Positions 1 through 64,000 of a stretch of DNA of 64,000 bases are shown here, piece after piece; the first letter of the stretch is position 1, and the number at the start of each line of letters is the position of its first letter. This DNA is from Oculina patagonica (Eukaryota). The stretch is from positions 3,038,001-3,102,000 of the forward strand of contig NC_135761.1 in assembly GCF_052425735.1 (NCBI RefSeq), read 5' to 3'. The notes beneath the pieces were generated by a model. The model ran no database searches. It was not told the DNA's origin and was given only the letters and a program-made list of their open reading frames with translations. The position numbers and the translations under genes are program-made.

Positions 1-37
1 TGGAAGGTCGGGAGTAACAGCACTGTTGCCAATAATA

Positions 38-1528
38 TTAATCTTGTTTCATCATTTTTAAAACTGTCTCTTCAAACTTCCTAAGAGGAAAAAAGACATG
101 GTTTACTGCATTAGATTACTGTGTAGTTCCATCACAGACGGCCCAAGTTCACTGTGTGAATTAATTATTTATAAAGTGTAAGTGAACATGACTCTTGGCT
201 TCGTGCGGTGTTGTGTTACAAAGATGCGATTTATAAGGGTTTGTATGGGAACTTAGCGATTTTGATTCAAAAGGTATAAAATTAAATATTTTACGAATAA
301 TCTCGACTTACCTTGTTTCCATGTTGTGTTCTTTGTTGTCTGCCTGCGTCTCAGGTTGTTTTAAAGCGTTTTCGGCGAGTTGCGCTGGCTGGTGGTGTTT
401 CTTAGTGGAACACCACCAGCCAGCGCAACTTGCCGAAAACGCTTTAAAACCTTTTGAATCAAAATCGCTAAGTTCCCATACAAACCCTTATAAATCGCAC
501 CTTTGTAACACAACACTGCTTGAAGCCAAGAGTCACGTTCGCTTACACTTTATAAATAATTAATTCACGCAGTGAACTTGGGCCGCCTGTGGTTTCATTA
601 AAATATCCATACAGTACCTCCCCAAGGGATTTTTATAAGACCCCTGACCCCACTGGAAATTACAAATTTCTTTAAATTTGCTGGTCTTTGAGAACCCCTC
701 CCCCCTCCAGGAGTTTCCAATTCCTTCTGTGAGGGAAGTATGGATATTTTCTGGAATACACATTGTGAAATGTGTGGACCAGTTAAAAAAATGTCTGTTG
801 GTTTAGCTTTAGCTTCTGGGAAACTAAATCTTGCAATAGTAAACTGGCCAGTTGAACTTACCTTGATGTTATATTTTCACCAGGGTTGTAGAAAGGGTTA
901 CAGAACATGTCTGTGTATGCTACATGAAGTCTTCGAAACATCTAGCAAAAGTTTTCAAATATTAAAAAGAAATTGTTATAATAACAAACAACAAATGTCA
1001 AGCAAAATTCTAATTCTTGTGATAATGAGTCTCTTCGTTTTCCTGTGAGTAAACTAAAAAAAACAAGCAGCTGTGTAGCCTGTGCGAAGCCATGTCCTAT
1101 TTCCTCGTGCAGAAAAGGGAAAACCACGTAGGAGATGTCCCTTTTCCACAAGAGAAAAGAAATGTTGCTTTAGGGGAGACAGCTGCATGCAGGCTACTAT
1201 GCAAGTTAACAAAGTCGCTGCCAAAATAGAATTTACTAATTAATGCACCTAGAATGTTATAAACTTACAACAGGCAAAGTGACTTACCGTTCTTATCTCA
1301 TTATCTCTTAAGGCAGTGTTGGCTGATTCAACCACAACAACAAACTTGATTTTAGAGTTTGTAACATAACCATATCTTTCAAATTCAGTCAAAGATCTTT
1401 GTAGACCCTAAGTTGTTTGTGTAAGCATGATTAAAGTAATTTATTATTATCAATACAGTTGTTAGACAGGAATGGCAATAATTTTAGTAGTAAACATTAG
1501 TCTTACTAGAAATAGCGCTATATAAATA

Positions 1529-1571
<43 letters not shown>

Positions 1572-3233
1572 ATTAAGTATTATTATTACTCTGCTACATA
1601 TGTGCCCAATTAATCAGCTAGATGCAATTGACTCTGCTGAAAGTCAACACTGCTGATGTGTTGTCATTCATCATTTTTGTGTGATAAAGAGCAAGGAAAG
1701 TTCCAACTAAAACACACTGCTTGTAGAGTACAGGTGCGAATAGTCTCCAGAGTGCCGGGGGGGGGCACTCCCATATATGAGCTATATACATATGTGCCGC
1801 TGTGAAGGGTATGGTTTTTAAGGAGTTTAGTCTGGGATAGGGTATGGAAATCAGAGAGTTTTTGGTCTAGAATAGGGTATCATGTGCTGAGAAACTGATC
1901 AGTGGGTATGAAGAATTAAGTCCAGAATAGGAATAGAAACTCGAAAGAGAAGGAAGCTTCCTTACAGGTGAATAAAATCATTGTGACAATGTTGTTGACA
2001 GATGGTTTTCGATTAAAAACACTTATAATGATGCAGTTCTAAAAAGAAGCAAGTCTGGGATAGGGTAGAGATTTCCGGTATCTAGTCTAGTATAGGGTTG
2101 CAAAACCAGCTGAAGATGGTCTGGTATAGGGTAAGGGTTTCAGAGTCCCAGTGGCACACCCCCACCTAAAAATATACAGGGTCCCCCTCCCCCCCCACAC
2201 CCGGGCCAGAGGGTTATTAGACAAATCAATACCAGGGATCTTGTTCCTTTGAGCTCATAGCCTAACTACTTGGGGGCAAAATTACTACTTGTGAAAATAA
2301 CTTTGCCTGGCTCCTTTGAAATCTCTTATAAAGAACATACATAAGTCACTATCTTTCTCAGTTGCACTATGATCTTGCCCTCCTACTCAGAATCATAATC
2401 AGCCCCCTGTTCTGCTCAGTTGGTACTCAATGTAATCAGGATGCCGGTCAAAAAGGATACACCTTATAGTCTTCTGTGGGATATAACAAACCAAGGTATA
2501 GCTCACGAGGATCATTTGAACTCTTAGTTAGTGATGACACTGGAAAATTAACAAAATAATAAATTAAAATATATTTTAAGAATCAGAATAATTCTGATTT
2601 CTATCAGTTTGACTATGGCGTTAATATTTTAAATAATCATTTGTTTCATGAGCGGACTTAGACAATGTAACAATAATTATTATGCCCAATTTTGTACCCC
2701 ATTTTAGATCCCATTAAATCAATAAATAAATTAATAAACATTTTATGACCGAATAGATCAAGAAAGCTATATGGGGCATAGCTTGTCTTGAAATTGTGCA
2801 CGACGTTTTTTCTAGTGATGGGGGTCAGGGGGGGGGGGGGAGGGGAGTCTAGAATCAGTCCCAAGCACTGTCCTACAGCAAAGGATGGAACCTTGCAAGG
2901 CCCTTGCAGCCTCTCCGTCTCCGAATTGGAAATAATTGGGTACCAAAAACCAGAAATATTTTATATAATTTTATGTATTCTATGTTGTCTGACACTATGA
3001 CAAGAATCAAAACTATTCACCCTTTTCTTCAACAACATCCAGTGAAGTATGAACTGTGTAGTGAAATTTTAGCTCTTCTTCCGGAGAAACTGTCCGAAGA
3101 AACAACGGGAAATTCTGAAAAACGATCAGGATTTCATCAAACGGGAGAACGATTGTCAAAAAGCCAAGGAAAAGATATACTAAAAGACATAAGTATTTAC
3201 CTCTTTCCCTATCACGGCTACACAGACCGCCAT
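38..3233 (-). CDS. TRAPPC2L: Trafficking protein particle complex subunit 2-like; exons 3233-3201, 3114-3021, 2539-2461, 1375-1288, 941-862, 80-38 (138 aa)
   Basis: Spliced translation [138 protein letters not shown] closely resembles human TRAPPC2L. Exon phases are consistent and boundaries are GT-AG. The gene is absent from the ORF track because the exons are short. Confidence 0.95.
135..590. mobile_element. Foldback/MITE-like inverted-repeat element in the last TRAPPC2L intron
   Basis: 135-276 is the reverse complement of ~449-590, with an internal hairpin at ~354-451. Confidence 0.65.
1755..2205. mobile_element. MITE with CCCGGG/G-run termini
   Basis: Ends are ccggggggggg...cccggg; flanks ccagagtg/ccagaggg form an ~8-bp TSD with 1 mismatch. 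Confidence 0.55.
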
Positions 3234-3384
3234 CTTGGTTTGAAGAAGTTTATCGCTGACAAGCAAGACGGAGGGCTCAATCCTTGGATGAAAGAGCACG
3301 TGATATTCTCGCGACTCCAAAACAAAAACCTTCTTGCTCTGTCAGAAGGTTTATAAAACTTACCAAAACAGCGAAAGCTAAAGA
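3234..3384. promoter_or_regulatory. Putative bidirectional promoter TRAPPC2L/GALNS
   Basis: Only 151 bp separate the divergent ATGs. The interval contains CACGTG (3297-3302) and TCTCGCGA (3307-3314). Confidence 0.7.
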
Positions 3385-16276
<12,892 letters not shown>

Positions 16277-18451
16277 ATGGAACAAACTTCCCACTAACGT
16301 CATGTGCAACCAGGCGGAACATCCGTGACGTCATTGTTTGAATGTTTGCAATTTTGAATTCACCCAATAAACAAACACTCTAAATAGAAAGAACATTGAA
16401 AAAAAAATTGTAATTATTTCGAAGTTATAAGTTGCTGTATAGTAGTAAATAGGTTCAAATGTGACAAACGTGTTGCATGTGTACTTCTAGGTTTTAAGCT
16501 AGGATTAGGTTTTTTTCCTTTTCAATGGTATTCAACTGGTAAGAATCACTCATTGGTTTTCGAAATCTTCTAACCTGTAACGAACCTTTTGTAGATAAAC
16601 TTAAGCAAACATTGTAAATGTTTAAAAAATAAATAATAATGCGTGTTCGTTTTCGCTTGAAAGTGGCCTGAGATTCAATGCAGTGAAAATCTAATGTCGT
16701 TAATTTACCTGACCTTGTGCATAGAATGCGCTGGTAAAGGGGCAGGTATCACCAAGACTTAGTGCAATTTAAAAATACCATGAGGGTGTTGAGATGAATT
16801 GTAAATCCACTGAAAGTGGCCTGGCCTTGCTTAAACGTACTTTACAAGTCCTGAAAATTGTTGAAACGTGGTTTGGGTATAGACTTGCAGGAAAGAAGTG
16901 ACCTAAAACTTGAAAACGTAGGCCCGACTTGGCAGAACATATCTTAAAAACCATTGATTGTGGTTTATTTACATCTTGAAGAATGATTTCATGCCTTTCT
17001 TTTGTTTTTTAAAGGTAATTTTGCTTAACAGTGAGTGCATCCTCGTAATTCTAGAATGTTTTACCCTTTCTCAAAACCTTGATTGGAAAGCGTGCGCAGA
17101 GAATTAAAGGCGAGTTTTCAATTGACATAAGCACAAGAATTAGCGTAAGACACCTCGCATAAGCGAATAAACTGAAGAACAACGAACATTCGTTTTTCCT
17201 GTGCCATAGAAATAAGCACAAAAAGAACAAACAGTTCTGTTTTTCTTGCGCTGCTTATGCTTGTGCCATGTGAGGACAGCATAAGAAAAGTGAGTGTGTT
17301 CGTTCATCTTGTGCTACTTCGTATGCTTTTGCTTGTGCTTAGCTGTGCAAAATCGGCTTGTTGGTAGACAATAAATAGAGCCGAGCCCCATCAAGTGGTT
17401 CAAACAATGCTGTAAATAACGAATTTTATTAGAAATTGATTGGCAAGAAACTACAAGCTTGATTTTGTGCAAAATTCCACGGAAATCTTCAAATCTGATG
17501 CAGGGGAACTTTATGAACTCTTTTAAGGTAAAAGATTGATCTTCCCCATGATCTTGGACAGCAACAACAATATTGATACAGTGCATTATGAGACGCGGTC
17601 GCCTAATGGTTGGCATATTAGACTCTGGTTCGAGCCCTGGCCAGTGTCACTGCTTTGTGTTCTTGAGCAAGTCACATACCCTTTCATATACAATTTCTGA
17701 CAGAAAAGTAAACCCTTTCATTTAGAATCGATAGAAAATGGTTTCCCTTTCACCACCTACAGAAGGGATACTGCATATCTTCTCGCTTGAAAGACCCTTA
17801 ACAATGCTTAAATGAATCGACCGTTCGATGAATTGCTGACAGTTTTTCATACCTTTGATATACTCCAATTTGTGAAATCGTTACCCTTTTACAGCCTGAA
17901 AATGGAACCCATTTTTGTGCGGAGCCTCCCCGTTTAGTCCACATTAAGGAGTACACCTCACCCCCCTCCCACTTTTAAAGATGATTTTCTTTTAGAACAC
18001 CTTCCATGAGTTCGGGGTGTCGTGGGTTCGAATCCCGCTCGGGGCATTTGATATTTTTCAGCATTTTTTCTGTTTATATAGATAGGCATACAATGTAATG
18101 TCAACATAACTGTTTTAGCCCCAAAGTGCCAAATTAGCCCCAATAGCCCAAAAGCTAATTTGGCCCTTTTGAGGGCCATTTTGAAAATTTGGTGCAAAAC
18201 GGCCCCTACAAAAACCATTTTCGACCCCATAAAAAACCAATTAAACCTTTACTGAAAAACAATTCAGCCGACCTCTCTGATGATGAACAAAGTTGATTTA
18301 TATATGTAAGATGTAGTTTATTCAAAAATGTTAAGCGCGGGTTTACTGATATTACAGTTATAACTTGTCTTACAACGATTCTATCTAAATATTTCATTTT
18401 TGTTAATGTTGCTCCTGTTTTTGTTGTTGTTGTCGATGCTGCTGTTGCTTC

Positions 18452-19546
18452 TTAAGTCGCCGTTGTTTGTTCGTTGTTGTTGTCGTTTCGATTTCCTTGC
18501 TCGTCGTTTTGAGCTCCTTCGCTGTCTTGTCTTGCTTCAAGCGGTGCCTCATTGTTTGATGTTCCAAACATTCGTCTTTCAAACTGTTCAGCTTGTACAT
18601 AGTTTTTTCTAAGCAATATTTCAATAAACGCGACACGAAACTGCCTCATTCTAACACAGTAGATAATACGGTTCATAAAAGAGTTAAGAATTGTTAAAAC
18701 GGACGCAGTATAAAAACTAATATACGCCATATTTACACTGGTGATGTTTGATGTTACAAGAAGTATTCGAACAACAAACAGTGGAGAATAACTCAAAAGC
18801 AAAATGAAAATTACACTTGTTGTTATTTTCAAAGCTTTCTTCTCTTTAAGAAATTTCTGTCTGGCTTCCAATGACATTTGCTGTGCAGCGATTTGTCGTT
18901 CGTGGCGACGAGTCTCGGCATAAACTAGAGCCTGACAGAGTGTTATGATGGCTAAAACAACGGCGAAAATAATATTATGAATTGTCAAATAAATTTCATT
19001 GTCAGTGATGACCGAAGGAATGGTTAAAACCACAACTGTAATCCACGCTGCCGCCGATGAAGCGAATATTCGGGCTTTGGTGACCATGGTTGTGTAGGCG
19101 AACGAGTGTTTTATGGCTAAATACCGCTCACCGCTCATTAATAAGACCAGGTGAAAACCTGACGCTGAACATAACAGTCTCAGTACGTTTCTTGTTAGGT
19201 GATCCGACAGGAAGCAATATTTTTTGGACGTATCGCCTTGCAGAGTTAATATTCTGGTCGCAATAAACATGGGTTGGGCGATTCCTCCAATTAAGGCATC
19301 CGTGACCGCTAAACAGCCAAGCACAATGTTGGAGTTGGTTTTTAGTTGATGTTTGGTTTTCACAGCGACAATCACCAACACGTTAAGCAAAATGGCGAAA
19401 GGACAAGTTATTATGCTTACAACTATTAAAAAGACAAGCACCGCGTTAGCTTCTGTAGTAGTATTATCAAGTTTTCCTCCCAGAAAATGATACATTTCGC
19501 ATTCAGTTGGTATCATCCCACTGAGCGAAGTCGCGCTTGAATTCAT
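18452..19546 (-). CDS. Single-exon class A (rhodopsin-family) GPCR, cnidarian orphan type
   Basis: 364-aa ORF with 7 hydrophobic segments: LNVLVIVAV (TM1), LAVTD (TM2), ERY (TM3), KEKKALK, SYSP (TM6), NRIIY (TM7). Confidence 0.88.
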   Translation of the reverse strand: MNSSATSLSGMIPTECEMYHFLGGKLDNTTTEANAVLVFLIVVSIITCPFAILLNVLVIVAVKTKHQLKTNSNIVLGCLAVTDALIGGIAQPMFIATRILTLQGDTSKKYCFLSDHLTRNVLRLLCSASGFHLVLLMSGERYLAIKHSFAYTTMVTKARIFASSAAAWITVVVLTIPSVITDNEIYLTIHNIIFAVVLAIITLCQALVYAETRRHERQIAAQQMSLEARQKFLKEKKALKITTSVIFILLLSYSPLFVVRILLVTSNITSVNMAYISFYTASVLTILNSFMNRIIYCVRMRQFRVAFIEILLRKNYVQAEQFERRMFGTSNNEAPLEARQDSEGAQNDEQGNRNDNNNEQTTAT

Positions 19547-20232
19547 AGCTTCTCTACTTCGATCGAACGACTTTCTTCTTTCTTCTATAAGTCTTCGTTA
19601 ACCAGCTAAGTGTGATGTTCTGATCTTGTGCCGTGGTATTCCGCTTTTTATTTCATTCAAACACAATCAAATTGTTTTGTTTTTCACCTGTCCTGAGCTT
19701 ATGTGAAATTACCAATCTTTTGTTGAATAGTTCGGAAGCTCTTTTATTTTCTTGGTCTGTTGAACTCGTCAGAAATCGCAAAATGAAGGAAACAAACTAG
19801 ACTGAAAATGGTCTCAATACATGTTAATCGCATTGATTTGTGAAACAGAAAACAAGCCTGCAACGGCCTGAACGGCCGTTAAGCTTTCCCACCATCCAAT
19901 AACTCCCTATATTTTAGCTTTTTTTGTAAAAAAAACATCAATTAATTTTTTTTTATTTAAAATCACGGGTAACCCAAGCCCGATAAATGAAAATTTGTAC
20001 TATGTTATTGCGAAATAGTCGAAATGTAAAGATTTGTATCTAAAAAAATTGTTGCATTCTAAGGGCAAAAAAATCAAGAAGTTTGAAAAATAAAAAAGCT
20101 TACCTCAGTTGCCTGTCAATTCTTTTCCCGGCGTAGTTTCTTAGGTGTGGTTCAGTTTAAGTTTCATCGCTTTGCTTTTTTTCATTTTTTTAATTATATT
20201 GTAATACGCAACTGAAAATTTTTAAATTGATA

Positions 20233-20363
20233 NNNNNNNNNNNNNNNNNNNNNNNNNNNNNNNNNNNNNNNNNNNNNNNNNNNNNNNNNNNNNNNNNNNN
20301 NNNNNNNNNNNNNNNNNNNNNNNNNNNNNNNNNNNNNNNNNNNNNNNNNNNNNNNNNNNNNNN
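20233..20363. other. Assembly gap (N run)
   Basis: Run of n characters. Confidence 1.
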
Positions 20364-20729
20364 TGCTTAAAGTCCTTAGCGCCGAGACCAAACCATGGTC
20401 CTGGGGCACTAAAGGGTAGCCAGTTTTTAGCTCGACAACACCCTCCTCAAAATATGCGCTGTACCGAGCAAGGTTATCTTCTGTAGTTCACTGATGCTTA
20501 TTTGGCCGGGGATTCTTCCAATATAACTCTCTAGTCCCTTTTTGATAGCTCCAAGTGCTCCAATGATAACTGGTATCGTTTCCGTTCTCATGCCCCACAT
20601 TCGGCTTGTTTCGATTTCCAAGTCCTTATATTTGGATAGTTTTTCAGTGACTTTCACGGATGTGTTTCTGTCTGATGGTACTGCCATGTCAATAAATTTA
20701 CAGGTTTTCGTTTTGTGGTCTTTAATCAC
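20364..20729 (-). mobile_element. 5'-truncated R4/Dong-like non-LTR retrotransposon (restriction-like endonuclease C-terminus plus 3' UTR)
   Basis: KTCKFIDMAVPSDRN...EKLSKYKDLEIETSRMW...IPVIIGALG...LQKITLLGTAHILRRVL is the RLE C-terminus typical of R4-clade elements. The fragment abuts an (ATA/TAA)n tract at 20730-20782. Confidence 0.8.
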
Positions 20730-20743
20730 TATATTTATATTTA

Positions 20744-20781
<38 letters not shown>

Positions 20782-21410
20782 TTCGATATCAGTACAAATC
20801 CTTATATTTGGACTGTTACCTAAACCCGAAAAATTCTTGTCCTGGCAGAAACTTCGCGTTCTGTTTACATTTTACTTGAATCGTGAAAGAAACCTTTGGA
20901 AATAATTATCCCTTTTTTTGTCAGTCAAGCAGAAACTTTGTTCCTAGGTGTGGAAAATTTATTTCGTTGAACACAGTTCACAGTACAGTTGTTTTTTCCT
21001 GTTCTGAGCTTATGTGAAATTACCAATCTTTTCCTAAATAGCTTTAAGAAGTTCTTTTATTTTCTTGGTCTGGTGAACTCGTTAGAAATTGTTAAAATGA
21101 TCAAATCTAGACACTAAAAGCGGACTCAATACATGTTAATTGCAGTGATTCAGTGAAATACGAAACAAGCCTGCAACGGACGTCCGCTTTCCCACACCCA
21201 ATAAACATTTACATTTTAGATTTTTCAATATTATCATTAACGAGCTGTTTTTATTTTCTTACTTTCTTCACATACTCATATAGGGATTGGGTTAACTTTG
21301 TATAAAATCGAAAAATCCTTGTTCTGACAAAAACCCTGCGCTCTGTTTATATTTTACTGGGATCGTGCAAGAAACCATCCGTTTTTTGGTCAGCCGAGCT
21401 TGTTCTTTAA

Positions 21411-21596
21411 GCCTGGTTTTCACTAGCGACGCAAGCACAAGCGCGATCACGCAAAAACGGGACAAATTTTGAAGCACAAGCACAAACATTCAAATGCAAT
21501 GCGCTTGTGCTTTTGCTTGAGCCGAAGCCGTTTACACGGAGATATAAGACCTGTTATCCTTGCGCTTGTGCTTGCGTCGCTAGTGAAAACCAGGCA
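21411..21596. mobile_element. MITE (possibly PIF/Harbinger-like)
   Basis: Long TIR gcctggttttcactagcgacgcaagcacaagcgc / gcgcttgtgcttgcgtcgctagtgaaaaccaggc. Confidence 0.7.
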
Positions 21597-22000
21597 GTTT
21601 AGTGTGGATTGACATGTTTTCGTTTGAACACAATTTAGGAGTTCTTTTGTTCTTCACCTCTCCTGAGCTTATGAAAAAATTGCCAACCTTTTGCTGAATA
21701 GCGTTAGGAAGTTCTTTTATTTTCTTGGTCTGTTGAACTCGTTAGAAGAAAATGAAGGAAACAAAACTCGACACTTTCAGCGATCCCAATACAAATTGCA
21801 GTGATTGGTGAAATACGAAACAAGCCTGCAACGGACGTTAAGCTTTCCCACACCCAATAACCACCTATTTTTTTTTGCTTTTTTAAACTCGATATATGAG
21901 TATCTGTACTATGTCGTAACAGTCGAAATGTAAATATTTGTGGAGAAATGGTTGTATTCTAAGGGCGGAAAAAAAATGAATGAGTTTGAAATTAAAAATA

Positions 22001-22423
22001 CCTTATTATTGGAAATTAACGATGCATGTTAGTCATGTTATAAACGCGAATTTCAAAAATTCGCGTTAAATAATTAACGTCATTGTTTATTTAACTCACA
22101 CTGTTTTACCGCATCGTTTATTTTATTTTTTTAGTTTCGTAACGTTTGTTATCTCCAAAGATAAATGGAGAAAACGGTCACGTCTTTTACTTTCTTGTGT
22201 TAAATGTCCATCGCGTTTCTGTCTTCCCATTAACCGGTATTCTGTTGTTGGACGTTGTGTTGTCTTGTGAAAAGCTTTGATGATGATGATGACCACACGG
22301 AAATTCGCGTTGATTAAATGCATGTAAACATAACTTTTCAAAAATTCGCGTTAATTTTATTAGTGAATACGCGTAGATTTCGTTCGCGTTGTTAAAACGC
22401 TTCGTTATATTCCTATAATACGG
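22001..22423. mobile_element. TA-flanked MITE inserted in one module copy
   Basis: TIR ccttattattggaa...ttcctataatacgg; the empty site is visible in the paralogous module at ~20090-20105. Confidence 0.75.
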
Positions 22424-23235
22424 TAGCTTACCTTACCTCTGTTGTCTCTCAATTTTTTTCCCGGCTGTTCAAATATTAATATATCGAGCTTAGGGCCTCT
22501 TCACATGAGCCCTGTTTTCATAGCTTTATCGACCCTTGTAACTTTACTTATGAAGCTAATTCTAAAGTGGAAATAGATACAAGGCAAAATTATGCCATTT
22601 TGACCGCCCAGTTATGAAAGGGAAGCTATTTTCTCAAAAAAACATTGCGTCCCGGCGTTCGGGCTGAAGTGTTCATATGGGAAAATTTCTTCTGGTTGTC
22701 GATATCACGGTTGCAGAAACCGAGATATTGGTAATCGGGCTGACCCGCCTTCTCATGTGATTTTTCAATATTATCTTTAACGAGCTGTTTTTATTTTCTT
22801 TCTTTCTTCACATAATCAGATCGGAATTGGGTTAACTTTGTATAAAATCGAAAAATCCTTGTTCTGACAAAAACTCTGCGTTCTGTTTATATTCTACTTT
22901 GATCGTGCAAGAAACCTTTGGTAGTAAATTAATCCGTTTTTTGGTCAGCCGAGCTTTTTCTTTGGTGTGGATTTTTTTCGTTTGAACACAATAAGGAGTT
23001 GTTTTGTTTTTTACCTCTCCAGAGCTTATGAAAAATTACCAACCTCTTACTGAATAGCGTTAGGAAGTTTTTTTTATTTTCTTGGTCTGATGAATTCGCT
23101 AGAAGTTGCGAAAATGAAGGAAACAAAACTCGACACTTCTACGATCCCAATACATGTTAATTGCAGTGATTGGTGAAATACGAAACAAGCCTGCAACGGA
23201 CGTTAAGTTTCCCACACACAATAACCACCTATATT

Positions 23236-23866
23236 GTGAAGAAGTTATTCAACATGACACGAGCGTGGGACAAAGAAAAAATCTGAGTCCCCGACGGGAA
23301 TCGAATCCATGGCCTCCCAGATACCGGTTGGGCGCTCTAACCAACTGAGCTACGAGAGACTCGTTGTGAGCTGGGCCATTTACTCGGTTGATATATGACA
23401 CGCGTCTTGCATACTGCTAGGATCAGCAATGTCACAACGAGTCTCTCGTAGCTCAGTTGGTTAGAGCGCCCAACCGGTATCTGGGAGGCCATGGGTTCGA
23501 TTCCCGTCAGGGACTCAGATTTTTTCTTTGTCCCACGCTCGTGTCATGTTGAATAATTTCTTCACTATTTATCACCGAGTTTGAAATTTACCATCTTTAT
23601 TATTTACTACACATTTGATGATTTCGACTTTGCTGATCCTAGCAGTATGCAGGACGCGTGTCATATATCAACCTAGTAAATGGCCCAGCTCACAACGAGT
23701 CTCTCGTAGCTCAGTTGGTTAGAGCGCCCAACCGGTATCTGGGAGGCCATAGGTTCGATTCCCGTCGGGGACTCAGATTTTTTCTTTGTCCCACGCTCGT
23801 GTCATGTTGAATAATTTCTTCACTATTTATCACCGAGCTTGAAATTTACCATCTTTATTATTTATT
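23236..23866. mobile_element. tRNA-like ~258-bp unit array: one inverted partial copy plus ~1.7 tandem copies
   Basis: Minus copy 23236-23433, then plus-strand units with 258-bp period; A box tagctcagttgg, B box ggttcgattcc. Confidence 0.85.
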
Positions 23867-23869
23867 AGG

Positions 23870-25822
23870 TGAAAAAAGTTTTTGGTGTTGACTGAGATTT
23901 CCCCTTTTTCTTGTACAATTTGTTGGTGATGGGACAATGGGAGGAAGGTAAAATGTTTGTAAGAATAATTTAACAACATTGATTGCGAATAAACTGTGAA
24001 CAATAACTTTATTAATTCCAAGAAAGAATGACAATTGCTTGTCTTTGAATGTGTGTTATGTGTAACACACAAGTATGAAAGTAACGACACAGTTCAAAGT
24101 TCAAACTTAAGCTCAGCTGTGGCACTGTTCCTTTAAGGTTACAGACAACATTATTTTATATTTGAAACAGCAACATGTGAATTCCATAGAAAGCACTCTT
24201 AACTTGAAACAGCAATATATTGAAGTCTGAATTAATATTGCAGAATTTGCTTTCAACTAAAAATACTTACTGCCTGGATAATTACATTGTCACAGCAAGT
24301 TCCTGGTGTTGACATTTGCTGAATGTAGTCTTGCCAACTATTGTCAGAAACGCTCTCAACATAAGATTCTGGATGATTATTCAAGTGCCTAATACCAGCA
24401 GCACGAATTTGAAAATGCAACTCTGCAGTTCCATACAGTTGGTGTGAAACTGATCTAAAAAAAAACAGTCTCCACTCCCACCAACATCATAAGGCATTAA
24501 ATTTATTAATGAAAGTCTCTCATTAAGAGATACCCAAGGCAAATTACAACTGTCATTTGCAGGAAGCATACCTCCTTTTAAATTTGAAATTTGGAAAATA
24601 TGACCAAAAGCGCTATTGTGACTGAAGTCAGACTTTGTTTGAAGCATGTCAATTGATAACTCTTTCTGTTTACCAGTGCAATACTTGTATCTTTTTTTAA
24701 CTTTCTGTTTGTTTGTGAAAAAAACATATTTACTGTAAAAATGTTCAGAGTTACACAAAATAAACCATTTCTTGTAATTGCTACAAAAATTTCTAATAAG
24801 TGAGGAGCTTGGGAAATTATGTTTCAGTAATTTTTTAATTCTACTTCTGTATTTCTTTCTTCTAAGCAATTTAGTAACTACGAACAGAAATTCGAGATGG
24901 TTATCTGTCTCGTTTCCTGTTGCTTTTTGCTTTTTTCACAGCCTGAGATTTCTCAGCAGAACAACTCCTATCGCCATTCTTTCCAGCTACAACACGGACA
25001 TCTCTTTCATATCTCTTTATAAGCTTACTATCATAATTATTGTGGGTATCATTTATCGAAGTCTGGACAGAACTCTGTGCACGACGTGATTTGGTCACGT
25101 TATACAAAAGAATGCTTCCGGTGCCGCATTTACTCGACTGAACAATGGTTCGGTTGTATTCGATCGCTTCATATGACTGAACAATGGTTCGGTTGTATTC
25201 GATCGCTTCATCTGCTCTGATGTCGTCTACACCGTGCAAATGTTTAACGCAAATGCGAGCCTCATCACTCGATAACGCCGTGTTCTGATCACAAGTAATG
25301 ATCAAGTGGCTTAACAGCCGCCGAGCTACATAACTCGGAAAGTTTGTTATTTGATCACAAGCCGTGATCAAGTGGCACAATGGCCGCTGAGCTATACAAC
25401 TCAAAACATTTGCTATTTGACCACAAGCAACGGTCAGTTTTGGTCGCAGTTCAGTGACCAAAGACGACAGAAGAGGCGATTCTTGTACGAGAACGAAAGT
25501 AAACAGTTTTACTAAGTACACAATCTAGCGACCAAACGAAATGTTCTAGCGAATTCGTGAAGCACGTGTGCAGAACAGCGACCAAAGACGACAAAAGGGA
25601 CGATTCAATGCGAAAACGAGACTAAAATATCGTCGCACCAGTTTCCCGGCCGAGACTTGCCCCTGCAAAAATCAATCGGGGCGGCCAATTTGGAGTCCAT
25701 ACACCTGCGCGCGCATTACGACTCGATTCATTCCGCATAACAGTGCACAGGCCTACCAACTCAAAAGACAGAGGACGCAAAACAGAATTAGGCTTGCGCT
25801 CTCCTTCGTCGAACACAATAAG
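23870..25822 (-). mobile_element. Degenerate Helentron/Helitron-like fragment with OTU-protease pseudogene
   Basis: Minus strand reads DVGGSGDCFF, then a frameshift in a T-run, then RSVSHQLYGTAELHFQIRAAGIRHLNNHPESYVES...YIQQMSTPGT.CDNVIIQAV, an OTU catalytic core. OTU domains are known in animal Helitron/Helentron ORFs. No Rep or helicase is visible. Confidence 0.6.
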
Positions 25823-25825
25823 GTA

Positions 25826-26340
25826 CCTTATTATAGGAAATTAACGATACATGTCATGTACCTTAATTTACGTCATTGTTGATTAAAATCACACTTTTTT
25901 ACAGCATTAGTATTTTAAGACACATTTATTTCCAGCAAAGTTATGTTTAAACGTCATCTACTTATCCGTGAAAGCTACAGGAATAACAGAGGCAGTGGAA
26001 AGTGCCAGGACGGGGTGTATTCCATCCCTGAACCCATTGATTGAAAACTAATCGCTATTTAGTCTGTATAAATAACTTTGTAGTGTATATGGTTTATCAA
26101 AATTAAACCTCAAGTTCTTTTGTTGGTCGTTGTTGTTTCTTCTTTTGACTAGCGCAGGTTGCTATAAAAATTACTACACATCAAATTCGCGTTAATTAAC
26201 TGCATCTAAGCACACACCACTTGAGAATTCGCGTTAATTACATGTATGCGAACATGAAATTTCGACAATTCGCGTTAATTTTATTACGCGTACATTTTTT
26301 TCGCGTTGTTAAAATGTTTCGTTATATTCCTATAATAAGG
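25826..26340. mobile_element. TA-flanked MITE, same family as 22001
   Basis: Perfect TIR ccttattataggaa/ttcctataataagg. Confidence 0.75.
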
Positions 26341-27406
26341 TAGCTTGCCTCGCCTCAGTTGGCTCTCAATTTTTCCCGGCTGATCAAATATTAATATATC
26401 GAGCTTAGATTACCTTTGTTTAAAACCGAAAAATCCTTTTCTGACAAAAACTCTGCGTTCTGTTTATATTTTACTGGGATCGTGCAAGAAACCTTTGGAA
26501 GTAAATTAATCCGTTTTTTGGACAGCTGAGCTTGTTCTCCGGTGTGGATTTTTTTTCATTTAGTTGTTTTGTTTTTCACCTGTTCTGAGTTTATGTGAAA
26601 TTACCAGCCTTTTGCTGAATAGCGTTAGGAAGTTCTTTTATTTTCTTGGTCTGTTGAGCAGAAGTTGCGAAAATGAACGAAACAAAACTCAACACTTCTA
26701 GCGATCCCAATACATGTTTTAAAATCGCATGATTGGTGGAATACGAAACAAGCCCGCAACGGACGTTAAGCTTTCCCACATCCAATTACCACCTATGTTC
26801 TAGCTTTTTTAAAAGAATAACAGTAGAATCCCGGTAATTCGAACTCGGATAACTCGAAGACCCCGCTAACTTGTGCAAAAAAAAAAAAAGCGTTCGAAAT
26901 CAATAAATCCGTTTTTTGGCTAGTTGAATAAAAAACTTTGTTCCCCAGTGTGAAATTTTTATTTCGCTGTTCTTTTTAATTTCGCTTCCCAACCCGTTGA
27001 TGTAAAAACTGACGTATAATGCCTTGAACTAACCTGGTAAACCCCCCAGGAGGGATTTCAAGTGACGGAGATGGTCAAATGGGGGCAAAAATCAAGACCC
27101 CCAAAACACATCCTTCCAACTTCCAACTTAACCCCTCAAAAATCTACAGGAAAACACGTTTGTTTGTACTATATTCGCAGGACTACGCAGCTAAGGCACT
27201 ACCACGAATCTTTAGATTGTTTTTAATACCCCAAAACATCCCTACCTAAATAAAAAAATCCCGGAATCGAAAATTTCAAACCCCAAAAATCCTTTGATCA
27301 TATCATTCCCGTCACTTGAAATCCCGAGTAGCCCCCCGGGAGGGGGTAAAACCACCCGCCCAAGACTCAAGAAAAGAACGGCATGAGTTTTTATCGAATT
27401 TCCTGA

Positions 27407-28993
27407 GGGATGGACCATTAGAAAAGTGATGGGGGGGGGGGGGGAGGGGAATTTTCAGCTTGCACGATTTTTTTTTACGCCCATTGCTTGTGCAGGAATT
27501 TTTTTTTCGGGTGTAACCCTCTGCTCGAATTTTTTTTAGGCAATTTTTTTAGACAAATGCCATGCATTCTTACTTTATACCATGTTTTTGACAAATGTTG
27601 CTATGTTGATTCCCCAAAAATGTTGTCATTCTTCGATGTAATCCTATTGGGACTGGGGGTGCCCTGGAGCAATTTGAAAGGTGGCAGCTAGAGTAAGCCC
27701 ACCAAAACCGATGTTATGATCTCAAGCCATGTAGGTGGGTCCGGGGGCATGCTCCCCCGGGAAATTTTTATATTTTGGCCTTCTGAAATCGCTAGAAATA
27801 CATCTAAAACCATGACTGCTCACGTCAAGAAATTCATCAATTTATACTGATGAATACCACTGGGGATTTTCTTGTAACTATATCAGTTTAAAGTCACTGA
27901 GATGACCCACTCCCTATGTGCATATAAAATCTACATAACCCTCCTTCTACTCTGGCCTATCCCCACCCCCTCTACTTATTGACCAGTCTCTTAAAGACCA
28001 TTTTTGTTCATTATATTTTTTTAAAAAAATATTAAGAATTGCTAAAATCAAATGGCTAGTAATGTTATTTTATATCATGTTATACTGATTGTTTTTTTCA
28101 CCTTATACGCTTGTCAACAGCAGTTTATATCGTATGGCTTACAAATGTCGATGTAAAAGTTTTTATACAATAGCCAAAAGGCAAGACTTGAAAGTGAATT
28201 TTCTATAGCCATCTGCATATGGGAAGAAAAGTTTTGCTTGTCGAGAGGCCAGGCTGAATGCAATTTGCTATGAAACTAGAAGTGGAGCGCTGGAGGCGCT
28301 AGTCTGTAGGAGGGTCTGGGGGCATGCTCCCCCAGAAAATTTAAAAATTGCTATTTTTAGCATTCTCCCGGATATATTTCGCCGGAAACTTGTTCTTGTC
28401 AAATGTAAAAAGACAGGTGTTTTTATTGCTTAATTTTCAAAGTTGGGTCGCAAAGCACGTTGTGGCCCAACGAATAAACCACAAAACGCTTTATGGATTA
28501 ACAGATATGCTGGAAAGCGTTTAATAACAAAATCATTTTTCTTCAAAACTAATTGACCTATTGGCTCGTGATTATTGGGTTTATTACCAGTCACGAGTAC
28601 AAAACAAAATACCAAGTTGTACTAGGGTAAAATCAGGCCACGACACGTTTGCTTGTCGTTTTTGTTGCTTACATAAAATGTGGGGTTGGTTTGTTAGTGT
28701 GATGATGTTCATACATATAACAAGCTCCCCCGAAAAATTTTAAATTTTTAGAGCATTAAAAACGCTATTTTAGGGAATTCTGGAGGACATTTTCTGTCAT
28801 TACAACACTGAATGGTGTTTTTTATAATAATTCCTTGACATTTTACCTAAAAGGTTAAATCTCCTTCTGCAAGATTTTTTTTCAGTCTCGGCTTGCAAGA
28901 ATTTTTTTTTTTGGGCATTTTGGCTTGCATGAATTTTTTTTTGGTTTTTTCCCCACCCCCCCCCCCCCTATCACTTTTCTATTGGTCCGTCCC
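27407..28993. mobile_element. 1.6-kb non-autonomous DNA element with 3-bp TGA TSD (PIF/Harbinger-like)
   Basis: tga|gggatggaccattagaaaagtgat...atcacttttctattggtccgtccc|tga. Confidence 0.7.
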
Positions 28994-29390
28994 TGATAAA
29001 ATGGGATTCGAGGGACCAGAAATGCCTAGAAAAGATTAGCGTCCGTCTTAATTCTTTCATATAAATCCTTTCAGCCTTTTTAATACTTAGGAGTCAGCCC
29101 AAATAAATATACTGTACACTGTAAAGGCACCGAAATTTATCACGTGGGCTCGTGGTTGGTAAATTCACTCGGACTGTCCTGGGAACGAAGGTGTCATTCC
29201 TAATTTGGAAAACACTTTGAATTTCTACCAATCAAATGTCCGCATCAAGCTAACGAACGAAATTCGAAGTTGCTTATCTGGCGTTTTAATTTTCGAAGTA
29301 CGCCATGTTTTTGTAGAAGGTTACAGTCTCAGAGAATTAGAAGTGAATTCAGTTTTCTTGGTAAAGGAAAGCTTTGGATCAGTAGAAAGG

Positions 29391-32300
29391 ATGGTAAGTT
29401 TTTTAAGATTTTCAGTAATTTATAGTGCATGTGAGCGATAAACGAAGGAAAATCAAATGATACGATCTCGATTTCATCTAGTAAACCGCTTCGTGGACAA
29501 TTTCAAGGAAAACTTGTACTCGTTCACCTTATTTTTTAACTTTAATCTTCCAATCTTTTCATTTCCTATTTCAGAAGCGAAATAAAGTTTCTTTGGATAA
29601 TACTAATAGAAGAACAAGCTTAATTTAATGTGAAATATGGCTGTATGAAACGTTGAACGCGGCCGCCATTAGAATTCGAACACGTTTTTGTCCGATTGTA
29701 CTAAACAGTAAAGCTGAAAGGCACGATTACATTTACAGGCTAAATTTGATGAAATTGTTAATATTTTATTGTAACCAGGATATTCCTAAAGCTTACGGAG
29801 TCAACAGCAATGCGAATCCACAAAGAGTTGCCCTGAAAGAAACACAAGACTTGAAAGTAAGACTTCAGGAATGTCTTCAACTATCGGGTACGAACAACTA
29901 CGCTAATCGTCAACATGCACAAGGACACAATATTATGGCTAACGGTCCACAAAAGCCTACTTCTGCGACTCAATTGTACCCCAAGAAGGACTTGCAAGGT
30001 AGCATACCAGGCGGAAAACATGAACACTGTTCTGGGCAGAGACAAAATTTTATGTCAGCTCAACGAACGGATAACCACTCGTCGGTAGAACCAAAGGGTG
30101 AGAATAAAGAAAACAAAGAAAATAAAGAGAAGGGCAAATCGAAGGACGCTAGGTAAGTCACTCGGCATTCATTTTTAACGCATCGTTCCTCTGCTTTTGT
30201 TGTTTGATTATATTTTTCATATTCTGTGCATCACTTGAAATATAAAATTACTTTTAATTAATAGAACATGTTGGTCACTGGATGACTTTGATATTGGCAA
30301 ACCTCTTGGAAAAGGTTAGTTTCAAGTTTTTGTCTTACAAATGTTCATTTATCAGATAGCTAAGATACCTCAAGTCAGAATTAGTGTCCACTTTTAGGTC
30401 AACCGCCCACAAGGGAAACTAGCTGAGCTATTCGCCTCACGTGCCCGTTTCCTCAGCCATTTACTCACTGCACATTTCACCGCAGACATTGAGGCAAGTG
30501 CTTAGCAAGTTTTTTTTTTTGGAAGCCGCCATGTTGAATCACATGAGCATTCTGCGTGTGTTTATTGGTCAGTTGATATTTCTGGCTGAGCAAGTTGCTC
30601 ACGTCGCCCGCACATGTTGAGATACACGATAGATATTTTCCTCAAGGCCTCGAGAGGTAAAATGCTCACAAAAAATGTCTGCACACAAGAGAAATCTGCT
30701 GAGCAAACGGGCACGTGAAGCCTGCCGCACACTAGAGCAACTAGCTGAGCTAACCGCCTCGCGTGCCCGTTTGCTCAGCAGATTTCTCTCGTGTGCGGAC
30801 ATTTTTCGTGAGAATTTTGCCTCGCGAGGCCTTGAGGAAAATATCTATCGTGTTTGATATTTTTTGCCTCCAGAGGCAAAATCCTCAACGTGTGCGGGCG
30901 ACATGAGAAACTTGCTCAGCCAGATATATCAACTGACCAATAAACACATGCAGAATGCTCACGTGATTCAACATGGGGGTGACGGCTTCCGAATCAAACT
31001 TGCTAAGCACTTTCCTTACTGTCTGCGGTGAAATGTGCAGTTAATAAATGGCTGAGCAAACGGGCACGTGAGTCGAATAGCTCAGCTGGTTGCTCTAGTG
31101 TGCGGCAGGCTTGAGGCGGTCAGCTCAGCTAGATGCTCTAGCGTGCGGCCCGCTTTGGGAGGTTAAAACTGTGTTGTTTGAGGTGTGTTTGGCTGGAACC
31201 ATTGCTGAATGTCCAATCAGGAAAAGTGGACACTTACTTGGCCCATATATATATTGACCTCAACCACATACACTGTACACAGTGTAAACACTCTTGGAAA
31301 AATTATTTGCAGGGAGCCCAAAGGCTCTTATGTAAGAAATCATGGGTGCCCAGCTTTTAGAAGCTTTTATGAGAGCAAAGTTATACAAGTTGCCCAGGGG
31401 TCCAGGGGTACCTGCCTACAGGAGGTTCGATGATGAAATCAGCCCAACACTAGAGGTGAAAATCTGTGCAGCAGTCACCCATTTTTTTGCGAATAGGTCA
31501 GCTTGTGTGTTGGAGTCCTGTCTATCAGATTGCCATTCACACATGCCGATTTGCTTCTCAATTTGTTGCGGCTTACATGTCCAATCATGTAAATTGGCCT
31601 TTGGACTGATTTTGTTATTGTGATGTCATGTTTTATGTAGGAAAGTTTGGAAATGTTTACCTTGCAAGAGAAAAGAAGAGCAAATACATTGTGGCCCTAA
31701 AGGTATGACAAAAAACACAACTGACACTGACTGACAAAACTGACAAAACTTTGTGACATAACACTGACAAAACTTTTAAGTGCAAAATTAAAACATGATC
31801 AACCAACTTCTCCTCAACGCTCACATAGTTATACAATTGATACTAGTTGGGAGAATTTGGTTCTGTTTAAACTGACTAGCTGCAGTGGTTGGTATGCTTA
31901 GTGCACTGGACCCTATACCTGGGTACTGAACCAATGCAAATGATTATTTTGATTTCCGTTTGGTCATGAACTGAATCAGACCAGTCTAAGATGTACCAGT
32001 TGACAACTCTATACTCAGGTCTCATGTATTCACACTTTGTTCATAACCCCAGAAGTTTCAAGCAATCATTATATTTTTTTATACAGTCCACCCTTTCCAT
32101 TCCTCTAGAATCTGGCAGGGTGTTTGTGTTCAGATAAAGTTCTTTAGTCCCCATTAAAATTTTTGTCAATATACAGTGCTCATGAAAGGGCCCATTTAGC
32201 AGGTGTTCAGTTGAAGATATAATTCATATGCAACTGTCCAGTGCACAATGTACATGTATATAGTATGCATTCCTGCCTCGTCCCCAGGCGTCCTCGTCCT

Positions 32301-35300
32301 TGGTCGTGCACGGTTCGCTTGGTGTTGTGGGACTGACGTGCACGGTTCGCTTGGCGTTCTGGGCCTGATGCGGACAGGGAAGCGGACGCCTGGCAGATCC
32401 TGTTCAGTTTCTTGGCAAAAATGTTCGGTTTCTCGTCAAAAGGCGTTTTAGCGCTTTTAACAAGTTTAACGGTCAAGAAATTAACACTGGGAGCTACGTG
32501 GAAGTTAGTACTGTCAACATGGGGATTTTGACGGCCTTTCGGATCGTTTTCGTTGCTCTATCGAGCCGATTCTTTTCAGCGTTCACTGAGGCTGGTTTCA
32601 GCAAAGCGGGGGTCCCCTTGCTTTAATCTAATGTTGGCGGGAAATCTAGCTCAAAATCAGCGATTTATCCGGAGAAATGGTATGAAATCTGAGCAGAAGA
32701 TTGAACAGAGAAAATCCCACTTTGATTGCGAGAAGATCGTCAATGGCGGAGGGTAAAGAATCTCTGCCGCCGTTAGAAAATTAAATTTCTTTATAAGCTT
32801 CGAACTGAGGGTAAGTTTCGCTTCAATCAATGCCAGAGCTGGTTTGTTTCGTTTCTGAGCAGTGCTTAGCTTCCTTACATTTCGGTATACTTTTATTTGT
32901 ACTTCTTGGCCGTTAAACTTCAGCTATAAAGTCTATAAGCAGCGCTCCAGAGAGAGCCGTTCAAGTGCTAACAAGTGTTTTATCAAATTAATGTTGTCCA
33001 ACGTAGGAGATCTTATGAGAACATGACACATAAACACTTATAATGTGTGCTGATATTTTATTCTAGCTAGGTTAACCTCATAATTTACCTTTCTTGACAG
33101 AAAGTACAATTATTGAAATTTCAACTTTGCGTAGTTCTGTTTATTTCAGCACTTAATGTGTTAGTGACTAGAGGAGGCAGATCCTACTCAAAATTTCTTT
33201 TTACTGATTCAAGTGTTAATATCGAAATTACTCTCCGCTGATTAATTTGTGTGTTTCTCGTCACTGTACTGCTTGATAATGCATTGATACTGTAAGGAGA
33301 AATAAGGTTTTGGTCACTCTTTTGGAGGATTTAAGCAGGATAAGACTTTGACAAACTTGTAACAAAAAAAAAAATATAGTTTTTTCTAGTTGTAGTGTCA
33401 CAGGGAGTGTTTTTTAGTAGGTGTTTTTAGAGAATGTGTGGCAAAACTTTATTCCTAAGGGTAACAAAACACTGGACTATGACAGACAGCAAAACTTAAA
33501 TCATTTTTGTCGGCCCAAGAGTTTATGGCTGAGATAGGAAAATAAATTGAGATGCCAGGCAATTTTACATCAAAGGGTTTGTTACTGACTCTTAAATGCA
33601 TTTCATGTGAACATGGCAACTCCTGGCTAACCATATTCAATTTGATTAAAATAAATAAACAGGCAAACCTGTAGTTGCCACTTTTTCCCCAGTCTGCTAA
33701 TAGCCCACTGCCTCTAGCAGTCTTGGAAAACGAAAACAATTAAAACACTTTAAATGTTGAATGTATGCTTTGCCTACCCTGCTGCTTTATACCCATGACA
33801 ACAGCTGTTGTAAGAGAAAAAGATACCTTTTTACATTTTTAAAAATATTTTTAGTAGTACTGATTTTGCAAAACCATTCAGACATTTCCCTTCAATTTGC
33901 AAAAGTTATCTAGCCAGGAGGGTTTTACCTGCATGGCCTTAACCTACTGTGAATTTAAATAAGTTGTGCATGAGATAATCTGAGGATTACTGTTTGTACG
34001 ACAATTTCCTTGGTGGTGCCCTTCATCTGATTATGATCTAGACATAATAGTTAGCCTTCTCCTGAAAATTAACTTGATTGATTTTCTAAAGTGATTTACT
34101 ACCCTCTTCAACCCTCCATGTACAGTTCACCCCAGCTCCTTTTGTAATTAGTTAATATCAAGTCAGTGGGAGCATAACAAAGGCCTTTAGACACCAAATT
34201 TGCAAGCACAAAGTAAACATTTCTTTTCAGTGGCTAAAAAAGTAAAGAATTTTACAAATACATGTACTATTTTAAATTTGTAAAGAATTACAGGAGAGTG
34301 ATAAAAAATTAAGAGGGGTTTGTTACTAGAGTTATTTAGAATAGAATGATGGTGGGCCTTGGATGTCCAAAGATGCTAGCCTTGCATATTAATACATAAA
34401 TATTTATGAGAAAAATTATCTTTCCATTTTTACAAAGCAAGATTTCAAGATGATCTTAAATCATATACCGCACATGAACCATTCTAAAAACTTCATGAAA
34501 ACAGTGTCATATTCATCAGAAATGCTCTCTGCACCTGCCCCCAAATTAAAAGCCTGCATGGCATGGCATAGGGTACATTCCAAACAATTTAGTTGCCTCA
34601 GTTGCATTCACAGCATAAATGGCAGACTCACTGCCACAATGCTTAACAAAAAAAATGTGTATTTATCCTTAATAAATTGTGGTTTAATGGGAAAAAAAGT
34701 CACCTACTGGCAATCAATAAAAAAAATTGCATTGAAAAAAATTACAGTTATGATATCAAACATTTTTAATGTAATTTTTATTTTCAATTAATAAAACAAC
34801 TATCAAAGGTTGTGCTTGATTACTGATAAGCAGATAATTAACATTTTATTGAAGTAAACCAGAGATAGTAGAAATGACATCCCAAAGACAGATGAATTGT
34901 TATTTGTATCGATGGATTCATGCTGTTGTTGCATTATCTTTGTCGCGTCTGGCTTAAATGAGCGTCCATGGAATAACTAAAAGGCAACTAACTCTCGGGC
35001 TCTACGAAAAAAATTCTACACAAAACAATAATGGAAAGGATAACTAATTTTCTTGTCATTTACACTCGGATTTACAAGACAACTTCGATAAACGGAAATA
35101 AGTACCTGTCTCTCTTGGAGTTCGGAAAATGTCATTAGACATTTCAACGTCTCTTTGCCGTAAAGGATTTAAAGCTTTTTTAACTTCACAGAGTGCCTCG
35201 TATTCTCCTCCTGGCTCTTCTCAAGCTGAGCTGGGACATGAAGCGTGCGAAAATGGTGGTGAAGTCCGTCGTCTTAGTAAGAATATTTTTCATAAAAGAT

Positions 35301-36379
35301 TGTCCAAGGCGCTCTGTGCTGTAAAAATGCTAAATAGACGGCTCTTTTGCTGTTTTTAATACACATTTCAGGGTTGATGACATTTTGGTCCGCCATATTG
35401 AATGCAAGATCTGCCAGGCGCTCCGCGGCTCGCTCCCTAACCATCAAACCCCGCGCTCCCTGTTTTCCCGCCTTACCGCCTCAACGTCCGGCCAATTGGC
35501 GCCTGGGGACGAGGCAGGTATGCATTCTATTCTGATTACAAAATCTCTTCATAACACCATCTTTTAAATTTAACTCCTTTGATTTTCAGGTTTTGTTCAA
35601 ATCACAGCTTGAGAAAAATAATGTGGAACATCAGCTAAGAAGAGAAATTGAAATTCAATCTCATCTCAGGTAAATATTGAATTATAAATACAGAGGACAC
35701 CTTTGATCTCACTTGCATAAAAAAAAAACACTCTCATACTTTTGTTGCATTGTAAATGGCATTAGGGGAATCTTTCTGTCCAGAACACCCAGTGGGTCCT
35801 TGGTCAGAATCACACTCTATTCATCCTTTCTGCTTTCCACTAATTAATATATCTACCCAAGAAATCTTATAAATAAGCTTGCTCTGGGCCATACTGGGAC
35901 TCGATATTGGTCCTCTGTTTATGGACCTTAATATTCTCCCATTTATAAGACTTACATCATGCACATTTCATCTCTAATTATAAGACTTGGTTATTTTCTC
36001 CATGTTTATAGTCATTTCATCAGTCTATCTTGTTTCAATTAATCAGTCTATAGATCTAAGTTTTAATTAACAATAATATTTTTTTCAGGCTATTAATTTC
36101 ATAAATTTTACCTTATAGGCATCCCCACATTCTGCGACTTTTTGGATATTTCTATGATAAAACCAGAGTATATCTTATTTTGGAGTATGCTCCAAAAGGT
36201 GAACTGTATAAAGAGTTGAGCAGAGTCGAGAGATTTGACGAGAAAACTTCATCAAATGTAAGTGCTTCTAATTTTTTAGTTACAATTAGTCTGTTGCAGC
36301 TGACGACGGACAAGAATCCCAGAATCCCTTGTAGGGACAGTGTGATTCATTTTTATACCTGAACTAATAATGAGTTTTG

Positions 36380-36435
<56 letters not shown>

Positions 36436-39400
36436 TAATAATAACGACTTTATTACAGTATATCCATTTGACATGGCTCTTCATCTGTAATACGCTAACT
36501 GCAAAAAAAATAATAAATAAATTAAAAAGTTAAATATTAAACAATAAAAAATAAATCTACATTATTTCTCTTTTAACTTGACTTAATAATATTTAAAAGT
36601 GTCCTTTGAAAATTTTTGTGTTTTTGCAATTCCGTAAGGTGATGGGCAATTTATTAAAGGTTGACGCTACTTGGTCTTGGAAAGTGTTTGATGTCAGCGG
36701 ATTTCTAGCGATATTCCTGCACTTGATCGCAGTGTTCTTTCATGTTTAAACCTTTTCACGTCCAGGTACTTAGGCCAATTTGGGTCGTGTAATGCTTTGT
36801 GCGTGATCTTCAGAGTATGCTGATGTTGATGTAAATTAATTTTATTAATAATAGACAAATGATATTTAATTCTTTATTAACAATTTCTGTGTTACATTAT
36901 TTTTCAGTATATTCGTCAACTGGCTCAAGCCTTGAAGTACTGTCATTCAAAGAAAGTGATTCACAGAGACATTAAACCAGAAAACTTGCTCCTTGGACTC
37001 AAGGTTTGAGAATACTATCTGACTCTCGTTAATTAGTATTTGGTAAGGGAGTGTACATGTAACACAAGATCAGTATGGGTCAGACTAATCTTAACAAGCT
37101 AGTTTCCATGTAAATTGTTTTCTACATACTGTTTGCACAGGACAGGCAGAAAATAAAATCCTTTGGTTGAATCTCAGGAGTTTCTTGAGCCAGGGATGAA
37201 CTGATCTGCGAAGATACATGTATAGAGATCGAGGTCTGTTTATTCATGCCATGAAATCCAGGAGGCTGAATATTTTTTCAAGGATAGTCAGTGATTGCAG
37301 TGCAATTGTTCAGATGGCCTCAAAAAGGTTTAAGAGCAACTGGTCTATCATCACCTCTCATTTTATTATAATTTAGTATTGATTTTTTTGTTTACATTTA
37401 CAGGGGGATTTAAAAATTGCAGATTTTGGATGGTCAGTTCATGCACCTTCATCAAGGTAAAGTAATATTCCATTTGTGTAGGGTTATAAATTGTGAATAG
37501 TAATTTCCTTTGTTCAGTGTTGAAGCCTTGGAAGAGTGGTCTTGACCTAATGATTAGGGCTCGACAAAAAGTTGAATTCTAGTTTCCTTTTGACAAGCAG
37601 CTTTCAAATTTTGCTTGCCTCGGGCGTTAGCATGCTTGTCTTAGTTCAGCCCTTGCCTTTCAGGCAGGTAAGAATGGAAAAACATTATTTACTTCCCTGG
37701 TTTTACATTCAAGTTGTCCCACGGAACATTCCGCATTCGGATGACCAGAAGGCACTTTTTCCAAGTCCTGATGATTAGTGCATTAGCTTACTCTGCAGCA
37801 TCGGTTCCAGAGAATCTTACAATAATGCCTTTTGAATTTCAGACGAACAACACTCTGTGGAACATTGGATTACCTTCCACCTGAGATGATTGAAGGAAAA
37901 GCACATGATGAAAAGGTGCTGACAGTACTTTACATTTTTGCACTCTTTTAATGTTTCAGTAGAAGCTTCAGCTTGCCCCATGCAACTTCAAAATGACTCT
38001 GAGTTTTTGTTTTTTAGTGAAATTTGCCGGTGATAAGCGAAACTTCAGCTGCTGAATAGCCTGTAGCCGGCTCTTAGCTACTTCCCTGAAGTTTTAATTG
38101 TATTAAAGTCAACTCTGTTCTCATTCAAGGGATTGCATGAACCAGTTGCAGGGCTTATTTGTGTTCAGGTGCTAAGTGTAAGACGCCATCTAGTTAACAT
38201 AGTGTGATAGTGGGGCAAAGAAAATGGATTTTCCAGATTGATGTTTGGGAAAGTTAGAGCCATTGCATGCTAGCCTGAAGGCCTTTCCAATAGCCCCCTT
38301 CTTCTTCTACAAAAATATCCAAATTTTTTTTGCCAAGGATTAGCCCAACAGGAAATCCACTAGCCCTGTGCTGGTGAAAGCTGAATTATAATGATAATCA
38401 CTCTGTATCGTCTGTAGAAAATACTCAAATACCATTTCTCACTATTTCTATTTTATTTCTATTTATTATAGGTTGACCTATGGAGTCTGGGAGTGTTGTG
38501 TTATGAATTTCTTGTTGGAAAGCCACCATTTGAAGCCGATGGCCACCATGAAACATACCGTAGAATTTCAAGAGTAAGAAAAAAAATTGATAATTAAATA
38601 TTAAATAATAATTAATAAAATTGATATAAAAAGGCTCTAGAATATATATTGGAGATGCACAAAAAGAACAGAACCAAGAGAAATGGTGGGAAGAAGAAAG
38701 AAAGAGTTGCTGGCCAACTGTTCTTTATAAATATGCCTGTTTATCAAGTTAAACTTGTTGAAAATCATATGGCAACTCACTATATCTGCATCAATCAAGT
38801 AGCGCAATAACTGATTAAGGCCTATGAAACTCAAGTAGCATGTGTTTCTTATTGTACACTTGCACTATAATGTGCATGCATCTTCTTCCTCAGGTTGACC
38901 TCAAGTTTCCAAGTTATGTGTCTGAAGGGGCAAGAGACCTGATTGCAAAGGTAAGGCCACAAATTATTTATTTTTAATTAAATAATGAAATAAAGATAGT
39001 CTGTTGCAGGCTTTTAGATGTGGTAAAATGGCTGAAATAAAAACATGTCTGAATGAAAAAAAAAATACTTTGGGAAAGACTACATCGCGTATACATGTGT
39101 ATTTTATTGATTACGTAATTATTATACCGACACCTGGTTAAAGCTTATGTGGGTTACTACTGCTTCAGGCACACCGTTCTTGTCCCCAGGGCCACTTGTC
39201 CCTCCTAGCCGGCAGAGCCTGTGCACGAGAAACAAGTGGCTCTGGGGACACATGATTTGATTACCTGGATTTAACAAAGGGAGTTTCAAATCTAGCCAAT
39301 CAAACCAACCATTTTAAACTCTCGTATGACAAAGTGATTTTAAAATGGTTCATTTGTCCATGATTGGCTGTTTCCTTTGTTAAAATCCAGCCAATCCCAG

Positions 39401-39913
39401 AGCCACTTGTTTCATGTACAAAGGCTTTGCCAAGAGGAACAAGTGGCTCTGGGGACACATGATTTGATTACCTGGATTTAACAAAGGGAGTTTCAAATCT
39501 AGCCAATCAAATCAACCATTTTAAACTCTCGTATGACAAAGTGATTTTAAAATGGTTCATTTGTCCATGATTGGCTGTTTCCTTTGTTAAAATCCAGCCA
39601 ATCCCAGAGCCACTTGTTTCTTGTACAAAGGCTTTGCCAAGAGGAACAAGTGGCTCTGGGGACAAGAATGCAGGCATAGTTGTGAAATATCTCATTTCTT
39701 TGCACCTGCCCCAGTTTACTTGCAAAATATTGATTGTAAACCCTATCTGCTTTAATTATTCCACAGCTCCTTGTTCATGATCCCAGCAAAAGACTCCCAC
39801 TCAATGGTGTGCTTGCGCATCCTTGGATTAGGAACAATGCCCACACCCTTGAAACACTGCAGCAGTTACCAACAGACAGTTTATCTACATGTACAGCGAC
39901 CAAGCACAGTTAA
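29391..39913 (+). CDS. AURKA: Aurora kinase (A-type); exons 29391-29393, 29779-30152, 30265-30314, 31641-31702, 35590-35669, 36119-36257, 36908-37003, 37404-37456, 37843-37915, 38472-38573, 38894-38950, 39767-39913 (~411 aa)
   Basis: [46 protein letters not shown] (A-type Gly), [37 protein letters not shown]. All phases are consistent; the ATG-only first exon is less certain. Confidence 0.93.
30403..31152. mobile_element. Palindromic/foldback element in an Aurora intron
   Basis: Arms ~30415-30720 and ~30755-31105 are reverse complements, which produces the mirror ORFs 30599- and 30675+. Confidence 0.7.
32293..35517. mobile_element. 3.2-kb DNA transposon derivative with 10-bp TSD in Aurora intron 4
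   Basis: TIR ctgcctcgtccccaggcg / cgcctggggacgaggcag; exact TSD gtatgcattc at 32283-32292 and 35518-35527. Confidence 0.85.
36380..36832 (-). mobile_element. 3' fragment of an L2/CR1-group LINE with (TTA)n tail
   Basis: The minus strand translates approximately [17 protein letters not shown]...RTLRSS...[20 protein letters not shown] (ORF2 C-terminus-like), followed by AATAAA and a (TTA)n tail. Confidence 0.65.
39175..39670. mobile_element. MITE (CxTTCTTGTCCCCAG TIR) with an internal ~200-bp tandem duplication
   Basis: TIR cgttcttgtccccag/ctggggacaagaatg; imperfect 9-bp flanking repeat caggcacac/caggcatag; same family as 61317-61627. Confidence 0.75.
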
Positions 39914-41688
39914 ATAGATTGTATAAATTGTTGCAAATAGCAGAATAGGACCAACTAATACTTGTTTAAATAGTGGCAGAAAATGCTGGATTTCCACTTC
40001 TATTGAATCAAGGGCACCCGATGTTGAATGACATATCCATTACAGTAAGAGAAAAGTTTAATAAAGTGTGAGTGTCTCTGTAAACAAGTTCAACCAAGGA
40101 AAATTAAGAATTTTATGTGCCCTGATAAAATGTAAACAAATTGCCATCAGAAAAAAAAAAACTTTACACCAGTGAGAAAAATCAGTGTCATTCCATCATC
40201 AATATGTACATGTACCATAAGCCAAGTCTTAGCGAAATAAGGATGTTAAGAGTAAGTGAGATTTATGAGAAATTTCCTTCCTCTGATAGGTATGTTCAAA
40301 AACAGCACATCGAAAATAGACTGTTTATTGCATTTTGTGTACTTATATTCTGGCAATTTCAAACATTCCAGCTAATGTAATTTTGTATAGTAACTTTTTG
40401 GTATCCAATGTTTCATGGCAGTCAGACAGGAGGGGGGGGGTGGGAGGGGAAGGGAGGGGGGGGGATAGTAATCATGAAAGGAAACTAGAGTAACTTCAGT
40501 AGGATATCTTGTAAAATATCTTTTACTTTTGCTGTAAATTGCTCAGTTACAGTGAAAAAGTGTAATTATGTCTATTGACCAAGCTTTACAAGATTAACAG
40601 AACTAGCTAGAGCGTTTATTTTTTGACAAGCAGCCGCAACAATTTTTTGGCAATTCTTTCACATTTGATAACCCGTTTAAATTTGTTAAAAACTATTACT
40701 GCCATAAATATTGTGTGTAACTGTAATAAAGGATTATCAAAAATCTACACATGGAAGTGTTGCCTCTTTACAAAATGACTTATTTTCACATACTGTACAA
40801 GTATGAACTGATAGATATTTTTTCCGGGTTATAAATCTCTCTATCTTTTTATTGTTTTTTTTTTTTTTTCCCTTTTAAAATATATCTTTTCCCATTAATT
40901 TTTTTCTCCCCCCCCGGGGGGGGTCTTTTCCCCGGGCCCCCTTTTTGTCAGACACATACATGAGCATATAGCATTGCAGCTTTTCCTAACAATCTGCTAG
41001 TACCCTTTTATACTTCTGGCCCAGTTATTCAAAGGATGGGAAATGGTAGCCCTTCAATAATTCACTTGCCAGCACACTTAGGCCAAGTAAAAAAATGTTT
41101 CTTGTCCAGATTGCTATAAAAAGGAAGCAGGCAGGTGCTTTTTTGTTACTTCTGACTTATTTATTATTTCCAGTTGAATGCTTTCTTTACAAAGGTAATG
41201 GTTCATGGTTTCCCTTTTTCATCCTGAGAAGGCCTCTTTTGTGCTGCTTTGACTACTAACAATTTGGAAGCTTTTATTTCTAATCTGGTGTAAACAATGA
41301 CCATTTACCCACAAAAAAAGAAACGCTACTTACAAAAAATATGGGTGTTTGTTAGTCATAACTTTTACAATAAATAAATGCAAATTTCATGAAAAACGAT
41401 ACATCACATTTAGAATGTGGATGTCTTTATTTATTAGCCCTGAATCCTAATGCCATTTGATGTTTAGGGTTTTTTCTGTCAAAGTCACGTGACATAAAAA
41501 AAAATGTGAAAACCTTGAAGGACTCTTCAATGGAACAAATTTGTGCGAAAAAAACTTCTGTGTGAGCTCTGGTTTCCAAAATATGAAGATTAACTTCCTA
41601 AGAACCCCCAATTTTTACAACTTTACTTATTTAGCTACATGTGTTCTAATTATATATCAAAATGAGGTAATCCAGTCAAAGTCATTCT

Positions 41689-43077
41689 CTACTGCTTCAA
41701 TGGTTCTTTTAGGACTCCAATTTTACGCAGCTTTCCGACTATCAGTGGAGTGCAGGTGATGGTCATTAACATTCTCAATGGAGCGAAAACTTTGTGACAA
41801 GCATATGCCACCACAAATGTGCTTGCCTCTGTTGCTACACTAGAATCAGTAACGGTTGAACTGACACCAATTTTCTGCAGAGCAGCTTGGACATCAATTC
41901 CACTAAATCAAGAAAAAAATGAGAAAACAAAACAGATGAATGGAATGAGGTTCCATTATACTCATTTATTTCATTGCATAAACTATGATGTAATGTAACA
42001 CCTGCTCCATGGCTGATAAAAAGCAGAGTGCACCTTTAAACATTTGAACCTGTCAATTATTTGGGGCCAAGTGTTATTAAACAAAGTTATTTTCATCATT
42101 TTTGACAACTTATTATAACTTTATGTTTTTTCATTTACTAAATCAAACACAAAATCCAAATAAAATATCTAGAAAACAAGATTAAAGTCACTAACTTAGT
42201 CTTCAGTGAATAAACAAATCAATACATAGACAATCAGACAGTTTATTTGGCTTTAGCTTTAAGTGGATGTCTTTTTTGTCAATCATGAGTGTTTATATAT
42301 TCCTTTCATAAAGAAAAAGGTTTACATGATCTGGGGGGGAGTCCTTACCCATTAAAATACCATTTTGAAAGGAAAAGCACCCCTTTCATATACCTTTTTC
42401 TGAGAAAAGGTACCCCTTTCATACACCAAAAAGACATGACATATACCTAAAACAGGAAGTCTAAATTCCATTTTTACATAGCAGTTAATAAGTTTAGACA
42501 CAGCCATAAGTAGCGTCTGTTCAAAGTATTTTGATTGAAGGTTCTTTTTATAAATACCTAAATGACCGATAACCACTGTTTCATATACCTAAACTTGTGC
42601 AATCCCTACCCTTCTATTTACCTGAAGCATGAAAATGGTACCCCTTTTGGGTAGAGCCTTCCCATATAGGCCATTATAGGTAGTAAACGCCCCCTCCCCC
42701 CCCCCCACGCAGTGATCAACTAACCTTTTGACAGCAGTGTAACATATCCCAAGGGACGTGAGAGAAATGGAGATATGAAACAATATTGCTGTTGTTCCAT
42801 ATTCTGCAACCACGAACTTCAATCTGTCCTTAAGTGCCAGGTTCTTTGCATCTTTCTCGTGAGTCTTGGCTGTATTTTCTTGGTTAGGTTTATCTGCGTT
42901 TCTTATGGCTGATGTGTGCAGTAGTCTTGCATTACGTAACAGAAGTCCTCTGTTTGCAGGGGTTTGGAGGTCAGCTGGTGAAAGATAACGGAATAACGGC
43001 GTAGCGAAGGCCCTTGTCTGATTAACCACGCAACGAACGTTCCTCATAGTAAGACGGAGAGGGGATCCCGACATCAT
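41689..43077 (-). CDS. FAM210B: FAM210B-like mitochondrial DUF1279 protein; exons 43077-42725 and 41902-41689 (188 aa)
   Basis: Arg-rich N-terminal presequence; LKFVVAEYGTTAILFHISISLTSLGICYTAVKSGIDV...ASTFVVAYACHKVFAPLRMLMTITCTPLIV matches the FAM210B pattern. Confidence 0.9.
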
Positions 43078-43230
43078 TTCTCAGTGAATTGTAAATATTA
43101 GACTGAAAATAAATGTGTTAAATATTTGGACCCACACAATTTCTACCAGGCGTCCCAAATCGTGGCATGCAAGCGAGGTTCATTTCGTTCCCAGATCTCC
43201 CCAGGTAACGCTTGGGCATTTCGGTTGAAT
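43078..43230. promoter_or_regulatory. Putative bidirectional promoter FAM210B/DUSP19
   Basis: 153 bp between the divergent ATGs. Confidence 0.6.
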
Positions 43231-45624
43231 ATGAGTTTCCTGCGTGAAGTGGAAGGATTTATGACGGGCAAACTAAAATCTGTTCGTACTCAGGTAACTA
43301 CAGCAGGAGGAAGAAAGGTAAAAGATAAGTTACATTACAATTTGCACCCGTGGTCGACCCCTGGAATCCTGGAACTACCAGATTTTCCTAGCTGGGGAGT
43401 TGGGGAATTTCAAGACTCAGGCTAGGTAAAGCCCCCCGTTCTATATTTCCCCTTACTGCTTACAGTCAATCTTCCTTCATCCCCAATTACATGCTACCTC
43501 ATTCTATTGAATTTTTTGCCCTGACCTTTTAAACTTTCAACAAAATCTTGAAAAAATAAAGAATAAAAACTTTGAAGAAGAAAGTTTTTCATCCCCCCCC
43601 TTCCTGGAAAATAATGGTCCATCCCTAATAATAATACACTCTATTGACCACTCCCCGAATGGGGCTTTTCAGGACAAACCCTGAAACAAATATTGTAAAT
43701 CAACATAGAGTGCTTTTCACCTGGAATGTTTTTCATTTGAAATGAATAACATTGAGAGTTTTGAGCATAATATCTCTGTCCAGTCACAAAGGGCACAGAT
43801 AATCAAGTGAACAAATGAAAACTTAAAGCAAAACATGTAGCCAGCTCAAAGCATGGGAAAAAATTGTGATTGAGTTACCTTAAATAAGGTTTTAAAATCA
43901 ATCACTGTAAAGCCCTCTTAAAGGCATATCTAAAACTTTTTGATTTATGTAACAGTTGCCTTAAGTTTATAGAACACAAGAGCGACGATGGAAATCTCCT
44001 TGCTGTAGATACTGGAGAAAGATGCTTGGGATTCTGTGAGGACACTGATCCTGACGACAAGGTTTATAAAGTGCAGGAGAAGTTATTCATCAGCTCACAA
44101 GATGGAGCTCAAAATATGCAAGAACTTAGAACAAATAATGTAACTCATATATTGAATGTGGGAAGCGGAATAGAGAATGCATTTCCTGAGGTAATTTAAA
44201 AACGATGTCTTATATGGTTTTCAATTCAGGTTGCATCCTGACTCCTGAGTGTGTACAGACAAGTTAGGGAGAGTGAGGTATACTGCTCGTACCCTCCTCT
44301 CCCGAGGAGGTTTTTTTCTAAAAAAGCTTGCTTCTCTGAATTGCTACCAGTTTCCTGCATTCTGAGAGCAATGAGAGATTCTGAATTTCACAGATGAAAA
44401 GGTGGGGATGAAACAGAGCTGCTCGCAAATCCACGTAGTATGTTTTTCTTCCTGCCTCAGGAAATCCCAATGGTATAGCAGCCCCAGGGGGGTACTCGGG
44501 ATTTCAAATGACGGGGATGATCGAATGGGGGCAAAAATCAAGACCCAAAAAAATCCCTGAGGCTTCCAAAATAACCCCAAAAATCCCTGGATCAAAAATT
44601 GACCCCTCAAAAATCAACAGCAAGACATGTATGTTTGTAATTTATTTGCGGAACTATGCTGCCAAGGCACTACCACGATTCTTCAGATTATTCTTAATAC
44701 CCCAAAACATCCCTACTTAAATCACAAAAATGCTTGCAAATTTTCCTACCCCAAAAAATCCCGGAATACCAAAAAAATCCTTTGATCATCCCCGTCACTT
44801 GAAATCCCGAGTACCCCCCCCCCCCTGGGATAGCAGTCCAACTACAATCCACAAGTCATACAACATAAACTTGCATGACAGTAATATTATTGCAGTTCTA
44901 GTAATTTTCTGAATGTCGCTTCCTTTGCAGAAGTTTGAGTACAAGACTATTGAGATACTAGATTTGCCAGAAATCCAGATATGCCATAACTTTCAAGAGA
45001 TATTTGATTTCATAACAGATGGCTTTAAACATGGCTCTGTTCTGGTTCATTGGTAAGATGGCCTTTCAGATATGATTGCTTAATTGTAAAGCATTTTTGT
45101 TTGGAATAAAATGAAGAATGACTTTTTTACCTTGCAAAAATTAACTCAGAAATAGTTACGAGTCTCAATTTCCTATATAAAGCACTTTAAATTGAAAATC
45201 AAGTTTTAAGCTTGCTGCAAACTGTAATTTTGTGACAGTTACCCACAGTTCTGTGAAAGATCATTAAAACGATGACATGTCCCCCACACCCTCCCCTCTT
45301 ACCCCCACTCTCCTACCTAACTCTCTTTATGACCATTTCTCCTTTACTTTGGCCTCAGACATTTTAATAAGCTAGACTGGTATATAGAAAATATTCTACA
45401 CAGCTGTACCAAGCACATATTTATATGATATTTGTTGCTGATTTCTTTCTAGCAATGCTGGCGTTTCTCGTTCTGCAGCAGTTGTACTGGGCTACCTGAT
45501 GTCCTCAAATAGACTGTCACTGGAGAAAGCCATGAAAATTCTCCGAGAGGCGAGACCATGTGTGAAGCCAAATGAAGGATTTCTACGCCAGCTGCAAGAT
45601 TACCAAAAAGAGCTTGGGCTATAA
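43231..45624 (+). CDS. DUSP19: Atypical dual-specificity phosphatase 19-like; exons 43231-43317, 43966-44190, 44931-45052, 45453-45624
   Basis: DUSP19-type N-terminus MSFLREVEGFMTGKLKSVRTQVTTAGGRK; SQD, THILNV and LDLPE motifs; catalytic VHCNAGVSRS; RPCVKPNEGF. Confidence 0.88.
44481..44829. mobile_element. CCC..GGG-terminated MITE (related copy at ~27045-27345)
   Basis: cccaggggggtactcgggatttcaa...ttgaaatcccgagtacccccc...ctggg; flanks atagcagc/atagcagt. Confidence 0.7.
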
Positions 45625-46204
45625 TAATATTTCCAGGGGCTAAATCATGCAATTTTAGAGAATTCAGCGCCATCTGGCCACTGAATTGACTGAAATATCA
45701 CAACGGCTTAAAATCGTAGAAGTCAAGAACTCAAAAGAAACAAAGAAAAGCCAAGGGGGCACAGATGGACAAATTTGGAGAAGATTGAAACGGATTGCAT
45801 TTGGGGGTAAACTTGAAAAAACGTGAGCCGGACATTTTTAAGGTTATCTCAGTTTGTACGATAATTGCATTTGCAATGCTCTCAAATCGTTTTCGTTTCT
45901 TTTGTGGCGGTGATTTTGCCGTTCCCTAGAGCGGTTTGACCATTTGAACAACACGTATAATATAATTCTCTCTGTACAATTGTGACAAAAGAATAAATTG
46001 TAAAATAATGCAGCATGGTGTAACATATTATTTACAAAATGAATGTTATGCTCTATATTAGTGTGGTGATAGATTCTTGCTTCTTCACATTCCAATGCAT
46101 ATCAGAATGTTATACTTGGACGTTCAGTCTTTAATTATTGACGTTTACTCAGCGAATACTGCCACGTCTTATTAGCGTCCTAATAAGGATTTAAACGATA
46201 CGAT

Positions 46205-46607
46205 AAGGATCAAAACGCCTATAAACAGCAAGAAAAATAATGCTTTTAAACGGAAGAAAAACGCCTTTAAGCGGTATGAAAAACGCCTATAAACGGCAGG
46301 AAAAACGCGTTTAAACGGTAGGAAAAACGCTTATAAACGGCAGGAAAAACGCAATAAAAAAGAAAAGAAAAATGCCTATAAACGGCAGGAAACCGCGTTT
46401 AAACGGTATTAAAACGCTTATAAACGGCATGAAAAACGCGTTTAAACGGTATTAAAACGCTTATAAACGACAGGAAAACGCATTTAAACGGTAGGAAAAA
46501 CGCGTTTAAACAGTAGGAAAAGGCTTATAAACGGTAGGAAAAAGGCGTTTAAACGGTAGGAAAACGCGTTTAAACGGTATTAAAACGCTTAAACGGCAGG
46601 GAAAACG
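46205..46607. repeat. Minisatellite, ~20-22-bp unit (aaaacgcgtttaaacggtagg)
   Basis: Roughly 18 degenerate copies immediately upstream of the GPCR. Confidence 0.85.
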
Positions 46608-46745
46608 ATCTGCCTTGTGTCGTCTAAACTGTCGCGATACAGCAGCCTTGCAAAGAAATGAGCCAGGCCTGGAGACTAGTGTTGCGTGACGATCAAATTT
46701 CCAGCAATCAAAGGAAGTAGTTCTTTCCCACGTGCGAATTCCAGG

Positions 46746-47699
46746 ATGCTCGCTCTAAATGTCTCCTCGTCAAACTGCCCTTCTGAGTACTCCTTGGCAG
46801 ATCATGTGGTGGTGGCTAAAACTCTTGTGGGAATCAACATATGTGCAAGTATTCTTGGCACTCTAGGTAACTTGTTGGTGTGTATAGCCGTGTTTACCAC
46901 TCAAGGCATGACATCAAGCTTCCATTTCTTCATCTCAAGTCTGGCTGCCGCAGACCTGTCTATTGCTCTTGTAGATCAGCCTCTTTTTATTGCCCTGATT
47001 ATCGCACGTATAAACTCCCAATGTCTCCCGAGCGTGGATTTAGGCTTTCGTATAGTTGGTAACTTCGCTTGTGCAGTCTCCTTATTGACCTTGGCATTGA
47101 TCGCGCTTGATCGGTGTTTGTTCGTCTCGCCCAAGTTCGACTACAAGAATACAATGACAGCGAGAAAGAAAATCGTTTTAGCTGTGGTTTGGGTGTTAGC
47201 TTGTGCGTACTCTGCTATTAGACTCACGGTCGACAAAGAGATAACATCCTACCTCACCGCCGCCGTGTTCGGGATTTGTTATGTCGAAATGATTGCTTGT
47301 TACACAGTTGTTTACTATCAAGTCTTCAAACAGCGCGAACGACTAGCGGCTTCACGGCAACGAAACACTGAGTCAACTGAGCAAGTTCACTCACTCGAGA
47401 CCCAGGCTGAGAACAATACTACAGAGAGACGTTTTGCTCGCACTATTGTGATGGTTCTAGTTGTTTTTACAGCTGGATGGTTTCTGCTTTTTTATCTGCG
47501 ATTGACACAGCCGGAGAAGAATTACGGAATCATGTACAACTTGGCTCGCACAGTGGCGCTTTCAGCGTCTGCAGTGAACCCCGCTCTTTACTGCTTCAAC
47601 AATAAAGAATACCGACGAGCATTCAAGAGGATTTTATTAAGGTTCTTTTTTGGCCGTCCAAAGAAAACGCGCCGGGAAAAATATGAAAGAATCAAGTGA
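46746..47699 (+). CDS. Single-exon class A GPCR
   Basis: ATG at 46746; GNLLVCIAV, LAAAD, ALDRC, VFTAGW, NPALY; 7 TM segments. Confidence 0.88.
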   Translation: MLALNVSSSNCPSEYSLADHVVVAKTLVGINICASILGTLGNLLVCIAVFTTQGMTSSFHFFISSLAAADLSIALVDQPLFIALIIARINSQCLPSVDLGFRIVGNFACAVSLLTLALIALDRCLFVSPKFDYKNTMTARKKIVLAVVWVLACAYSAIRLTVDKEITSYLTAAVFGICYVEMIACYTVVYYQVFKQRERLAASRQRNTESTEQVHSLETQAENNTTERRFARTIVMVLVVFTAGWFLLFYLRLTQPEKNYGIMYNLARTVALSASAVNPALYCFNNKEYRRAFKRILLRFFFGRPKKTRREKYERIK

Positions 47700-48530
47700 T
47701 ACAGGAAGTGAAATGCAACTCCGGAAGTGAAAGTGAAACTCTGGAGAATGACGTAACTATAACATTGGTGGCGTTTGCGTGTTGTGAGATTGCGTGACGT
47801 TGGACAGTGGGTAAACTGTACTGACAAACCAGCAGAAAAGACCCTCTATCGTCGCTTGGCACTTATTATTGGCTTCCCGAGGGTAAGGGGATTTCAAATT
47901 GATGTAAGAGAGACCCTGGGAACGCCAATTTAAGCAACTGGGGAAAAGAGCCCTGAAATCAATGGGATTCGAACCCGTGACCTCTGCGATACCGTTGCGA
48001 TGCTCTACCAACCGATCACGAGCTATGAGGTCACAGAGCATCACATTGGTATCGCTGGGTGAAGTGTTCTAATCCCGTTGAAGCCTGTTGTTGGGTAACG
48101 CCAACACCCAACTGACCCATGCAGACAAGTCAACATGACTGTATTAGCCAGTAGATTATATCATAAAACTGTAATCAAAACACAATATTTTAACAGTCTG
48201 TTTAAGCTGATGCCATTTTCTATCGAAGGCATATGAATACCTGTATGGGATACCTGTTCTGTCAAAAATGATATATCAAAGGGTAAGGATTTGGGAGTCC
48301 GTATAAAAGATTTTGGAGTAGCCCCCTCCCCTCCCCATGGGGAGTATTTGTAACTCCAATCATGTGGTCTAAGAAGCATGATTTTCACTGGTGAACCTTT
48401 TGAAAACCTAGCTTGGAGCGATTATAGAGTATCGTGATATACTTTACCTCTTTTGTTGCTTACGTTATACATTCGCCGTGGCAATAACCTATGGCTCAAA
48501 ATTGCTGTCATGGAAACTAATAAACCAGAT

Positions 48531-49777
48531 TCGGGGGTGGAAGAGGAATTAACGGAACTGACTTATTCGTTATTCCTTCACATTTTTCACGACTTATTCA
48601 TTATTCATTTTCAGACTTTTCTTGTTAGCGGAGCTCCACAGCGGCCCGAAGGGCCGCAGAGCGGAGCCCCATACCCATAGAAAATTCACAGAAATAGAAA
48701 AACCATGAACTTGAGTTTTCATGGTCATCATGGCTAGCGGCATGGCTCGCGGGCGCGTACGTCGTACGACGTACGGTGTTGCGCACTTCAGAAATAGATA
48801 AACCCTCATCTATTTGTTACTGGGCATCCAAGTTATGGTCAATTGACAGCTGTCAATACAAGGTATCCGCTGACCAGTATCACGTGATCATATCGCGAGC
48901 TCAGGTGTATAACTCATCGAGGTAACGCGTTTTTATAAAGTTGACCGCTGACCGAAAAATGGTTTTTCTATTGGATTGCGGGCTCATTAACTATTTTTTA
49001 TGCCTACGGTCAGTGAATTCAGATATTTTAATAAAGGGCAAAGTAAATTACCGGGGAGCTCCGCTTTTAGGCTTGGCTAAATCTATTTAATATTCATTAT
49101 TCCCTATTGCCTAAATTAAGTGACCGTTCATTTTGTATGGGATCGGGGTGGAATTTGATCGACAGTGCCTAAAAAATGCATTTGTCCTCCTTCGTCATCA
49201 GATATTTTTACCCTGCCTCTTTATTTGCTGCTTTTGTCTAGACCTACCCCCTCCCCCAAACAATGACGATGTATCAAGCTAAATTTCGAATATCAGACAA
49301 AATTGCAGTTGAAATTAGGTGATAACAAAGCTACTGTAGTGTATTGATGGGACGTGATTGTCACTGTGTCGATAACTGTGGGTCAGCTTATTATAATTGT
49401 TTGAAACCAGATAGTTAGTGGGATGGACTTGATGGTGCTTGATACATAACAGAGTAGGGGGTCCGGGGGCATGTTCCCCCTGGAAAATTTTCATTTTTGA
49501 ACCCCAAAAACGCTATTTTAGGCATTCTGGTAGAAGTTTTGCACAAATTTTAGATGTCCATCATACAACACTTAAAGGTAATTATTTTGAGTGTCCCACC
49601 CTCTCGTTGGCCTGAAGATAAGAAGATAATGTTTGAGCACGGCGAATAACCACTATTCATTATTCCTTTACTGGAAATGACTTATTCATTATTCCAAGCA
49701 TTGCGCCTTAAATATTCCTTATTCATTTTCGGTTTTAGCCCGTTATTCATTATTCATTATTCCTCTTCCACCCCCGA
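48531..49777. mobile_element. TIR element with 7-8-bp TSD that carries a nested element
   Basis: tcgggggtggaagaggaat...attcctcttccacccccga, flanked by (a)accagat direct repeats. Confidence 0.75.
48616..49090 (+). mobile_element. HINE/DINE-1-like non-autonomous Helentron derivative
   Basis: Subterminal inverted repeats agcggagctcc / ggagctccgct, 3' hairpin ttaggcttggctaa, T-rich insertion site. Confidence 0.5.
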
Positions 49778-49991
49778 ACCAGATGAAATAGGCCTTATGC
49801 ATGATAACGTCATGTGCTCAAATTTCACCACCAAGCCTCGTTTGCGCGAATTATTTCTAACCCTCCGCCACCTTCATGCAGTTTTCACGCGGGTATTCTT
49901 TTCATCTTTGCTGCTTTGGGAATTCGTTCATGATAAAATTTACAAGTTTGCACTTCAGAAGCGAGGCTTGGTGGTGAAACTAGCCAGTCTG

Positions 49992-50596
49992 ACCAGATTG
50001 ATTGCAAGGCTGGTACAACGGCAGGAGGGCAAGATTTATTGGCCAATATTTCAACTAGCAGAGCTAGTCTTCTTCAGGGCCAGTACTATAATATAAGGAA
50101 AATAACGGCTCTAAAATTTGAATTTGGATAATACAGTGTGGGTTAATGTTTAACTAATACAAGCTATTTTGCGTGATAAAGATATACGGTGACAAGATAT
50201 ATAAACATATTCAAAACTTATAAAACCAAAAGTAATGAAATTGTCAATGTTCATTTCTACGGTTAATACCATTAGGCGCAAGTGTTTGGCCTCTGTGTAT
50301 CAGGTAGGCCTCTCTTGCGCCTAATGGTATTAACCGTACAAATGAACATTGACAATTTCATTACTTTTGGTTTTATCAATTTTGAACATGTTTATATATC
50401 TTGTCACCGTATATCTTTATATAGCTTGTATTAGTTAAACATTAACCCACACTGTATTATCCAAATTCAAATTTTAGAGCCGTTATTTTTCTTAAATTAT
50501 AGTACTGGTCCTGAAGAAGACTAGCTCTGCTAGTTGAAATATTGGCCAATAAATCTTGTCCTCCTGCCGTTGTACCAGCCTTGCAATCAATCTGGT
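49992..50596. mobile_element. ~600-bp near-perfect foldback nested in a TIR element (~49789-50737)
   Basis: Arms accagattgattgcaagg... and ...ccttgcaatcaatctggt; host TIR aggccttatgcatg / catgcataagggct. Confidence 0.75.
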
Positions 50597-50917
50597 TTTA
50601 TAAGCACTTAGAGTGACGTCTGGTACGAGCATTTCTTGAACAAGAGATCCGGCAGCAGACAAGCCAAGCAGTTTTTTTCTTCGTTGCGTGGTCCCCTGCA
50701 TCCAAACTGTTTCTGACGTAAACATGCATAAGGGCTATTAAAGCGAGAGTTCGACCCAGTCCCCCTCTTATTTACAATCACGCGTTATAAACTCACCCAG
50801 GAAGAACAAGAGACTTGACTTTATTTAATGTTCATTGACACCTTTTAAAAATAGCAATAATTCATTTATTTCTTTACAATCAAATTTGCACTGAGCTTAA
50901 AGTTGTGTAAATTTTAT

Positions 50918-52551
50918 CTAAAAGCCTTGTTCCCTGCGAGTTATTTCATAAAGAAGCCTTCTTGACTGTGGCATACTCAGCAAATTTGCTACCATTTCTA
51001 ATTCGTCCGCAAAATCTTCTAAATAGGTGTCGTTTGTTAAGTTCAACAAGCGTGGAAACTGACTCCTAGTAACGTAACTGGTACATAACTTCCACTGAAA
51101 GTAAGTGAAGTGCTTTTCCTTTGCCGGAGGTTCAATTTTAGGCGGTGGCGGTATGTAGGGCGGAAGAAGACCCAATGCCCCTTTGAAGGAAGTAACAATA
51201 AAATTTATTATTTCATACTCGCTTTGTTGGAATCTGTCGTCTTCTCGGGATTCCTTGAATCCAATGGTGATGATTGTCAGAATAATGTTTAGTATAAAAA
51301 AAACGTTTGCGCAAGTGAAAGTATAAGTGAAGAGCGGTCCGACTGCTGCTGTTATGGCCTGACCAGGCGATAAGAGCCGGAAGGCGAATTTCCCCAACAA
51401 CATGGCGATCATACTATAAAAGGTTCCAGTGAACGTGCTGAAAACCTCGGCCACGGTTATGAGCATGCTGTATGCCCAATACGTAAAACACATCAAACTT
51501 ACAAAAAACACAAACGCAAATCCAGAGATGTCCCCTCGTATCCTTGCTAGTGTAGAGTAAAATATCATGAAGCTCTTGTTAAACTTGAGGAACTTTAAGA
51601 ACTGGATAGTGGGAACGAGGACAATAAGACAAGAAAAGTATGCTATGTAGTCGTCGTAGAGAGCGACCGTCAGAAACCCGTAAAACGTGGTTGGATTTTC
51701 TCGAATCGCCTCGATAGCACTGTTAAGGTGGCTCTCACGAACAACGTATAAAGCAATGGTTATTAGCGAGAATAGGATCAAGAGAAGATCAGTGATGTTC
51801 CAGAAAGATACAAAATAGCTCCAGCGGTCTCGGTGGATAAGGTGAGCCACTCGATAGATAAGTTGTGCCACGAAGACTACAAATATTATCTCAGCAACAA
51901 GATACAAGAACTGAAAAGGGGTAAAATATCGATACAAACGGAATAAATACATGTCAAAACGAGGAAATGCACCGCCATCAGAGGAAAATTCTATGGAAAA
52001 TATCAACGCCGATAGGATATTGACGTTTGCATTGTAGATTGAAAATTCAAGAAAAACTACTCTTGTTAGGTCATCTATCCAACGATGGGTCTTAAGCGAA
52101 TTAATGAGGTCGAGCGTGCTTTTCTTGTCAGGCTCCAGGTAGGCTATGTACCCTCCACCGTGAAATGAATTCAACGTCCGTCCCCATGTAGTGTAATCAG
52201 TGTTAGATTCCTCTCCAGTCATGTATGTCCATGGTGAGCCGAAGCTGTGGTTAAGTTTGGACACCGTTTGTCTGGTCCACCCCTGGTGATAGGTGTCGGT
52301 GTCTTCATTATCCCCAGTCAAGAACACTGGCTTGCATTTAGTAAACACGTGTTTAGCGACTTCTGGGATTTTACAGTTTGCTGAAATTAACAACGAAAAG
52401 AAAGGATAGTATTGATAAACAGTTGTATTTCGTATAAATAGGTAGCTTGAATAGAAATAAGTTCAAGTCATTCTTAGCTTTGTATTGTAAGATGATTCAT
52501 AAATCACGTAAAGCGGTCAGTATTGGGCACATTATTGAAAATGGCGCTATA

Positions 52552-52614
<63 letters not shown>

Positions 52615-55600
52615 ACACTATTATAATATAATTAAGGTTGAAGTAGAGAGAACCATGATGAAAAAGGTCCTATGATGTGATTTAAGGATCAGGTGAAGGT
52701 TTTCAAATCGTGTTAGTTACGCCCATGAAGAGCGACTTCTGTAGACTAAGTCTTTTCAAAACGGCGATAAAATGCTTGACCATTTCAAACCGAAACCTTC
52801 CATAAAGGCGGCGACCAGCACTACTTCTAATTTGGGACATTTATACAAAAACTTATAAAGTGCCTTACGTCCTGGACTCCTAGCGAAGGCCATTTTTTGA
52901 TGTACTGTTACTCGAATTTCACAATATAACATTTTTTTTAATTCATTGAGGAAGAAAAGGTTATTGCAAATTTTTGATAATAGTTCATAACATGGATAGC
53001 TCTTGCAGGGAGTTTGAAAAAATTAAAGGCTTTGTATAAAGCTTTAAAGGTACCATGGCAACAAACATGACGTCATAAGCAGCATTAAAAAGCATTACAG
53101 GGATACCCGTGATAAGAACTAGAAAAATGTATGGAATCTTTCAACGTTTCTAGACGTGTTACGTGAACTGTAAGAACAGAATTAACAGAAGAGCTCATTA
53201 GAAAGTGATTTACCTCCTGGTTTAATTCTTTGCTGTCGAAGTATTGCAGTTCCTAGCACAAAGCTGTAGCCATCAGCAAGAAAACGTCTTCTGTCTTTAC
53301 CAAGCGTTTCTTGAGAAGGTTCATACATAAGAACTGGAATCGTATCATTTGCAAGCCATTTCCAAAAAGTTTCAGTGTTTTTAACCTATAAAATGGTAAA
53401 TAACATAGACGACTTAAATTAACACTGTTGGTAATGCTTGAAAATGTATAAGTATATGTTATTAACCAAGCTCGATGGCCGTACTTAGAGAATGTCGGCG
53501 TTATGTCTTGACTCTAGTACAGATCGAGCAAGGGAGTTCCGAATAGAAAAGATCGAGGGTTGATATTCTCGCGGAACGGTCCCGAGCACGCTTGGTTGAT
53601 AGGAGACAAGATAATATCTTATTTGTGTAATAAAGCCCAGTTAGGGGAGAATGTCGCAATAATGTTTTAAGCAGTCTGTTTTGGGACTTTCATAACTTCC
53701 TAGTTCAATAATATGGCCAAGTGGAGCACAAACACACAAGCCTAAATTGAAAACTAATCAAGTTGAAGAGATAATCATTGGAAAGTTGGAGAGGGAACCA
53801 TAAAATGCACCAAAACCTTGTTTTTGTGGTGGGTGGCTCTAGTTGAACGTCCTGTTTAACTAGACCATAATATGGCGAACCATAAAATGCCTCCAATGGG
53901 TCTCCTATAGTTCAACCATAGAGTTGCCGGCTAAGTCATGGGTTGGACTCATATTTTTTTGAAGTAGCTTGTGAGACTAACTGATGAATATCTTTCTCCG
54001 GCGAACTATAGCAATTTTCTTTTACAAAATATATTTACTAAGGAGCCCATGATTTATCCCAGAAAAAAATAATTACCCCAGAGTAAAAGCTCTTGCTGAT
54101 GTTGAAAGAATTCTCCAGACCAAGTCTTACTGGATAAGCCGAAGCATCTCTGTTTCCAAAGGAAATGAAAATTAACAGTGCTATGAACAAAATATCAAAA
54201 CAAAGCATCTTAAGCACGTCCTCCAGTTCTCGCTCCTTTCCAGCATTTTCCTGAGCCTTTTGTATGTCTTCCAGAGTCGGGGGCCTGGGAACTAGTTCTC
54301 CTTCCTCCTCGTCCACCACATCAGCATAATACGTTGTGTTTTGTTCCTCGTTGACCCAGACTTTATCAGACAGCACGTCTATTAAATCTTCTTCCTTTAC
54401 TGGCCGTTTGCGCCATATTGAAAAATAAATGGCATGCACAAATACATAAAATGTCTCAAAGATAAATACTTGACAAGTAATGGCAATTCCAAATGTCGCG
54501 AGCCATGACTTTGCCAGCGAGTCAGGCCAATGGATGCCGGTTGCTATGGCTACGACGGTGAAAATGAATGGAAAAACAAAACATTGCGCTTGGGTTATGT
54601 TCAGGATAATCTGTGGAAGTTTAGGCGACGTATCGTCGGGTAATCTCTTTATGCTGTCGTCGGTGATGAGTTGTTTGGGAAATGGAAGATTTTTCCAAAG
54701 TTTTGGAATTTTATCAGGGTTAGTTAAAGTGTCAGTCCAGGTAACTGATGCTGGCCGGTTTGCATTAGCTTCCACCTCCGTGTCTTTACCAGAAGGAAAA
54801 TTTGAGGACTTATCGAGGTCCTCTTTTGATGTTTCAGTCTCTAACGTAAGACCTTCCGAGGAACAATCTTTCACTAGAGGCTCACCACTCTGACTGTGCG
54901 CAAGGGCACGCGAGGTTTCATCTAAAATGTAAATGATTTCTTGTTTTTCTGGGAAATTTCCAAGAATATCAATCAAGTCTTCGACACTTCGTTCTTGATT
55001 CAAAGATTGATCCTCGTCACCACCTTCCATTGTTATTCTGTCTGAAAGACTCCATCTTGTATCATCTAAATAATGTTGATCTGCATCTTCGTTCTCTTTT
55101 TGTAGTTCCTCAGAATTTGTAAATTCAAGTTCTATGCCACAAGTGTCTTGATCAGAACTTGACACGTTTTCTTTCTCGACATCTGAAGCACAATCCGCGG
55201 TGCAATCAGCTTCATCATTTTCGTCCAGAAATAAAATTTCATTTAGCTTTTCAAAACTTTCTTGTATGTAACCCTGTACATCCTTTTCGCTGTTTTCTAA
55301 TCTAGAGTTTCGTCCTGAATTTACGAAGAGTGTCTCTAGCAAAAGACGATAAACAAAAGCAATTCCACTGCACACAAGAGCTCTGTAAATATCGCCAAGG
55401 CTCAATTTCCACGGTCCCACTCTTATCGAAGAATTTGAAAACAAGTCTTGGGTTGTATCGACCAACACTGTTGCAGTTAATATCGTTATTCCAGCTACCG
55501 CTAGGCAGGAGGACAATTTTTGGTATTTACTGAACGTTCTCCTGTTATGTTTAAACAAAGAAGAAAACCAAAGATGCTTGTTCTTTACATTGTCGACAAT

Positions 55601-56929
55601 TTTAGAATCAAACATAGTTTTGACACTCAAAATTGTCTTTCTCTTTAAAGGTTTTAACTTGCATTCCACTTCCTTTGACCCTGTACTGACATCAAGCCAG
55701 CGGTTTGCCTCAAAATACCACGTGACATTAGTGTTTAAATGACAAATTACGACACTCTCTAAGAACCATGGGGGATCTGGCCCTGAAATGTCATGCCACA
55801 CATGAATCCCTCGTATCTGGTCCAAAGAGCGGTTTAGTGTCACTAAGAAAGAACTTCTGGAAGAAGGTTGAAACATTTGGCGGTCAGGATCGCGCAGAAT
55901 GATTGGTTTTGTCTTGTGGTGGTTTCCATGGATACGACAAAAAACATTTGAGGTGGTTGCACTGTGTCGACCAGATCCGGTGTAAAACATGAGCAGGTAG
56001 TGCTGTGGACAGCGGTGAAACGATTGCTGCGGGATTACTGTGATACCAGTCTGTCAAGAAAGAAAGAATAAACACACATGTGAGTGTTTTTAGCTTTTGA
56101 TTAATATTTGACAACTTTTTGACATCCTTTTGACATGCCTTTGAATGGTTTCTGTTTTAACTGGCCAATCAAAATACCAAAAGCGAGGCGGAGTAAACGA
56201 TAAAGCGAAGACCTGTGCAACTTGACAACTCTACCTCTGCCAGTTCTTGCACTTTGGTCAGTTCAAACGAAAGCCACGAAAAAGTTGTCAACACATTTAA
56301 AAAAAAAAATGTCGAAAGCTAATCGGGACGGCGCGTATCGCTGTAAAGAAAGGGCTGTGTCATGGATGATACAATCCATCGATGATGAGATGGTGACTGG
56401 TATATTAACCCATATTTCTCAGCGCAAGAAAACCCTAAAGAAAAATCTTCCAACCCAGCATACACAGTGTTGTAGGTGCGGCTTTCGGTCGCGGTCGTAA
56501 TTGGTTTGGCGGAAAAGAAATATAGAAGAAACAGGCGAATTTTTTTCACCGCTTCTCGCCCGACTTGCGAGAGAGTCAATCAAAAGCCACGAACGGCAAA
56601 TGCTTCAACGCGGTTGGCTACTGGTTTGCGGAAAAGCCGTTCTCAAAATAGCTTACTCGTGAAAGGTCAAGGTCATTTTTCGGAGATGTTGACTTCGAGC
56701 GCGGGCAAACATTAGAGCAAGTATAAGTAATTTATGCGGCGATATTTTATAGCTTTCTCACCATTTCCTTTTCTTTCTGGTCTTTTCTCCAGGCCCAAAG
56801 TGTTCCGGCAAGGAACATTATCATGGTCCCTGCTGCGACACCAAGGAACACAAAAGTCATTTCACTCTCTGGTCCATCTTGAGGCGCTTCAGAAAGGATC
56901 CCTGAGGTCAGATTCGCTGTGGTATTCAT
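50918..56929 (-). CDS. Polycystin-1-family (PKD1L/PKDREJ-like) protein: TM1, PLAT, TMs and polycystin channel domain; exons 56929-56762, 56050-54077, 53385-53214, 52380-50918 (~1258 aa)
   Basis: TM1 ends WAWRKD; PLAT domain YLLMFYTG...IHVWHD...PWFLESV...ANRWL; KHLWFS; LRQQRIKPG; GGGY...WIDDLTRVVFLEFSIYNANVN; channel TMs. Exon phases are consistent. The true start codon is uncertain. Confidence 0.85.
52550..52614 (+). repeat. (TAAA)n microsatellite following a gcgctatataaat retroposon-like 3' end
   Basis: Similar gcgctata plus microsatellite ends occur at ~1515-1590 and ~62775-62860. Confidence 0.6.
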
Positions 56930-59900
56930 GACAATGTGATCTGTGTGGTTGTCAGGTCTGCTGTGGCAATAAAAACAAAAAAAAATACACTATTATCTAT
57001 TAAAGAAACTACGAGGAGCATTGGTACTCTTCTGCATATTGGTTACTTTGCCATTGAAAAACATTTTAGACGCATAAAAAATGCTTTAATCCTCTCAGAC
57101 AAATAACGCATCGAGATATATTGCGGGGTAGGTAAAATGATTGCTGTTTTTGTCATAGTAGAAAATTATCTCCATGGAAACGCACAGAGAAGGTTCTGAC
57201 GGTTTTGAATGTTTGGTGTAAGTTGTACGTCTCGCTTTTATCTTGTTAAATTTAACGGTAGATGAACGATTCCTTTCAGATGAATTACTTGTCTTCGAAG
57301 ATAAAGAGGATCATTCTGTTTCAAGCAACTTGCCTTGACAATTTTTTATGCAAATTAGTTTCAACGCGGAGCGGGTGTGAAATACCAGATAGCTACAAAA
57401 ATTAAAATGCTCCGACTACGTTGCTACTAAATTTGTTATGAGGAAACTGATCAAATGCTGGTGAAAATTAATTTAATGTTCTTATCAGTAGCATAGCTGG
57501 ATAGTTGTCAAATGTTAACAGCACGAGCATTTTTATTTATCATATTTCAGTCTCCATTTGAGAAACGAAGTTATTGCAGTTCAATGTATTTTTCCAGTGA
57601 AATCAGAAGTCGTTTGATGAACTTAGGTCCGGCGTTATTACTACGAGATATTATTTTTGAGGAATATCGTAAGGTGTTTATAACGTATTGCTTGGTTTCT
57701 TTTCTTCTCAACCGGTAACACTAAGACGGCTGTTTATATTTTCCTACCTGGTGACAAATCATTAGAAAAACCATTGTTTATTCAAACATGACAAATCTTT
57801 TGGCTTTGTTTTCTGGAACGACAAGAATAACACGATATTTCGTAAACAAAAATGTCGTAGCGATGAACGACATACAGAATTGTCCGCTGAACAGACAAAT
57901 TACCACTTTACAAACAATGTCCTTAAGCTATACTTCTTTTCCGGTTGTCTAAAAATTCAAATCTATTGTTGAATAAAAAGCAAAAATTGAACGATAATTT
58001 GGCGAAAGCCAAATATAATATAATTGCGTTGTATTGGTTTACGCATTTTTTTAATGCGAAATCCACTAAGCTTTGCATTCTGAAATGTGTAACATATTGT
58101 GCTAACTTGTAATTGTCATTTTTGTAGACTTTTGTCATGTAATTTGCTTGCACTTAAATTCAATAGGGTTTGTTTTGCTAATTCTTCTTTTGCCCCTCAT
58201 TTTGAATTTTACAGAAATTTAGATACGTCACGAAAAAGCAATCTCAATTTTAGGAAAATTCACAAACGAATTAGATAAAGCACATTCAGAAAACTATGAC
58301 ATCACGCATCAGATGTCGAATCTCGTTACTCTAGTTAACATGGCTGCCGCACGTCCCAGAATCAGATTTGATTATCCGTGTACCACTGAAAGATGTAGTG
58401 CAACCCCGACTTTTCGAAACTCCAAGAGAAACAAAATTGTTTCGAGAAATTGGGGTAAAATTGCAGTTTTCGACTGAATGAAGCTAACCTAAGGGAAATG
58501 ACGTTTGGGTCGAGTTATCGCAAGGTTAGAGAAATCGAGATTCACAGAATCTGCTAAACTGCCAGTTCACTCTTTATTTATCATTGCTTTAATTAGTCCT
58601 CCGTCGTCTGAACATAGACCTTCATGTTAGGCTCGAAAACCAGTAGTGAAGAATACACTCTTATCAACCGGGAAAATCACGTGAGTTATTAATACGCACT
58701 TTTAGGCACGTGCAGTGGCGTTCATTAGATACCGGTTGGTATTTGACAATTATTTTCTGAAAAATTGAAAAATATTCGGCTTTCCTTCATGGAACTGGTA
58801 TAAATTGCAATTTGTAACATAGTTTATCATTTTATGCATCTGTATGACATAACGCGTGCGAAATACTTTCAGCTTTAAGAAAATTTATAGTGAATAAATA
58901 CATCTTGCGTGCAATTGTTTTAATGATATTTTCGCTTTAACACACTTTCTATGTAAAGTTTGCCGGTTTTGTCAACAGCTTGAATTTTTATGAAAATCTT
59001 GCTAAAATTCATCTTAGTAACACAGAGTATCGCAACGGCATATGAAACGACATTTGTTTAAAATAAAATCATTTTTAACACCTGATCAGAAATAACCAGT
59101 TTCATTAGCAATCGCCATTGTTGGATACTTGATATATTTTCTTAGAAAAATAATTTACAAGATTTGATGTCAAATAACGGTACAGAAATATAATTTAAAT
59201 CTTGACATTATTGACAAAATTCTCACAGGAGAGAGTGAGTTTGATTTTGCAAACCAGCTTAGTGACTAGCTTTCCTTTTAAAAATACAATGTAAATGATA
59301 TTTTACTGAAGTAATTAGCGCATTAAACAATAAAACAAAGATGAACGGCGTTTTGTATCCAAGCAAGTATCTTACCTTTGCAACCACAGTAGTTTAGTGT
59401 GCGTATTCCGTCAAACTAAGAGACATCTTTGTGTGTTTACAGACATCTTTGTGTTTCACTGTCGATCGCTACAGGCTCCAAAACGAAACTGGAACGGTGA
59501 CAGTGAATTTACGACCTAACCGGTTGCTCTGTGGGTGGGTTTGAAGTACAAGCCAAAATGACATGACGCCTTATTCAATACTTGGCATGAATTAATATTT
59601 TTTAAATTGCCACTAAGGCCGCCAAACCACTCACAAATGTTCTAAGCAAAAGCAATTTAAATTTCGTCAAAAATTCTCGAGTGAAAATTATTTTAAATAA
59701 GACATTTTGAGACTAATGCGTTTTTCTCCTTAACAGTAACTTGGTGAGAGCATGCATCGACTCTGTTTTTATAACGTGAGATCGTCCTGTTAACAATTGT
59801 GAATACTAATAGTAAATGTAATCACCTATATTTATAAAAGCTGGTCTGAATCCGTATTTGTAACTCTCAACATCCCAACGGGTTTTAAAATGTTAATATT

Positions 59901-61055
59901 TGAAGCGAGAAATCAACAGTAAACCAGCAAGCGTATAGAAAGCTCGCAAATTTCTCAGAGTTTGTGTTGTTAAGAGAATTGGATAGAAAAATTCCCTGTA
60001 AACATACTTAACCAAAATTAAGCCAAAATGATAATCTTGTGTCTTTATTCATGTATATACCAGATACTGTTAATTTTATGCTTTTTCAGAAGGATTTACA
60101 GTTTAGTTTTGCAGGGGCTTGGGCTTCTGGTAGTTTTAAGTTCCTGTTATATTTTATGACTTGTATCAGTTGTTGTTTTGTCTCATAAAAGATTCAACAT
60201 ATGAAAATCATGCGGTAAACCGTAATTTTCATGTCGAATTCGTTAACAATGAATTTTGATGAATTGAGAAAAGATTGATGCGGTTCGTTCTCTTATATAA
60301 TTGCTTTCATTTAATGTAGTTTTTCGCAGTTTTTTGAACGAATTTATTTTAATGCTTTAATTTTGTGATGTTTGCTAGAATGATGTGCACGTACCATAAT
60401 GAAGCTGTCTGTATTTTGTAATTTTATCTCTTGAGGGGGCCTCTTTTTCACCCTCATTTTGCAAGCTCACCAAGGTGAAACGACCGCGAGAGTTGCTGTT
60501 CTTTTGTCGGGAGAGTCCCAGTCAAAATAAAGGTCATTTGATGCTTGTAATTGGACTGATTTTGATTGGTCTTTATTCAAATCCAGAAGATTCCATTCGC
60601 AAACGAACCTTTAGCTACAATCAGGAAAAAATCCCAAAGTTCCTTTCCTACATAGTATTGTGCAGTGTGTATAAGTACCACTTGAAGCCCCAAATTTACC
60701 CCCGGGGAATTTACCCAATGTTTTTTGTTTCTATTTTGTGCCGGATGGTAGGATTCAAGTGTGCTCGTAGCCTGAAATAAAGCTCTAAAATTAATTTGGC
60801 CAAATTAAATGCTTGAAACTGTTGGAGGTATTAGTGGACGAGTTCATCGACTTTTGCATAGATAAGATAATTCTTATGTAACACGTTTTTCTTTGATTTT
60901 TTTTCTTTATTAAATGCATCCAGCCACTTAAGTTTAATCAAATACATGTAAAATACGACAATGTGTAACAGTAATTGACATATTACATTCTGTTAAAAGG
61001 TGTCTTATCCAATTGAAATAGATCTATTTGATGTTTGGGCTCGATTGGGCACTTA

Positions 61056-62315
61056 GTCCCTCAACAGACTACACATTTAGTTGTCGACAACTATCTGTTA
61101 TCGACAACTAAATTTATTGACCACTTACGTAATGTGCGAGACGAGATATCGACAATTAAACGCTACGCTTTTGTCCGTTTTCCCGTGTGTGGGAATGGTT
61201 GCTTTAGTTGTCGACAACTTCCCTAACTGCGTTGTCAACGGTCAGTGTTTTTTCTATAAAAGCATGCGTAGTGAACGTTAGTTCCCATGCTTACGCTGGC
61301 CTGACTAAGTTATCGACATTCTTGTCCCCAGAGCCGCTTGTTCCTCTTAGCCGGCAGAGCCTGGGGCACGAAGAACAAGTGGCTCTGGGAACGCGTGATT
61401 TGATTGGCTAGATTTTTAACAAAGATAATTTAAATCTAGCCAATCAAATCAACCGTTGTAAAATCCCTTATAACAAAGGGATTTTAAAACGGTTGATTTG
61501 ATTTGCCAAATTCAAATTTCCGTTTTTAAAATTCTAGCCAATCAAATCATGTGTCCCAGAGCCACTTGTTCCTCGTGTCCCAGGTTCAGCTGGCTAAGAG
61601 GAACAAGTGGCTCTGGGGACGAGAATAATTTATTGACAGCTAATACTCCAATGTGTGGAATGCTTGTATCGGACAGAATTAGTAAAGAATATTATTCTAC
61701 ATGACACGAGCGTGGGACAAAGAAAAAATCTGAGTCCCCGACGGGAATCGAACCCATGGCCTCCCAGAATACCGGTTGGGCGCTCTAACCAACTGAGCTA
61801 CGTGAGACTCGCTGTGAGCTAGGCCATTTACTAGGTTGATATGTGACACGCGTCCTGCATACTGCTAGGATCAGCAATGTCGAAATCATCAAATTTGTAG
61901 TAAATAATAAAGATGGTAGATTTTAAGCTCGGTGATAAATAGTAAAGAATATTATTCTACATGACACGAGCGTGGGACAAAGAAAAAATCTGAGTCCCCG
62001 ACGGGAATCGAACCCATGGCCTCCCAGAATACCGGTTGGGCGCTCTAACCAACTGAGCTACGTGAGACTCGCTGTGAGCTAGGCCATTTACTAGGTTGAT
62101 ATGTGACACGCGTCCTGCATACTGCTAGGATCAGCAATGTCGAAATCATCAAATTTGTAGCAAATAATAAAGATGGTAGATTTTAAGCTCGGTGATAAAT
62201 AGTAAAGAATATTATTCTACATGACACGTTGTATCGGACAGAATTAGTTGTCGATAACATTTATGGTCGAAACTAGTAGTTGTCGTCCACTAAATGTCTA
62301 GTCTGTGGAGGTCCT
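61056..62315. mobile_element. Host TIR element carrying two nested insertions
   Basis: Imperfect TIR cctcaacagactacacatttag / ctaaatgtctagtctgtggagg; nested elements at 61317-61627 and 61681-62228. Confidence 0.6.
61681..62228 (-). mobile_element. 2.1 tandem copies of the 260-bp tRNA-like unit with a 17-20-bp TSD
   Basis: Units start at 61681, 61941 and 62201 and are near-identical; direct repeat ttgtatcggacagaatt(agt) at 61664-61683 and 62229-62248. Confidence 0.9.
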
Positions 62316-62813
62316 TACTCATTTGCAGTTGTTCGTAAAACAAAAATACAATACTTTAAAAGCATACAAGTGGAGCTCCCGGTTATTTATTCTTTACTGG
62401 ACAAATTATAATGTTTCCATTCTGGTAAATAAGCGGCTAAACAGTAAACGTACGGTTGCTCATAGGTGAAACAAAATAAGCTCACAGCAGAACAAACTAT
62501 CTGTTTGTTGTGTCATGTTAAAAGTGAATTTAGTTAGCGACTTCGGTTGCTAAAGCTATTTTATCTTTTGGTAAGTCAGTTAATTAGTCAATTAGATAGT
62601 TTACCTAGTCAGTTAGTTAGTTACTAAGTTAATTAGTTAGTTAGTTTTCATTTAACGGTTTTGATGATTCCTAGTTTTTTCATCTTTACAGCTTAGCTAT
62701 TTTATTAGTTAGTAAATATTTAACACTGATGTAAATTTTTAATGTAAATTCCATTCTATATTAATATTTTACTGTAAAGCGCCACGAGGCATGGATGTGG
62801 CGCTATAAAAATC

Positions 62814-62861
<48 letters not shown>

Positions 62862-64000
62862 AATTAAGTGAAACCGGTAAAAACAATATATATTTATATA
62901 TTCTATAGAAAACAGGTAAATGTGAAAAGGTTAAAAAAATAGATTAGTGTGTATCAATCTGCAGCTTACTTTTATAAGCAACCTGGAAGTAAATGCCTAC
63001 ATTGTGCGGTGCCAGAAAATTCCATACTCACCCCAAGAATGGTCAATGGAAATTCCGAAGGGGAGGGAGGTCGCAATAGCCCAAATTTTTAAAAAAAAGT
63101 ATGAAGCTAAACTCAAAGTTCCAGGGGGTCGGAAGGGTCCAAACCAAAGAACCATCCTTGGGGTAGGTATAGATATTTTTTTGGAACCACACATTAAAAT
63201 TAAACTGCCATTACACTATTGAAGACACTTTAGCCTGTGCTGGAGTAAATTTATGGTCTGCGATAATAATTTCGTAAATTCTCTGTAATTTCATTATTTT
63301 TATTGAAACAAAATATTTTTGTCATGAACCCCAGAATGGTTTCAAAACTTACATGTAATAAAGTGTCAGTATTCACATGTAGCCTTATTAGGTTCTGGGA
63401 TGTTCACATTACATAAATACCTAGCTAAAAAGGCACTAAAGTATATTCAGGTTTAAACTGGCAACATGTGGGAATTAATCATGTGACGATTTTATTACAT
63501 TAACACAATGTGTATTTTTGAGTTCACTTTGACTAAGAGGAATGTCATTGCACTCTTCAAGTCACCTGTAAATAGAAAAAAAAAACTATTTATTTTGATA
63601 AAATTGTTATTTTTCCAGCATGCAGACTGTATATTAAATGGCCTTTTTCAGTGTGTGAAAAAAACCCTGACTGCTTTCATGTTGGGCTTGTGGATTCAAT
63701 AATTTTTTCCACTTGCTAGATAGCCAAATGACATTTATGGATTTTTATTTTTTGTTGTTGATCTTTCCAGAGAAACATGGGACCTTGGGTAAGCATATAA
63801 TGGTTTCACCTTGCCCAGTCTACCTGGGTCAGGCCAGGAAGAAATCAATTTTCTTTGCACCCTTCCTTTCATTAATCATAATTTTGCAGAAAAATGTCAG
63901 TCTTCATTTGAATTTTTTACATTGCTAGCTGTAGTTTAAAATGCTACTGAAGGCCATCCAACAATTGAAAATACATGCCTTAAAAAATGTCAAACAGCTT

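What the first reader, a model, noticed from the sequence alone, without database searches (positions are those of the whole stretch)
61664..62248. tRNA-cloverleaf unit mobilised as near-exact tandem multimers with a TSD (retrozyme-like architecture, no recognisable ribozyme)
Seen: a 260-bp unit is present as 2.1 near-identical head-to-tail copies, bounded by a 17-20-bp direct repeat (ttgtatcggacagaatt). The tRNA-like part sits in the middle of the unit, with ~130 nt upstream of it. It has A and B boxes, D and T arms, an extended gagtctc/gggactc acceptor stem and a non-canonical anticodon loop, and it is immediately followed by a T6 run that should terminate Pol III. Established: an ordinary SINE starts at its tRNA head and does not carry sequence upstream of its internal promoter. 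Multimeric insertions with TSDs are the pattern of animal non-LTR retrozymes, which are copied from circular or multimeric RNA and monomerised by hammerheads. Inference: this could be a small non-autonomous retroelement copied from a circular or concatemeric RNA, in which the tRNA mimic (an RNase P/Z substrate) or the structured motif gacattgctgatcctagcagtatgcaggacgcgtgtc replaces the ribozyme.
Basis: partly seen in the sequence, partly recalled or inferred. Interest (0 to 1): 0.8.

Follow-up and report, generated by a model that had tools for sequence, protein, structure and literature searches.

The report
tRNA-bearing passenger of coral Penelope retrotransposons
The 2.1-copy repeat is a real, recent insertion of a small non-coding jumping element that carries a tRNA-like gene, and its insertion scars across this coral genome match Penelope-like retrotransposons rather than an ordinary SINE or a ribozyme-driven circle.

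Summary
Observation confirmed. Window 61680-62228 holds 2.11 head-to-tail copies of a 260-bp unit (99% alike) between a 16-20-bp target duplication. Each unit carries a tRNA-like gene on the minus strand, followed at once by T6.

The unit is a young family: 617 unit junctions genome-wide, copies 96-100% alike. In 68 insertions read here, outer ends are fixed at two sites 42 nt apart (A and B) and inner ends vary. Of these, 39 are head-to-head pairs; 37 of the 39 join one A end to one B end and have a 10-18-bp duplication. Both target strands are cut before (G/T)TT.

This is the published signature of Penelope-like elements (PLEs): partial tandems, an adjacent inverted truncated copy, and a 30-40-bp "tail" at one end. 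Relatives 70-87% alike in coral-host metagenome contigs follow the same rules. They share an invariant 40-nt core and conserved A box, B box and T6. No hammerhead or other Rfam ribozyme was found.

Circular RNA and RNase P/Z replacing a ribozyme are unsupported. The helper PLE was not identified and transcription is not shown.

Other readers of this scan noted tRNA-cored elements with Penelope-style scars elsewhere in this genome. I found no paper describing tRNA-bearing PLE passengers.

The parts
61664..61683 (.). Left copy of the target-site duplication, ttgtatcggacagaat plus tagt. The tagt is shared with the element's first bases (microhomology).
61680..62228 (-). The insertion: 2.11 units of 260 bp. 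The RNA template sense is the minus strand. The fixed cDNA-start end (site B) is at 61680. The variable, 5'-truncated end is at 62228 (unit position 29).
62229..62248 (.). Right copy of the target-site duplication.
61732..61808 (-). tRNA-like gene of unit 1, of tRNA-Thr(GGT) type in relatives. It has A and B boxes, a shifted and extended acceptor stem, and an 8-nt anticodon loop.
61992..62068 (-). tRNA-like gene of unit 2.
61723..61728 (-). T6 run directly 3' of the tRNA-like gene (Pol III terminator consensus). It is repeated at 61983-61988. It is conserved across nearly all of the 38 aligned relatives.
61898..61939 (-). The 42-nt 'tail' between cDNA start site A (61898) and site B (61940). 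It is internal in this insertion and repeated at 62158-62199. In two-armed insertions of the family it is found at one outer end only.
61845..61884 (-). Invariant 40-nt core, TTCGACATTGCTGATCCTAGCAGTATGCAGGACGCGTGTC in RNA sense. It lies 14-53 nt 3' of site A and is repeated at 62105-62144.
23236..23867 (.). Older copy of the same family (93-95% alike). It is a two-armed head-to-head insertion with a B end on the left and an A end on the right. It carries three tRNA-Thr(GGT)-like genes with 7-nt loops.
13518..13692 (-). Decayed relic of a related family, 70% alike over unit positions 34-215.

Best explanation
The repeat is one recent insertion of a high-copy, non-coding retroelement that is copied into DNA by the reverse transcriptase and endonuclease of a Penelope-like element (PLE).

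Shown:
- The family's insertions have outer ends fixed at two sites 42 nt apart (A and B) and variable inner ends. They run from under one unit to 4.6 units in one arm.
- More than half are head-to-head pairs inside a single 10-18-bp target duplication, almost always with one A end and one B end.
- Both target strands are cut just 5' of (G/T)TT.

Inferred:
- A dimeric endonuclease/reverse-transcriptase complex nicks both strands 12-16 bp apart.
- Each 3' end primes cDNA on tRNA-sense RNA at site A or site B, often with 1-4 nt of pairing to ...ACUA.
- Synthesis runs through one or more units and stops at a variable point. The two cDNAs are then joined.
- If only one cDNA survives, the result is a one-armed insertion like the one in this window (B start, 2.1 units).
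- Because reverse transcription starts internally, RNA lying 3' of the start site is not copied. That RNA includes the invariant 40-nt core, which I take to be the enzyme's recognition element. A daughter copy inherits the core only if the cDNA runs on into the preceding unit. Partial tandems are therefore the replicative form, and the tRNA-like part seems to have 130 nt 'upstream' of it.
- The tRNA-like gene with A box, B box and T6 is a conserved Pol III unit derived from a tRNA-Thr-type gene. Its T6 lies 45 and 87 nt 5' of the cDNA start sites, so the mobilised template must be a read-through or Pol II transcript of a tandem copy. What the Pol III unit contributes is not settled. My guess is a promoter or open-chromatin signal, or a separately expressed small RNA.
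For: Family size and age:
- Copies are 96-100% alike at dozens of loci.
- A 44-mer spanning the tail-to-B junction has 617 matches against 0 for the control.

Census of 68 insertions:
- 39 are two-armed. 37 of these are A+B, none are A+A or B+B, and 37 have a duplication of 10 bp or more (35 of them 10-18 bp, mostly 12-14; the two longest values, 28 and 30 bp, are probably local repeats).
- 29 are one-armed: 15 with an A end, 13 with a B end and 1 other.

Cut-site composition over 70 nicks: T or G 79%, T 69%, T 61%, against a background T of 30%.

Published PLE hallmarks that match:
- 5' truncation, partial tandems, an adjacent inverted truncated copy, and a 30-40-bp tail at one end only (PMC8557442).
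- Two internal reverse-transcription start sites that bound the tail, cleavage and extension of both strands, an ATT cleavage motif, and required RNA lying 3' of the start site (PMC11167929).

This genome holds many GIY-YIG-encoding loci: 860 first-look candidates, and all 150 scored are above the Pfam cut-off. Many lie in head-to-head pairs.

Relatives 70-87% alike in coral-host metagenome contigs show the same A'+B' rule. They also conserve the core, tail block, A and B boxes and T6.
Against: - No autonomous PLE sharing sequence with the element was identified.
- No exact match of the core or of the tail block lies within 20 kb of the GIY-YIG places in the listed stretch of contig C1.
- In vitro, the anole PLE starts at a site not homologous to the primer. 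Here 1-4 nt of microhomology is common.
- Most one-armed insertions (20 of 29) show no clear duplication. The window's own copy does.
- Transcription is not shown. RNA-library contigs hold parts of the unit, but that could be DNA carry-over of a high-copy repeat.
- The core shows no covariation, so its hairpin is only a prediction.
Confidence: 0.8

Rival explanations
1. Retrozyme-type cycle. A multimeric transcript is cut into monomers by host RNase P and RNase Z at the tRNA mimic, or by an unrecognised ribozyme in the conserved core. The monomer is circularised and then copied by rolling-circle reverse transcription into multimers.
For: - The units sit in tandem with target duplications, as in animal non-LTR retrozymes (PMC7229834).
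- Most rare variants seen in more than one unit of an array are present in all of its units (70 sites in all units against 14 in only some).
- Arrays of up to 4.6 units persist in spite of heavy 5' truncation, which calls for some lengthening step.
- The 40-nt core is invariant across families that are 67% alike per column.
- Inner ends are about 2-fold enriched just 3' of the tRNA-like part, at unit positions 26-60.
Against: - No ribozyme family matches at E<=1, nor at gathering score in 10 relatives. Neither strand of the unit holds the CUGANGA motif of the hammerhead core.
- Inserted arrays keep whole tRNA-like parts.
- There is no pile-up of ends at the tRNA 5' boundary, and no sharp one at the 3' boundary.
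- Adjacent units in L009 and L021 differ at diagnostic sites.
- By textbook enzymology, RNase P and RNase Z leave 5'-phosphate and 3'-OH ends. The RtcB-type ligase used by retrozymes joins the opposite kind of ends.
- Hammerhead cleavage is dispensable for PLE insertion in vitro.
Confidence: 0.1
2. An ordinary tRNA-derived SINE mobilised by a LINE. On this view the inverted arms come from twin priming and the tandems from later unequal crossing-over.
For: - It has a tRNA-derived module with A and B boxes.
- Its target duplications vary between 10 and 18 bp.
- It has 3' microhomology to the target.
- The topology is the same as in L1 twin priming.
Against: - The tRNA part is not at the 5' end.
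- T6 lies upstream of the cDNA start sites.
- There is no poly(A), microsatellite or LINE-like 3' tail.
- 57% of insertions are two-armed, and the outer end of the inverted arm is a fixed site, not a random internal one.
- The strict A+B rule and the 42-nt tail are described as unique to PLEs.
- Tandem units lie inside the target duplication, so they arose at insertion.
Confidence: 0.05
3. A DNA-level element: a foldback or MITE transposon with tandem-repeat arms, or a dispersed satellite.
For: - Many copies have inverted arms built of tandem units, as foldback elements do.
Against: - The duplication length varies from 10 to 18 bp, where a transposase would give a fixed length.
- The arms are unequal, the inner junctions vary, and the two outer ends differ by 42 nt.
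- One-armed copies such as the window's own carry a duplication.
- Arrays are short (4.6 units at most) and lie at hundreds of dispersed sites.
Confidence: 0.03

Closest known systems
[quoted passage not shown]
   Same: - 5' truncation and partial head-to-tail tandems.
- An adjacent inverted truncated copy.
- A tail of about 40 nt at one end only.
- A target duplication of variable length.
- A T-rich cut motif on both strands.
- Two internal cDNA start sites.
   Different: - It has no ORF.
- Its unit is only 260 bp.
- It carries a complete tRNA-like Pol III unit.
- No sequence link to a specific autonomous PLE was shown.
- It does not insert into (TA)n microsatellites, as Naiad and Hydra elements do.
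Animal non-LTR retrozymes (Cervera and de la Pena 2020, PMC7229834; Li et al. 2026 preprint, 10.64898/2026.07.22.740005)
   Same: - Non-coding tandem units of 150-450 bp with GC below 45% (43.8% here).
- Dispersed copies with long target duplications.
- Present in stony corals.
- Proposed to depend on PLEs.
   Different: - It has no hammerhead, which is the defining feature of retrozymes.
- A circular RNA is not shown.
- It carries a tRNA-like gene plus T6 instead.
tRNA-derived SINEs, including superfamilies with a conserved central domain (MetaSINEs and V-SINEs, PMC4824008)
   Same: - A tRNA-Thr-like module with A and B boxes.
- A strongly conserved internal block shared by diverged families.
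- High copy number.
   Different: - The tRNA module is internal to the copies.
- The terminator follows the module at once.
- The ends, tail and inverted arms are of PLE type, not LINE type.
- Identity of the core with any named SINE domain could not be checked, because Repbase and Dfam were not available.
Helenus, Ajax and Cassandra: non-autonomous LTR retrotransposons carrying small-RNA-gene-like sequences (PMC10886601)
   Same: - A Pol III gene-like module carried by a passenger of a retroelement class that is not a LINE.
   Different: - Those elements are LTR elements with the module inside the LTR.
- This one uses PLE-type target-primed insertion.

Membership tests
PLE-mobilised element (PLE insertion signature) | 5'-truncated copies arranged as partial head-to-tail tandems. 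| tested here: met
   Inner ends vary and arms reach 4.6 units. The window copy has 2.11 units.
PLE-mobilised element (PLE insertion signature) | An inverted 5'-truncated copy directly adjacent, inside the same target duplication. | tested here: met
   39 of 68 family insertions are two-armed. So is the second copy in the window, at 23236-23867. The insertion under review is one-armed.
PLE-mobilised element (PLE insertion signature) | A 30-40-bp tail present at one end only, equal to the interval between two cDNA start sites. | tested here: met
   The tail is 42 nt. 37 of 39 pairs are A+B and none are A+A or B+B. Relatives follow the same rule.
PLE-mobilised element (PLE insertion signature) | A variable-length target duplication, with cleavage of both strands at a T-rich motif. 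| tested here: met
   Duplications are 10-18 bp, mostly 12-14. The cut motif is N^KTT over 70 nicks.
PLE-mobilised element (PLE insertion signature) | Sequence shared with an autonomous PLE around the reverse-transcription start. | tested here: inconclusive
   GIY-YIG loci are abundant, but their DNA could not be read. No exact match of the core or tail block lies near the C1 GIY-YIG places.
Animal non-LTR retrozyme | A type I hammerhead ribozyme in every unit. | tested here: not met
   Rfam at E<=1 on the region. Rfam at gathering score on the window and on 10 relatives. A core regex over 190 loci found only 4 off-unit hits.
Animal non-LTR retrozyme | Short AT-rich tandem units with target duplications. 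| tested here: met
   GC is 43.8%.
Animal non-LTR retrozyme | Expressed as a monomer-sized circular RNA. | not testable with these tools
   Only assembled contigs of RNA libraries were available. They cannot show ends, strand or circles.
tRNA-derived SINE (LINE-dependent) | A tRNA-derived head at the 5' end whose Pol III transcript spans the whole element. | tested here: not met
   The A and B boxes are present. But the module is internal, and T6 lies 45 and 87 nt 5' of the cDNA start sites.
tRNA-derived SINE (LINE-dependent) | A 3' tail of LINE type, poly(A) or simple repeat. | tested here: not met
   Copies end at ...TTYACTA with no A-rich or repeat tail.
Foldback or MITE DNA transposon | Fixed-length target duplication and equivalent terminal inverted repeats. 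| tested here: not met
   Duplications are 10-18 bp, the two ends differ by 42 nt, and the arms are unequal.
Satellite DNA | Long arrays at few loci, without target duplications. | tested here: not met
   Hundreds of dispersed sites, 4.6 units at most, with target duplications.

The most novel reading that the evidence does not exclude
The tRNA-like gene with its T6, together with the invariant 40-nt core, forms a ribozyme-free processing and recognition system. Host tRNA enzymes (RNase P and RNase Z) would cut multimeric transcripts into unit-length RNAs, which are circularised and copied round and round by a PLE reverse transcriptase. On this reading, a protein-processed tRNA mimic does the job that hammerheads do in retrozymes.
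Probability: 0.07. Interest if true: 0.85.

Novelty: new variant of a known kind. Interest (0 to 1): 0.5.

Why it matters
SINE-like passengers are defined by their dependence on LINEs. Animal passengers of Penelope-like elements are known as hammerhead-bearing retrozymes. This is a young, abundant family, part of a superfamily shared with other coral DNA, that has PLE scars but no ribozyme and carries a conserved tRNA-type Pol III unit instead.

I found no description of such elements in the searchable literature. The scan's own notes show similar tRNA-cored PLE-style elements elsewhere in this genome.

The family also gives a natural data set for a poorly understood mechanism. It has two cDNA start sites 42 nt apart, priming from both nicked strands, a strict one-tail rule and a symmetric N^KTT cut site. 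These mirror what was seen in vitro for a lizard PLE.

It also bears on genome annotation. Repeat pipelines are likely to call such copies tRNA genes, SINEs, satellites or palindromes.

Tried and rejected
**Helper element**
- None of the held loci (0.7 Mb) or the window encodes a GIY-YIG motif.
- The ten longest ORFs in the fetched loci are host genes or a LINE reverse-transcriptase fragment.
- No core or tail 22-mer lies near the GIY-YIG places on contig C1.

**Ribozyme**
- Rfam searches and a hammerhead-core regex were negative.

**Structure**
- RNAalifold on 38 relatives gave no compensatory pairs. The blocks are too invariant for covariation to show.
- Single-sequence folds of either strand are only mildly better than shuffles (z about -2.3).

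**Rolling circle against linear multimer**
- The shared-versus-private variant count does not discriminate.
- The heterogeneous arrays L009 and L021 lean against a monomer circle, but later crossing-over could also explain them.

**Expression**
- Only Logan contigs were on offer. Parts of the unit occur in contigs of three RNA libraries from two studies, but transcription, strand and ends cannot be read from them.

**Literature**
- Keyword and sequence-string searches found no paper on tRNA-bearing PLE passengers. Repbase and Dfam could not be consulted.

**Second window copy**
- I found no target duplication for the older copy at 23236-23867.

Full report
**1. The observation**

The sequence is as described.
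- Tandem Repeats Finder reports a 260-bp period, 2.1 copies and 99% matches at 61680-62228.
- The array is bounded by ttgtatcggacagaat(tagt) at 61664-61683 and 62229-62248.
- ARAGORN and Rfam find a tRNA-like gene in each unit, on the minus strand. Its T6 run follows directly.
- Rfam finds no ribozyme at E<=1 on either strand of 60500-63500.

**2. It is a large, young family**

- A search of the window's own genome gave 2,163 first-look candidates. The genome is 529 Mb, and this scan's earlier notes call it a stony coral. The 40 candidates scored gave matches 87-100% alike; the full-length units are 96-100% alike.
- A 44-mer spanning the unit junction has 617 matches, against 0 for the reversed control.
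- The window holds a second, older copy at 23236-23867 and a decayed relative at 13518-13692.

**3. Anatomy of 68 insertions**

I read the 29 best-matching loci plus 40 loci taken in genome order from the 44-mer list. Each was mapped to the unit.

Unit coordinates below start at window 61680, on the plus strand.
- Outer ends fall at only two places: site B (positions 1-6, TAGTGAAGAAT...) and site A (positions 219-222, TAGTAAATAAT...). These are 42 nt apart.
- Inner ends vary.
- 39 insertions are head-to-head pairs. 37 of them have one A end and one B end. None is A+A or B+B. 37 have a flanking direct repeat of 10 bp or more. In 35 of them it is 10-18 bp, mostly 12-14. The two longest values (28 and 30 bp) are probably local repeats.
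- 29 insertions are one-armed (15 A, 13 B, 1 other). The window's copy is one of these: B start, inner end at position 29, and a 16-20-bp duplication.

In the pairs both outer ends are the fixed ones, so the target 3' ends must have primed synthesis inward. The template is therefore the tRNA-sense RNA. Sites A and B are cDNA start sites, and the variable ends are 5' truncations.

Pooling both strands (70 nicks), the three bases 3' of each nick are T/G 79%, T 69% and T 61%, against 30% T in the background. The cut is thus symmetric, N^KTT, on both strands and 12-16 bp apart. One to four bases of pairing between primer and ...ACUA are common.

**4. What this matches**

Craig et al. 2021 (PMC8557442) list the hallmarks of Penelope-like elements:
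- heavy 5' truncation;
- partial tandems;
- an inverted truncated copy directly adjacent;
- a 30-40-bp 'tail' at one end only.

Frangieh et al. 2024 (PMC11167929) showed for an anole PLE that:
- the protein cleaves and extends both strands;
- it prefers an ATT motif;
- it starts reverse transcription at two adjacent internal sites whose interval is the tail;
- it needs RNA 3' of the start site;
- it does not need hammerhead cleavage.

Every one of these genomic hallmarks is met here. The genome also has many GIY-YIG-encoding loci, often in head-to-head pairs. A LINE with twin priming would give random outer ends for the inverted arm. A DNA transposon would give a fixed duplication length.

**5. 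A superfamily in other coral DNA**

Several of them carry animal host genes.

The relatives they hold:
- are 70-87% alike to the window's unit;
- have the same tandem and inverted layout and the same one-tail rule;
- carry tRNA-like parts that are better cloverleaves, up to 47.6 bits over the whole Rfam model. ARAGORN reads most of those it calls as tRNA-Thr(GGT).

In an alignment of 38 sequences with 67% mean column identity, four blocks are nearly invariant:
- a 40-nt core (TTYGACATTGCTGATCCTAGCAGTATGCAGGAYGCGTGTC);
- the A and B boxes;
- AGATTTTTTCTTTGTCCCACGCTCG, which holds the T6;
- a block within the tail.

The core has 1,883 matches in this genome. No hammerhead appears in 10 relatives. 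No covariation could be measured.

**6. How it most likely works**

The endonuclease/RT complex cuts both strands and starts cDNA at A or B.

The invariant core lies 14-53 nt 3' of site A. That is the same geometry as the required RNA 3' of the start site in the anole element, so I take it to be the recognition element. This is inference.

Internal initiation means the core is not copied from the unit where synthesis starts. Only cDNAs that run on into the next unit carry a complete start-plus-core module. This explains why partial tandems are the propagating form. It also explains why the tRNA-like part seems to have a long 'upstream' sequence.

The T6 lies 45 and 87 nt 5' of the start sites. 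Arms contain up to four of them. The template is therefore unlikely to be a plain Pol III transcript.

The strong conservation of the A box, B box and T6 says the Pol III unit matters to the element. How it matters is open.

**7.

Circular RNA and processing by RNase P/Z are not excluded, but nothing here supports them.
- Arrays keep whole tRNA-like parts.
- Inner ends show no pile-up at the tRNA 5' boundary. Around the 3' boundary there is only a broad 2-fold excess over positions 26-60.
- Adjacent units in L009 and L021 differ at subfamily-diagnostic or rare sites.
- RNA evidence is limited to assembled contigs, which show parts of the unit in three RNA libraries but cannot show transcription, strand, ends or circles.

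**8. Novelty**

PLE passengers are known as hammerhead retrozymes (PMC7229834; preprint 10.64898/2026.07.22.740005) and as non-autonomous Chlamys elements (PMC8557442). tRNA-like modules are known in SINEs and in some non-autonomous LTR elements (PMC10886601).

I found no paper on a ribozyme-free PLE passenger bearing a tRNA-type Pol III unit. Repbase and Dfam could not be checked.

Other readers of this scan noted tRNA-cored PLE-style elements elsewhere in this genome. Two followed-up cases carry a hammerhead as well. I did not test those notes.

I rate this a new variant of a known kind, of moderate interest.

**9. Limits**

- The census covers 68 of several hundred insertions.
- Most one-armed copies lack a clear duplication.
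- Expression is untested.

Noticed in passing
window 61320-61625: A nested, near-perfect palindromic element (MITE-like) lies directly upstream of the insertion. It gives only sub-threshold miRNA-precursor-like Rfam hits. It has high contig depth in runs X1 and X16, so it is itself a repeat family.
   Followed up: no
window 61666 -> 62233 (run X17, table 5c): One RNA-library contig from a coral metagenome joins the left flank to the right flank and skips the whole insertion, with 5 other letters in between. This may be an orthologous or allelic empty site. Depth is only about 5.
   Followed up: no
L022:1459-2496 (G000 C5:7389382-7390419): Inside one arm, unit positions 13-141 are repeated three times with 8-nt spacers. 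This is an odd sub-repeat, possibly from template jumps during reverse transcription.
   Followed up: no
G000, places listed: The genome has 860 first-look GIY-YIG candidates. Ten places lie in open frames of 1,371 aa with identical scores. Many hits sit in head-to-head pairs 1-5 kb apart, as expected of Penelope-like elements.
   Followed up: partly
L177:4371-5219 (-): A 5'-truncated LINE-type ORF (RVT_1 plus DUF6451) abuts a two-unit array of a relative in a metagenome contig. This is probably a neighbouring insertion, not a helper.
   Followed up: partly
L179:9980-10021, L151:1456-1481, L084:3269-3321, L165:1795-1853, L098:2969-3046: The invariant core, or its first half, occurs in contigs where BLAST with the window's unit aligns only the core region. 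In L179, L151 and L084 no tRNA-like part is evident in the 260 nt shown downstream. The core may therefore be a module shared by several element families.
   Followed up: partly
window 62574-62646 and 62816-62860: Simple repeats (AGTT)n and (TTA)15 lie just downstream of the insertion.
   Followed up: no
G000 C1: In the listed part of contig C1, a sister subfamily with ...AAAATTTACC... in the tail block has more matches than the window's ...AAAATCTACC... variant.
   Followed up: no
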